From NCBI GenBank assembly GCA_965240325.2, contig OZ251234.1, positions 992,001-1,056,000 on the forward strand: a DNA stretch of 64,000 bases. The letters are read 5' to 3'. Positions 1-64,000 of the stretch are shown here, one piece after another. The notes below the pieces were generated by a model. The model was not told the origin of the DNA. It made no database searches and worked only from the letters and a program-made list of their open reading frames with translations. Source of the DNA: Rebecca billardiae RCC1528 (taxonomy: Eukaryota > Protista > Haptophyta). The translations under genes and the position numbers were made by a program. Positions within the stretch are counted from its first letter, which is position 1. Every line of letters starts with the position of its first letter.

Positions 1-65
1 ACTAATCACTGCCACAATGTGAGTTAATTTATTCACTCGCCATAGTGTATCGGCAGCACAGTATC

Positions 66-1680
66 TCACCGCGGGGGCGGTGCCATCGCGTTGCCTGAAG
101 TGCGCGGCGGCAGCGGCCCGGATGCTCGTACATTGACATCGTCCACGAACGCGCCATGCGCGTTGCGCTGCACCGGATGGGCCGGTGGCGCGGGGCCCGC
201 GCATGTGCTGCCACCCGGCGCGAAAGCGCTGCCAGCGCGGGCAGACGCCGGTCTCGCCGAAGCGGCGCCCGCCGCGCCCGCTGCCGCCGCTCCGCCCGGC
301 AGCCCGGCGGCGCCGCCACCGCCCGGCGGTGCGCCCGCGCCCGCAGCGGCTGCGTGCTGCCTTGCCGCGCTCACGTGCGTGTGCCACGCCAGCAGCCACT
401 TGAGGTCAGTGAGCAGATACTTCATGGCGCGCGTCCACAGCTCCTCGGCGTTGAACTGGAGGCGCACGGAGAGCATCGTGTCGCCACTGCCGATGCGGTC
501 GTCCTCAATGCGGTACGGCGGCTCGCCAAGCGCGGGCGCGGAGTGCGTGCGCGCGTGCGCGAGCAGCGCGCCCACGCAGCCGAGGAACACGCTTAGCGCA
601 CGGTCGAAGCGGGTGCCGGAGAAGATGCGGCCGAGCTGCACGCCTCCCGAGCCGTACAGCTCGTACTGCTGCGCGCGCGGCTCGTCGGTGGCGGAGACCT
701 TGGAGAACGAGCCGAGCGGGTGGATCGCGTGCCGCGGGAACGTGAGGTGGTGGTGCCGCGCGAGCGTGTCTGCGAGCAGGGCCGCGTGGCCGAGGGCGGC
801 GTTCACCTCAGCCCACTCGACGCGCACGCCGGGCAGCCTGCCGAGCCGCAGCCCGTTGATCGTGCCGAAGGGGCCTTCGAACCAGATGTCGAAGACGTCG
901 TCGTACGCGGAGGTGCAGCGCAGCCGGCGGAGCTCGCGCGTGCAGTGCGCGAGCAGCTGCGCCGACGCCGTCTCCTCGTCCGCCGCCGCCTGCGCGCCCA
1001 GCTGGGCCTCATCGAGCGCACGCCACGCGCCCTCCTCCTCGCAGCTGAGAGCGCGCGCCGCCCCGCGCACGCGGCCGAGCTCGGCGTCGGCGGCGCTCTG
1101 CTCGCGCTCGAGCGCGTCGAGCTCGTCGGCAAGCCGCTGCTCCTCGAGCGCCAGCCGCGCGCACTCGCGCTCCAGGTCCTGCGCGGCGCGCGCGGGTGGG
1201 CGTACGCGAGCGCCCACTGGCAAGTCAGAAGGAGCAAAGCGGGTGCAGGGCGCATGGCGCAGAGCGCGCGGCGCGCACCTCGCGCGAGAGCGGCTCGCCC
1301 GCGGCACGCCGACGCTCCTCGTCGAGAGCCGACTGGAGCACCTCGTTCTGCGCCGCCATGTCGTCGATGCGCCCCTCGAGATCGTGCAGTACGAACGCGG
1401 CGCACTCGGCGCACAGCGGCAGCTCGCGCTCGCCCTCGCGCGCCTCGCGCCCCAGGGACATGAGGAGGGCCTGCTGCTGCATCTGCTCGTGCGCGTTTGT
1501 GAGCGACTGCATGTCCGAGCGCGCGCCGCCCGCGTGGTGCAGGAGCAGCTGCTGCTGCGGCCCGGGCAGCACGAGGAAGCTGTCGTCGAGACGTGCGCCG
1601 TGGCGCGGAGGCGTGCGCGCGCTCTGCGGGAACGGCGCGCTGCACGACTCGCAGCGCGCAGAGTGGGCGAGCGCCGCCAT
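66..1680 (-). CDS. ATG6: Beclin-1/Vps30 autophagy protein (2 exons: 1680-1279, 1178-66)
   Basis: Motifs FDIWFEGPFGTINGLRLGRL, EWAEVNAALGH and WTRAMKYLLTDLKW (BARA domain). Exon 1 has DDSFLVL and PLCAEC. A GT-AG intron at 1179-1278 joins the two reading frames. Confidence 0.93.
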
Positions 1681-1826
1681 CCAGGCGATGCGCGCGCGCG
1701 GGCACGCGGCGGCACGCCCGCTCCGAGGCGAGGACGACGACGAGACACCACGGCCGGGATGGCGGGCGGCCGCCACCGTGAGGTGTCAAGCCGGGCGGCG
1801 GCAGCCGGGCACGAATGCACAGCACG

Positions 1827-3251
1827 ATGGAAGCCGCCGGCCGCGAGTACGTGGTGATGGTGACGGGGGGTTTGGAGGACATTGCACTCGCGGAGATCGA
1901 GCGCACGCTCGAGCTCTGCGCTGCGCCGCGCGTGCTCACGCAAGCGGGCGGCGCCGATGGCGCGGCGGCGTGCGGCAAGCTGCTCGTGTGCACCGCGTCG
2001 CCGCCGGCCGCACTGCAGTCCCTCGCGTGCATGCAGGCGCTGCTCGCGTTCGCGGGCTCGTACGAGGGCGTGCCCGCCGGCAAGGAGGCGGGGCTCGAGG
2101 CGGTTCGACGCATGGCACACGCCGCCAACTGGGATGCCGCCCTCGACTGCTGGCGCGTGCACCGCGCCTGGGCCTGCGCACCCGATGAGCCGCGCGAGCC
2201 GCCTCCATTCCGTGCGTCCTGCCTGCGCGACGGCGCGCACGACTTCACATCCGTGGAGGTGAGCGGCGCGCTGGGCAAGGTGCTCGGCGAGCGGACCGGC
2301 TTTCCCATCGGGCTCAAGCACCCCTCGCTCGAGGCCGTCGCCATCCTCCACGGCGCGCAGCTCGTGCTCGGGCTCGTGGTGCTCGGCAGCGCGCAGCGCT
2401 CTCAGCAGTGGAACACGGGCGTGCCGAGTGAGGCGCGGCCGCTCGCGCCGTGGGTGGAGAGGATCGTCACGCTGCGCATGAGCACGGCGTGGGCGCTCAC
2501 CGCGCTCGCACGGCCGCGCCCCGGGGACGTCCTCCTCGACTCGATGTGCGGCGTCGGCTCGATCCCCGTCGAGGCGTGCGCGCGCTGGCCATCCGTCTTC
2601 GCGCTCGGCGCGGAGCTTGAGGTCGCAGCTGCGCAGCTCGCGGCGCGCAACACGGCGCACGCGCGCGCCGCGCTGTGCGGCGAGCGGGCGGGGCGCGCGC
2701 CGGCCGTGCCGCCCGGCTGGGCGCGGCAGGCCCCGCTCGACGAGGCGAACCGCCCGATGCCTCGCCCCGAGCGCCCCGGCGCCCTCGAGCTCTGCGCGCA
2801 GTGCGACGCGGGCCGGCTCCCGCTCCGCGCGGGGTGCGTGGACGTGGCCGTGATTGACATGCCGTTTGGCATGCGCTGCGGGGGCAAGGCGCGGATGCAG
2901 AAGCTCTTCCCGCGCGTGCTAGCCGAGCTGGCGCGCGTGCTGCGCCCGGGCGGGCGCGCCGTGCTGCTCTCGCTCCTCGGCGGGCTGCTACACTTTTGCG
3001 CCGTGCGCGGGCCGGGCGCGCCGCTGTGGGCCGTTCGCGAGCTGCGCACACACGTGCACATCGGCGTGCTCGGCGGCTGCGTCGTGTTCGTGCTCGAGCG
3101 CACGGCCCTGCCGCTCTCCGCGGAGCTCGACGCGGCGGCACGGCGCCGGGCACCACCCGACGCGTGGATCGAGCTGCCGGCGACCGCGAGCCCGGCAGCA
3201 GCAGCGCCGTCGACATCTGATTCTCAGACAATTCATGACGACGATCTGTAG
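1827..3251 (+). CDS. THUMP-domain RNA (guanine-N2) methyltransferase, THUMPD2/3-like
   Basis: GLEDIALAEI N-terminus, FRASC...HDFTSVEV THUMP-like segment, TLRMSTAWAL, LLDSMCGVGSIPVE SAM-binding motif and IDMPFG motif. Confidence 0.85.
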   Translation: MEAAGREYVVMVTGGLEDIALAEIERTLELCAAPRVLTQAGGADGAAACGKLLVCTASPPAALQSLACMQALLAFAGSYEGVPAGKEAGLEAVRRMAHAANWDAALDCWRVHRAWACAPDEPREPPPFRASCLRDGAHDFTSVEVSGALGKVLGERTGFPIGLKHPSLEAVAILHGAQLVLGLVVLGSAQRSQQWNTGVPSEARPLAPWVERIVTLRMSTAWALTALARPRPGDVLLDSMCGVGSIPVEACARWPSVFALGAELEVAAAQLAARNTAHARAALCGERAGRAPAVPPGWARQAPLDEANRPMPRPERPGALELCAQCDAGRLPLRAGCVDVAVIDMPFGMRCGGKARMQKLFPRVLAELARVLRPGGRAVLLSLLGGLLHFCAVRGPGAPLWAVRELRTHVHIGVLGGCVVFVLERTALPLSAELDAAARRRAPPDAWIELPATASPAAAAPSTSDSQTIHDDDL

Positions 3252-4020
3252 CTAGCTAGTATGGCTAGGAGCTTAGTAAGCAACGCTCGGTTGCTGCAGT
3301 ATACCACTGCTAGTAAGCTAGTTACTACTGCTGCTATACAACTACGACCGTCGCGTCACCGATCACGTTTGCACCGGCCGCCAGTAGCTGTCTGCCCGCA
3401 GCAGCGCGCGGCACGGTTCGACTTATTGGCGCCCGGCGACTCATCATCCGCCGGCTCATCGGCCGTCCGCCCGTCGTCCGGCGCCGGCACATCATTATTC
3501 ATTGTGAACTGTCGTCAACTCAACCTTGCCGCCCAGGTTGCTGGGGCCCCATTGTAATACCGCACACGGCCACAGACAGAGTGAGAGCTAGTCAGTGAGC
3601 AGACTATAAGTAAGTCACTAGCTGGGGTGCAATGAGTAGTCGTCTTACTACGGACTATACTTAGCGAGTTGTGACAGACAGCGTTCACAGTATAGACTCC
3701 GTTGAGACAGACGACTGAGCAGTGAGCTTTGAATGACGGCTACTGCCTACTCGGTCCCGAATGCAGCCGCCGAATAAGTCCGACTGTAGTGATCTACTGC
3801 TTTCGCCTTCGGACAGTCGCGTGATCTGCCGTGATCATATACTCGACATATATAGCGCAGCGACTCGGCTTAGCCTTATTAGGCACTGCTAGCGAGCGCG
3901 CCTCCCGGATTCGGCGGACGAGTGAGTTGTGACGAGTGTGAGGGCCTCGCCCGGCTTTATCGATGCCGTCGTCCCTGAGCACCCACGGCGCGATGCCTGG
4001 CACTCTATCCGCGGCCTCAC

Positions 4021-5251
4021 TCACGGGAAGTCCGGGAAGAGCTTGTAGTGCACCAGCTTGATGCTCACGTACGCCAGCGTGCTCGCCAGCAAGTAGCGGC
4101 CGACGAAGATGTCCACAGACTCGGCGGCCTGCCGCACCGTCTTGGACGCGCCACCCGCCGCGCGCAGCCCGCCGAAGAAGAGGAGGAAGGCGAAGGTCCG
4201 CGTGTCCGACTCTGAGAGGATACGCGCATCCAAACACGCGCAAGAGGGCGTGCGCAACGGCGCATTGTGAGCGCGCGCTCGCGCACGGGCGCCGAGAAGC
4301 ATCCGCGCATCGAGGCGCACGGCGGGCCGGTGAGGCGCTCACCCTGCGCGCGTGCGAGTGTCTCGGACCACACCTCGGGCACCTCCTCTTTGCGCTTGGT
4401 CAGCCGCCGCACGCGCTCCCAGACCGAGCTGGGCTCAGGCTCGGGCGGTGGCTTGGGCTGCAGCGGCTTGGCTGCCGAGTCCCTGCAGCAGGGGGGCGCG
4501 GCGGTGGGGGCTCGCATGCCTGCTCAGCCGGAACGGGCACGAGGACCGCGCGTGGCGCGGCGCGGCGGTGCGCGCACCAGGCCACCCCTCCAACCAGACG
4601 CAGCGGCAGCCCGACGAACAGATCCGCGTACGTGAAGAGCACGGTGATCAGCTTGGTGCTGCCGATCAGTATGAAGTTGGCCGCCACCGAGAACACCACA
4701 CCCGCCACGAACGTCTCGGTCGTCTCGTGCAGAGGAAGGACCCATGAGATGCCGCGCTCGCGGACGAATGGGATGATGGCCTCGTTGATGAAGCTCTCCA
4801 CCACGCACAGCTCCAGCCGGACGCGCAGCAGCCCGCTCGCCACCAGGGGCGCATACTCCGTGTAGCCCTGGCTGCCGATCAGCGCCGCAATAAACGTTTG
4901 CAGAGAGCGGTACACGCCGTCGCTGACGGAGCACACGGGCTGGAAAGTAGATGGGTCGAAGACCGTGCCGGCTTGCGACTGCGCTATCGCAGCCTCCGGC
5001 GGCACAAGCAAGAGCCCGCCACCCAGCGCCGCCGCTGTCGCTGCAGCTGCAAGCTGGGCGTCGCTTGTGCGCGCGTCGCTGCGCGACTCGAGATCGACGA
5101 GCTCGGCGTCCAGCCGAGGCTCCCACGGCCACGATGCGTCGTCCCGCGGCAGTATCATGTGCGCACGCGCGCGGAGGGGAGCCAGCGGCGCCCGTGCCAA
5201 CGGCCGCGCGGAGGCCGCGGCGAACACGCCGATCGCAATCACCGCCGCCAT
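4021..5251 (-). CDS. Hypothetical membrane protein with signal/transit-like N-terminus, possibly plastid-targeted (exons 5251-4578, 4482-4343, 4211-4021)
   Basis: Hydrophobic leader followed by an Ala/Arg-rich segment and several hydrophobic helices. Two GT-AG introns (4483-4577, 4212-4342) link three ORF-track frames in phase. Confidence 0.75.
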
Positions 5252-5412
5252 CGTCGTCGTTCCCGTGATCCCGTCCGATGACGGAGTTTGAATTTACGTC
5301 GACCGGGAAAGCGCACGCGGCGGAACCGTGAGGCGTGTACCAATCTCGCCTGCCTGAGCTGTGTGCGTCTCTTATTCTTAGTAAACTGTAGACTTCGCAC
5401 ACGTGAGCAACG

Positions 5413-5802
5413 ATGGCGCCGCCCCTCGCGTCGATCGTCATCTCGCTTGCCGTCGCATGGGCGCCCGTTGGCCAGCGCGCTGCCAAGGGGACTCCCCTTG
5501 GCGCTGCAGGCCCCTCCGCACGCCGCCACATCATGGTGCGTTCGACGACATCAGAAATACGCCTCGTTGAGCTGTCCTCCCCCGAGAACTCCGGCGAGCG
5601 CGCCAACGGCTTCTACGACGAGTACTCAGATGACGAGCTGCAGGGCCTCCTCAACCTGCACACGGAACTCTTCCCCGACGCCGCTGAGCTGATGGAGGCG
5701 GAGGAGGCTGAGCCCCGCGACGGGGTGCTCTCGCTGCATGAGGCTGTCCTCCAGGCCCTGAGCGAGGACGCGGGCGAGGCCGACACCCAGTCTGAGCAGT
5801 GA
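5413..5802 (+). CDS. Small acidic hypothetical protein with signal/transit-like leader (129 aa)
   Basis: AACG-ATG-G start context, hydrophobic leader, host-like codon usage, divergent from the preceding gene. Confidence 0.6.
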   Translation: MAPPLASIVISLAVAWAPVGQRAAKGTPLGAAGPSARRHIMVRSTTSEIRLVELSSPENSGERANGFYDEYSDDELQGLLNLHTELFPDAAELMEAEEAEPRDGVLSLHEAVLQALSEDAGEADTQSEQ

Positions 5803-6332
5803 GCAGTGAGCAGTCACTGATACTGGTACTGATAGGCAGATGGTCCGATCTGCAGTCAGCAGTGGCAGCCGACGATATGAGCCAGAATCAGACGAGCTAG
5901 ACCAGCCAGTGGCAGTGCCGCTTGGGTGTGCCCTGCACTCGCGGCCGCGTAGGGCACTCACTGGGACGATTCGATTCATGGGCATGCAGTCATGGCACCG
6001 CCGCGGAGCCCGTTACAAGTCAAGTTGCCCGGACCACTCACCCCGCGCGACCGCGTCCGAGTCCGAGGGCCCACTCGGGCCCAGTGGCTTAGGAGTCGCG
6101 GACCGGGCCGTCTGAAGTGTAGCTAGGCGTGAACTCGTGACTCGGACAGCACTCGGAGTCGGTCTGCGGATCCGAGTGCCGACAGGCCAGTGCGGACCGA
6201 GTCCACGGGCACGTTACCACCGCGCGCGTACCTGTGGCTGTGCCTACTGCTTGCTGCCGACGATGTCGATCGCCGTGCCGGTGCCGGGCTCAGCCGGCGT
6301 CACCACGCGAGCACGACGACTCCGGCGGCGAC

Positions 6333-7313
6333 TCACTCCCACGGGGCGTGGCCGCCGTATGTGCGGCCGGTGCCCCGTCCGCTCTCCGCCAGCCTACGCA
6401 TCAGCTCCTGCGCGTCCGGCTTGTCGTAGAACGAGCCGTGCACGTGCTGCGTTGTTCGCGGCTGCGCTGCCAGGATCGCGCCGATCTCGCGCTCCTTGTC
6501 AATCGACGCGACGCGCGCCTTGAGCCGGCGGATCGAGTCGGCGAGCGCGGGGTCGTTGACGAGCTGCTCGACGGTTGTGCCCTGCACCCCCTCAGCGACG
6601 GGCTCGAACGCGGCGCGGCGCTCGGCGTTCTTCTGCGAGTCGCGCGCGTCGGCGGCGTCCTTGAAGGCGCGCCGCTTGAGCTCCTCCGTCGTGTGCGGGT
6701 GGCCGCGTGGCGGCATCCCGAGCTCCCCGATTTTGAGCTTGTGCCGCAGCTCGGGCGCGCGCGGCATGCGCGCCATGGTGCGCACGCGCTCGCCCTGCGG
6801 GTCAAACTCGGCGAACGAGCCGACCTCGCCCCCCGTCGTCTGGATCTGACGGTCGAGGAAGTCGAGGAGCGCCGGCCGCTCGGGCCTGGGCGGGATGGGC
6901 GGCATGCGCGGCTGCTGCGAGCGGTACGCTTTGCGCGCGAGCGAGATCTCTGCGAACTCGTGCGCGGAGGGGTAGACCTCCTTCACGGTGCGGATGTCGG
7001 CGACCTCGTCGCGCATCGAGTTGAGCGTGCGCACGAGCGGTAGCTTCGTGTCGGGCACGAGGATGTTGCGGGCGGGGCCGCCCGGCCGCTTCTCCTGCGC
7101 GCCGCCAATCACGTGCGGCGCAAACCACTGCTGCATCTGCGTGGGTGGTTCGCGCGGCGGGCCGAGGCTGGCGGCGCCCTTGCCCTTGCCCTTGCGCGAG
7201 GAACCGCCTCCCCTCTTCCCACCCGCGGGCGGGCCCGCGGGCGGGGGTGCAGGCGGCTCTGGAGGGCCCGCGGGCGGGGGTGGAGGCGCTTCCTGCGGCT
7301 GCGCCTCCTCCAT
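6333..7313 (-). CDS. Hypothetical protein, Pro-rich N-terminus (~326 aa)
   Basis: Long open frame with balanced composition and GC3-rich codons; GCG-ATG-G start. No recognised domain. Confidence 0.65.
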   Translation of the reverse strand: MEEAQPQEAPPPPPAGPPEPPAPPPAGPPAGGKRGGGSSRKGKGKGAASLGPPREPPTQMQQWFAPHVIGGAQEKRPGGPARNILVPDTKLPLVRTLNSMRDEVADIRTVKEVYPSAHEFAEISLARKAYRSQQPRMPPIPPRPERPALLDFLDRQIQTTGGEVGSFAEFDPQGERVRTMARMPRAPELRHKLKIGELGMPPRGHPHTTEELKRRAFKDAADARDSQKNAERRAAFEPVAEGVQGTTVEQLVNDPALADSIRRLKARVASIDKEREIGAILAAQPRTTQHVHGSFYDKPDAQELMRRLAESGRGTGRTYGGHAPWE

Positions 7314-7719
7314 CGCGGAGTGAGTCGCCGAGTTCCTTTTCGCTCTCAGGCGGCGGCGGACATCGTGCCGCTGCTGGCTTCGTAGTTCGACTACGAAAAG
7401 TAACGGCGCGCGAGCGCGGCGGAGTTCTTTTAATTCCAATAAAATCTTCCAGGCCAGCGGCACGCTGCATCGTCGCGGTTCACACCGCCAAGGAGAACTT
7501 TCTCATCAGCGAGTCGTCAGCGCACATCACAGGATTCAGTGATTCACAGGAGTTCGGGACACACCGTGGAACACTCCAACACTCACACCAACAGGCGTTG
7601 CCGCGCGCGTCAGTGCGCAGTCACGGGCTACGTAAAGAAATGTAGAAAAGCGCTCGAGCGTGGAAGCCGGAGGCCCGACGCGATCACAAGGCGCGCCCGC
7701 GTGCCGGGCGCGCCGACGC

Positions 7720-9390
7720 TCAGCGCGCCGCCGCGGCGGCCGCCTGCGCGCGCTCGAGCGCCTCGAGCTCAGCGCGCAGCTGTGCGACTGCCGTGGCCTC
7801 GCACGCGGCGGGCGCCTCGACAGTCGCCAGGTACGCGCACGTGGCGGGCTCGACGACGGAGACGAGGCGCTCGGTCGGCCCGCAGCGGAGGGCGACGCGC
7901 GCTGTGCGCCGCGTGCCGTCCGGGCACTCGTCACCGCCCTCGAACACCATCTCGCGCGCGAGCACGCCGCCCGGGGCGCCCTCGCCCGCGGCGCCGCGCG
8001 GCGGCGGCTGCGCTGGCTCCCAAGCGCTGAAGCTGCCGATGTGGACGGGCGCGGCTCCGCGCTGCGTGAAGTTGCCGAAGAGGCAGAGCGAGTACGCGTA
8101 CCCACCCTCCTCCGCGCGCGCCGCGCCCTCCTCCTCGCCGCCCGCGCCGCGCTTGTCCAGCGCAAGGCACTGCTCGCGCGCCGCCGCCAGAGACTTGTCA
8201 GCGCCAAAGTCCTGAGATTGAATCTCGCGCGCGGCGCTGAGCTCGGCCTCGGCGGCGGACGAGCGCGCCTGCACGGCCGCGAGCTCGCGCTCGGCGAGCT
8301 CGAGCGCGAGCGCGTCGCCCGTGGCGAGCAGCCCGGCGAGCTCCTCCCCGCCCGGCGGCGCGCGCCCTCGCGCCCGGCCCAGCCCACTGAGCGCGGCGTG
8401 CAGCGCGCCAAGCCAGCCATGCTCGGCGCTCAGCTCAAGCAGGGCGGTGGTGAGCGTGGGTGCGGGCAGCGTGCCCAGCGGCAGCGCGGCGAGCAGCGCG
8501 GCCTCGCGGGCGCACGGCTCTGCGGTGGTGCAGCTGCCGCCCGCCTCCGCGCCGCCCGCCTCCGCGCTCTCCCCCTCCGCGCCGCCCTCCCCGCCAGCGC
8601 CGCCTGGAGCCCCTGCGGGCGCGGAGGGCGGCGCGCCGGCCTCGGCGACTGCGAGCACACGCGTGGCTGGCGTGGCGTCCGCGAGCGCGCTGGCGTCGTC
8701 GTCGTCCGAGTCTGAGAGGTGCTCGAGCAGCGCGTCGAGGCCCGACACGCCCGCGCCGAGAGCAACGCGCGCGAGCACCAGCGCCGCCTCCTCCGCGGCC
8801 AGCGTGTCGACGCCGAGCGCTCCAGCGAGCTCGCCCGACGCATGCAGCTTGGCAAGCAGGGCCGTGCGGCGCGCCTCGGCCTCGGCGAGGGCGTCACGCC
8901 GCGCGCGCAGCGGCGGCAGCTCGGCGCCAAGCTGGGTGATGTTCGCCACCAGCTCGCGGATCTCCGCCTCGCGCGCCGCGTGCGCCGCCTGCCCCGCCGC
9001 TGCGCGCGCCGCTCGCGCGTCCAGGCCCGCCTCTGCTCGTCCGAGCGCCGCGCGTGCCGACGCGAGGCAAGTGTTCTCGCAGCGGCTCTCGGGGTGGCCC
9101 GCCTCGTCCGCGCCGTCGCAACAATCGCACACGCCGTCGCGTACGCGCGAGGCGAACACGCGCTTCGGCGCGAGCGGCGTCTGCGGGCAGGTGAACGTGG
9201 CAGCCGCGCACGCGCCCGTGCGCGGCTCATCCGAGCCGTCCGACTCGCAGTCGCAGAAATCGTCGTCGACGTACTCGGCGGGGATGGTGCGCGAGCCGTC
9301 GGCGCAGATGAACGTCAGACCGTGCGAGGCGCCGCGCGCAAGCGCGAGCAGCGCGAGAGCGCAGGCGAGGCTCGCGCGCGCGGCGCGCAT
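7720..9390 (-). CDS. Glucosidase II beta subunit (PRKCSH-like)
   Basis: Signal peptide; DDDFCDC..DGSDEPRTGAC and DGVCDCCDGADE Cys-rich N-domain; coiled coil; MRH domain (YAYSLCLF, GDECPDGTRRTARVALRCG, EPATCAY). Confidence 0.9.
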   Translation of the reverse strand: MRAARASLACALALLALARGASHGLTFICADGSRTIPAEYVDDDFCDCESDGSDEPRTGACAAATFTCPQTPLAPKRVFASRVRDGVCDCCDGADEAGHPESRCENTCLASARAALGRAEAGLDARAARAAAGQAAHAAREAEIRELVANITQLGAELPPLRARRDALAEAEARRTALLAKLHASGELAGALGVDTLAAEEAALVLARVALGAGVSGLDALLEHLSDSDDDDASALADATPATRVLAVAEAGAPPSAPAGAPGGAGGEGGAEGESAEAGGAEAGGSCTTAEPCAREAALLAALPLGTLPAPTLTTALLELSAEHGWLGALHAALSGLGRARGRAPPGGEELAGLLATGDALALELAERELAAVQARSSAAEAELSAAREIQSQDFGADKSLAAAREQCLALDKRGAGGEEEGAARAEEGGYAYSLCLFGNFTQRGAAPVHIGSFSAWEPAQPPPRGAAGEGAPGGVLAREMVFEGGDECPDGTRRTARVALRCGPTERLVSVVEPATCAYLATVEAPAACEATAVAQLRAELEALERAQAAAAAAR

Positions 9391-9567
9391 GGCGGCCAGC
9401 CTCCCTGTGCGTGTCCACGCCAACTCCGGACGCCGCTCCAGATTTGCGTCCGCGCCAGCGTGGTTCCGGTGCGGCCGGACTCAAAAGCAGGTAGGGCGCG
9501 CGGCCGCGCGGGGGGCTTCATCGTTGACGGCATCGGCGTCGTGGCGACCCCGCAAGCGCGCGCCAGC

Positions 9568-10571
9568 ATGCGCGCCGGTGACGCACTTCTCAACGAGCTC
9601 GACCTCGATGGCGCGTTCATGGCGAAGCCGAGCGAGGAGGACCAGAGACGGCTCGAGGAGAACCGGCGGCGTCGCGACGCGCAGAGCCAGCAGATGAGTG
9701 AGCTGCTGCTCAAAGGATGGACAATGCTCGGTCAGCGCACGCGCACCGTGCGCCGCGCGCCGTCTCGGAGCGCGGCGGCCGCACCGCGCCTGCACGCGCC
9801 CCTGCGTGGAAGGCGTTCACGAGACACCCGCACCGCGCGTGCGCCCGCGCGCCCGCAGGCGAGCACTGCCCCGTCACGAACGAAGTGCCTCTGATGCAGC
9901 AGCCCAAGACAGGCCGCAAGTTCAGCGTGGCCGTCAACAAGTTTGTGGACGAGCTGGAGGACGCAGAGCCGGCCGCTGAGCGCGGCGGCATCCGCTCGCC
10001 CCAGGTACTGACGTCCGCTGCCTCGTTCGTCTCGAGTGCGTGCGCAGCGACGACCGCCGCCGCCGCCTCGCCAACGCCGACGCCACCGCCGCCACTGCCG
10101 AGCGCAGCTGTCTCGCACGCGCCGCGCGCGACATCAATCCTGTCTTCGGCGCGCAGCCCGAGCCCGGGTCAGCCCAAGGGTGGGGATAGCAGCGCGCCGG
10201 GCACACCGGCGGGCGTCGCCGCCCGCTCGTCCTCGACGAGCGCCGTCGCCCGCTCGGGCTCCGGCTCTGCACGCGGCTCTCGCTTCCCTGTGAGCCAACC
10301 ACCGGTCACGATTGCTGCGGCGGTGCAGCCGACCCCAGCGCCCACGGCGCCCTCGTCGATCGGCGCGACGGCGCCGAGCGACGCGGTGGAGCAGCTCGAC
10401 GAGAGCCTCGACGCGGCGATCGCCGACGTGTGCGCCGCGCTCGAGTGCTACCGCCTGCGGCTGCGCGAAGGGCCTCCGCCCGCGGACGCGCGCGACACGC
10501 TGCACCTGATAGGCGCGTGCGCGGAGGCACTGGCCAGCCTGCGCACGGCCAGGCAGGGCGGCGGCGCCTGA
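9568..10571 (+). CDS. SSSCA1/ZNRD2-like (Auto_anti-p27) protein (exons 9568-9730, 9859-10571)
   Basis: The spliced sequence SQQMSELLLKGWTMLGEHCP...VPLM matches the SSSCA1 signature; GT-AG intron at 9731-9858. Confidence 0.8.
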
Positions 10572-11259
10572 GCGAGCGGGGGGCAGCACGCACCGGCGCG
10601 CGTCGTGCTGGACGCGCTGGCACGCGCCTTCGCAGCTCGGCCCCGCGCGCCACGCAGCGCAGCCAAACCGTCGCCGGCCGGAGGCTCCGCCACGCGATTC
10701 TTTGATCTTACTCGCCCGGCGACGCCTTGGCTGAGCGGCCGCACTCAAATTGCAGCTCGCGCGGTCGCAGCTTTGTGGACTGTTTGGCGTGTGACGTCGG
10801 ACGTCTCGGGTCGATGTGCGGAGGTATCGCGCGTCGTGCCTCGTGGCATGCGCGGCTGCCGTTCGGCAACTCGCGCGGTGCGGGCGCGCGACCGAGAGCG
10901 CGGGCCGCATCACCAGCAGCTGCAACTGTCACTGGCCAGCTGGCAACGCTGAACGGCCCAACACTGGGCCGCTGGACGAAGCGGCACACCGCACTGTGAG
11001 CCGCACTGCACCTGATGAGTGATGTTGCGCCAGAGTCACAGACACACTGCTGTGTGTGTGTACATGTGTGTTATAATATTGTGTCCGTCAGATAGAATAA
11101 GATTAAGAATTAAGATCAGACGGTCAGAATATTAATATTATTAGTAACTATTAAGTAGTTCCTCACGGCTCATATCTGAGCAAATAGAGAGACGAGAGAG
11201 AGAGGGAGATTAGAGAGAGAGCAGACCTACCGGCGCCGTCACTCGTCACTCGTCAGGGT

Positions 11260-12531
11260 TCAGAGCTCACTCTTCGGTATCGGCGGCGTTGCTGACGCGG
11301 ATGACGTCGACGAGTCGGACAGCGAGACCCCAGGCCTCCTCCGGCTCGTAGCGTCTGCACTGCCGTGTTGGCTCGGATGGGTCTTCGCCTCAGCCGTGGC
11401 CGGAGCAGGAGCGACAGTGGGCGAGCCCTCGGCTGCACGCGTGGCCTCCGCCTCCTCTCGCGCATCTCGGACGGCGCCCGCCATCGCGCCCAGCAGCGAG
11501 CGCTCCGAGGCGTGCGCTTGCGCGCCCTCGGCCTCCTGCCCCTGCCCGGCTGTCACGCTCACAGCCCTCCCTGCAGCCACTGGCTGCAGCTCGTCCTGCC
11601 CGAGCTCCCACGCGAACACGCCGCACAGCCCGTGGCGCACGGCCCAGCGCGCCTTGGCCGCGACGAGCGCAGGCCCGTTGAACACAAAGCCGCCCACCTC
11701 CTCCCCGGCGTCCACGCTGCCACCGCCGCGCCGCTGCACCGCGGCGCCGAGCGCCTCGGCCGCCTCGGCATACGTGCGAGCATCTGCCATGCACGCGCGC
11801 GCGTTGCCGCCGCACTCGCCCGCGGCGGCGGCGGCCGCTGCGCTGGCCGCGGTCCGGCGGCCGTAGAAGGGCACACCCAGCACGATCTTGCGCGCCGGCA
11901 CGCCCGCGCTCCGCGCCTGCTCCACCGCGCGCTCCGCGCCGCCCATCGTCGCGTGGCCAGCCGGGTCTGCGCCGTCATCGTAAGCCATTAGGTGGGCGCG
12001 GTCGATGGCCGCCCACGCGGCGCGGCCGAGGCGCAGGCCGGGGCGGAGGGCGACGCTGAGCGTAAGGCGGGTCGTGTCGGCCGAAGCCGCCGCGAGCTCG
12101 TCGAGCGCCGCGCGCACGTCCAGCACGAGCGCAGCGTACGCTTTTGCGCCGAGGCCCTGCGCGTCCAAGTCGACTCCCGACATGCCGTGCGTGGCCGCAA
12201 AGCGCGCGAGACGGCGCGCGAAGCGGCGGCGCACGGGCGGGTCGGCGGCGAACGTCGCGAACGCGCCAGATCGCCCGGCGCCGCCCACGCAGATGGACGC
12301 GTTGATCCCCGCGTCGTCCGCCGCTGCCTTCACGGCGAGCAGCCGTGTCGACACGCCGGCGCCGTCGACGTTGCCGTCGGCCGCGGGCGTGAGCGAGAAG
12401 AGGACGACGTCGGTGAGGCCGAGCTGCGCGGCACGTTGCAGTTGGACCGAGCCGAAGCGGTACTCGGGCAAGTAGCCGCCCACCACCGTGCCGGCGGTCG
12501 TCGCGACGGCGGCGGCGACGAGCGCGAGCAT
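11260..12531 (-). CDS. GH18 chitinase-like protein, catalytic motif degenerate, C-terminal KSEL
   Basis: Signal peptide, GGYLPEYR, ICVGGAG, SGVDLDAQ (DxxDxDxE position), HLMAYD, KIVLGVPFYGR, GVFAWELGQD. Confidence 0.88.
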   Translation of the reverse strand: MLALVAAAVATTAGTVVGGYLPEYRFGSVQLQRAAQLGLTDVVLFSLTPAADGNVDGAGVSTRLLAVKAAADDAGINASICVGGAGRSGAFATFAADPPVRRRFARRLARFAATHGMSGVDLDAQGLGAKAYAALVLDVRAALDELAAASADTTRLTLSVALRPGLRLGRAAWAAIDRAHLMAYDDGADPAGHATMGGAERAVEQARSAGVPARKIVLGVPFYGRRTAASAAAAAAAGECGGNARACMADARTYAEAAEALGAAVQRRGGGSVDAGEEVGGFVFNGPALVAAKARWAVRHGLCGVFAWELGQDELQPVAAGRAVSVTAGQGQEAEGAQAHASERSLLGAMAGAVRDAREEAEATRAAEGSPTVAPAPATAEAKTHPSQHGSADATSRRRPGVSLSDSSTSSASATPPIPKSEL

Positions 12532-12664
12532 CCTGTCCGGCCGGTCTCGAGGATCGCCGCTCCGGCTTGCCGCGCGGGCGCGGCTGCAGAAAGCAGCAGG
12601 GCGGCGCGCGGCGAGGAGCACGGCACGCACTGCCCGGCCTATGACGCTCGGGCGGGCTTCAACG

Positions 12665-14165
12665 ATGGAGCGCGACGACCAAGTGGACCTGCAGGTGGCT
12701 CTTGCGGAGCTCGAAGACCCGGGCGCGCTCAAGCGCACGGACGAGCACCTCGCCTCGCAGAGCCCTAACCACGAGGCATTGTTTGCGATCGCGCTCGGCG
12801 CGCGCACGATCGCGCAGCTCGGCGCGGCCGAGCCTCCGCCGACGAAGCTGACGGACGAGGATTACGGCGAGGCGATCGAGCTGCACTTCCCACCGGCCGG
12901 CACCGAGCGCACTCCCGCGCACGCCCTCGAGCCCTTCGAGATCAAGGCGTATGCGCCGCGCGCCTTCCACGGCCTGCGCACGCACTTTGGCGTCAGCGAG
13001 GCCGAGTACATGGAGGCGCTGGGCGGCGGCGCGCTGCTCGCCGAGCAGTACACGAACACAAAACCCGGCGAGCTCTTCGCCTTCACCGCCAACTACCGCT
13101 TCCTCGTGCGCACGCTCTCCAAGAGCCAGGCGCACTTCCTCGCGCGCGAGCTCGGCTCCTATGTCTCCCACCAGCGCGCGCACCGGCTCAGCCTGCTCGC
13201 GCGCTTCTTCGGGCTGTACCGCGTGCAGCGCCAGGGCGCGCCGTCGCCGATGTACGCGGTGGTGATGGGCAACGTCTTCCCCGCCGAGCGCCCGCTGCAC
13301 GAGCGCTACGACCTGCGCGGCCCCACGCTCTCGCCGTCGAGCCCAAGCTCGGCCGCGCGCTCATCGGACGAGTCGGCGGCGATGGAGCATGCGGCGGGCG
13401 GGCTGGCGCGCTCGCTGCACCTGGGCGAGTACAAGCGCGAGATGCTGCTCGAGCAGGTGCGCCGTGCGCCGCGCCGCTCGCGACGCGCGTCCCCGCCGCG
13501 GCCCGTGCGCGTGCGCACGCTGCCCCAGGGCTGGCTGACGCCTGCGCGGCCGGCCGGCCGGGACTGCGCGGTCGGACGTGCGCCCCGCTGCGCGCCCGCG
13601 CCACACAGATCGCGCTGGACTGCAAGCTGCTGGAGCGCATGGAGGTGGTGGACTACAGCCTGCTCGTGGGCATTCACTTCACCGCGCCGCCCTCCGACAA
13701 GGTCGAGGTGCGGCCGGCGGTGTGCAGGCTGGTGCCCGCGGAGCAGCCGCAGCCGGGCGGCGGGAGGCTGGCCATCGAGCGCACCACCACGCTCGCTCAG
13801 CTCTTCGGGCACGTGGACACGCTTGCGGGCGCGCTGCCGAGCAAGCTGAGTCGCCACGGCGCGGGCACGCAGGAGGTGCGCGCGCGCGCCGCGTGCGACG
13901 CCTCCCGCGCCGTCCTGTCGCCTCGCACATCGCGAACCCCTGCCACCCCCTCCTCCCCCGGCCCGGCACCACGGCGGGTGCCGCGCGCGCGCAGGTCTAC
14001 TTCATGGGGATTGTAGACATCTGCACAGAGTACAGCATGCGCCAGCAGCTCGAGATGACGCTGCACGCGCGCGAGGGCGCAGCGAACGCCGGGCGCACGA
14101 GCGTGGTCGACCCGCTGTCCTACTCAAAGCGCTTCCAGGCCTTCCTGTCGGAGCACCTCGACTAG
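12665..14165 (+). CDS. Phosphatidylinositol-phosphate kinase (PIP5K)-like protein (exons 12665-13456, 13609-13875, 13995-14165)
   Basis: IKAYAPRAF..LR..FGV, SLLARFFGLY, VVMGNVF, YDLRG, DYSLLVGIH, YFMGIVDI, SVVDP..YSKRF; two in-phase GT-AG introns. Confidence 0.88.
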
Positions 14166-15022
14166 TGTGCCGCACGCCCGACCGGGCGTCAGCCAGCGGC
14201 GGGTGCCAACAGGAGCAGCCGGCTGCTGTCTGTGACGGCGTGCGTGTCTGTCGGGTTCAGCCTGGCGACTGGCGGGCCCGGTGTGCTGGCAGCGTTGTCG
14301 ACACGGCGCCTGCAGCGCCTGGGCGACGCAGAACGGGGAACGGGCGCCTTGCCGTCACCGTGGGCCGAGTGGCGCCGCGGGCCGCCGCCTCGGACGGGTC
14401 CGGGGTCGGCCCCGGGCCCGCCGGCGCCGTTACGCCGTTACGGGCGGGCAACTTAGGACCGCAAGTTTGCCTTTGGGCTTCGGCGGGCCGTTGCGCGGTT
14501 GCGGCCGCGCCGGCCGCCGAACGCCGCGCCCGCGCGACGCGCCGCGGCCCCGTTGCCAGCCGCGCAGGCCCCGCGGCGGACTCGGACGATTACGTCGCGA
14601 CCGTGCCCCGCGGTGCCGCAATTACACTATCAGAATGCTGAATGGCAACGATGATGTTATTATTATAATAATTATAATGATCTGTAAATTCTCTCATCGG
14701 AGTGAAATCTGACTCTGAGACTGAGTCTATGCTAGCCGTGCCACCAGCCGTCCAGCGCCGCCGACGTCGTCGACGTCGGTCCGGACGCGATCGGGCACCA
14801 GTGCCGACCGACGAACTCCGTGTGTAATTAATCGGCGGGACGGACCTGTCGTCTCGGACGCCGCCTCCTGTACCTCGTTGGCTTACAGTGTGAGTCGTTA
14901 CTCGGAATCGGCAGTCATAGTAAATCGTACGGATGAGTCTCGCCGCAGACTGAGGCCGAGTAGAGCCGGACAGACTGTCTGAGCCGCGGTGCGGTCCGAC
15001 CGGCTGACTCGGTACGGGCTGT

Positions 15023-17409
15023 AGGGGGTCCATGACAGCAGCCCATTGATTTGTGATTTTCGACAACCATGCGATTTAGGTGTCTGACGAGCGTGGCGCT
15101 TGCGGAGTCACTTACAAATATGTCCCAGAGCCCAGCCCAGCCGTTGGAAGCACTCAAAACCGACTCCGCGCGCCGTCGCGCGGTCGTGCGCGCACGCCAG
15201 CTGCGCCACTGTGTCACATACAGATTCAGCCAAACGTCAAGGACTTGTTATGGCGGCTAAATGACGGTATGTCGTCGGACTTACTTATTCATAACCGTTG
15301 CAACCCGCCCCAACAAAATTAAGGTGGAATTGCTAAATTTTAGTAGGCATGATGAGTGCGCGTAGCGGTCGGTGAAAAACTACTCCAAGATCGAGCATTT
15401 TACCCATTTAATTAGAGATCCCCTACCCACACATACGCATAGACTTACCCGTTTATATATAATACGGGTGCACTCTCTTATATATATTCATATTGGTGCC
15501 TATATGTGGGTACCGTGTTCAATACTGAGACTGGGTCATCCGAATAGGCGGCCGCCGCCGCGGAGCAGTCACTGCCGCTGCTCATGCCACTCGAACAGTG
15601 CCGCAGCAGGCCCGCACGGGCCTGATGCGGGCGGCGGGCTGCGTGCCGAGGCACACTAGCAAGACCACCTCTGAGCATGCCACCATCCCAACACTCGCAG
15701 GAGAGCCCTCCGGCTCCGCCGTCGAGGCTTGCGTGCGCAGACTGGCAGTCGATTGCCGCCGCCAAGCTTGCCGCGGTCCGTTCGGCGACTTCCAAGCCCG
15801 TACTCTGTGTCACCGGCATCGTCGCCGTTCGTCGTACCCCGGCCCACGCGAGGCTGCCACCGGTTCACCACTACTGCGACGGACTGCGCGCGCTTCGCCA
15901 CGCGCTCGCCCCGAAGCTCCGCCGCTCTCCTCTCGCGCTTGAGCTCGGCGCCGTCGGCAGCCATGGCCGCCCGCTCGGCCGCAGCGCGATCTGTGCCACA
16001 GCACGCGCTGCGCTCGGCTTCGTCGGCGCGCAAGCTGGCGCGCGCAGCGTCGGCGACGGCGCGCGCGGTCGCCTTGCGCGACGAGTCCAGCTCCACCTGC
16101 TGCTCCGAGATGATCGCGTGCTCAGCAGGAGTCACGCGCTGCTCGTGCAGCGGCACCGTCACGCGGCCTGATGCGGAAATGCGCGGCGCGTCAGCGTCGG
16201 GGTGCGAGTCGAGGTCGCGGAAGGGGCAGCTGACGTGGGCGGCGCCCAGCAACTGGTCGTCGGTGTCCAGCTCCGCCAACCTCTCCGCCGCCGACGCGCC
16301 CAGCTTCCGGCTCAGGATGCGCTCCACGTCCTGGCGCTTGCCCTTCGACCACCTGTGCACGGTCATCAGCCAGTTGCCGATCATCTCGAGCCGCGGCGAG
16401 TCGTGGCGCGCCGAGATGCCGTGCACGTCCGCGCAGGCGTGCGCGACCTTCTTGGGCTTCCTCATCCCACCGTCGCCCGCGGTCTGGGCGTACGCCGCGG
16501 TGAACACTCTGACCAACTGCTTGCGCTTCCTCAAGTTCTTCTTGAGCATGAGGTCCACGAGCGTGCGGAGGAGGTCGAGGAGCACGAAGTTGAGCACCGA
16601 TGCGTACCGCGGGTGCGTGCCGGCCACGAAGCGGCAGCCAAAAGTGTGCATCACGTGAATGGCGCGCGCCGCCGCCGCCGTCTCCTCGACCTGCTCCACG
16701 CGGACGTTGATGTCTGGCGGCAGCTCGAGCCTTGACTGCTGCACGCCATCGTGGCCGTCCGCGGAGGAGGTGAGCCCCTCTGCGGTGCTGGCGGGGACCT
16801 CGGGCGGGTCGCACATGTCCATGGACACGCGCACATCATCATCCGCCACGCCCTGGACCTCGTCATGCCCGGCGCGGCGGCCCGCAAGTTGGTCGGCGTC
16901 GAGCGCTCCTTGCGGCCGAGGCGTCGGGGGAGAGTCTGAGCACGAGAGCGCGGTGTCGGGTGAGCGAGAAGGCTGCGTCGAGTCGTTGTCGATGTCCACC
17001 CCACCGCGTAGGTCATGTTCGTCTCCGCGTAGGTCGCCAGCACGTGCTGCTAGGACTCGCTCCTTGGTCGCGAGCAGCACACGTTGAGCACGCAGATGCA
17101 AATTATGAAGCACGAGCTTCGGTTGAACCACGACTCCCAGCGAGAGCCCGGTCCGCACGAGTCATGGCTACCCGTCCGCAGCCGCCCAGCCGCTTGACGA
17201 GGCGCCTGCACCGAGGTGGGTGCGCCCAATGGCGAGCGGACGGCCGTCGATGAGGGCCATCAGCCTCGCCGACCCCGTTCAGAGCTCCGCTCCCGCGCCG
17301 GGGCCAGCCGAGCGCGGATTTGGAATCTGCCGATCGCGAAAACCCGCCGAACAAGTTCTGAATGGAAAAGAAAAAAAATCAAAACTCAATTTAATCTGAT
17401 GGACCCCCT
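15023..17409. mobile_element. Non-autonomous TIR DNA transposon with 9-bp TSD (Mutator-like)
   Basis: Termini AGGGGGTCCAT (15023-15033) and ATGGACCCCCT (17399-17409), with weaker internal extension (ATTGATTTGTGATTTT vs ATTGAGTTTTGATTTT). Identical flanks ACGGGCTGT at 15014-15022 and 17410-17418. Confidence 0.8.
15656..16822 (-). CDS. Orphan ORF inside the TIR element (open frame extends to 17158; start uncertain)
   Basis: About 390-500 codons open, with a Lys/Arg-rich middle and a coiled-coil-like C-terminus. No DDE motif recognised. Confidence 0.5.
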   Translation of the reverse strand: MDMCDPPEVPASTAEGLTSSADGHDGVQQSRLELPPDINVRVEQVEETAAAARAIHVMHTFGCRFVAGTHPRYASVLNFVLLDLLRTLVDLMLKKNLRKRKQLVRVFTAAYAQTAGDGGMRKPKKVAHACADVHGISARHDSPRLEMIGNWLMTVHRWSKGKRQDVERILSRKLGASAAERLAELDTDDQLLGAAHVSCPFRDLDSHPDADAPRISASGRVTVPLHEQRVTPAEHAIISEQQVELDSSRKATARAVADAARASLRADEAERSACCGTDRAAAERAAMAADGAELKRERRAAELRGERVAKRAQSVAVVVNRWQPRVGRGTTNGDDAGDTEYGLGSRRTDRGKLGGGNRLPVCARKPRRRSRRALLRVLGWWHAQRWSC

Positions 17410-17449
17410 ACGGGCTGTTCCTGCCATAATCCCGGCCAGACTGGCTGAC

Positions 17450-20400
17450 TCCGTCAGAGACTGAACACCTCAAAGATGTGCGGGTGCCGTTTCTGGACGC
17501 TTCTAGCCTTGATCTCCTGAACATTTGTAGGGGAGATGAGTTTAGTCAGTCGACTGACTAAACTTTTTCTTCAATCAAGGCTCCTCACGACTAGGCGCCG
17601 TCTTGCACGAAATCCCTATCCTCTCGTCTGGCCACGGCCCTTGGTCTGGCGGTCTTGCATCAAATCCTGGACTCGCGAGGGCAAGGGGTGGGCCCTCTAC
17701 CTACGGCCGCCAAACCGGTAATACGCGTTCTGAGCCCGGTCTGGTTGCGGGCGGCCCGGGGCCGCCGCGCCCCGGCTGCCGGGGCGGCGACTCGGGGAGG
17801 CGAGCGTTGGCGCGCGCCCGCCGTGGCCGCGGCGGCAGCGGGGTCGTTGGGCCATCCCAGGGGTATCTGAGCCTCTCGACAAGGGGCCGTGGCTGCGCCT
17901 CGCGTGGGCTGTACTGCACGCGGGCAGCCGACACGAATGCGATGCGCCATCCAAGCGCGAGCCCGAGAGCTTTCGCGACACGGGTGCTGCGCGAGCACGT
18001 CTGAAGGAGCGGGCAAGGTCTCGAGAGGAAGCAGGGAGACCACAGAAGTGCTAGCTCGCAACGACAGTCAGGGAGCGCGAGCCGCCCCGCTGCGCTGCCT
18101 GAGCCGGTCGCCCCACGGGCACGGCCACGGGCCACGCGTGGCGGGCAAACGTGACTGCCGCGCGGCAAGGCTTGGTGAGTGTGTACATGCTTCAAGTGGC
18201 TGGTCGCTGGTAGAGCTGCTGCATCCCAATCGCGAGCAGCCAGTAACAGCGACTCGGCCGCGCCGCCGCGGCCGTGCTCCGCAGTTCTGGTGCCCGCGCG
18301 GAACTGACGGTCACGGTTGCGCACCCGCGGGCGGCGAGACCAGTCAGTGGGCCGGCTCTGCCGCCGTCCCTGAGCGTGACCCGCAGTGGCGTCGCCGGGC
18401 TTGCAGGGGGGTCTAAGCCGGCCACCCGCCCGAACCGGAGCCTGGCACGACCGTATCCGGCCCGCGCCGCCGCGCGCTGCCACAGTGGCCGGTGGCGGTG
18501 GCACGCGTCGGGCCCGCGCAGCCCGCGCGGCCCGCGCCGCCGCGCGGCCCGCGAGCGCGGGCCTCATCCGACGAATAAGACTGACGAGTATCACGAACGA
18601 ATATGGCGCCAATGCGGGATAGTGCGACTGGAGTGCTGAGCCGTGACTGACTACGTCATGCCTACCAGCCGTACGTACATCCCCGCCCACTATTCGGATG
18701 GTAGCCCGCGGTCGGCGGCGGCGAGCCGCCGATGATTGTCCCGCCGGTCGCTGTGACATCCTTCCACTTACGCCAGGTGAAGCGCAGGCCGATGACCGAC
18801 TGGAAGTCGGTGAACAGGACGAGCTGGTGCGGGCTCTCGGCGAGCGTCGTGGCGGGAGAGAAGATCTCGGCGTAGTTGTCCGACGCGTTGCCGTTCAGCG
18901 GAGCGATCGAGAAGAAGGGCCAGCCGGGGGCGAGCGGCAAGCTCGCGTGAGATGCGAGCTCGAGCTCGTACCGGCCGCGCAGCCAGCGGCCCAGGCGGTC
19001 CTCGGCGAAGAGGTCGATGACGGCAGCATCGTACGCGGTGGCATCGACCTGGACCGATGCGCGCTCGGCTGCGTGCAAGCCTCGGCAGTGCGCGACGACG
19101 CGCGTGAGCAGCCGATCGAAGATCGCCGCCTGCTGCTGCTGGCGGACGCGAATGTGCATCGGCTCCCGCCACAGGAACTCACGGTACCGCGCGACGAGGT
19201 TGTGCACAGCCTCCGCCGGCGGGCGGTACAGCTTCGCGCCGTGCTCGATGGCGACGATGGTGACGTGGCGATACACCTTACTGCTGGCGAGGCAGCCCGC
19301 GACACGGCGCTCGGACTCGACGCACGCCGCAACCAGATCGGCGTCCGCGGCGATGCCAATCTCATCGCGCCCTGCGCGGCGCGCGCGGGCACGCGCGCAG
19401 GACGCGCGTCAACACGGGCGGCGGGGGGGAGCGGGCACGGCGCGCGCGCAGCGGGATCCGATCGTACCGAGATCGAGCACGTGCTCGTCCGCCTCCCCGA
19501 GCAAGCACGGCCGCAGCGGGTAGCCGCGCTGCTGCCCGTCCTCCGCAGCCCCTGTCGTCGTCGGCAGCACGATGCCGCCGTCCGGCTGCTTCCAGGCCTT
19601 CAGGCCGACACCGAACTCGAATGGCATGCGGGCGGTCGGGAGCTGCGCGATGACCTCCTCGGGTGGCTCGGTCAGATTCATGTTCGCCACATGCAGCACG
19701 TTGCGCTTGGCCTTGAACGGCTGCGGCTCGGACTCGCCCTGCCTGGCATCACAGACGACGGGGCGGACGACGACACGCGGTGTTGGCGCGCCGCGGGTAT
19801 GCGCGCGCAGGGAGGGATCGCGGGCGGGGCGGCGCACCTCGGGCGCTTGAACGCGGTCCATGCATTCACGAAGAAGTCCAGTGCGCCCCCGCGCGCGATG
19901 AACTCCGCAAGGTTCTTCCACACCATCACCTTGCCATGCACCGTCTCGACCTCGATCTCCTCCTCCTTCCAGTTGCCGACGTGCTCGTAGACCTCCGCAG
20001 GGTGGTAGTCTGCGGTGCGCGTCTTGCCAGGCAAGTCCTCCACGAAGTAGAACCACTTTACCATGAGGGTCACTGACCCCGCGACGACTTCTTGACGACG
20101 CGGCGCACCTGCGCGAGCCCGGCGCGCTCCGAAGGCCTGCCGTTCTTCTGCAGCCACTGCACGACGACATGGTCTCCGATTCCGATATTGATGCCGCGCC
20201 AGATGACGCCGACATTCCGCAATCGTCCTCCCCGCGTGGCGGCGGTGACGAGCTCCGGCGCGGTGGCCGGCGGGAGCTCCCCGCTCCGTCCATGACTTCG
20301 ACAAACCGCGAGGGGCCGTTCGACCGGCGCTCAGCCGGAACGGAGCGACTCAACCAGGCTCGGCGGTTGCTCAAAAACCTATTCATGCCCTCCACCGCCC

Positions 20401-20517
20401 CTGGTGCAGGCCGGGCGTTGATTGGCCGTCGGTTGCTAGTGCAGTTTTAAGAAAATCTCGTGGAACGTGGCCGGAAAAGGCACCCGCACATCTTTGAGGT
20501 GCTCGGTCTGCCACGGA
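17450..20517. mobile_element. TIR DNA element carrying a BAH-domain gene
   Basis: 23-bp perfect inverted core CACCTCAAAGATGTGCGGGTGCC (17466-17488 and 20479-20501) within an imperfect ~50-bp TIR running from TCCGT to ACGGA. Candidate TSD CTGAC (17445-17449 and 20518-20522), or ACT if the ends are 1 bp further in. Confidence 0.75.
18662..20300 (-). pseudogene. BAH-domain protein gene with two introns (19743-19837, 19372-19467) and a frameshift near 20071
   Basis: Reconstructed sequence GINIGIGDHVVVQW...LAQVRRVVKKSSRGQ/VTLMVKWFYFVEDLP...HPAEVY...EEIEVETVHGKVMV...FFV follows the BAH pattern. GT-AG introns join the downstream exons in phase. The start codon is unclear. Confidence 0.65.
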
Positions 20518-22666
20518 CTGACTGAGTGAAGTAGTGAGCTGTTCGGGCTGTTGCCAGTTACTCGCACTCGGACTACTGCCACTCTGAGTCACTCACACTT
20601 CACAGTCTCACTCTCAGCACGGCTCACTGGCAGCCGGTCAGCCGCCACCGCGCACTCGGCGCCGCAGGCCGCCGACTGGCTCCGCGCGGGTCACGCGGGA
20701 CTCCGCGGTGCCACTCACACTGAAACGGTGCCAGTCAGCCGAACTCAATTACCCTGGTCAATACTACCGTGGACCGACTCAGACTGGCGACTCCGGGACC
20801 GAAGTAGTCACTGTCATCCCGATTCCCGAGCCGCTTCCGGCTTCCCGCTTCGGCGGACCCCGGCGGCGGGCGAATTGCGGCACCGGGTACTCGGTGTCCG
20901 AGACCGTGCCAGTGGCAGTCAGAGCCGAGTGTCGTCAGTTCCACGCGCCGGACATCGGCCAGCGCAGAAGTTGGTCGCCAACCAAGGCGCAACCAGCGCC
21001 ATCGTCACGGTAGAGTAGACAAGCCTCGCGGCAGATTCAGCTTCGCTTGTACGGCCGCTGATGATGCTGTGAGCCGTCAGGCTGCCGGTTCGCACAGCCT
21101 CAGCACCAGCGGTTCTCCTTCCCGGAGCGCGGCGCCATGACTGCCTAATCGCAGCATGCCGAACACCAGCGGCAGGCCAGCTCGCGCCTCCGGCGGCGGC
21201 TGTCGCAGCGGGCTGTTTGCTCGCCTGAGGTTGTCCGTCGTCACCCAGGTGTCGATGCATGCAAAGCGCGCCGAGCGCATGGTGAGGGCACGTTGCCGCT
21301 TCTCGACGCGTCGGACGGGAGGTGGTGCGTCACGCTTTGGCCGTGCACGAGGCGGCGTCTCAAAACGTGCTTGCAGCTCTGCTCGCGCGCGTTCCATGTC
21401 GGGGATTGCACCGAGGGAGGCCAGCGCCCAGGTTGGGAGTGAGGGTGCACTCAGCACTCACGAACGCCGGTTGGATCTGGAGCCTCGACGGGTGGTTGGA
21501 CCCTACCCAGCCGTACCCGGCCGGGGCGGTTGCTGATTGGTCCAAACCCTCCTCCCAACCGGCAAGTGATTCGTCTGGACGCAAAGGTCTTTTCGTCCAA
21601 GCTAGAAAGCTCGGTACTGACGAACGGTGAGTACCCAGACACTACCCATTTGATGGCCAACTGAGTAAAAGCAATGTTGGTGCCAGTGTCCTAATCATCC
21701 AATCGGGGGGTGGGCCCTTGGTCCACCCCAGTACAATTGAACATCTCCAGTGATCTTCGACGGAGGGAGATTGCAGCTCCGACCGATGTTAAAAAGCCTC
21801 CTACCAATCAACTGGTCGTTACTTCCGCCACGCACTCAAACAACAATCAAATCACCATTCATCATTGGCCCTTCATCATTCATCACAATGTTCATAATCT
21901 ATTAGATCCACTTCAAAGTGAATACGTTCAAGACGATGGTCGGGCGCGGCGAGAAATGAAACGGCGTTCCGCCCAAGTCCACACCAAGGGACCTCCCTTG
22001 TCCACACACACGAACGGGTGCGCGCCTCGCGTCAGCGGCTTAGCGCCGAGGGTCGGGGCAACGCCGCTGCCGTCGCCCTCAGTGTCGCCGCCGCTGCGTT
22101 CCGCCGCCTGCGCAGCGAGGAGCTTAGGTGTGCACGCGCTTCCTCCGTTCCTCGACGCCAGCAGCCCAGTAGCAGCGGCAGCTGCGACCGCGCGACGCGG
22201 GTGGTGGCATCCAGCATATCCACGGACGCGACCGAGAATTCACGCGCTCACGCTCACGACGCACGTTCTGGACTCTTGAAGTCCTACATGGCGGCACGGA
22301 GTGGTACTTGAAGGACCTGTCTATGTACGCGCGCGTGCGTTGCACGTCATACGGCCGCAAGTTCTGGCTCATGTGCGTGTTGACTGGGCGCGTCGACTTG
22401 TCGGTACTCAGTAATGCAGCTGTGCGCGCGCGCTGTCGACGGCGACGGCTGTGTGGAACCACTTGCGGACTCGCCCGACGGCCAGGTGCTGGGGGCTACA
22501 CTGGTGCCGAGCAGCGTGCAGCGCGCCGCTCGGGCCGTGCACCGCGAAGGCCAATGCGCTGTTCGCCTTTGCGTCGGCGCAGCAGGACGGCGTGCCACGC
22601 TCGACTGTACCGAGTATGGTAGCGATTCAGCGCAGCTGCGCAGCAGCACATTTGTTCGTTCGAACG

Positions 22667-24658
22667 ATGGCAGCGCGCGAGGCCATCGCGGCGCACGCGG
22701 CGGCCTTCGCGATGCACGTGGAGCGCACGCTTGCTCGCCCGGACCGTGCTACGGAGCCTCGTGTGTGCGTCAGCGAGGGAGGCGACGAGCTCAGCGCCAA
22801 CCTCGAGCGCCTCACCCTCGGCGGCGCGGCCGCGGGCGCGCCTCGGGCCGAAGCGCCGCCGCTGCGCCTGCTCGCACCGGTGCCGCGCTTCAAGAAGCGG
22901 GCGGAGGGCGTCGATGGCCGCGACGCACTCGCTGCGCCCGTCGTGCCCAGTGTGGGGGACATGGTCCCTGGCGGCGTGGCGCGCGCAGACGCGCCGCCGC
23001 CGCCGACACACGTGGCTGACGCGCGGCACGTGCATCGGCGGCACGCGTGGCGGCAGGGCCACGTGCAACGAGCCTTCCCGGGGAGCACGGGCGCGAGTGC
23101 GCCGCCCAAGGGCGCGGGCGCGTCGTGCCACGCCCACCGTACCGCTGCCACCGCCGCCGCCGCCTTCGCCGCCGCCCCCGGCGCGGGCGGCGCGCGCCGC
23201 GCCGAGGTTGTGGTGGTGGTGGACACGAGCGTTTGGGTCGATACGGCGGAGCGGCTGTGCGCGTGGGCACGCGCGGAGGGGCTGTGCATCGGCGTGCCGT
23301 TCGCGGTGGTGCGCGAGCTCGACGGGCTCAAGCTCTCCCCGGGCGCCCGCGGCACCGCGGCGCGCGCAGCCATCGGTGCCATCAACACGCACGTGCGCCC
23401 AGCCCAGCCGACGGCGGGCTCTGATTCCGCCGCCGACGGTGGCGGCAGCGGCCTGCGCCCGCTGCGCGTGCGGCTGCAGGCGTTCCACGAGGTGTACCAC
23501 ACGGTCACGACGAGCGCGCCGCCCGTGAACGCGGACGAGCAGATCCTCGACTTCTGCCTCTGGCTGCGCGACATCGCCGGCGCGTGCCCCGTGCTCGCCT
23601 CCGCGGACGGCGCGCTGCGCGTGAAGGCGCGCGCCAACGGTCTGCCGCACGGCCTGGAGGGCGTGCGCGAGGCGCAGGCGCAGCTCAGGGCGGGCGCGCG
23701 CGCGGAGGTGCACGGCGGCGCGTCGACGGCGTCGCCGCCGCGCGCAGCCGAGGCACGCCGCGCGCACGCTGACCCTGCGGCGGGGCACGCGCATGTCGGC
23801 GCGGGCGGCCGCGCACAGGCGCACGGCGCGCAGCCCTCGCCGGGCGACGCGCGTTGCGCGAGCATTGTCGGATGTGGCGATGCGGCGGGCGCCGAGGCAG
23901 GCGGCGAGGAGGACGAGGAGTCGCTGCGTGCACAGCTGCTCGTGAAGGAGGCCGAAGTTGCCTCACTCCGCGCGCGACTTGAGCGCGCCGTCCGCCGGCG
24001 CGAGGCGTGCGTGGGCGCGCCCGCGCCGGCCGAGGCTGCTGCGGCCTCGGCCGGGCCCAGTGCTCGGGGTCAGGCCGCCGCTGCGGCCGAGGGTCGCGTC
24101 GCCTCGGCCGCAGGCGAGATCTCCATCGGCCCGCCTGCGGCCGCTGCCTCTCGCGGCAGCAGCAGCCCCGCGCACTCGCCCGCAAGCGCCCTGACCTCGG
24201 CCACGGTCAATGCGGCCGCGGCACCCGCCGCGCAGTCTCCGCCGAGCTCGGCCTCGGGCTCGGCTGGACAGCGTGTCGGCGTCGAGCTGCTCAGTGCATC
24301 CGCGGAGGCGCTACAACGGCTGCCAGGCGTGGGCCCGGCGCTCGCTGCGCGCATCGTCGAGCACCGCGCGCGCACGCCCTTCCGCTGCGTGGACGATCTG
24401 AGCAGCGTGAAAGGCGTCGGCGCGCAGCTGCTGGCTGCCCTGCGCCCGCTGGTGCGCGTGGCGCCGACCGCGACTGCCCCTCCCGGCGGGCGTCACGTGG
24501 CTGCCGCGCCGGCACCGGCGCCGGGCGAGGAGCCCGCTCGGACACTGGTGGACGAGCGTTCGACGCCGGTGGCCGTCAGAACACCCGTCACGCCAGACGC
24601 AGGAGAAGCGCCGGCTGGCCTGAGCCCGCTCGAGTCGGAGCGCCGACAACTCGAATAA
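22667..24658 (+). CDS. PIN-domain (SWT1/SMG6-like) nuclease fused to a ComEA-like helix-hairpin-helix domain
   Basis: PIN motifs VVVDTSVWV, VPFAVVRELDGLK, NADEQILDFC and LASADGALRVKA. HhH_3 segment SASAEALQRLPGVGPALAARIVEHR..PFRCVDDLSSVKGVG. Confidence 0.85.
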   Translation: MAAREAIAAHAAAFAMHVERTLARPDRATEPRVCVSEGGDELSANLERLTLGGAAAGAPRAEAPPLRLLAPVPRFKKRAEGVDGRDALAAPVVPSVGDMVPGGVARADAPPPPTHVADARHVHRRHAWRQGHVQRAFPGSTGASAPPKGAGASCHAHRTAATAAAAFAAAPGAGGARRAEVVVVVDTSVWVDTAERLCAWARAEGLCIGVPFAVVRELDGLKLSPGARGTAARAAIGAINTHVRPAQPTAGSDSAADGGGSGLRPLRVRLQAFHEVYHTVTTSAPPVNADEQILDFCLWLRDIAGACPVLASADGALRVKARANGLPHGLEGVREAQAQLRAGARAEVHGGASTASPPRAAEARRAHADPAAGHAHVGAGGRAQAHGAQPSPGDARCASIVGCGDAAGAEAGGEEDEESLRAQLLVKEAEVASLRARLERAVRRREACVGAPAPAEAAAASAGPSARGQAAAAAEGRVASAAGEISIGPPAAAASRGSSSPAHSPASALTSATVNAAAAPAAQSPPSSASGSAGQRVGVELLSASAEALQRLPGVGPALAARIVEHRARTPFRCVDDLSSVKGVGAQLLAALRPLVRVAPTATAPPGGRHVAAAPAPAPGEEPARTLVDERSTPVAVRTPVTPDAGEAPAGLSPLESERRQLE

Positions 24659-24869
24659 GCTGCTCACTCAATGCCGATCGCCCGAGCGAGTCGCCAGTCC
24701 GTATACGCCACGGTGCGGTACTGAATCGGTACCATGCAAGTACAACGGTATGACCACGCGGCTTATTGCAGTCGATCGTAGGCGATTGTCACATGATGTG
24801 AAAGTTGACCGTAGTCTGACGGGCGTAGTGACGGTGCGTTGGCCGCTGCTATGGTACTGGACCGTGACG

Positions 24870-26843
24870 ATGGCGGCCGCCGTGATGCTGTGCGTCGCGC
24901 TGGGGTTCCTCCGGGCGAACGCGTGGCTGAGCGCGCTGCCAGTCGAGCGCATCGAGCGGCCACACGCCAACGCGTCCACTACCCCCGCGGCGGAAGGCGT
25001 GCACGTGCTCGCTATTGTCGAGCGCACGCCCGTCGCGCGGCGTGCGTTTGCGGCGCGCGCGTTCGCCGCATCGGCCCACGTCGAGTCGGTCGAGTTCGTC
25101 GACCCCGTGTGGCTGAACGAGCCTGTCGAGCGCGCGCGCGTGCTCGGCAGCCGCAGCTTCGCGCACCTCCACTGCGCCGAGTGGCGCGAGTCCGCGATCA
25201 GCCAAGTGGGCGCGTGGGCGGCGTGGATGCGCGCTCTCTCGCAAGCGTCCGCGCGCGCGCGCCCGTCGGTGCTGGTGGAGGCGGACGTGCACTTCGTCCG
25301 TGGCGCGTTCGACGCTCACATCGCGCGGATCAACGCGCTCATGCGCGCGTGCGCCGTCGACCTCGTCTTCCTTGGCTCGTGCTTCGAGTGGCTGGGGGCG
25401 GTGGACACTTGCTGGCGCTTGGACGGCGGCGTCGCGGCGGCGGCGCCGCCTCTCAGCCTCTTCCGCCCGCGCAAGCCGCTGTTGGGCGCGCACGGGCTTC
25501 TGGTCGGCCCGAAGGGGGCGTCGCGCCTCGCGCATGTGACGGGTCGGTACCTCGAGCTGTACCACGCCACGCTGAGCAGCCCCAACTTCACCCAGCCCGA
25601 TCCGTCCAACTGCTCTGCCGCTTACCGCGCGGAGACTCGGGCAGCGGGCGCGCTGGTGCCCCCGGTCGGAGACCCGGCGTACGCGCCGTCGTGGCTGCGC
25701 GTGTCCACGGGGAAGGATAGCCTGGTGATGGACGCGGTGTACACCGAGCGGCTGGCGGCGCTGCACGCGTGGCCGCAGCTCACGCTGCAGGCCGTGGGCA
25801 CGCGCCTCTCCGAGCCGAGCCACAACTACACTGCGCCGCCGCGCAAGTGCCAGCGGGGCCGCGCCAAGAAGCCCAAGCCGCGGCCGCAGCCCGGCCGCTG
25901 CCCGCTCGGCGGCATAGTGAGCAGCAAGTGGACGGCGCGCAAGGCGCGGCGGGCCCGGCACGACGGGCAGGGCGAGCAGACCAAAGACGCCGCGCCCGAC
26001 GCGTGGACGCCGCCGCCGCCGCTCGACGCCGCCGAGCTCGAGGCCGCGCTCGAGGCCGCGCGCGCCGCTCCGCTCGTGCCGCGCATGCGGTTGGACGACC
26101 TGCGCACGTTTGTGCTGCTCGTGCGGCAGTGGCTGGACCACCCGGGCGCGGTGTTCGTCGAGTGGGGCTCGGGTGGCAGCACGCACCTCGTGCTCAGCTC
26201 GACGCCCGCGAGCGTGTACTCTGTCGACTCTGTCGGCGCGTGGCTCGAGCGCGTCTCCGCCTCGCTGCCGCTGCCGCTGCTGCCGCGCTACAACCCGATC
26301 GAGGCGAGCATCGGACCGACCGCCGACTGGGGCCGGCCGGCCGAGCTGCCCGTGCCGGCGGCGCTGGCGCGCGGGTACGTGGGCGCGCTCGGGGCGCGGC
26401 TGCGCGAGGCGGACGTCGTCTTCATCGACGGCCGCTTCCGCGTGCGCTGCGCGCTCGAGACATTCTCGCACGCGCGGCGCGGCGCGGTCGTCGCCGTGCA
26501 CGACTTCTTCGGCCGGCCGCAGTACAACCTGATCTACTCACTTTTCCATCGGCTGGTGCCGGGCACGGACGAGCGCGGGCGCGTGGGGCTGCGCGTGCTG
26601 GGCGAGGACGAGACGACGCCCAGCCACGGCGACCTCGCCGTCTTCGTCCACCTCAACGACACGCTCGCGCTGAGCGAGGCGGGCGTGGCCGCGGGCGAGG
26701 CCGAGCTCGCGCCGCTCAAGGCCCTCTTCCTGCGCGACTACATGATGCGCACGCGGCGGCGGGCGCGGCGGGGACGGCGGCGGCGGGCGCGCCGGCTCCT
26801 GCGCGCGCGCCGCCGGGCGTCATCCGCGGACAGTCGTATATGA
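24870..26843 (+). CDS. Type II membrane glycosyltransferase (GT25-like) fused to a class I SAM methyltransferase
   Basis: N-terminal signal anchor. GT25-like motifs SQVGAWAAW, VLVEADV, DLVFLG, GAHGLLVGPKGA. Methyltransferase motifs VEWGSGGST, YSVDS..W, DVVFIDGRFR..C, VHDF..RPQY. Confidence 0.7.
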   Translation: MAAAVMLCVALGFLRANAWLSALPVERIERPHANASTTPAAEGVHVLAIVERTPVARRAFAARAFAASAHVESVEFVDPVWLNEPVERARVLGSRSFAHLHCAEWRESAISQVGAWAAWMRALSQASARARPSVLVEADVHFVRGAFDAHIARINALMRACAVDLVFLGSCFEWLGAVDTCWRLDGGVAAAAPPLSLFRPRKPLLGAHGLLVGPKGASRLAHVTGRYLELYHATLSSPNFTQPDPSNCSAAYRAETRAAGALVPPVGDPAYAPSWLRVSTGKDSLVMDAVYTERLAALHAWPQLTLQAVGTRLSEPSHNYTAPPRKCQRGRAKKPKPRPQPGRCPLGGIVSSKWTARKARRARHDGQGEQTKDAAPDAWTPPPPLDAAELEAALEAARAAPLVPRMRLDDLRTFVLLVRQWLDHPGAVFVEWGSGGSTHLVLSSTPASVYSVDSVGAWLERVSASLPLPLLPRYNPIEASIGPTADWGRPAELPVPAALARGYVGALGARLREADVVFIDGRFRVRCALETFSHARRGAVVAVHDFFGRPQYNLIYSLFHRLVPGTDERGRVGLRVLGEDETTPSHGDLAVFVHLNDTLALSEAGVAAGEAELAPLKALFLRDYMMRTRRRARRGRRRRARRLLRARRRASSADSRI

Positions 26844-26944
26844 ATGGCTAGTGCGCTGGACCGCCAGGCGGCTGTCGTCGCCTCGTCATCAATCTAAGAT
26901 TCATCAATCTTGGACTCATAATCGATAATCAGGCGCTGCGCTAC

Positions 26945-26947
<3 letters not shown>

Positions 26948-26979
<32 letters not shown>
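26948..26979. repeat. (TA)n microsatellite
   Basis: Direct reading. Confidence 0.95.
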
Positions 26980-26980
<1 letters not shown>

Positions 26981-27195
26981 CTGTCTCGTCGGGCGTCATT
27001 AGAGCAGTCTTACTCAGCATATCAGTAGTAGTCGTCAGCGTCAGCGTCACTACTTAGCAGTGAGTAGGCGCCGCGTATAGATGGCATCGTCGATTCATCG
27101 CGTCGTCATGAGACTCATCGATCTCCGACCCGGTGACGGTGTGATGCGCTGGTCGCAGACGATACAGTCGTCGCCGCCGAGTGGCGGCGCCGCGC

Positions 27196-29302
27196 TCACA
27201 CCATCAGACTCGCCGGCTTGGCACCAACGCTGAAAGCACCGAGGCTGGGACCATCGCCATCTTCGGCGTCATACCACTCCGGCGGCTTCTCGGTATCGGA
27301 GCCGCCATCTGCAGCCGCGGCGCGCTGCTGCTCACTCGCCTCTGCGCGCGCCCTCCGCCAGCGCTGCACGAGCATGAGCAGCGGCACGATCAGCATGCCC
27401 ACGGTCATCGGCGCCAGGCCGAGCAGGTAGCCGATCGTGAGGAACCACGCGGGGAACTCGGCGGCGAATGGCGAGGCAAACTCGGCGTACACCTGCACCG
27501 CACCGAGCACGCTGAGCAGCGCGGGCAGCACGTAGCACCACGCGGCCTTGAGCGCGAGGCGCGCCGCGCGCGGCATCTCGCCCGTCTCGTGCGCGATCTC
27601 CTCCAGCAGGTCGTCCACGCCGTACGCCCACGTCACGAGCAGGCACTCGCCCAGCCCGGTCGCGACGGTCAGGAAGAGAGTGTCGAAGTGGTCGGACAGC
27701 TCGATCCAGTACGGCCCGGCCGGGCTGACGTACACGAGGCCGGCGCAGAAGCCGAGCGCGTGCAGCGCGAGCGGCACGAGCTCGCGCACGCGCGCGTTGC
27801 TCAGCGGGACGCGCGCCGAGGAGCGCGCGAGGTCGGTGAGCCCGACCGTGAGCGGCGTCGTCATCGACGGGGCCGACGTGACGCCCTGCGGGCCGTGTGC
27901 GGGTGCGGGTGCGCGCGCGCGCCACGTGACAGTCGCGTGAGTGCGTACTAGCCGTAGACAGTCGCGTGAGTGCGTGCAGTGCTGGCCGTACGGCGTGCCG
28001 GGCGCTCCGCCGCGTAGCACGCCGCAGCGCGGCGCGCGCGGCGGCGCACCAGGTTGACCAGCATGACGAAGAAGGCCACTGCCCACAGCTGCGGCCACGG
28101 CATCAGCGCGAGCACCTGCGGGAACACCTCGAACGCGAGCGACGTGCCGCCGACCGCCACCGCGGAGATCGGCACGCCCTGCGTGTGCGCCAGGTGGCCG
28201 AGGAAGGCGAAGACCGTGCAGGCTGCGCGGCGCAGGGCGGCGGCGGCGCGCGTCACGCACCCGCCACGCGCCGCCCCCCGCTCGCTCGCTCGCGCGCATC
28301 CGCGCAGCGCGCGCGGCGCGGTGGATCGGCGGGCTCGCGCGCCGCACCGGCGAGGATGGAAAAGGCCGAGTTGGCGAGGCCGACGATCGCGGCGCTCGAG
28401 ACGATGGGCTGGGTGCGGTGGTTGTACGAGGCGTAGGTGGTGAGCGCGCCCAGCCCCGCCGAGGCGGAGAAGAAGATCTGCGCGATCGCCACGATCCAGA
28501 TCTCGGGCTGATCTCGCAGCACCGCGAAGTCGGGCGTAAATAAAGCCGCCAGCCCGGCGCGCGAGCCCTCGAGGCTGAGCCCGCGCACGAGCAGCGCGAG
28601 CAGCACGACGACGGGCAGCGGCATCAGCAGCTCGGACAGCCGGCCGAGCGTGTTCGACGTGCCGCGCACGCCCAGGTACATCGCCGACCACACGAACGCG
28701 TAGCCCGCGACCAGCCACGGCAGCGGCGCGCCCGGCGTATCCACACCGTCCGCCTGCTGCACGAGCGAGCCGTACCACGCGGCCGCGCCCTCGCGCACCC
28801 AGGGCAGCGGCGCGCGGAACGACGCGACGAGGTAGCATGCGCTGTATGCAAGCAGCGCCGAGTAGTACAGCGCTACACAGAAGGAGCCGAACGACGTTGC
28901 CCAGCCGAAGCCCTCGGCGAGCGGCGAGAGGCGCGCCATGATCTCGACGTGGCCGGCCTGCATCATCTGGCCGAGCGAGAACTCGAGCACGACCATCGGG
29001 ATGCCTGCGACGAAGAGGGCGAAGAAGTACGGCACGAGGAACGCGCCGCCGCCATATCTGTACGCGAGCATCGGGAAGCGCCACACGTTGCCGAAGCCGA
29101 CCGCCGAGCCGATCGACGCGAGCACGAACGTCCAGCGCGAGGACCAGCGCTCGCGCGCTGTGGAGGAGAAGCGCTCGATCGAGCTGGGAGAGCGCGCAAA
29201 GCGCGGCCGCTCGTCCTCGAGCGTGGTCACCCACGACAGCGAGGGCGCGAAGCGTGCGATGCGCAGCGGCGACGTCGGGGAACTCGGCGATTCATTCGGC
29301 AT
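27196..29302 (-). CDS. Sodium:neurotransmitter symporter (SLC6/SNF family) (exons 29302-28348, 28222-28050, 27885-27196)
   Basis: RERWSSRWTFVLASIGSAVGFGNVWRFP..YGGGAFLVPY, LEFSLGQ, AQIFFS, YASYN, LAFEVFP; two GT-AG introns. Confidence 0.93.
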
Positions 29303-29401
29303 CGCCGCTCGCCTTTGCGCCCGCTGCACCTCCCTCCCGGTCGGCAGTCGGCACAAGCTCAAAGCGTGCCAACGGCGAAGTGAAAAACGTCATCAGCGGC
29401 A

Positions 29402-30499
29402 ATGGCGGCGAAGCGCGAGCGCACATCGGAAGCACCCGGGCGCGGCGCACAGGACGCGTTTCTCGAGGAGGCGCACGGCCTCCTTAGCTTTGACGCCGAG
29501 GCGTGTGCTGCCCGCGTGCGCGCGTTCGTTGGCGGCCTTGCGACCGGCACGCGCGTGGCGCTCGTCACGTCGGGCGGCACAACCGTGCGGCTTGAGGCGC
29601 GCACCGTGAGGTTTGTGGACAACTTCTCGACCGGCGGCCGCGGGGCGGCGTGCGCGGAGGAGCTGCTCATGCGCGGATACGCCGTCGTCTTCCTCCACCG
29701 TCGCGGCTCCGCCTTCCCGCTGGCGCGCACCCCTGACGGCGCGCCTCTCGACGGGCGCGCGCTTCTCGAGCTCGTGCGCGCAGGGCGCGCGGCTGCGTAC
29801 GTCGAGGGCGTGCGCGACGGGCTGGCGCGCGCGGGCGCGGCGGAGCGCCTGCTCGTGCTCGAGTTCTGGGACGTGTACGAGTACGTCGCCACGCTGCGCG
29901 CCGCCGCGCTCGGCGCGCGCGGCGCGCGCGCGCTCGTCGTGCTCGCGGCCGCGGTGAGTGACTTTTATTTGCCAGTGTCGCAGCTGCCTGCGCACAAGAT
30001 CCAGAGCCGGGGCGGCGGCGGGCTGCGGCTCGAGCTGCACGAGGTGCCCAAGTTCCTTGGCGCGTTCAAGACGCGCGTCACGCCCGCGCACGACGACGCG
30101 CCGTGGGCCGCCGACGCGCTCCTCGTCTCGTTCAAGCTCGAGACCAACCGACACATCCTGACAGCCAAGGGCGCAGGCGCTATCAAGGCGTATGGTGCAG
30201 ACGCGGTCGTGGCGAACGAGCTCGCGTCGTACAAGGCGCGCGTGACGCTGCTCACGCCGACGGAGGCGGTGCGTGCGGGGCACACGGAGGTGCACGTCGG
30301 CGGGCCCATCGTCGGCGACGAGACCGAGGACGTGGCCGTCACGGGCGTGGACGCGCGCGTCATCGAGGCGGGCGGCGCGCCGGGCGCGGGGCCGACCGCG
30401 CGGTCCGCTTCGCTCGAGGCCGCGCTCGCGGATGCACTCGCCGAAGCTCACGGCGCACACCTCAGCCGTGGCGCGCCGGCCGCAAAGGGGCAGGGGTGA
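29402..30499 (+). CDS. PPCS: Phosphopantothenate--cysteine ligase
   Basis: [51 protein letters not shown]. Confidence 0.93.
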
Positions 30500-30795
30500 T
30501 CGCGTCGCTCAAGCGGGGACAGGCCTAGCACCGGCACGGCCGCGCACCGGGGCTCGGCCCCCTGGCCCTGCGCTGCCGCTGCGTTGCGCGCTCGGTCCTT
30601 CCTGTGACTCCTGTCGTCTCGCTCTCGGTGAGCTGATCAAGAATGTAGAGCGCGCCTGTGCAGCGCTCTGAGCTCCCGGAGCCCGAGACACGCCTTTCCG
30701 CGGTCCTGGAGACCGTGATGTACTGTAGGCCCTCGCGTCCGGACTTGTCGTTTGCGTCGCTGCGGCGGCGGGCCGCGGGGGGCGCCATCCCGGCC

Positions 30796-31401
30796 ATGCC
30801 GTCCGCGGATCCATCGGCGCCCGCGCCGCAGGCGATGGTGCGCGTGGAGGCACTCACAGAAGAGCGGCTCACCGGCGTGCTCAAGGTCCACAACGCCTTC
30901 ATCGGCGCCGGCAAGGGGATGTGCGGCGGCATCTGCCCGTACGCGTGCTGCCCGCAGAGCGAGATGGAATTTGGCGGCCCGTTCAGGCGCTCGCCAGAGA
31001 TGATGGAGACGAGCTCGGCGGCGGTGCGCGAGGACGGCACCGTGGTCGGCTTCGCGCACATGGTCTTGCACGGCATGCGCCGCGACCCCTTCGCCAGCTG
31101 CCTGCACTCCACAAGGCCGGGCGAGGCGTACATCGAGGAGCTCGCCGTCTCGGCCGACGCGCGCGGGCAGGGCGTGGGTACGAAGCTGCTCGAGCGGTGC
31201 GAGGAGATGGCGCGGGCGCGCGGAGCGACGGTGCTCTCGTTAGCCGTCGTCAAGGGCAATCCCGCCATACGGCTCTACGAGCGCTTCGGGTTCGTGCGCT
31301 TGCCAGACGAAGGCGTGTGCACCACCCTGGTCGTCTGCTGCGTGATCGGCTTGCCGCACGGCCAGTGCGGCGGCTACAGCATGGAAAAGCCGTTGCAGTA
31401 G
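30796..31401 (+). CDS. GNAT-family N-acetyltransferase
   Basis: YIEELAVSADARGQGVGTKLL acetyl-CoA motif A and NPAIRLYERFGF. Confidence 0.9.
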   Translation: MPSADPSAPAPQAMVRVEALTEERLTGVLKVHNAFIGAGKGMCGGICPYACCPQSEMEFGGPFRRSPEMMETSSAAVREDGTVVGFAHMVLHGMRRDPFASCLHSTRPGEAYIEELAVSADARGQGVGTKLLERCEEMARARGATVLSLAVVKGNPAIRLYERFGFVRLPDEGVCTTLVVCCVIGLPHGQCGGYSMEKPLQ

Positions 31402-31740
31402 GGCCGTGGGCGGATGGGCCGCGTGACGCGCGGGCACCGGCGCGGGAGGCATCATGCAGGGCATTGCCTGATGGCCAATAAGACTGAAATTGGGTTTGAG
31501 CGTAAGCCGCCTGTCAGAAGTGACGGCCGCGGCCGCTCACTCCGCGTTACGGTTAGGATCCGGGCAGAGCGCAGCCGACTGACGACGGCACTAGAGTAGG
31601 TGGTAGTACGACCAGCCAGCACGACATCCCATGTGGGTCACAGTCTTACCGCGACACCGTATGATGTAGGCGGCCAGCAATCTGTACGAAACTGACGGAT
31701 TATAGCGTCTTATATGCCCGTAGTCACTGCCGTTGCCATA

Positions 31741-32250
31741 CAGGCAATCGCGCGGGCAATAAGAAGCTGTCACGTTAAGAAACTGGGGCTTGCTATCTGC
31801 GGTTCTGGCCTAGAAACTGAGGCTAGCGATTGGCTGGTTCGCTATACGCATAGTCACACTAAGAAACCGGGACGACGTCGTCCCGGCTGACGAGTGGTCC
31901 GCCGAGGGGCGAGGCGCAGTCGGCCCGTCGGGGACGCGGCGCGCGGCCCGACTACGAGTACAGGCCAAGTCCCGACTTCTCCTGATGACTGACTCCTGGC
32001 CAGTGCACCGCAGCATCCATGCAACATCATCATGCCAGATTTGCTCCAAAAAGGCCCAAAAGTTTCGTCGGCCTCGCCGGCCGGGCCTAAAGACTCAGCG
32101 GGGGGCTCTGCCCCCCTGCGCCCCCCGCGCCTGCGCGGCGGGCGGACCTAGCTAAGAAACTGAGACTCCGTAGGCGCTCGGGCTACCGAACGGCTAAGAA
32201 ACCGAGGCTAGCCGTGAGATCTCTGACTTCTTATTGCCCGCGATTGCCTG
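31741..32250. mobile_element. MITE, Tc1/mariner-type (TA TSD)
   Basis: TA|CAGGCAATCGCG(CG)GGCAATAAGAAG ... CTTCTTATTGCCCGCGATTGCCTG|TA, with internal repeated TAAGAAAC(T/C)G motifs and no coding capacity. Confidence 0.88.
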
Positions 32251-33957
32251 TACCAGTCATACCACTCGCGTCGTTAATACTTTATAACTACGTTGCGCGC
32301 AGCTCAGTAGTCAGTTAATTCAGACAGTTACAGTACTTGAATAATACTTCGGATCGGTGACAGGATTAATCTCGGATCAGTAGTTAGGCGTACCTCTAGA
32401 ATCCGAGTCGGAGTCCGCGTGGCACTACTGCCTACTGGCACATCACTCACATCGCGGTCGGCCGCAGGAATTATAACGTTGATGATGCCACTAGTAACGT
32501 TGACACTGTTATTAGACTGAGCAGTTATTCATCACGGCCGCCGATCCGGGGCTGTCTGAGTTCGTCAGCCCGGAGCCCGCCCCGGCGGGGCCCGCGCCGC
32601 TCGACGGCGCTGACGGCTCGGGGCGGGCTCGGCTGCACCGCCCGGTCACGCGGACCGGTACTGGTAGTCACTAGACGATGCTGCAGGCAGCAGGGCCCGA
32701 GGCTGAGCCACCCGACGGGCTCGCCACTACAGATGGCTCGCGTCGGCTCGGCGAGGAGTGTAATCGGCGCGGATGGTTTCACTAGTCAGCTCAGGCGCGT
32801 GTCCGCGTGACTGCCATGAGTGATCCGACATCCTATTCCTCGGGTGGGCGTGGCGCAGATTAGACACGGACTTAGCGGGACTGTGACCTGGTCGGTGGTC
32901 CTGTGACTGTGTCTGTGAATTCCCGCTCAGTGACGCGGGCCGCTGCCGCCCGCCTCTGCCTGCCACTCACTAGATCTGACGTTGTCAAGATGCTCTGTGA
33001 TCTGTCCGTGAGCCGCTCTCACCGATAATAATACTGCTGACACTGCAGTAATCACGCCTTAACAGATGACCTGCTGAAGAGTCGTGTGCACTCGTTAAAT
33101 AGTCATAGTAAACTGTAGTGGCAGTTGAGGCAGGCGCATCCGTTGCACGACCGTCGTCCATACATCGACGCTTGCTCGGAGACGAGTCTCAAACAAGCCG
33201 TCCCGTGGTAGCCGTGATGGCCGAGGCGGCGGTTGCTCTCTCGATGATGTGTATGCCAAACGCCATCGGGCGTCACGGCGCCTGAAGAAGTCCGCGGGAG
33301 TGTGGGCGATGGGCGGCATGGCGACGATAGACTGCAGACGAGTACTGCAGCGATATTCGATCAACGGAAGTGATCGAATATCGCATCCATGGTCGCACCA
33401 TTTGCGGTCGGCTTCGTGCTGCCGGGGCTACTCGCTGGGGCAAGTCGATGTTCGAGTCGTACCATGAGGTGATGTGCAGTAGCAGTCACCAGCCACGGTC
33501 ATACATACATCCTCCATCGGAACGAGGTCGGTGAACGCCATCACCCCGAGGTAGCCTTGATACTCGAGGTGATGGTTTCTCTTCTCAACGTCCAGGACAA
33601 ACGCCGTCGGCGTCGCGGGGTTGATGAAGTCCATGCTGGTGGCCAGGGGGCAGGGGCGGACAAGTACTGTAAAGTAGTCATCGGCAACGGGCGGCGCGGC
33701 GCAGGTCAGAACGAAAATAAGGGGGGAAAATGCTTGCTGGCAGTTCTTTTTGAGTTTCGGCGGGCGGACGATGTTTCATCGCTACATTTTGCTGTGAGCC
33801 GGCCTTGCTCGTGTGGGAAGGTACCCGCCGCGACTCCGGCAACCGCGCGGTGGCCCGTGGGGATTTTAGCGCGGCGCGGCGCGAAGGCGAGCTCGCGCAC
33901 TGCGACGAGGGGAGTCAAGTCGTGCTCGTGCGCGCCGGTGCATAGCGTGGTGCTACC

Positions 33958-36900
33958 ATGCCCCGCCACTTCCGGCGCACGTCGCAGGGCAAGCTGCGGC
34001 TGAGCGGCGTCATGGGCGGGCGCGGCTCGTTGGTCAGCCCGACGGTCGTGCCGGCCGAGCTGCAGCGCACGGCCTCGACGCAGAGTGCGGCGCCGAGTCT
34101 ACGAAGGCAGAACACCCGCCGCAACTCGGGGCGCATCCGCCGCCTCTCGCTCATCCGCGCCTTTGGCAAGACGCCGGCTGAGTCGATTGATTACGAGGAG
34201 CCTCTCACGTTTGCCGCGCGCGCCATCCTGCAGGACACGAAGGAGCTGACGCGCGCGCGGCGCGAGCGGCTCTTCATGCCCATCGTACTCGTGCTGGTGC
34301 GCTCGGCCCCCGCGCGCCGCGCGCCGCGCCCGCGCGCCGCGCCCCCGCGCGTGTGCGCCGCGCCCGCGCGCCGCTCGCGCCTCACCGCCGCGCCTACGTG
34401 CGGGGTGGCGCGCGCGCTCGCAGGTGGGCGCGGTGGCGGGGCTGATGGCGACGGCGGTGCACTCGCTCTCGCACCGCATCCTCGCGGCCAAGCTGACCGC
34501 CGTCTTCGCCGCCGAGCACTCCTCCGGCCTGCTCGTCGCGGGAGTCGTGTACGTAGGCGCGGGCGTGTCGCTCGCGCTCGGCGCGGCGTGCCTCGTGGAG
34601 TTTGTGGCGCCACCGGCGGCGGGCTCGGGGATGACGAGCGTGCTGCTGTTCCTCAACGGGTGGCACCTGCCCGACGCGTTCACGCCGGCGACGCTCCTCG
34701 TCAAGCTCTTCGGCCTCATCCTCGTCGCCGCCTCGGGCCTCGCTGTCGGGCAGGAGGCCCCCCTGATCCACGTTGGCACGATCGTCGGCTCGCTCGGCTT
34801 CCGGCTGGCGTCTGAGACAGTGCTCGCGCGGACCGTGGAGGTGCACGGGCGCGGGCGGGCGTGGCTCGACCTGGCGGGGTGCGGCGGCGGCGCGGCGCTC
34901 TCGGGGGCCTTCCTCGCGCCCGTCTCCGGCGTCCTCTTCGTGATGGAGGAGCTGGGCACCTTTTGGTCCAAGACCCTTCTCGTGAGGGTCTTTGTGGCTT
35001 CCGTCTCCGCCGCGGCGATCGGTCGCATCTTCCGCGCGCTCGACTCGGCGGCGGGGCTGGAGGCGCTGACCGCGCCGATCCGGTACGACTCGCTGCTCGA
35101 GCAGGGCGTCGGCGCGTCGTGCGCGCTCGACGACGCGCAGGAGATCACGCCCGCCGAGATGCTCATCTTCGCCGTCGTCGGGCTCGCGGGCGGCGCGGGC
35201 GGCGCGGCGTTCAACGAGGGTGCGGCGTGGATGCTGACGCGCCGCGCTCGATTCCTCTCGCGCACAGCGGCGCTGCGGCTGGGCGACGTGGCGCTGGTGG
35301 CGCTGGTCACCGGCGTCGTCGTCTTCGCTGCCGCCGCCGCGTGGCCCTGCGTCCCCTTCGACGCCGAGCACGCGCCTGACGTGTTGCTGCATCACGTGTC
35401 CACGCTCGCATGCGGAGCGCAGCCGGGCGCGGGCGGCGACGACGCGCATCGCCGCAGCCTCGCCGGCGGCGGTGGGGGCGGGCACGCGGACGGGCCGGCG
35501 TACTGGAACGAGCTGGCGAGCCTGCTCATGGCGCCGCCGCTCTCCGCCGCGGGCATGCTCCTCTCCGTCGAGCACGCCGCGCTCTCGGCGGGCGCGTGCG
35601 CGCTCTACGGCACGCTTCTGCTGCTGCTCGCGCTGAGCGTGCTCGGCGCCATCGTGCCGGCGGGCATGCTGCTCGTGCAGATCGCCGTGGGCGCGGCGTA
35701 CGGCCGCGCGCTCGGCGTGGGGATGGGCGTGCTGTGGGGCGCGCCGCGCGCGCAGGGCGTGTACGCGCTCATCGGCGCGTGCGCCTTTGTCGCAGGCACC
35801 TCACACAATACAAGTGCGCGCGCGGCGCACCGGCCGTCGTCTCCGAACCCCCGCGCCCGGCGGCGGCCGTGCATCGCGTGGCTCACGCGCGCGCGCGCGC
35901 GCGCACGCCGACGCCCGCCCGCCCGCCCGCCCGCCCGCCCGCCGCAGTCGCCTTCGTGATGATCCTCATCGAGTCGATGAACGACACGACGGTGCGCGCC
36001 GGCCGCCGTGCGCGCCGCCGGCGCGCGGTGCGCACGCAGCCCGCCCGCGCCGCGCCGCGCTGCCCCGAGCCGACGCGCCCCCCCACCCACACCGGCTGCG
36101 CCCTGCTGGCTTGTCGCCGCTGCCTGTCTGCCCGCTCCGCAGTACCTGATCCCGTGCATCGTGACGATGCTCTTCGCGCTCGTCGTCTCGAAGCAGCTCG
36201 GCAAGCCGTTCTATGAGACGCAGCTCGAAAAGTCCGGCCAGCCATTCCTGCTGCAGGCGGACGAGACGGCGCCTGAGCTCAACTTGCTGACGGCCGCGGA
36301 CGTGATGACCTCACACCCGACGTGCCTGCACGTGATCGAGCGCGCGGACACGCTGGCGATGATGGTGGCGCACTGCTCGCACAATGGCTTCCCGCTGGTC
36401 GACGTGGTCAACCACGGCGCCGCCGGACCGCCGCCGATGGGCACGATGCCAGAGGTGCCGGCCATCGGGCCGCTCGGCTCGCGCGCCGCGCCCGCGCGCG
36501 TAGGCGAGCACGACCTGCGCACGCGCTACTTCAACGGATTCGTGACGCGCGACCGCGTGCTCACGCTGCTCGCGGACTGCCTCGAGCTGGCGGAGGAGAT
36601 GGAGCGGGAGGACGCGGAGGCGGAGGCGGTCCCGACACGGCAGGGCAGCGCCGACATTGCCGCGCCGCCGGCCGATCACACCGCCGCCGGCGCGGCCGCG
36701 CACGCCAAGCACGCCGGCCCTGCCGCCGCGCTGAGCGCAGCGATGAACGTCGCGGCGAGCGCGCTGCACGTGGGCGGCGCGCACGGCGCGCACGCGCCGC
36801 CGCAGCCCGCGCCACCCGCCGACCTCTCCTCGCTGCCCCCGCTCGCCATGTCACACGCCGAGTCCGCGCCGGGCAACCTGGGCGGGCGCGGCGCGCGCGC

Positions 36901-37576
36901 GTCCGTGGCCGCGCCGTCGCCCGCGGTGCGCGAGGCATTCGACCACCTTGGCCTCGAGGCAGACGACCGTGTCGTGGCGCGCGCCGCGCGGATCGAGATC
37001 GACCTGCGGGGCTTCTCCGACATCGTGCCGCACGCGGTGGCGGGCTCGGCGCCGATCCGCGTGCTGCTGCACACGTTCCTCCGGCTGGGCGCGCGGCACG
37101 TGACCGTGGTGGACGACAGGCGGCGCGTGATGGGCATCATCACTCGCACGGACGTGACGCCCGCCGCGCTGGACAAGCTGCTGTCGGGCGTGACGGAGGA
37201 GGGCAGGCTTGCGCGCGCGCTGGCGCCGCACGCGTCGCTGCACCGCGGGCTGCAGCAGCTGCACGCCACCACCACCGAGCAGCTCCAGCGCACTTTCACG
37301 ATGAGCTCGCAGGCGCTCACCGGCGCCGCCGCGAGCGCGCGTCCCTCGACGCGCCGCCGCCGCTCCACCGATTCCGAGGGGCAGTTCGGCCCAGCCCTCG
37401 CCGCCGCGGTGAGTGCCGCGGACAGGCGCGCCGAGGAGATCGGCGGCACGCGGCTGTCGCGGGCGAGCGCGCACGACGAGCACGACGAGGACGGGTGGTC
37501 GAGGGCGAGGACCCGGCCGGACGACGACAGCATCTCGCGCCAGATCGGCGCGCGCGTGGCGCGCGTCACAGACTGA
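33958..37576 (+). CDS. CLC chloride channel/exchanger with two CBS domains (exons 33958-34296, 34424-35813, 35948-35991, 36143-37576)
   Basis: AAGSGM, GLAVGQEAPLIHVG, FLAPVSGVLFVMEE, GAAYGR, FYETQL; CBS motifs TAADVM, HNGFPLV, LGARHVTVVD..GIITRTD; three in-phase GT-AG introns. Confidence 0.92.
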
Positions 37577-38349
37577 GCCTGACTCCAAGGCGTTGGCCGG
37601 TCAGTACGTGGGCTCAGTGGCGCCCCGCGACCCGGGTGACTTAGTCAGACCGGGGGTCGATCGGATGACGACTGGCGGGGTATGAAACGCACCGAATCCG
37701 CGGAAGTGCGCCGGCCGTGGCCGTGGCCGTGGGCGTGGTGAGTCACGCGAGGCCGCCGACGGTCATCTGGCAGCATGACCAGTCATCGCCGGGCGGACAT
37801 AGGTCGTTGGCGGGCCGCCCCCGCGGCCCCTGGCATTCCCCGCTCGGGGACCGCCGGCAGTCGGCGGAGCAGTGCCCCCGCGGGCCCGGAGCCCGCGGCT
37901 GACGGCTGACGCGCTCCGTGGCCGGCGCGGTCGCGCCGGGATTGGCCGAATGCAGCACCGCGCTAACGTCTTCAATCATTATCATGACGGCGGCGCGGGA
38001 CGGCCTGCCAGGGCCAGGGGTCGAGGGGAGTGCAACAGGCCCGGATCCGCCCGGTCCCGCGGCCCCTGCCCCTGGCGTGATGGCGTGCAGAAGCGCGCCT
38101 GACGATTTGAATGCGATGATGAGCGCAGCCACGTGATGTGGTCGCTGTAGACAAGCTGCACGACGTCTCAGCTCTCCGCCTTGCCCTGGCCCCAGCCTCC
38201 TCGACCTCGTCGCCGTCGTCGGCGGTGTCAGTGGGCGGCCATCATGACTCCACGATCTCGCGGCCACGCTCGCCCCGGCTGGCCTCGGATTCTCGAAACT
38301 GTAGACGAAACGGCCGGCCAACACGACGTCTTGAAAGCGCGTGCGTCAA

Positions 38350-40893
38350 ATGGCCGAGGTGATGGCCGGCGCCGACGCGGCGGACGTGCTGGAGGTGATC
38401 CTCTCGCCGGAGGGCGTGCGCACGCCCGCGAGCAACCGATCACGCGGCACTCCATCCGCCTCGCCCGCCGCCCTTGCCGCCGAGGCGCTCGCCCGCGCGT
38501 GTCTCAACGACTCGTCGTTTGCGCGCCTTCTGGAGGCGGAGGAGATGGCCGCCGTCAACCCGTGGTTCGAGAGGGACCGCTCGCTCGCGCTGGCGATGGC
38601 GAGGCCGCCGCCGAGTGGAGAGGATGGCTTTGATTCCGCCGCGCCCGCCGCCGAGCCCGCGATCGGCGGGCACCCCGCGGCCGACGGCGGCGCGCGCGCG
38701 GACGCGGTGCATGCGCTGCTCGAGTGCGCGCGCTGCGCGACGAGCGTGAGCGCAGCCGAGGCGTGCGCCATCGACGCGTGCGCGCACAGCTTCTGCGTGC
38801 GGTGCGTGCGCGAGCACGTGCTCGCCGAGCTCGCGCGCGAGAGTGCCGACGCCGCCGTCGTCAGCTGCCCGCTGAGCGCGTGCGAGGGCGGAGACTGCGC
38901 CGCGCTGCTGAGCGGAGTTGAGGCGCGTGCGTACGGCGGCGCGCCAGCATACGAGCGCGCGCTGGAGCGGCAGACGCGGCACGTGCTCGCGCACGGCGGC
39001 GAGCGGCTTGTGACGTGCCCCACGTGCACGGCCGCCGCGGCCGTGCACCCGTCCACGCCGCGCTCCACCCAGCGCCGCGCCGCCTCGGAGGCGCCGCGCG
39101 TCGCCGAAAATGGCTCGCTGGTAAAGACCCCCGCGCGTCTGCACTTTGTGACGCACCGCTTCCGCTGCGCGACGTGCGCGGCGGAGTTCTGCGGCTCGTG
39201 CGGCGCGGCGCCGTACCACCTCGGCCTCAGCTGCGAGGCGTGGGAGGCGCAGCAGCGCCGGCCCAGCTGCCGCTTCTGCGCTGGGCCGGTGCCGGCCGCA
39301 GGGGCAGAGAGCGCGGCTGCTGCCGCGCAGTGCCAGTGCGCGCCACAGGCTGAGCCTGACGCGGGCGCGGATGGCGCGCCGCCGCCGCTCGCGCGGCTGG
39401 GGGGCGGCGCGGCGAACGACGCGGCGCGCGGCGCGGCGGCTGCGCGGGGCGCACCCGGCGCCAAGCGTCTCCCGGCCGCGGCCGCCGCGCGCGGCATCAA
39501 CCCTCACAGACTGTGGCGCCGTGTGCTGGACTCGAGGGCGGCAGGGCGCGCGGCCAGGGCGGCGCACGCGGAGGGCGGCGCAGCGCGCCGGCTGGGGCGC
39601 GGCGTGCGGGCCGGGCCTGCGCCGGCCGCGGTAGCCTCGCGCGGCTGCGCGCGCGTCGTCGCGCGCGGCGCGGGCTGGCAGACGTGCTGCCGCGCGGAGT
39701 GCGCCCAGCGCGGCACGCGCGCGTGCACGGCCGCGCTCGCGTGTGGCCACCCGTGCCTCGGCGTGCGCGGCGAGGCGCCATGCCTAGGGTACGCGCGCGC
39801 GGCCGCGCGCCTCGAGCGCGTCAAAGAGCGCCCGCCGTGCGCACCGCTCTCACGTACGCGCCGCGTCGCGCCGCGCCGTCCCGCCCGTGCGCCCGCAGAT
39901 GCCTACGCCCAGGCTGCGCGCCACCCCAAAGTGCGGCAGAGCTCTTCTGTGCGCCGTGCGCGCCACCGGCGGCGGCGCCCGCGCCTGAGCTGCCTGAACC
40001 GCCGAGGCCGGCGGAGGCAGCCCCCGCCGCCGCCGCCCCGCCCGCCCCGGCGGTGGGCGCGTGCGACGACCTCTGCGCGATCTGCTGGTCGGAGGAGCTG
40101 CAGGCCGCGCCGTCCATCGCCCTGCGCGGCTGCGGGCACACCCTCCACCTGCACTGCGTCGAGACGAGGCTGCAGCAGCGCTGGAGTGGCGCCTCGGTGT
40201 CGTATGAGTACTTGCGCTGCCCACTGTGCAAGGGGCGGGCGGAGCACCCGGCGATCGAGGAGGCGATCGGGCCGCACCGCGCCGCGGAGGCCGCGCTGCG
40301 CTCGCGCGCCCTCGAGCGGCTGCACTACGACGGCCTAGCCGCCGCGCCCGAGCTGGTTCGGCCGGGCGGCCGATTCTACAAGCGGTGAGCGGGCCACACG
40401 CGGCACAACCCGCTGCCGCTCGGGCGCGCGCGCGCGCGCGCGTTCGGGCGTGTGCGCTCACACGCGCCGCCGCCCGTCGCCCGCCCCGCGCCCGTGGCGC
40501 AGGCCTGTCGAGTTCGCGCTCTCTCGCTACTCGTACTACGAGTGCTACAAATGCAAGCAGCCGTACTATGCCGGCCTCGCGGAGTGCGCGGCGCAGCACA
40601 GAGCGCGCGATGGCTTCGATCCTCGGGAGCAGGTGTGCGGTGGCTGCTCCGCGCAGCCGGGCGAGCGGGTGGTGTGCCGCGTGCACGGCCGCTCGTACAT
40701 CGAGTACAAGTGCCGCTTCTGCTGCCGCGTGGCCACCTGGTTCTGCTGGGGCGACACGCACTTCTGCGACGCGTGCCACGCCATCTCCTCCACCGTGGCC
40801 GCTCAGCCGTGCACGTGCGGCAAGCCTCACCCGCCCAACGGCAAGGAGCACGCGCTCGGCTGCGCCATCTGCCACGCCATCTCCACCTTCTGA
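38350..40893 (+). CDS. E3 ubiquitin ligase: N-terminal RING/IBR-like zinc fingers plus MYCBP2-type RING and tandem-cysteine (RCR) module (exons 38350-39788, 39899-40384, 40503-40893)
   Basis: N-terminal CAHSFCVRC..CP and FCGSCGAAPYHLGLSC. C-terminal CGHPC, CAICWSEEL..CGHTLHLHC..RW..CPLCK, YYECYKCKQPYYAGLAEC, C.VHG..YIEYKCRFCC.VATWFCWGDTHFCDACH, HPPNGKEHALGC. Confidence 0.88.
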
Positions 40894-40906
40894 TATAGGC
40901 GATCGA

Positions 40907-40929
40907 CTATCTATCTATCTATCTATCTA
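40907..40929. repeat. (CTAT)n microsatellite
   Basis: Direct reading. Confidence 0.85.
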
Positions 40930-41261
40930 CTATTTATCTAGATATATAGTATCTTAATCAGTTGAATCGGCTTTCTGCGGACGATTGTCGATTCTGCGGT
41001 TTCTGCCCAGTGCCCGCCGGTGGCGGTGGCGTCGGCATAGTCCGATGGTAGTGTCACGCTCTGAGTCTGACGGAATGATATTCGGGCACGACAATCGGTC
41101 ACTCTCATACTCACGGACCACAGAGTGACGGAGAGTCAGACTCGGAGTGGCGGGCCACGGATAGCCGCGCGTCAGTCGTCACAGCCAGCCTGGACGGCCG
41201 GCATGTAACCCGTTACCCGATCGCGAGAGCCCACCCACGGGCGCGACATCAATCACGGCGC

Positions 41262-42943
41262 TCAGAGCTTGGGCATGCGGAAGTCCGCGCCCGCGTACAC
41301 GCCCTTGGCGCCGAGCTCCTCCTCGATGCGCAGCAGCTGGTTGTACTTGGCCAGCCGCTCGGAGCGGCATGGCGCGCCCGTCTTAATCTCGCCAGTCGCG
41401 AGCCCGACCGCGAGGTCGGCAATGAAGGAGTCCTCAGTCTCGCCCGAGCGGTGCGAGGCCATGACGCCCCAGCCGGCCTTCTTCGCCATGTTGACCGCCT
41501 CGATCGACTCGGTGATCGAGCCGATCTGGTTCACCTTGAGCAGCAGCGCGTTGCACGCCTTCTCGTCGATGGCCTTCTGCACGCGCTTCGGGTTGGTCAC
41601 CAGAAGGTCGTCGCCGACAATCTGGCACTCCTTGCCGAGCTTGGTCGTCATCGCGGCGTACGCGGGGAAGTCGTCCTGGTCGAACGGGTCCTCGATCGAG
41701 ACCATCGGGTACTTCTTGCAGAAGCCCTCGTACATCTCGAGCAGCTTCGCGCCTGCGCGGAGGCGGTGGCGCGGCGCGGCGCCGTGGCGGGGTCGTGAGC
41801 GCAGAGCGCGGCGGGCGCACCGACGGCGCGGCGCGGTGCGGCGACGCGCTTCGCGCGCGCGCGCGGGTGGGGGGCGGGGCAGGGGCGCACACCCGAGATC
41901 TTCTGCGACTTGTCCTTCTTGTCGCCCTCCGTCTTGAAGTCGAGGTCGTACTGCTTGTCCTCCGTGTAGAACTCGGAGGCGGCGACGTCCATGCCGATCT
42001 TGACCTTGCCGGCGTAGCCGGCCTTCTCAATTGCTTCCGAGAGAAGCTCGAGGCCCTCCTCGTTGGCGAGGATGTTGGGCGCGAAGCCGCCCTCGTCGCC
42101 GACGTTGCACGCGTCCTGGCCGTACTTCTTCTTGATCACCGACTTGAGGTTGTGGTACACCTCCGAGCCCATCTTCATCGCCTCGGTGAACGAGGACGCG
42201 CCGACCGGAAGGATCATGAACTCCTGCATCGCGAGCTTGTTGCCCGCGTGCGAGCCGCCGTTGATCACGTTGAAGGCGGGCACGGGGAGGTACATCTTCT
42301 CGGTGGGGTTGCCCGCGAGGTTGGCGATGTGCACGTACAGCGGCACCTTCTTCGCCGCGGCGCCCGCCTTGCACACCGCCATCGAGACGGCGAGGATGGC
42401 GTTCGCTCCCAGCTTGGACTTGCACGCGCCCCACTCGTTGGTCGTGCCGTCGAGGTCCTTGATCATCTTGTCGTCGATGCCCTTCTGGTCGGCGGGGTCC
42501 ATGCCGATCAGCGCGGGCGCGATGATCGACTTCACGTTGTCCACCGCCTTGAGCACGCCCTTGCCCATGTAGTCGCCCTTCTTGTCGGTGTCGCGCAGCT
42601 CCAGAGCTGCGCGACGCACGACGCGGTCGGCACGGGGGCGGCGAGGGCGCACGCGGTGAGCGCGGGCGCGACGGGCGCCTCGGAGGCAAACGTGTGAATC
42701 GACGCGATCGTCGGTGCGCGCGCTCTGGCGCGCAGCCAAATACTCGCGCGCGCGCGCGCGTGCACGTGCGCGCGCGCGCGCCCTCGCTCCACGCGCGCGC
42801 GCACCCTCATAGATGCCCGTCGAGGCGCCCGAGGGCACCGCCGCGCGGAAGAGGCCGTCAGAGGTGGTGACGTCCGCCTCGACAGTCGGGTTCCCGCGCG
42901 AGTCGAAAATCTGGCGGGCGGTCACAGCGGTAATCTTCGACAT
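41262..42943 (-). CDS. ENO: Enolase (exons 42943-42805, 42606-41893, 41752-41262)
   Basis: [72 protein letters not shown]; two GT-AG introns. Confidence 0.98.
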
Positions 42944-43670
42944 CGCGTGCGTGAAAGGCGGGGTGCGGGGCTGCGGGGTGGTCGACGACCGAACTACGGC
43001 GAACTATGAGAATGGCTCACGTCCGGCCAGCCGCGGCCGCGTGCCCGGCCCGCACCCCGCGCATCTTGATTGGCCAGGCGTCCGACAAAAGGGATCTCTC
43101 ATTGGTCCGTGGCGGCTTGGTTGGCTTCTAAAGAGTAAAGCGCCGTTTCATGACGAGAAAAGGCGGGTATTGTAGTCCTTGGGACGAGGCACCTTGCAGT
43201 GTAACGACGACTTTCGATAATAATTATTGGCGACGACGCGGCCGCGGACGGCGCATATGGCGCCGTCCACGGCCGCCTTCGAGGCATGGATGCGCGTAGC
43301 GGCACGATGGGTCCGCGACCGCGTGAAGGCAGGTCGCACAATCACGCCCACTCATTCACATCGCACATGCATGCGCGTGGAATCTGGCTTAGGCAGCTCG
43401 GTGACTCGGTGTGACCGGTCACGTCACACCGAGTGCCGTCGGCAGTGACAGTGTAAGACACTAGTAACGGTTGCGAACAGCCACTACTCGTAAATAAAGT
43501 CACCGCCACTTCACAGTACTTGCGCCTTGGCCATTAAGTCTGCGCGATACTATTATTGTAACTGTAAGCCCGAAGCCGGCCTCCCACCACTCAAATAAGC
43601 AAGTTCGCCTACACTTACAGTATTACCGACTCCCGATCCGGGCCGAATCCGATGGCGATGCACCGCCAGT

Positions 43671-43705
43671 CGCCACAAAACAGTACTGAGTACTGTTTTG
43701 TGGCG
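43671..43705. repeat. Near-perfect palindrome (17-bp arms, 1-nt spacer)
   Basis: CGCCACAAAACAGTACT-G-AGTACTGTTTTGTGGCG. Confidence 0.9.
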
Positions 43706-43879
43706 GTGTCAGTTTGTGCAGTGTTGGATGGCGTCAATCACGCCTTATATTAATATATATATATTATAATATATATATATAACCAAGTGTGCACGCGCGT
43801 TACTAAATCATCGGTAAACTGTGCCACTACGATGATAAAGTAGGCGATAAAGACTTAGAGTGAGCAGGTGTCATCGTCA

Positions 43880-45187
43880 TCATTCAATGTCATTCACGGC
43901 ATATGCCATCGGCATCAGTAGCGGCTCGGCGGCAGCCTCAGTCTTCGCTCTGGGGTTGCTGGCGCTAGCGTCTGCCGCGTCCGCGCGCAGTGCAGATCGC
44001 TCAAACTCTGTCAGCGCGGCTGCCGCATCGGCAACGGTCTTCTCGACAGCCTCTTGGGCCTCAGCAGCTGCGGCCGCCACGCTCTCCAGTACGTCCTCGG
44101 CCGCTGCCGCCGCCGCTTCCGCCGCGTGCGCGAGCGACTCCCACATCGTGCCGAGCGCCAAGCCTCGCGATGGCGCCGCCGTCTCCGCGGCAGCAGGGGC
44201 CTGCCCGACTGCGGCCTTCGTCTCGGTCACCGCGCTCGCGCAGCCACAGGCCAGCGCGCCCTGCCCTGCCGACGCCCCCTCGGCTGTCCAGGCCATGCGC
44301 GCGCCCAGAAGGCTCATGCGCTCTCGATGTGCGCGCAGGGTCTCGGAGAGCGCGTGTGACGCCTGGGCGTGGACACTGCGGTGCACAATGCCCTTGAACC
44401 AGCGGAGCATGACCACAGGGGACGACTCGCTCTCCGAGCCCTCAAAGTCAGTGCGCCGCACGAGCTCGTCTTCCATGAGCAGCGGCGGGACCACGCGCCA
44501 CGCGCCCGCCGGCGTGTCGGTCTCGTTGAGCTCAAAGTGCACCTTCGAGTGCACAAAGCGCACCGTGCGCGTCGTCACTTCGGGCACCATCGACACGGGC
44601 GCGTTCTCGGGAGAGGGCGCCTCTTCCACGCCCTCCACGCAGTGTGCGTCCGCCCCGTCTCCGGCTGATGCCACGTCCGCGTCTGGATCGGCGGACAGGC
44701 AGCTCGTGTTGGTCAGTTTCATCTGCCTGTCGTACGCCACGAATCGCATGTCCAAGCCGTCGAACTCGACGTGCAGATCAAACGCGCGCAAGCCGGCGTA
44801 CTCGAGGCGCACGCTCATGACCGGGCTGCGCATGAACGCGTCCTGCGCAGTCTCAGCGGCAGGCGCAGCGGCGGAACCGTCCGTGGCGGGCAGACCGCGG
44901 GCAGCAGCGGACGATGGGAAGTGCGAGTCGACGGAAAAGCCCGTGAACGTGAAGAGCATGCCGTCCACTGGCAAGTCCTTGCGCCTGAGGCGCTCAAGTG
45001 CCTCCGGCGCCCAACGCCACGAGAACTGTACCCCATCGATTGCGCACTGCCAGCCCGAGCCATAGCACAGCAGATGGGTGAAGCAGGCGGTCTTCACACT
45101 CTCGTAGAAGACGATGACTACACCTGCGATGAGGCTGATGAGGGTCGCCAGCGTTGTTAGGAGCAACCATAGCATGGCCCACACCAT
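43880..45187 (-). CDS. Hypothetical protein with N-terminal transmembrane anchor (435 aa)
   Basis: AACG-ATG-G start, hydrophobic N-terminus, long uninterrupted frame with host codon usage. Confidence 0.7.
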   Translation of the reverse strand: MVWAMLWLLLTTLATLISLIAGVVIVFYESVKTACFTHLLCYGSGWQCAIDGVQFSWRWAPEALERLRRKDLPVDGMLFTFTGFSVDSHFPSSAAARGLPATDGSAAAPAAETAQDAFMRSPVMSVRLEYAGLRAFDLHVEFDGLDMRFVAYDRQMKLTNTSCLSADPDADVASAGDGADAHCVEGVEEAPSPENAPVSMVPEVTTRTVRFVHSKVHFELNETDTPAGAWRVVPPLLMEDELVRRTDFEGSESESSPVVMLRWFKGIVHRSVHAQASHALSETLRAHRERMSLLGARMAWTAEGASAGQGALACGCASAVTETKAAVGQAPAAAETAAPSRGLALGTMWESLAHAAEAAAAAAEDVLESVAAAAAEAQEAVEKTVADAAAALTEFERSALRADAADASASNPRAKTEAAAEPLLMPMAYAVNDIE

Positions 45188-45233
45188 CGTTCGAGGTTTG
45201 TAATTAGCCGTTTTATCATAAACGAGCGCTCAA

Positions 45234-48200
45234 CTTTCACCTTTTAAATTCCCCTTTATAACGGGCTCCGGGTGATCAGACTGGCGGCCGAAGCCTCCAG
45301 CCCTACCCTGGCCAGCCCCCAACCAACCACCACCCTCACCCAACCTCAAACCACTGACCGATACACCGAGTGCCTTGACACCACTCCGCTGTGGACAGCC
45401 CGCCTCCAGAGGGGGCGGGGGTATGCCATTGCCGACAGCATACAAGCCCAACCGACTGTGGGGTGGTCCCAGGTACCAGCAGTGCACTGCCTTGCAATTC
45501 GAGATCATCGAGTTTGAGCCGAGTCGGCAGACTGGGCACCCCCTAGGGCGCCCCAGTGTGGGCAGAGGGCCAGCCACTAGCCGATCCCTGCGCCGGGGAG
45601 GGGACGGAGGGGGCTGTCAGCGAGCCCAGTAGCTGGGCCGGGGTCTGGGCCACTGGTCCTGGCAGTGAGGCGCCTGTATTTCACTCGTGCTGCTATGGAG
45701 GCAGATGGTGTCATGTCAGACATGTGTGCGATATCGGGCATCAAGTCAGGGCGTGGGCCGCTGTAGGACGCAAGCAGAGTGGTGGCGATGGCTAATACGC
45801 CTGGGGAGGTGTCGTTTGCGCGCCTCTTTCTGCTGCTCTTTGCAGGGGGTTGCATACTTCGTTGCGCAGGCTGAGCCTGCCTGCCAGTTGGTGTTAGGAT
45901 AGGCACATTTGCCTGGTGGGGTGGGCAGTGTCGTTTGGGCGGGGGGCTGTCTTGCTGAGCTTGACTAGGAGGAGGCAGCCTGCGCCTGGGGGCTGCCAGT
46001 GTCTTGGCAGAGCCAGCAGGTGGCTGTGTGGCCTGCTGTCCAGTGTCTGACTGTGTAATGCCGTTGTGAGCTCCGTGACCAGTGCGACTGCCCGCAGCAG
46101 GGTCTGCCTCAATCTCAGGGCCCCCATGTGTCAACACATTGTCCGACGGACGCACATCGCTGCGAGCCAGTGGGGTAACATATTGGAGCGGCCATGCCAC
46201 AAGAGGTGTGGCAGGCTGCAGAGGCCACGCAATCACCATAGGGAGGGGGCGAGCACGCTGTAGGGGCCATGCCCGCAAGAGTAGCTGAGGGCGCACGTGG
46301 TGACCGCGCGCTATTGGCTGGTGCAGGTTGGCCTGCCCCGCGCCTGCCTGCCAGCCCTGGCCAGCCTGGGCAGGGGGTTGCTGCTGGATGACAGGTGGTC
46401 CCTGTAACTGATTATTCATGGCAATCACCCCTCCTGGGCCTGCCTGTGCCTGTGGGGGCGGGGGCTGCCCCCCCTGGTCGTGCCCAGGCGGCGGCCGAAG
46501 CTCCCTGGCATGTCGGAGGAGACGCCCTGCCTTTGACAGCTGGGAGTCCACGTCCTTGCGGGCCTGCATGATGCCTAGCCCTGCCTTCAGTAAGGCCACG
46601 TGCATGGTCCTGCCGAGATGCACGTTGCCCCCCACAGTGGTCTTCAGTGTGCTGGGCACCCTGCCCAAGAGGGCAGCCCCAGAGCACACATGTCGCGCCA
46701 AGTTCCATGCTGCAGCCTGTCCCTGCATGAAGGGCTCAATTATATGCGATATGCTTCTGGCAGCAGCCTCGCGGTAGGCATCGACCTCAGGGCACTCGGA
46801 GAAGAGGTGGTGTTCAGTATCTGGCGCTGGATGTAGCAGTGGAGTATGATCACAGAGGGGGCAGGCATCGCTAAATGCAGCCCCGGACTGGAATCGCACA
46901 GATAACAACGTCGGGTCTCGCAGGGCAGCCGGCTGCAGGAACTCATATCCGTGGTGGAGTATGTAGTAGGCAGGCACAGTGCTGGCCTGCCAGGTCCGTA
47001 GGATGCCAGTGGAGGCCTCTGGCCACACGCCAGTCCATTCACCCACCAAGTCACAGCTGGACTTGGTGGCTTGCAGGTGCGTTGCCCTTTGTGACAGCAC
47101 ACTGTCATACACAAGGGGCTTGATTCTGCCTGCCACTGGCTCTCCGTTGGCCAGCTGTACCAGCGCATGAGAACCCGCATTTGGGTGGCCACCTCTCTTG
47201 TGAGTCACACAGGGGGTTGTGGGGTCAGAGCAGCATAGCTTGGCCCCAGCATCGCTGCATGCGTTGAGCAGGGTTTTGGGGTTCATCCCTGCTTGGCGCA
47301 AAGCCGCCACACTGTGTTGGCTGACAGTGCAGTGATGGTCCCCCTGAGTGTGAGTGAGGCTGAGGTGGAGCGCTGCAGCATCGTCAGCAGAGTGCGACTT
47401 GACATGCTCAAATGAAGTGGTGCTGCCATGCATCAAGCGGCGCCAGCCCACCAGGCTCATGACCCTGGCGATGTATGGTGCGTACGCGTGGTGCCCCTGC
47501 CGCAGCCGTCGGTCCCAGGGGTCGTTTTGCCACATTTCGGCGGCCTTTACCATTTCCTGCAGGTCAGTGCACACCAGCAGGTTGGCGGTGGGGTCTATCT
47601 GCACCAATGCATCGGTGATGGCCATGAATTCGGCTGGGCCTGGTGCCCGGTGCCCCTCGAACTTGGAGCAATACACATGCACAGGGGCAGTGTAATTGTT
47701 GCCACTGAAGAAGGAAAAGGCACATGCAGCCTGTCCGTTCTCTGCATCGAATGAGCCGTCAGTGGCCACCATTAGCATGCCAGGTACAGGAAGTGCCGGC
47801 AGATGGCGGGGATTGGGTGGATCACAGATAGTGCGCTTGGCGACAGGCACGTGCCCCAGGTACCTGTAGTAGCTCTGGTCGGTCAGGACTGCCCTCAGCA
47901 TATCCCTCACTGCCAGTATCACCGCCGGGCGGGACCTATGTGGCAGTGAGGACAGCTCAGCATAGAACGCAGTGGAGACCATCTGTCTTGGTGGCTGCTG
48001 CATGAGCACACCTAGCAACACGTGCTGGGTACCGTTCACCAGTGAGTGCTCGATCCGGCTGAGCATCTCTCCGTTCGCGTCAGGGAGGCCGCGTGGTGCC
48101 AAGCAGGGGAGGGCAGCTGCCCCTGGCATTGCTGCGAGTCTTGTATATGCCCTGTGGGTCCGGTTTGTGGCCAGCATCCCGAGACCGGGGGCCAGCTGCT

Positions 48201-51067
48201 GCATCAGCTTGCTGCCGAGGTTCACTTCGGATGGGAGCAGTGCCCACCCCATGCGTCGTACAGAATTTCTCCCGGTGACGATGGTGGAGGCAAATGTAGA
48301 GGCGCCGCGTACGCACGCCCGCGCCGGGTGCTCGACTGATTGCAGGGCACCCATGGCTGCCATGGACGTGCGCGCACATAGCCCATGTGGGTCATCTGCC
48401 AGGAAGTGGTAGTACGCGTGTGCCTGGACACTCTCCAGGTGCGCATGTAGATTGATGAGGCCGAGGCCCAGGAACTGGGGAGGAAAGCACGCTGCCTCGT
48501 ATGCGATGCGCCCTGGCAGGGCAGCACTCCTGACCACTGGCTCCACCATGAGGCTCTGCAGCTGGTTGAGTCTGCCCCTGGACATGCCAACCACCTCGCA
48601 GAAGTAGAATAATATCGACGTGACATCCCACACAGTGAGCAGCTTTTTGGTCTCGGTACAGCAGTCAGCTGCCTGCACCCGCGCGGCGGCTTTGGCCACT
48701 CTGGCCTTGAGACTGGCGAACATCCTGTCCGTTGCCAGGTGAATGTTGGTCACCACCCCTGCATACGTGAAGTATTCGCCATCCTGCAACGTGTCTATGA
48801 GGGCAGCTTGTCCAGTTGCCCTGTTGATGACCTGTATTGGGTCCACCTGTGCGTGCCCAGGGGGCACATACACTGCCACCTTGGATTTGGGGTAGTTGGG
48901 CTCCATATCATAGTACCACAAAAAGTCGATGAGGTCCTGCATCATGGCTGTGATGTCTGCTCTGCTGTGCGCGTACAAATTGATATCGTCCATGATAGCA
49001 GTGGCCACCACTGTCACCTGCCCTGCAGCAGCGTCCGCGTCGTCTGAGCTGCATTTGGACTGTACATGGTACCCGCCATGCCTGCTCTTCAGGTACCTGA
49101 GGAACATGTTGATGAACAGGCAGAACTTAGTGGAGCTGGCAGGGTCACCTTGCTTCGTGCCACACCGTAAGCGTACACTATCGGTGGGCCCGTATGGTGT
49201 CCTCACCACCACATCATGCCCCTCTCCCAAGGAGCGCATGAGGGTATAGAACATGGCTGGGTACCCATGGCTGCGGAAGCCATCCTCAATGCCTTGGTAT
49301 GGCACAGTGTCGAAGGCTTTTTGAATGTCCATCAGTGCACAAAACAGCGTGCGCCTGGAACGGTGTGCATCGGCCACCACGTTGGCAAAGACAGCGACTT
49401 GCTGTACCACTTGCCCCCCCTCTCTGCTGGCAGCCTGTTCCGGCTCGATCAGCCTGAGCCTGTCGGACGCAGCTTGCATGACGTTGTTTTGGTGTCTTGC
49501 CATGATTTTGTACACCACACTGTTGAGTGTTATGCCCCTGTAATTCCCGAGCACGTGCATATCCCCTTGCTTGTGTAATGAGACCACCTCACCTTGCTGG
49601 AGTCCGTCCAGCAGAGTCCCTGTCGCGTACATGACTGCACAGAGATTAGATATAATAGTGGCGATCGGGCCAGGGTGCCCTGCCCCCTGTCCCCTGGCTG
49701 CCCCCTGCTGGGTACCAGTCTGCCGTGCAGCGTGCTGCCTGTGTGTGCGCGTGCCGCTTGGCTGTACCGGCTCGTCGCGCTCGGCATGGTGTCCTTCCAA
49801 GAGCTTGAGGACATTGTACTGTATGCCATCTGGACCAGGCGCCGAGTTGCCTCCCACCTCAGATGTGATGATGTGTCGTATTTGTGCGGGAGTGGGTGGC
49901 GCTCCGAGGGCAGTGACATATGCGTCCCCCTGCTCAGTACGCCATGCGGCCCTGATGTCGTGCCACAGGTGACTGCCAGCGTGCCAAGGAGGCCTGCCCT
50001 CTGGCCGAGTGTATTGTCGCTCCAGGAGGCCCTGGTAGTGCCCCCTGTACTCCGATTTCACATCGTCAACGCTGGTGGCCAGTGCCCCATCGCTCCGTCT
50101 GACGATGGTCGGCAGTGTGATGGGGTCCTTGGCATACACCATGACACGCAGTTTGTGCGAGTTCTTTTTGGTCTCAACCTTGACTTTGGCGAACCACGCC
50201 CTCTTTTGTTCATCGGCCTGCTGCTGCCACACAGCTTTCACTTGTGCGCGGCTTGTCCTGCATTGCTGCTGCACGATTTGTCTCCAACGCTGGTGGGACA
50301 GAAATGGCCCTACTGGCACCTGTCCGTGCGGCCCCATTGCCACTTGTATCCAGTGCTGGGACTGTGCAGCTCCAGTGCCCCAGGTGCGCTCGTACCTACG
50401 CACTGCTCTGAGCACTGCTGGGCCAGCTGGCAGCCCAGCAGCTGTTCTGTTAGCCAGAATATCGCCCGCATGCAGCGCAGCAGAGGCAGCATCTGCCTTG
50501 GATTTGTGTTGACCCGCTGCTTGGCCCGCTGTGGCTGGTCGGATCTTCAGGGGAGTGTCTGGCTGTCCGTCATACACACTGGGTTGCTCCAGTGCAGTTG
50601 CCATGTCCCTGGTGGCCAGTGTATTCAGGTGTCTCAGTGCTGTCAGCGCAGTGGCTGCAGTCGTCACCAGCGAAGGTTGCACCAGCATATGTGCCGGCAC
50701 AGGAGCCTCAGCAAAGTCCGCAATGTGTGGTGGCAGGCCCTCCATCCACATCGCAAGTAGTTGTTTGGCTTTATTCCAGTCAGGTGACGTCTTTCCCAGG
50801 TCCACACGTATGTGCCTGGGAGGTTGCACAGGTGAGGCCAGTACTGCAGCAGCGCCGCGGAGTGCCACCGAGTGAATCCGGCCATATATTGGGATGTGTG
50901 CTCCTGGCATTCGCAGTGTGGCCTTTTCCGATATGTCCATGTGTCCGGTGTGCCCAACTGTGTCCATGTTGGAGAATATGTAGTCACCGACCGTCGTTTT
51001 GCCAGGCTACCATGCATGTAGTCATTCTGATGAACAGGGACACCAGATCCACAGTGATTAATAATAC
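45234..51067 (-). mobile_element. 5'-truncated non-LTR retrotransposon (LINE)
   Basis: Compositionally distinct block (CpG-poor, CA/TG-rich) containing an RT ORF. Candidate 7-bp TSD CGCTCAA at 45227-45233 and 51068-51074. Confidence 0.85.
45577..50967 (-). CDS. LINE ORF2: APE endonuclease C-terminal remnant, reverse transcriptase, RNase H, C-terminal CxxC..H..C zinc finger
   Basis: RT: SAPGPDGI, NYRGITL, MDIQKAFDTV, GTKQGDPAS, IMDD. RNase H: ATDGS, AEFMAI, CTD, HVKSH, N..SD..AK. Zinc finger: CPLC..DTEHHLFSEC. APE end: DYIF (in frame just upstream of the ATG)...HIPI. Confidence 0.92.
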   Translation of the reverse strand: MDTVGHTGHMDISEKATLRMPGAHIPIYGRIHSVALRGAAAVLASPVQPPRHIRVDLGKTSPDWNKAKQLLAMWMEGLPPHIADFAEAPVPAHMLVQPSLVTTAATALTALRHLNTLATRDMATALEQPSVYDGQPDTPLKIRPATAGQAAGQHKSKADAASAALHAGDILANRTAAGLPAGPAVLRAVRRYERTWGTGAAQSQHWIQVAMGPHGQVPVGPFLSHQRWRQIVQQQCRTSRAQVKAVWQQQADEQKRAWFAKVKVETKKNSHKLRVMVYAKDPITLPTIVRRSDGALATSVDDVKSEYRGHYQGLLERQYTRPEGRPPWHAGSHLWHDIRAAWRTEQGDAYVTALGAPPTPAQIRHIITSEVGGNSAPGPDGIQYNVLKLLEGHHAERDEPVQPSGTRTHRQHAARQTGTQQGAARGQGAGHPGPIATIISNLCAVMYATGTLLDGLQQGEVVSLHKQGDMHVLGNYRGITLNSVVYKIMARHQNNVMQAASDRLRLIEPEQAASREGGQVVQQVAVFANVVADAHRSRRTLFCALMDIQKAFDTVPYQGIEDGFRSHGYPAMFYTLMRSLGEGHDVVVRTPYGPTDSVRLRCGTKQGDPASSTKFCLFINMFLRYLKSRHGGYHVQSKCSSDDADAAAGQVTVVATAIMDDINLYAHSRADITAMMQDLIDFLWYYDMEPNYPKSKVAVYVPPGHAQVDPIQVINRATGQAALIDTLQDGEYFTYAGVVTNIHLATDRMFASLKARVAKAAARVQAADCCTETKKLLTVWDVTSILFYFCEVVGMSRGRLNQLQSLMVEPVVRSAALPGRIAYEAACFPPQFLGLGLINLHAHLESVQAHAYYHFLADDPHGLCARTSMAAMGALQSVEHPARACVRGASTFASTIVTGRNSVRRMGWALLPSEVNLGSKLMQQLAPGLGMLATNRTHRAYTRLAAMPGAAALPCLAPRGLPDANGEMLSRIEHSLVNGTQHVLLGVLMQQPPRQMVSTAFYAELSSLPHRSRPAVILAVRDMLRAVLTDQSYYRYLGHVPVAKRTICDPPNPRHLPALPVPGMLMVATDGSFDAENGQAACAFSFFSGNNYTAPVHVYCSKFEGHRAPGPAEFMAITDALVQIDPTANLLVCTDLQEMVKAAEMWQNDPWDRRLRQGHHAYAPYIARVMSLVGWRRLMHGSTTSFEHVKSHSADDAAALHLSLTHTQGDHHCTVSQHSVAALRQAGMNPKTLLNACSDAGAKLCCSDPTTPCVTHKRGGHPNAGSHALVQLANGEPVAGRIKPLVYDSVLSQRATHLQATKSSCDLVGEWTGVWPEASTGILRTWQASTVPAYYILHHGYEFLQPAALRDPTLLSVRFQSGAAFSDACPLCDHTPLLHPAPDTEHHLFSECPEVDAYREAAARSISHIIEPFMQGQAAAWNLARHVCSGAALLGRVPSTLKTTVGGNVHLGRTMHVALLKAGLGIMQARKDVDSQLSKAGRLLRHARELRPPPGHDQGGQPPPPQAQAGPGGVIAMNNQLQGPPVIQQQPPAQAGQGWQAGAGQANLHQPIARGHHVRPQLLLRAWPLQRARPLPMVIAWPLQPATPLVAWPLQYVTPLARSDVRPSDNVLTHGGPEIEADPAAGSRTGHGAHNGITQSDTGQQATQPPAGSAKTLAAPRRRLPPPSQAQQDSPPPKRHCPPHQANVPILTPTGRQAQPAQRSMQPPAKSSRKRRANDTSPGVLAIATTLLASYSGPRPDLMPDIAHMSDMTPSASIAARVKYRRLTARTSGPDPGPATGLADSPLRPLPGAGIG

Positions 51068-51273
51068 CGCTCAAAGGCAATGACGCGCCCTTTATATTGA
51101 TAAAACTCTCTGATGGTGGACTGATTACTAGTGATTACTGTAGCCTTGAATGAGCTCGCTCATCAACGTGCTGTCGTAATAACTCGAGGACGACCGGCTG
51201 AGCGGCGACAGCAACAGACACCGCTCATCACTCATCAGCCAGGCCCGACCCGACGCGCGGGCTGATCCACCTC

Positions 51274-53121
51274 ATGGCGCCCAAGCCTGGCAAGCCAGCG
51301 TCCTCGGCGGTGAGCCGCCCGGCGTGGCGCAGCATATCATGGCCGGCCGTCCTGATTGTCGGCTTGATCGCTGTGCTCTTCTCGCGCTCCAGCACGCTGC
51401 TCGCGATTCCGGACGAGTACGCGCAGGCGATTGACGAGCTCGCGGCGCAGCTGCCCGAGGGCATCGCACGCTCCGCGGCGCAGGACGCGCTGCTCTCGCT
51501 GCGCTCGATGGCGGAGACACGGCCCGCCCCCACGCGCGCAGACAGCGTGGGCCAGCGCAGCGCAGCAGCCGGCATGCGCGCGCGCCACCCGGTCGTGCTG
51601 CTGCCCGGCTTCATCACGTCGGGGCTCGAGCTATGGCAGGGCGACGAGTGCGCGCGGCCGTTCTTCCGGCAGCGCTGGTGGGGCACTGCCTCCATGGTCA
51701 AGCTCCTCACTCTGCAGCCGCAGTGCTGGCTCCGCCACATGCAGCTCGACGCGGCGACTGGCACGGACCTTCCGGGCATCGCGCTGCGCCCGACCGCCGG
51801 CTTCGGCGCCGCGGACTACTTCTACGGCGGCTTCTGGGTGTGGGCCAAGCTCATCCAAGCGCTCAGCGAGATCGGGTACACGCCGTCCAACATGCACATG
51901 GCGAGCTACGACTGGCGCCTCCCGTACGCGCAGCTCGAGGCGCGCGACCGCTTCTTCTCCGGGCTGACGGCGCACATTGAGACGGTGACGGCGCCGCCCA
52001 ACCCGGCGAAAGCCGTCGTGATTGCGCACTCGATGGGCACGGTGCTGTGGACGTACTACGCGCAGTGGGTCGTCTCGCCCAGTGGCGGCAATCGCGCCGC
52101 GTCGTGGATCGAAGACCACGTGCACGCCGTCGCGTTTCTCGGCGGCCCGCTGCTCGGCGCGCACTCGGCGCTCGGAGGCATCGTGCTCGGCGAGTGCTCC
52201 GACTTCGCGCTGCTCACCGGCTCGGCGGGCCGCCAGCTCAACGCGGTGGTCAGCCCGGCGAAGCGCCGCAGCCTCTTCCGCTCGTGGGGCGCCGGCCAGA
52301 CGCTGCTGCCCAAGGGCGGCGACGCCGTGTGGGGCGGGCACGGCCCCGCGTTCCAGCGGCGGCGCGGCGCTGCCGACGGCGCTGCCGGCGGAGACAACAA
52401 CGAGCTCGTGCCTGTCCTGACGCTGGACGAGACGATGGCCATGCTCGAGCGCGATGCTGAGGCGAGCCAGGGGCGCTGGTCCTGGTGGTACGACCACGGT
52501 GCCATCGTCGGCCGCAACGAGAGCGAGCGCGCCGCGCTGCGTGCCCCGCCCGAGCGCGCGTGGGCGAACCCGCTGCTCGGCGCGCTGCCCCCCGCGCCGA
52601 GCACGACGTACTACTGCCTCAACGGCGTGGGCAAGCCGACGGATGTGGGCTACGTCGTCTCCGAGGACCTCGTGCGCGAGCAGCCGCCCGAGCCGCTCGG
52701 GGAGGGCGAGGCCGTGCCGTTCCTGCTCGACCGCGACGCGGCCGCGCATGGCGTCAAGCGCGCGACCGTCTTCGCAGACGGCGACGGCACCGTCGCGCTC
52801 GAGTCGATGGGGTACATGTGCGAGGGGCCGTGGGCGCGGCGGGGCAGCCCGCACAACCCGTCGGGCGTGCCCGTCGTCCTCCGCGAGTACGAGAACAAGA
52901 AGGGCCGCGCAGACGACCCGCTCGACACGATGCGCGGCGTGAGCGCCGAGTCGGCCGGCCACGTCGACATGCTCGGCAACGAGGAGCTGCTCGCCGACCT
53001 GATCGCCATCGCTTCCGGCCGCACGGACGCGCACCCAGTCGAGCGGCGGGTGCTCTCGGGCATCACCGAGCTGACGCGCGAGATTGACGAACGGCTGGGG
53101 ATGGTGCCGCCCGCCGCGTAG
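51274..53121 (+). CDS. PDAT: Phospholipid:diacylglycerol acyltransferase (LCAT family)
   Basis: N-terminal TM; HPVVLLPGFITSGLELW, CWLRHMQLD, YDWRL; catalytic triad motifs AHSMG, GDGTV, HVDMLGN. Confidence 0.9.
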   Translation: MAPKPGKPASSAVSRPAWRSISWPAVLIVGLIAVLFSRSSTLLAIPDEYAQAIDELAAQLPEGIARSAAQDALLSLRSMAETRPAPTRADSVGQRSAAAGMRARHPVVLLPGFITSGLELWQGDECARPFFRQRWWGTASMVKLLTLQPQCWLRHMQLDAATGTDLPGIALRPTAGFGAADYFYGGFWVWAKLIQALSEIGYTPSNMHMASYDWRLPYAQLEARDRFFSGLTAHIETVTAPPNPAKAVVIAHSMGTVLWTYYAQWVVSPSGGNRAASWIEDHVHAVAFLGGPLLGAHSALGGIVLGECSDFALLTGSAGRQLNAVVSPAKRRSLFRSWGAGQTLLPKGGDAVWGGHGPAFQRRRGAADGAAGGDNNELVPVLTLDETMAMLERDAEASQGRWSWWYDHGAIVGRNESERAALRAPPERAWANPLLGALPPAPSTTYYCLNGVGKPTDVGYVVSEDLVREQPPEPLGEGEAVPFLLDRDAAAHGVKRATVFADGDGTVALESMGYMCEGPWARRGSPHNPSGVPVVLREYENKKGRADDPLDTMRGVSAESAGHVDMLGNEELLADLIAIASGRTDAHPVERRVLSGITELTREIDERLGMVPPAA

Positions 53122-55471
53122 ACGTGCGCCGGGTATGCCAGAATGTGCCCGAAAGTGTCACCGACACCTCAGAAGCCTACTACTGCATAGTAGTATCACT
53201 AGACACTACGTACTACGCTAAGGCAGGGAAGGGATGTCTCCGGCCGGGCGCCGGACGACTCTGCTCTCTAGCTACTGCGAGTTTTTGGCGGCCGTCCTTC
53301 GGTCCTAAACTTGGCCGTTGACGAATGAGGCAACTTTTCTGTGGAAACGCTGGGTTTGGGGAAATGCACAGCTGTGGAGACACGTAGACGCGCTTGTACC
53401 CCGATTCCGATAGCGAATTCAGGCTCAACGGCCTGAAATAGCGCTCGCGATTCGATGATTGGTCGCGGAATCTGCATAAACCGAACTTCAGCGCCGACCA
53501 AGGTCTCCAGCTCAGTTCCACCTGGTCTGGGGCGCGCACGACCCGTCCAAGTCCACGCAACGGCAAGCACACGATGCGGCTGGCATTGCGCTTCGATCCG
53601 ATCGTTGCGGCGACGTGCGTGTTCGGAGGTGCATACGCGATGGTCGCGCTCGGCAATATCGCCGCGTCGACCCCGCCTTTCTCGCCACCTCCGACGCGGA
53701 AACGGGCATCGGACGCGCGTACACCCACGGGATGGACGCGCTGGACGCACTGGACGTGAACGCGTGCTCCACTGCAACGCGAGCACTGGGGTCTTTGACC
53801 AGCTCTGCGGAGCTACTCCGCACGTGCTACGACACAGCTTCGTTCGGGCATGCACACGCGCAGGAGCGAAAGGCACCCGAGACAACGCGCACAACGGTTC
53901 AGATTTTACGAGCACCGCACCGCCTTTGTAGCGCTCATCACTGATCGGTGGCACAACCTGGGCTCACGTTGGGAATCTCAAATTGGCCCATCCGTATCAC
54001 GATCTACTAGGTGCGCCATTGGTGGAGAACGACGAGTCCGTGTTCCGCGTAGTCACACGGTTCGAGGCTGCGAGCTCATTCACTCGTTGACACGGACCGG
54101 GTCGGGTCGGCGAGAGAGTGCCAGCTGAGGCGGCACTTTACGTTCAGTGGCCGGTCTGTCCGAGCTCGCGCCGAAGTCGACGCTGAAATTGACCGTACGT
54201 TGCGCCCGTTGTAGCTAGCAGACCGTTGAATGCCATAGGCAGGCGCGGTGGGCACTGACGACCGGACCGGCCGGCGACCGCGGACCGCGCGCGTCGCCCA
54301 CTGGACGCTGCGGGACGCGGCCGCGACGGTCGGCCGCGGAGTCGGCCGCGGGCCTTTACAATATGAAATATAAGCTGCTGATACTGATGATTCAATATTC
54401 GTCCGCCGCCTTGTAATGAATAAGTCCGCGCCGTGGCCGCATGCCAGTGTCGTTAAATCATAGAATGAGCCTAAATCGTCAGTCAGTCCCGGAATGAGAG
54501 ACCGAGTTAGAAGTGTCAGCAGATTTATTGACTGTCTCGGAACTTATTATTCCGATTGAGCTTGAGCAGTGAGATCCGACCGCTTCGTCTGAGTCTGACG
54601 ACAGTTGATCACGGTCAATTAACTAGTACGGTAGAGTGAATTGTTTGTCACTGAATACGGCAGTTCATTACTGCGGTCTTGAAAGGTATTCTACTCATTT
54701 TGCGAATTGAGAAATAAATTTCTCAATCACGCCACGGAGTACGGCCGGGCGGGCCAGTACGGGACTGACTCGCGTGTAACTGCAATTGATTATTCAGTAT
54801 ACTTTCTGAGTGCTGAAATATCTGGGCCTGGCTCTCCGTCGGCCCGACGAGCCCCGACTACTCTGGATGGAATTCGGGAATCATTATTTAAAGAGAGTTA
54901 CCGCCGCGTCACGCAGACGACTACGGTATCGCAGTCGTCAACGCGGCTCGGTCGCTTCAGTGCCGACTCAGCGGCTGTAGAGTGTCACCCGCCCGCGCGG
55001 CCGTCCGAGGGGTTGCCAGCGAACAGTCTGCGCGGTGCCAAGTGCTCACCGCCACTGTACGTCGTCACGGCGCCCGGGCGGCCCGCGCCGCCTCTGCCGA
55101 GTCTGCGCCAGGCGGTGAGACGTGAGTGATGCTGCGAATCTGATCATGGCGACTGGCTGCGGCCTGGCCGCGCGAGGCCCGGCAACGGTAACTACTAACT
55201 AGCGCGGGCAGTCCGACTTTTGACATCAAGACCTGCTGCCGGCATTATGAGTCATTTGAGTCACCCCGTGGGCCCCGTGTCCCGTGATCGGTCTCGGGTC
55301 TCGCACCGACGTGGCGACGTCCGACCCGCGTCCGCCTGAAGAGCCCAGATACGCGGACGTCTGACATATATTTGAGAATGATGCCGCGCCAATACTACTG
55401 GCTTATTCACATATCAGTAAATCGGCGATTAAATCATCATATTGTTATAATAATGTATAATATACCGAATT

Positions 55472-57175
55472 GGCTTGTTGCATTTTGAAGTGAGACCAAA
55501 CGCGACATCGGAGGGAATTTCGGCGAGCGAATTTTTTTCATGATGGCCGCTGCCGCGCTGCGGCGGCGGCCACGGGAGGCGCTCAGGAGGCGCGCGTCGC
55601 ACCAGACGACGCGCGTCGACGCTTGCCTACGGTTCTAGACAGAGTGTGCGCCACGCTGCATGCTATACAGCCACGGCACGCTCGGCAGTCAGGTCGACAC
55701 TCGTCGACGCCGTCCGCGTGCAGTGCCGACACGAGTTGTGATCGAGCGCGTCGGCGCGCTCAGCCATCTGGTCGAGAATCATGCTGTGGTCTGCGGCCGA
55801 GAGAACGACCGGGATCTTCCTCAACGCATTCCCCATCGTGCTCGAGTTGTGCGTAGTCTCGCCCGCGGGCGCGCTCGCAATCACCATCTGCAATCTGCGC
55901 TCGCCTTGCGGTGCAGCGCTCCTCGGAGTGCCACCACGAGAGCTCGCGGTACTTCTACTGGGTATTGGAGGAGTCGAAGGTGCGCCAGCCAAGTAGATGA
56001 CGTCGACCACCTCGGTGCCAGCCACGATCAGTCCCCAGACGCCCCCAAAGCAGTGTCGGGGTCTAGAGGTAAGCGTCGAGGATCAGTAGAAGCTTACGGC
56101 GCAGTGTCCGAACGGTGCTCAACAGGACAGTACTGCAAGAGAATGAGATAGTACTCGTAGGATTCACTGTCATCAGACTAGTTGCCGCCGGCGTAATCCA
56201 CGGCTGGGATGGCCCCGTTGTGACCGGGCTCAATGAGTGCCACGCGTCGCTGCTGGTCGTCCAGGAAGCGCTCTGCGAGCCAGTGTCAACCCGGAGCTGA
56301 TAATGCGCTCGGGCCTCGGCGGCGCTCGAGGAGGGCGCCCCGCATTATCAGCTTCACCGAGGAGATCGCGCGCTGGCTGGGGACGGCCAAGCAGATGAAC
56401 ACGGAGCTGGGCGGCTCGGAGCTGATTATGAACCGCACGCGCGCGCAGCTCGCGAGGACGCGCGATCGTGTGGTGGTACCCTACGCCGAGATCACCGCGA
56501 CTTTCCGGGCTACGACACAATCGACCCGGCGACGCGCGACGAGAAGCGCGCCCGCACTCAAGCCGGAAGAGCTTCCACAACCTGCGCATCGACCAGGCGG
56601 GTCGCGTGTGGGTGTGTCGCTGGCCGTGCTCGTGCGCACCGTGCCGTGCCGCGCTCCCGCGCAACATGCGCCCGACATCCGGTCCCTGCGCGCTCCGCCC
56701 CATCTTCAGCGAGCTCAACGACTGGCACGTCGCACGACGTGACGGCGCAGCTCCAGCGGAAGGCCGGCGCTGGAGCTGAGGACTCGGACGATGAGATCGA
56801 GGTCGACCGGGACTTGCGTAGCGCCTCGTGCCCGCCTCCTCACGCGTCTTGCGGGCTGCAGCATGCGCTGAATCTTGAGCTCCAGCCCTTCTGAGCTTTC
56901 TTGCCGCGTCGACCGCGCGCGGAGCTTCTGCTTCTGCTTGGACATGAGGGGGTGCCCACTTGGATGCAGAGTGTTCTCGACGTAGGTCACGCCCCAGCCT
57001 GGCGCAAGTGGATTGCTGCACTCACGACAACCTCAGGGGTGCAGCGATCGCGTTCCCCGCGGTCCAGACGCCATCCTCGTCGAGAACACTCTGCATCCAA
57101 CCGGGCGTCACGTGGATTCCCACTGGGATGTCGCCGTCACATATTTGTTGGTATTTATTCAATTTGCAACAGGCC
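55472..57175. mobile_element. Degenerate TIR DNA transposon with 4-bp AATT flanks, containing transposase-like remnants
   Basis: AATT|GGCTTGTTGCATTTTGAA..ACCAA at the left end and TTGGT..TTCAATTTGCAACAGGCC|AATT at the right end. Fragmented + strand frames carry SERCSTGQY and FHNLRID..GRVWVCRWPCSCAPC. Confidence 0.7.
56960..57100. repeat. 23-bp perfect inverted repeat with 95-bp spacer
   Basis: TTGGATGCAGAGTGTTCTCGACG (56960-56982) and CGTCGAGAACACTCTGCATCCAA (57078-57100). Confidence 0.9.
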
Positions 57176-57657
57176 AATTACGTGTTGTGAACCGTCGTAG
57201 TCAATAACCGCTAGCTAGCGTTCGATCGATGATCGCCTGACAAAGCGACAGACCGCGATGCGACATATTATAGCAGGCTCACTTCACCTCCGGAGTCCTG
57301 ACCGATCCCGGACACCGGGCTGTCACCGAGGCAGACTCAGGTCCACGAGACTCCGGCGCCAGGGCGGCGGGCAGCGATCAGCGATGCGACTTATGCCCGA
57401 GCCGTTCAGCCGCAGTGGTGCCCAGCCTCACGGAGTCGCCGTGCGGTTCGTTGATACCGGATGCCGTCGCGCGGCGGCGGCTTTTCGTCACCGCACTGCG
57501 AGCTCACCGGTCACCCCGGGCCACGGCAGCGGCTCGCTCTTGAACTCATCTCGTCCTCAAAGTCAAAGGCGAGTTCAGGTGTCGGCGCAGGGCTCCAGGC
57601 ATGCGCCCGGCTGCACGAGCGGATCGACCACGTTCCACAACACGCCCGACGCGTTCT

Positions 57658-58518
57658 TCAGTGCGAGAAGACAAGCGGGTCCGGCGCCCCGCCGCCAAGC
57701 GCACGCCCGTACGCCGGCATATCCCCACCGTCCATCTCGGCCGCGTCGGCTGCCGTGCGCAGCACGGCGGAGCCTGGAACGTCGCTCGGCATGCCGCCAC
57801 CGTCCCTCGTCGACGGCGCGCGCGCGCGCGAATGAGCCCCCCCAGAGACTCTACCTGTGGGCGGCTCACGCGCCAAGCCGCGCATGCGCACGCCCTCCCC
57901 GACGCCCCGCTGGCTCGCTGCCACGCCCCCGCGCCCTCCGCCCGCGGCTGCGGGAGCGAGCAGCGAGTAGAGCAGAGGCAGCGCGATTGGGCGCGGCTCG
58001 CGAGCGTCGCCCCTCGGAAGCACCGACTGCTGCTGCAGGCCCGTGCGCTCAGACATGTATTCACGATCGATCGTGCCGTTGGGCTGGCCGGTTTCTGCGC
58101 ACGGACGGGCCAGCGGGGGGCGCAGGTGCGCGCGCACGCCCCCCGTTGTTGGTTCGGGTGCCGCGCGAGCACGCACTGGTATGCGCGCGCGCGTGCGTGC
58201 CTGGCATGAAGACAGAGAGCGTGTGCGTGTAGTGGTTGAATTCGAGGTACTCACGGATCAGGTCGTTGATCACCAGGTTCTCGGGGTTCGGATGTGCGCG
58301 GCGCTCGTTCTCGTCGTCCATGGCGCCAAACACCTCGGCGCGAATCGACGCGCGCAGCCGCGAGAGCGCGCCCTTCGCCTCGAGCGTCTCGCGCAGCGCT
58401 GCGCGCGGAGGTGCATCACGCCGGCGCGCTCATGCGGGCCCCTCGATGCGCGCCTCGCCGCACGCGGGGTGGTGGGCTTCTTTTGCAGCGCACCTTCTTC
58501 GAGCTCGGCGGCCGCCAT
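57658..58518 (-). CDS. FOR20/FOPNL (CEP20)-like LisH centriole protein (exons 58518-58494, 58398-58201, 58094-57658)
   Basis: ALRETLEAKGALSRLRASIRAEVF, ENLVINDLIREYLEFNHYTHTLSVFMPETG and LPLLYSLL; one GT-AG and one GC-AG intron. Confidence 0.88.
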
Positions 58519-58843
58519 CGCTCAAACGATCGGAGGCGGCCGTTGGCCAAACACGCCGGGTGGAAAAAGTCGCGACGATGAAAAAGTCCACATTCATCAG
58601 CAAAAAAGGCAAGCACCGCGACCAATCGACCATCCTTGCAACAAAGGAATCACTGAGTGCAAGCGCAAACTGTTTCAAGTTCGTCCCGACCGGAACGGCC
58701 ACGCCTCGGCCGCCCGGCTGAGGCGGGCTCAACATTGAACATTGACGATGCTGAGCCGCGCGCCGGTGATGAGGGTGATCTCAGCTCATCGCTCGCCGGC
58801 GGGTGCCATGCTGGGCTCCACCGCGTCGGGGGGTCGCCGAGCC

Positions 58844-61051
58844 ATGCGCTCTGCGGCGCTTGCCGCGTGCCTCGCGACGTGCGTGCTCCCGGCACGATGT
58901 GGCGCCGAGCTCATCCTCGTCCAGGGGCGCAGCTGGTGCGGCACGCTCCAGGGCGTCACTTCGCACGACGCCGTCCTCAGCGCGCTCGAGTGCGCCGTGC
59001 TCACGCGCGCGCCGTACGTCGCCTGGTCCGGCCTCACGCACGAGTGCTACGCGTGCTCGCGCGCGGAGGCGTATGCGCGCAGGGCGGACGAGCTTTTCGG
59101 CGTGTACGCCACGGGTGCGCCCGAGCCGGCCGACGCGGCTCGCAGCGCCGCGCGCGGCTCGCGCGAGCCGCCTTCGTTTGTCTGCGCTGCGCCGGGTGCC
59201 GGCTGCGGCTGGCGCTCGTGGCCGGACCACGACCGCGTCACGTCGGCGGAGCACTGCGCCGCGCTCGTCGTTGCGACGGTGGCTGGCGCGGGCTCGCCCG
59301 CGCCCGCGCGCTTCGCCTTCGTGCGCGACAGCGGGCTCTGCTACGCGTGCGCGCCGGACGCGCCTGCGCGCTGGGCGCTGCCCGGCGCGATCTCGTGCGC
59401 GCTCAGCAGTCCGGGCGCGTCCGGCGCGGCGGCGCCCGCGCCGGCGGCGCCGCCGCCCGCGCGCGCGCCGCCGCCGCCGGCGCAGGCGGGCGCGCTGTAC
59501 AGCGGGCAGCGCTGCGGCACCCTCGCCATGCCCCTGAGCACGCGCGTCGAGTCTGCGTCCATGTGCGCGCTGGTCGTGTCTCAGTCTCTGTGGGCGCGCG
59601 ACCGGCCGTTGTTCAGCCTCGCGCCCACGCTGCACCTGTGCTACGCATGCACGGAGGCGGAGGCGGCGGAGGGCGCGCGCGTGCCCAGCCCGCTCTTTGC
59701 CATCTTCCGCGTCGCCGACTTCGTCGGGGCCGACGGCGTGCCGACGGCCGCGGCCAGCGCGCCAGGCGGCGGCGACGCGACGCTCGGCGGGGCCGGCAGT
59801 GGCGGCGATGGCGGCAGCGGTGGCGGCGCGGCGCGTGCCGTGTCCTCCGCCGGCACGCGCGACGTGGCGTGGTCCAACGCGCACGGGCAGCATCAGGCGA
59901 GGCAGCCTGCACGCGCGCACGCGCCGCCGCCCGCCCCGCTGCCGCCGCCCTCTCCGCTGCCGCCGCCGGCCATATCCCCACCGCCGCCGCCGCGCCCACC
60001 GCCGCCGCCGCCCGCGTGTGAGCCTTTGGCGCTGTCGTGGGCATGGGCGGCGCCGGCCGGCTCGGCCGGCCCGGGGCACGCCTGGCCGCGCGCCGCCGCG
60101 CCGGGCGTGGCAGGCTGCGCTGCGCGCTGGGAGCTCCTCGCACCCGAGGCGGACGGCCTCGTCCTTGCGCACGGCTCGGCCGGCGCGGCCGGCGCGGGCA
60201 GCGCCGAGGCCTGCCTCCCGCGCGCGCATCGCTGCGCGCTCGTCCGAATGCTGGCGGCCGCGCCGTGCGGCGCGGAGCTGCGCTGGGCGCTGCACGCGCG
60301 CGCGGGCGCGGCGTGGGCCTCGGGCGGGCTCACCTTCGGCTCGCTCGCCTGCCCGCCCGGCCGCGCCTCCGGCGCGCGCGCGCTCTCGCCCCAGCGCCTT
60401 GCGCCTCTGGACATCGCGCGCTCGGCCGAGGCGTTCGAGCTGGTGCACGCGAGCGCGCAGCTCGTGCTGGCGGCCATCCTGTTGTCCACGCTGCTGCTCA
60501 CGTTGTGCGTCGCGGCGGCGGACGTGGCGTGGGAGCGCCTCGAGCGGGACAGGCTGGACGCGGATCCGGACGAGCCGCACGCCGACGCGTCGGGCGGCCG
60601 AGGCGCGCGGCGCTCATGCGTCTCACGGCTGTGCCCTGGCGGTTGGCTGCCGCCATGGCTGCACGCGCCGCAGGCGGAGGCGGAGGCGGAGGGCGGCGCA
60701 CGCGGGACGGGATCGGACGACGGGGACGTGCCGGGGGTGGCTGGGGGCGCGCCGGCCGCGGCACTGGCCGCCGAGGGCGCGAGCGGGGCGCACGCCCCCG
60801 CAGCGGCACCAGCGGCCGGCTCCGCTGGGCCGGACGCGCCGCGCGGCGCGCGCGCGCCTGACGGCCGCGGCGCAGGCGGCGGTGCATCATCGGCGCAGCG
60901 CTGGTCCGAGTGGGCGGCTGGCCTCGCCAGCTGGGGCGCCGGCAATCCGCACGTGGAGATGGGGGGCATGCCGACCCGCACTGCGTCCGAGCGGCAGCGT
61001 CGGCTCGACGAGGTGGACTTTGCCAGGCTGGAAGCCCTCGCTCTTTTGTGA
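58844..61051 (+). CDS. Type I membrane protein with three Cys-rich (PAN/apple-like) repeats and a Pro-rich stalk
   Basis: Signal peptide, three C-G...SAxxCA...CYAC units, poly-Pro tract, TM segment LVLAAILLSTLLLTLCVAAA. Alternative start at 58808. Confidence 0.7.
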   Translation: MRSAALAACLATCVLPARCGAELILVQGRSWCGTLQGVTSHDAVLSALECAVLTRAPYVAWSGLTHECYACSRAEAYARRADELFGVYATGAPEPADAARSAARGSREPPSFVCAAPGAGCGWRSWPDHDRVTSAEHCAALVVATVAGAGSPAPARFAFVRDSGLCYACAPDAPARWALPGAISCALSSPGASGAAAPAPAAPPPARAPPPPAQAGALYSGQRCGTLAMPLSTRVESASMCALVVSQSLWARDRPLFSLAPTLHLCYACTEAEAAEGARVPSPLFAIFRVADFVGADGVPTAAASAPGGGDATLGGAGSGGDGGSGGGAARAVSSAGTRDVAWSNAHGQHQARQPARAHAPPPAPLPPPSPLPPPAISPPPPPRPPPPPPACEPLALSWAWAAPAGSAGPGHAWPRAAAPGVAGCAARWELLAPEADGLVLAHGSAGAAGAGSAEACLPRAHRCALVRMLAAAPCGAELRWALHARAGAAWASGGLTFGSLACPPGRASGARALSPQRLAPLDIARSAEAFELVHASAQLVLAAILLSTLLLTLCVAAADVAWERLERDRLDADPDEPHADASGGRGARRSCVSRLCPGGWLPPWLHAPQAEAEAEGGARGTGSDDGDVPGVAGGAPAAALAAEGASGAHAPAAAPAAGSAGPDAPRGARAPDGRGAGGGASSAQRWSEWAAGLASWGAGNPHVEMGGMPTRTASERQRRLDEVDFARLEALALL

Positions 61052-61604
61052 CGACTAGTGTTAGTATTAGTAACTAAACGTGCTCTAAGACATCAACAGA
61101 CATGTACCCATATGACCGCTACTGAGACTACGCGATGAGGCTGAGTCATGAGCGTGATTGTCACTGCTGGACGGAACGGCATCACTACGATGACGCGTAC
61201 GGTCGTCCGTACGGCCCCGCGGCCCGCCTCACCGACGGGAGACGTCCCCGGCGCGTGAGCCCGTGAGCCGGCCGTGCCCGGCACGCGGGGACGGGGACCA
61301 GGGTGCTCGCGGCTCACGGCGGCCGGCGCCCGTCGGCCTCGATGCGCCTCAGTGGAGCACCGTCTGCCTCCGTGACCACTGACCGTCAGGCAGGTCACGC
61401 TGCGTGACCGACAGACGGACACGGTGCCCAGGGCTGGGAAAGCAGAGCCAGAGAGAAAGACTGACGCGATATGACTGCTATGAGTAGAGAAAAACAACTG
61501 CTTATTCCCAATACCCCCATACTTGTAATGAAAACTTCGACGACGGAGAGGGCATCAGCGAGCCAGCGACGACGACGGGCCGCCGCCAGCACGCGGACGA
61601 GACC

Positions 61605-62678
61605 ATGGAGGTCTCGCATCGGCGCGCGCGTCTCGTGCTGCTCGCGCTCGGCGCACCCCTCAGCGCGCTGGGCAGCTGCAACGGGTTGCGTGCCGGCGTG
61701 CGCGCTCGCTGCACGCCGCTGACGCCCCTCGCCCGCCCGCTCATGAGCAGCACCGAGCCGTGGCCGGCAGACGCGCACGCGGCCTCGCTCAGTCCAGCAG
61801 CGCCGAATGGTCTGCTCGTCGCGTACAAGCCCGAGGGCTGGTCGTCGTTCAAGGTGGTGCACGCGGTGCGGCGGACGCTGCAGCGCGAGTTCCCAATGCC
61901 GATGCCGCCCGCCGCTCCGGGCCGCCGGCGCAAGAAGCCGCGGCTGAAAGTGGGGCACGGCGGGACGCTCGACCCGCTCGCAACAGGCATGCTTGTGGTT
62001 GGGGTGGGCACCGGCTGCCGCGCGCTGCAGGGGTACCTGACGGGGAGCAAGGCGTACCGCGCGCGCATGGCCTTCGGCGCCGAGACGGACTCGCAGGACT
62101 CCACCGGCGCCGTCGTGCGCCAAGCCGCCTCTGAGCACGTCAGCCTGAGCGCGCTGCGCGAGGCGTGCGCCCCGCTTCGCGGCACCATCCTGCAGCGGCC
62201 GCCCGCCTTCTCCGCGCTGCGGCGCGACGGCGTGCGCTCGTACGAGCTCGCGCGCAGGGGCGAGCTGACCGACGCGGACATGCCCGAGCGCGAGGTCCAC
62301 GTACACGCGCTCGATATCCTCTCGTGCGCGCGTGAGCCCGACGGCCGCGTCGAGGCCGCTCTGGAGATCGAGTGCGGCGGAGGCGTGTACGTTCGCACGC
62401 TGATTGTCGACCTCGCGCGCGCGGTCGGCAGCGCCGCGCACATGACGCAGCTTGAGCGCGTGAAGCAAGGGCCGTTCGAGCTCGACGACGGGGCGCTGCC
62501 CGTGCTCCACGAGGCGGAGTTCGACGACGCGGGCGCGATCGTGCGCGCGATGGAGGGCGCCGCCGCCGTCCTGCGCAGCCGTGGCGCCGACGAGACCGCT
62601 GAGATGGCAGCGCCAGCTGCGGAGCCCTCGGATGGCGCAGGTCAGCCCATCGCCGGAAGACAGGCAGCTTCTTTGTGA
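61605..62678 (+). CDS. truB: tRNA pseudouridine(55) synthase, TruB family, probably organelle-targeted
   Basis: YKPEGWSSF, KVGHGGTLDPLATGML, KAY, ETDSQDSTG, QRPPAFSA, YELARRG, CGGGVYVRTL; N-terminal signal/transit-like extension. Confidence 0.94.
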   Translation: MEVSHRRARLVLLALGAPLSALGSCNGLRAGVRARCTPLTPLARPLMSSTEPWPADAHAASLSPAAPNGLLVAYKPEGWSSFKVVHAVRRTLQREFPMPMPPAAPGRRRKKPRLKVGHGGTLDPLATGMLVVGVGTGCRALQGYLTGSKAYRARMAFGAETDSQDSTGAVVRQAASEHVSLSALREACAPLRGTILQRPPAFSALRRDGVRSYELARRGELTDADMPEREVHVHALDILSCAREPDGRVEAALEIECGGGVYVRTLIVDLARAVGSAAHMTQLERVKQGPFELDDGALPVLHEAEFDDAGAIVRAMEGAAAVLRSRGADETAEMAAPAAEPSDGAGQPIAGRQAASL

Positions 62679-62988
62679 GTAGTATCAGGAGCACCTCCGC
62701 CGGCCCGCAGCCCTGGGTGACTGGCCAGGCGTCCTGGGAACTGACCGTCGTCGTTCTCGGAATGAAAATGACAAATGTCGTCAACAGCTAGACTGACTGC
62801 TAGACCGAGCTGATATTACAGGCATATTCTCCTACAGAAAATATCTTACAGCTCCGCCAGTAAATAGTAATCCTGCAGACCTCAGTCATACATACTACAT
62901 AGTGAGTATACGGACAGATTACGGTGTGAGCTGGCACTCTCGGCCCGCCCCGGCGCCTACTTAGAGTACTGAGCTGACGGATAATGCG

Positions 62989-63079
<91 letters not shown>
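62989..63079. repeat. Compound (AT)n(GT)n microsatellite
   Basis: Direct reading. Confidence 0.95.
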
Positions 63080-63082
<3 letters not shown>

Positions 63083-63735
63083 ACGACCGTGGAGCCCTGC
63101 CACCCGTCCCAGAAAGCCTCTGAGCCCGTCTTCGGCTCAGCGGGCTCAAAAACTTCGGAGCGAGGGTTTTGAGCTCAGTGACTATGAATTAATGAAATGG
63201 GCTGGCTACGAATAGCTGCGCGGGTATTTTTTAATACCACGGGCCTTGATGTAGGGGGCTGGGACGGGTGGTACCCGAGTCGGAGGAGCCGACTCCGAGC
63301 CGAGGAGCTGAGCGGAGCGAGCCCGCGAGGCTCAGGTCGCTTACTGGACGGCGGCGGCCGCGGCGGGTCCTCCTCGGCTCGGAGTCGGCTCCTCCGACTC
63401 ACACGTGACCCCGTCACGGCCCGCGGCACGGCGGCGCGGGCTGCGGCCATCATCAGCGGCTGCGCTGCCTCATCCGAGGCTGATGATCGATGCTGGACCT
63501 GACGCATCATGACGATGCAGCAACGTGAACCGCGGATTATATTGACGAGTCGTTAGTCCGCCTCGGCACTCTATCTGCACGTCATCAGCTGCTGCTGTCG
63601 TCAGAGTGGACCCGCGGGAGCGCGCGAGTCGTCGTGGCCTGACCTACTGTCGTGGGCGGTCAGCAGTAGTGAACCGTGCCTAGTGGCTAGCTACACTCTG
63701 ATACAGTACGCCAGTACGGTCCGTACGGCTACGAC

Positions 63736-63737
<2 letters not shown>

Positions 63738-63793
<56 letters not shown>
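63738..63793. repeat. (AG)n microsatellite
   Basis: Direct reading. Confidence 0.95.
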
Positions 63794-63794
<1 letters not shown>

Positions 63795-64000
63795 CACACA
63801 CAGTATATGGCTCTGACGGCCTGCAGCTGACTGTCGCGCTAATCGGCAGCGGCTACTATGCCGCCTGGCGATAAGTATATATCTGATGCACGTCAATGTC
63901 GATGGGCATGATGGCCGGCCCCATCATGGGCATGGCGATCGCGATGTGATGACCGCGTTCCGCGGTCCTTTTCTGCATAGAATCAACGCAGTTGGGGGCC

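Follow-up and report, generated by a model that had tools for sequence, protein, structure and literature searches.

Every cut-and-paste transposon of eukaryotes that was described before Spy duplicates its target through a staggered cut made by the transposase, as set out in the Spy paper of 2014 (PMC4122938). Spy itself, a member of the PIF/Harbinger-ISL2EU-Spy superfamily, is bounded by inverted repeats and inserts without a target-site duplication (PMC4122938). It is known from invertebrates, has a DDE transposase and ends with the consensus GGANNNNG, and inserts precisely between AAA and TTT (PMC4122938). The element described here, from the GC-rich alga Rebecca billardiae RCC1528, resembles Spy in its inverted-repeat bounds and in the absence of a target duplication, but differs from it in its CACC ends, in its weak GC-rich dyad target and in the lack of a detected DDE transposase. 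Neither AAA/TTT insertion (18 sites) nor a PIF-like DDE transposase (Pfam) was found. Of the generic features of cut-and-paste elements, a target duplication of fixed length was seen at 0 of 18 sites (0 of 10 in a sister family), and no DDE transposase was detected in the element.

Several other groups share single traits with this element. The CACTA, Mirage, Chapaev and Transib transposons make duplications of 2-5 bp and encode a large DDE transposase; their short inverted repeats also begin 5'-CAC, but neither the duplication nor the DDE transposase is seen in the alga. In the Ac/Ds and P families, the transposases are known and the duplications are 8 bp long. Ds and internally deleted P elements are similar to the algal copies in combining a burst of copies, intact ends and a broken gene with a possible supply in trans from a copy with an intact gene, whereas here the role of the protein is putative and the one copy whose gene is intact is damaged at its ends. 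Pack-MULEs, likewise, are inverted-repeat elements whose interior resembles a cellular gene with introns. However, the algal element has no parental gene, no 9-bp duplication and no long Mutator-type inverted repeats, and its gene is common to the sister family. Finally, chromoviruses carry a histone reader fused to a retroviral-type integrase. The algal element would share with them the possession of its own histone-reader module, if the assignment of its first exon to the BAH domains holds, but it is a DNA element and its protein is unrelated.

The window analysed is the 64,000-nucleotide stretch of contig OZ251234.1 (assembly GCA_965240325.2) from position 992,001 to 1,056,000. In it lies one copy, its gene disabled, of a very young family of DNA transposons whose inverted repeats begin 5'-CACC. 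This copy measures 3036 bp and terminates exactly, on both sides, in a 23-bp perfect inverted repeat. Across the 72-Mb genome there are 18 full-size young copies on 15 contigs, with a mean divergence of 0.11% among the 14 compared over their full length, together with one older copy, L069, on contig C33. The mobile family postulated in an earlier note on this DNA is thereby borne out. The features of the element outside its gene, and of its flanks, are the following:

17450-17465, no strand: host flank, left half of the target dyad; outside the element, taken by the earlier note for outer inverted repeat
17466-20501, minus strand (that of its gene): whole element, bounded by the limits of homology among 14 copies
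17466-17488, plus strand: gene-distal terminal inverted repeat, 23 bp perfect, continuing inward imperfectly to about 17500
17489-18661, no strand: non-coding 1.2 kb 3' of the gene; relative to L069, ten indels, most of them of lengths not divisible by 3, and substitutions twice as dense as in the exons
17539-17564, no strand: perfect palindrome of 26 bp, lying 74 bp inward from the gene-distal end; kept in L069, absent from the sister family (family 2)
20479-20501, minus strand: gene-proximal terminal inverted repeat, 23 bp perfect
20502-20522, no strand: host flank, comprising the right half of the dyad and CTGAC; outside the element

The 14 aligned copies are homologous as far as CACC.../...GGTG and no further, the 17 bp beyond being different in each of them; the borders first proposed, 17445 and 20522, are replaced accordingly. 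The 23-bp perfect core was correctly recognized by the earlier note. Of the imperfect repeat of about 50 bp (47 bp) described around it, the inner part stands, imperfect and reaching about 35 bp, while the outer 17 bp are host flank of the window copy only and look like a repeat because the target DNA has dyad symmetry. Since the preceding repeat in the window ends at about 17411-17418, the gap to the true start of the element is about 50 bp and not 30 bp. The 23-bp end occurs 37 times in the genome, paired about 3.0 kb apart, against 0 occurrences of the reversed control. For the gene-proximal terminal 100 bp, the genome search gave exactly 19 occurrences, always within the 3-kb form, and no longer element with these ends. 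Apart from the candidate inverted pair C21:536406/539700, a genome search with close variants of the 16-base end led to no longer element either.

Copies multiplied by segmental duplication or by redundancy of the assembly would not constitute a transposon, and two of them, C29 and C34:355k, do have an identical right flank of at least 1.5 kb in common. In the other copies, spread over the 15 contigs, unrelated DNA directly adjoins the same two terminal bases on both sides. What is repeated is thus a unit that stops exactly at its terminal inverted repeats and whose surroundings differ from copy to copy. This comparison refutes duplication or redundancy as an explanation, to which we give almost no credence.

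The mode of insertion was read from the same flanks. At the junctions of the 18 independent insertions, no direct repeat of 1-9 bp is present. The sequence CTGAC, put forward previously as a candidate target-site duplication, was rejected, as it lies 17 bp beyond the true ends and belongs to the flank of the window copy only. The bases from -3 to +3 of the 18 insertion sites are G/C-rich and variable. Over these sites, dyad symmetry reaches 124 matches, where permuted flank pairs give 100.8 +/- 8.0 (p 0.002); in the window copy, 13 of 20 positions are symmetric. The right flank of this copy is unique in the genome, as is the left flank for its last ~50 bp, and neither the genome search with the flanks nor a local flank-versus-flank BLAST found an empty site, so that the absence of a duplication is deduced solely by comparing flanks. 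On that basis, the family inserts into weakly palindromic DNA with zero target bases duplicated. Together with the 10 insertions of the sister family, whose ends are also CACC, the number of duplication-free insertions amounts to 28.

The minus strand of the element holds a predicted gene of three exons separated by two GT-AG introns, in agreement with the multi-exon gene of the earlier note:

19838-20280, minus strand: exon 1 remnant, BAH-like; no start codon, frameshifted; aligned pairwise with the intact exon of L069
19743-19837, minus strand: intron 1, 95 nt, GT..AG; splice sites identical in L069
19468-19742, minus strand: exon 2, linker region; matches P0012 (residues 4-65, E 3e-10) and P0003 (residues 22-86, E 9e-6)
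19372-19467, minus strand: intron 2, 96 nt, GT..AG; splice sites identical in L069, and exons 2 and 3 contiguous in relatives
18662-19371, minus strand: exon 3, with a conserved orphan domain (about 215 aa, ten relatives) and the stop codon (18662-18664)

In P0003 and P0012, the exon-2 segment runs directly into the exon-3 domain. Relative to L069, a 40-bp deletion with its junction at 20280/20281 removes the ATG of the window copy, and two extra bases (CG) at 20083-20084 shift the frame of exon 1, which then meets a TGA at 20070-20072. Because of these two bases, the halves of the BAH-like region lie in different frames. The gene is therefore disabled at its 5' end and unable to make the full protein, and the complete BAH-like domain attributed to this copy exists as a single open frame only in L069. 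Exon 1 is broken in every young copy, all of which yield split-frame matches. The search for other copies with an intact BAH gene, suggested in the earlier note, did reveal the family, but exon 1 is intact only in L069, and no transposase came to light. L069 itself has damaged ends and an intact gene of 474 codons (C33:368,600-370,216), its exons totalling 1425 nt in frame.

The homology searches were carried out exon by exon. Pfam assigned no family to any open piece of the window copy, to the intact exon 1 of L069 or to the 12 members of the exon-3 alignment A1, and thus sees no transposase where none had been visible before. Its sole match, Terminase_6C (E 0.013; 15.9 bits, cut-off 22.6), is below threshold and was taken as chance.

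The identity of exon 1 as a BAH domain was approached in several ways. The Pfam BAH profile (PF01426), which the earlier note had named as a check, does not match the intact exon 1 of L069 at E values up to 10; genome-wide, it retrieves only three host genes. The features of a protein language model (Atlas), in contrast to the profile, point to a BAH domain, with a score of 0.94, 207 shared features and BAH accounting for 25 of the 30 nearest clusters. An hhalign comparison with the three host BAH domains is weak (probability 7.6%, P 0.0046, 77 columns) and places the motifs in the correct order, namely a GD.V strand, W-F/Y-Y-R/F-x-E-D, E-L/V-F/Y and GK-x-V. The word-indexed search with exon 1 returned no homologue, the matches of exon 1 among sequences of solved structures were spurious polyubiquitin repeats only, and single-sequence folding failed (pLDDT 36). 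The chromatin reader proposed earlier thus keeps the language-model features and the motif order on its side, but not Pfam, the solved-structure sequences or the homologue search, and it is only plausible that the element carries one.

The orphan domain has ten relatives of 30-40% identity, all environmental eukaryotic sequences, in a search of 1.84 billion representatives. No catalytic signature was found among the 12 sequences of A1, in which the invariant residues are only P, G and G. Conserved acidic and basic residues of the domain occur in its TDF and RRKW motifs. The structure model of the domain (pLDDT 78.7) gave no match in the PDB or BFVD with Foldseek, the search recommended for this region by the earlier note. 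With VIA-align against 48,161 chains, the best Z was 2.8, which is no match and not proof of a new fold. No fold match to a transposase, a recombinase, a nuclease or an RNase H-like protein was obtained with this model. The Atlas search with the C-terminal domain returned nothing usable, word-indexed searches with P0003 and with alignment A2 returned self or nothing, and scans of metagenome-contig and viral-contig collections returned no relative.

We consider it probable that the gene is this young, duplication-free, CACC-ended family's own and that the young copies are moved in trans. The ancestral element, of about 3.1 kb, encodes one protein only, about 474 residues long and split over three exons; a BAH-like domain at its N-terminus is followed by a linker and by the C-terminal domain, of about 215 residues. 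The 18 young copies descend from one derivative that had lost the start codon through a 40-bp microhomology deletion and gained the 2-bp frameshift in exon 1. As this founder was already broken, the young copies spread after the full protein was lost, presumably mobilized in trans, the older C33 copy being the likeliest supplier. Within the protein, the BAH-like domain would serve as a chromatin tether, and recognition or processing of the element's ends would be the putative role of the orphan domain. Against this reading stand the lack of a catalytic signature and of a fold match to an enzyme of this kind, the failure of the BAH assignment in every sequence-profile test, the lack of an empty site, and the dN/dS values of the gene and of the sister family's fragment given below. 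Rather speculative is the further step of taking the 474-residue protein for a eukaryotic transposase or recombinase of a new kind, which would perform blunt insertion of CACC-ended elements into weakly palindromic DNA without a target duplication, with the main family, the sister family and the environmental relatives giving a first glimpse of an undescribed superfamily.

A slightly better chance, still well short of even, is given to the protein being accessory cargo: a chromatin reader that steers insertion or avoids silencing, with the mobilizing enzyme encoded elsewhere, for instance by a genomic element with CA/CAC-type ends. The BAH call by the language model, the absence of a catalytic motif or enzyme-like fold from the orphan domain, and the spread of every young copy without the full protein all fit this explanation, as do termini reminiscent of the CACTA/Chapaev/Transib group. 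However, no element with these ends bears another gene, the proximal 100 bp being confined to the 3-kb form, and the duplications typical of that group are missing.

Either way, the alga offers two families with clean-ended insertions, no duplication and no recognizable transposase, whose only gene lacks a family assignment. Should the protein move the element, both the chemistry of insertion and the superfamily would be new; should it be an accessory reader, this would be a rare DNA transposon with its own histone-reader module. The system looks testable, as nature provides one intact gene copy, along with 18 young copies that are nearly identical as substrates and share an end sequence of 23 bp.

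The gene may alternatively have been captured from the host, introns included, in the manner of a Pack-MULE and with no part in the life of the element, as the earlier note had also considered. The introns are indeed kept at the DNA level, in the fragment L066 as well; a transposase is absent, the gene has decayed in the young copies, and the C-terminal domain has relatives in other eukaryotic samples. However, the genome contains no host copy of exon 1 or of the C-terminal domain outside these elements and their decayed relatives, and the gene takes up the entire coding capacity of the ancestral element. With neither a host copy nor a longer partner element, recent DNA-level capture is unlikely, and capture without a role is likewise judged improbable; the gene appears to be the element's own. 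A remnant of it, a decayed 430-bp piece of exon 3, is also present in the sister family, where it evolves neutrally (dN/dS 0.80, with stops). Constraint on the exons speaks against capture too. Among the young copies, dN/dS is meaningless because they diverge by so little, and between L069 and the young copies it is 0.64, on only 22 changes and not significantly below 1. Between the same copies, the exons (1423 bp) differ by 22 substitutions and 2 indels, and the non-coding parts (1574 bp) by 50 substitutions and 14 indels (p 0.004 and 0.005); this contrast indicates constraint on the exons after L069 had split off.

A repeat search in the window finds inverted arms at 17450-17496 and 20471-20517, with 85% complementarity and a 23-bp perfect core. 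With up to two mismatches allowed, the 72-Mb genome of 41 contigs contains 37 occurrences of this core (reversed control, 0), nearly always as inverted pairs spaced 3006-3014 bp apart. When 14 copies, each with 1.5 kb of flank, are aligned in one orientation, homology starts and stops exactly at CACC... and ...GGTG, which places the true element of the window at 17466-20501 (3036 bp). Its inverted repeat runs on imperfectly inward, to about 35 bp. An earlier note on this DNA had described an imperfect terminal inverted repeat of ~50 bp around the core: the core is real and paired genome-wide, but the outer 17 bp are copy-specific flank, different in every copy. The repeat seemed 47 bp long because the flanks of the window copy, the most symmetric of all, are themselves complementary at 13 of 20 positions. 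The gap to the previous element, put at ~30 bp, is about 50 bp from the true start; this neighbour is the end of another repeat family (window 17300-17418, at least 40 copies, 91-100% identical), stopping at about 17411-17418. A 26-bp perfect palindrome at 17539-17564, 74 bp inside the gene-distal end, is kept in the older copy described below and missing from the sister family.

The element appears to insert without target duplication. The candidate CTGAC duplication lies outside the true ends and differs in every copy. In 18 independent insertions, the terminal k bases of the left flank were compared with the initial k bases of the right flank for k = 1-9; they agree in 0, 3, 0, 1, 0, 0, 0, 0 and 0 cases, a pattern that fits no duplication length. 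Left and right flanks tend toward reverse complementarity, with 124 complementary positions within 20 bp over the 18 insertions; pairing the left flank of one copy with the right flank of another gives 100.8 +/- 8.0 (p 0.002). No paralogous empty site was found for the window copy, whose right flank is unique in the genome, and it is thus on flank comparison that the apparent zero duplication rests. Together with the dyad target, it suggests that the target is attacked symmetrically and without a stagger.

The gene-proximal 100 bp have exactly 19 occurrences in the genome, one in the older copy and 18 in copies of full size. Mean divergence among the 14 aligned copies is 0.11%, with four of them identical. 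A subgroup of four carries, within exon 3, an 18-bp deletion and insertions of 3 and 8 bp, and the C35 copy lacks an internal piece of exon 1. The right flanks of the copies on contigs C29 (1,145,169-1,149,697; L019) and C34 (355,065-359,593; L025/L026) are 100% identical over at least 1500 bp; the left flanks are unrelated right from the element boundary, and at that end the C29 copy has a T in place of C. This pair resembles the product of a rearrangement or duplication that broke exactly at the element terminus.

The multi-exon gene reported inside the element is confirmed, with three exons on the minus strand and GT-AG introns:

20280-19838, minus strand: exon 1 remnant, start codon lost, frameshift
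19837-19743, minus strand: intron 1, 95 nt, GT..AG
19742-19468, minus strand: exon 2, linker
19467-19372, minus strand: intron 2, 96 nt, GT..AG
19371-18662, minus strand: exon 3, stop TAG at 18664-18662

This splice model is supported by the older copy, L069:3354-6441 (assembly G000, C33:368,353-371,440; 96% identical over the aligned body), since its exons (3601-4067, 4163-4437, 4534-5216) use the same splice sites and add up in frame to 1425 nt, that is, 474 codons plus stop. It is further supported by two environmental proteins, P0003 and P0012, that join exon-2 sequence directly to the exon-3 domain (exon 2 against P0012 residues 4-65, E 3e-10; against P0003 residues 22-86, E 9e-6). All searches and folds were run exon by exon.

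Relative to L069, 40 bp are missing at 20280/20281 from the window copy and from all young copies; in L069 this segment holds the ATG and is flanked by CGGAG microhomology. The young copies also have two extra bases (CG) at 20083-20084, so that the BAH-like region, after its first half, is cut short by a TGA at 20070-20072. The complete BAH-like domain ascribed to the window copy is hence contradicted: its start codon is deleted and its halves lie in different frames. Used as a genome query, intact exon 1 gives a single-frame match only at C33 and two pieces in different frames in every other copy, and L069 is the sole intact copy of the three-exon gene in the assembly. A 403-codon frame from an internal ATG at 20064 stays open across both splice junctions in the young copies, which could possibly still encode a shortened protein in which only the second half of the BAH-like domain remains. 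L069, for its part, is probably immobile, as both its ends are damaged: one has G for C at its first base, and the other carries 6 inserted bp and is missing its final 4 bases.

The sister family, whose ends begin CACCACGACG (CACCACGACGATTCCC), measures 2425 or 3046 bp and shows no target duplication in at least 10 distinct insertions (e.g. L061:3945-6371, G000:C1:192,944-195,370; further copies L051-L060 and L067). It holds a 430-bp piece of exon 3 with stops, at 74% nucleotide identity and a dN/dS of 0.80. A comparison of L069 with the window copy shows 22 substitutions and 2 indels over 1423 bp of exons, against 50 substitutions and 14 indels over 1574 bp in the rest of the element (p 0.004 and 0.005); the dN/dS on only 22 exon changes is 0.64, not significantly below 1. 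The DNA-level capture of a host gene envisaged at first is less likely, if recent, as neither exon 1 nor the C-terminal domain occurs in the genome outside the element family and its decayed relatives, and the Pfam BAH profile finds three unrelated host genes only. This absence, the sister-family remnant and the fewer exon changes favour a gene belonging to the element lineage and functional until recently. An isolated fragment at L066:4757-5542 (G000:C31) takes in the latter half of exon 2 and the initial 60% of exon 3, with an intron of ~99 nt retained between them; its amino-acid identity is 64-89%.

Among 1.84 billion representatives, the exon-3 domain has ten relatives (E 4e-34 to 3e-4). 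Each of them lies on a short environmental or read-archive contig and lacks an informative name (one is labelled "hypothetical protein"); two metagenome scans were blank. The relatives align along all 215 residues, with conserved GW.FF, YAEI.SP.T, LFTDF and RRKW motifs. An AlphaFold model built on their alignment is fairly confident (pLDDT 78.7, pTM 0.76). The Foldseek check suggested for this region finds no PDB neighbour (best E 0.24), VIA-align none among 48,161 chains (best Z 2.8), and BFVD none; Pfam and ESM Atlas return nothing for the domain. In the alignment, no acidic triad and no histidine, tyrosine or serine signature is invariant, an argument against a classical transposase.

Exon 1, even intact, has no match to the BAH profile (PF01426) at E up to 10, no homologues and no match among solved-structure sequences, and its single-sequence fold failed (pLDDT 36). 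In ESM Atlas, BAH proteins make up its nearest clusters (25 of 30 matches; score 0.94, 207 shared features), and hhalign against the three host BAH domains gives, with weak statistics (77 columns, probability 7.6%, P 0.0046), the canonical motif order of GD.V strand, WFYF.ED, EVYE and VHGKVMV. A BAH fold is fairly likely, and histone reading is a putative function. The sole profile match on the protein, below threshold, is to the RNase H-like nuclease domain Terminase_6C (L069:3853-4014, exon 1 residues 85-138; E 0.013, 15.9 bits for a cut-off of 22.6), and is probably due to chance.

The young burst has intact ends and a disabled gene, and the intact gene persists in one copy that is probably immobile. 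The genome search found no longer partner element with the same ends. The young copies are probably mobilised in trans, and the C33 protein would be the simplest source, being the sole protein encoded by the ancestral element. It may act as the catalyst, or as an end-binding or chromatin-tethering partner of another enzyme. Spy elements are the published group of eukaryotic cut-and-paste transposons without target duplication (PMC4122938); in contrast to them, this family has no AAA|TTT target or GGANNNNG ends, and no DDE transposase is detected in it. At G000:C21:536,406-539,715, an inverted pair of a 16-mer two bases off the element end (CAGCTCAAAGTTGTGC) lies 3.3 kb apart and could represent a third related family.
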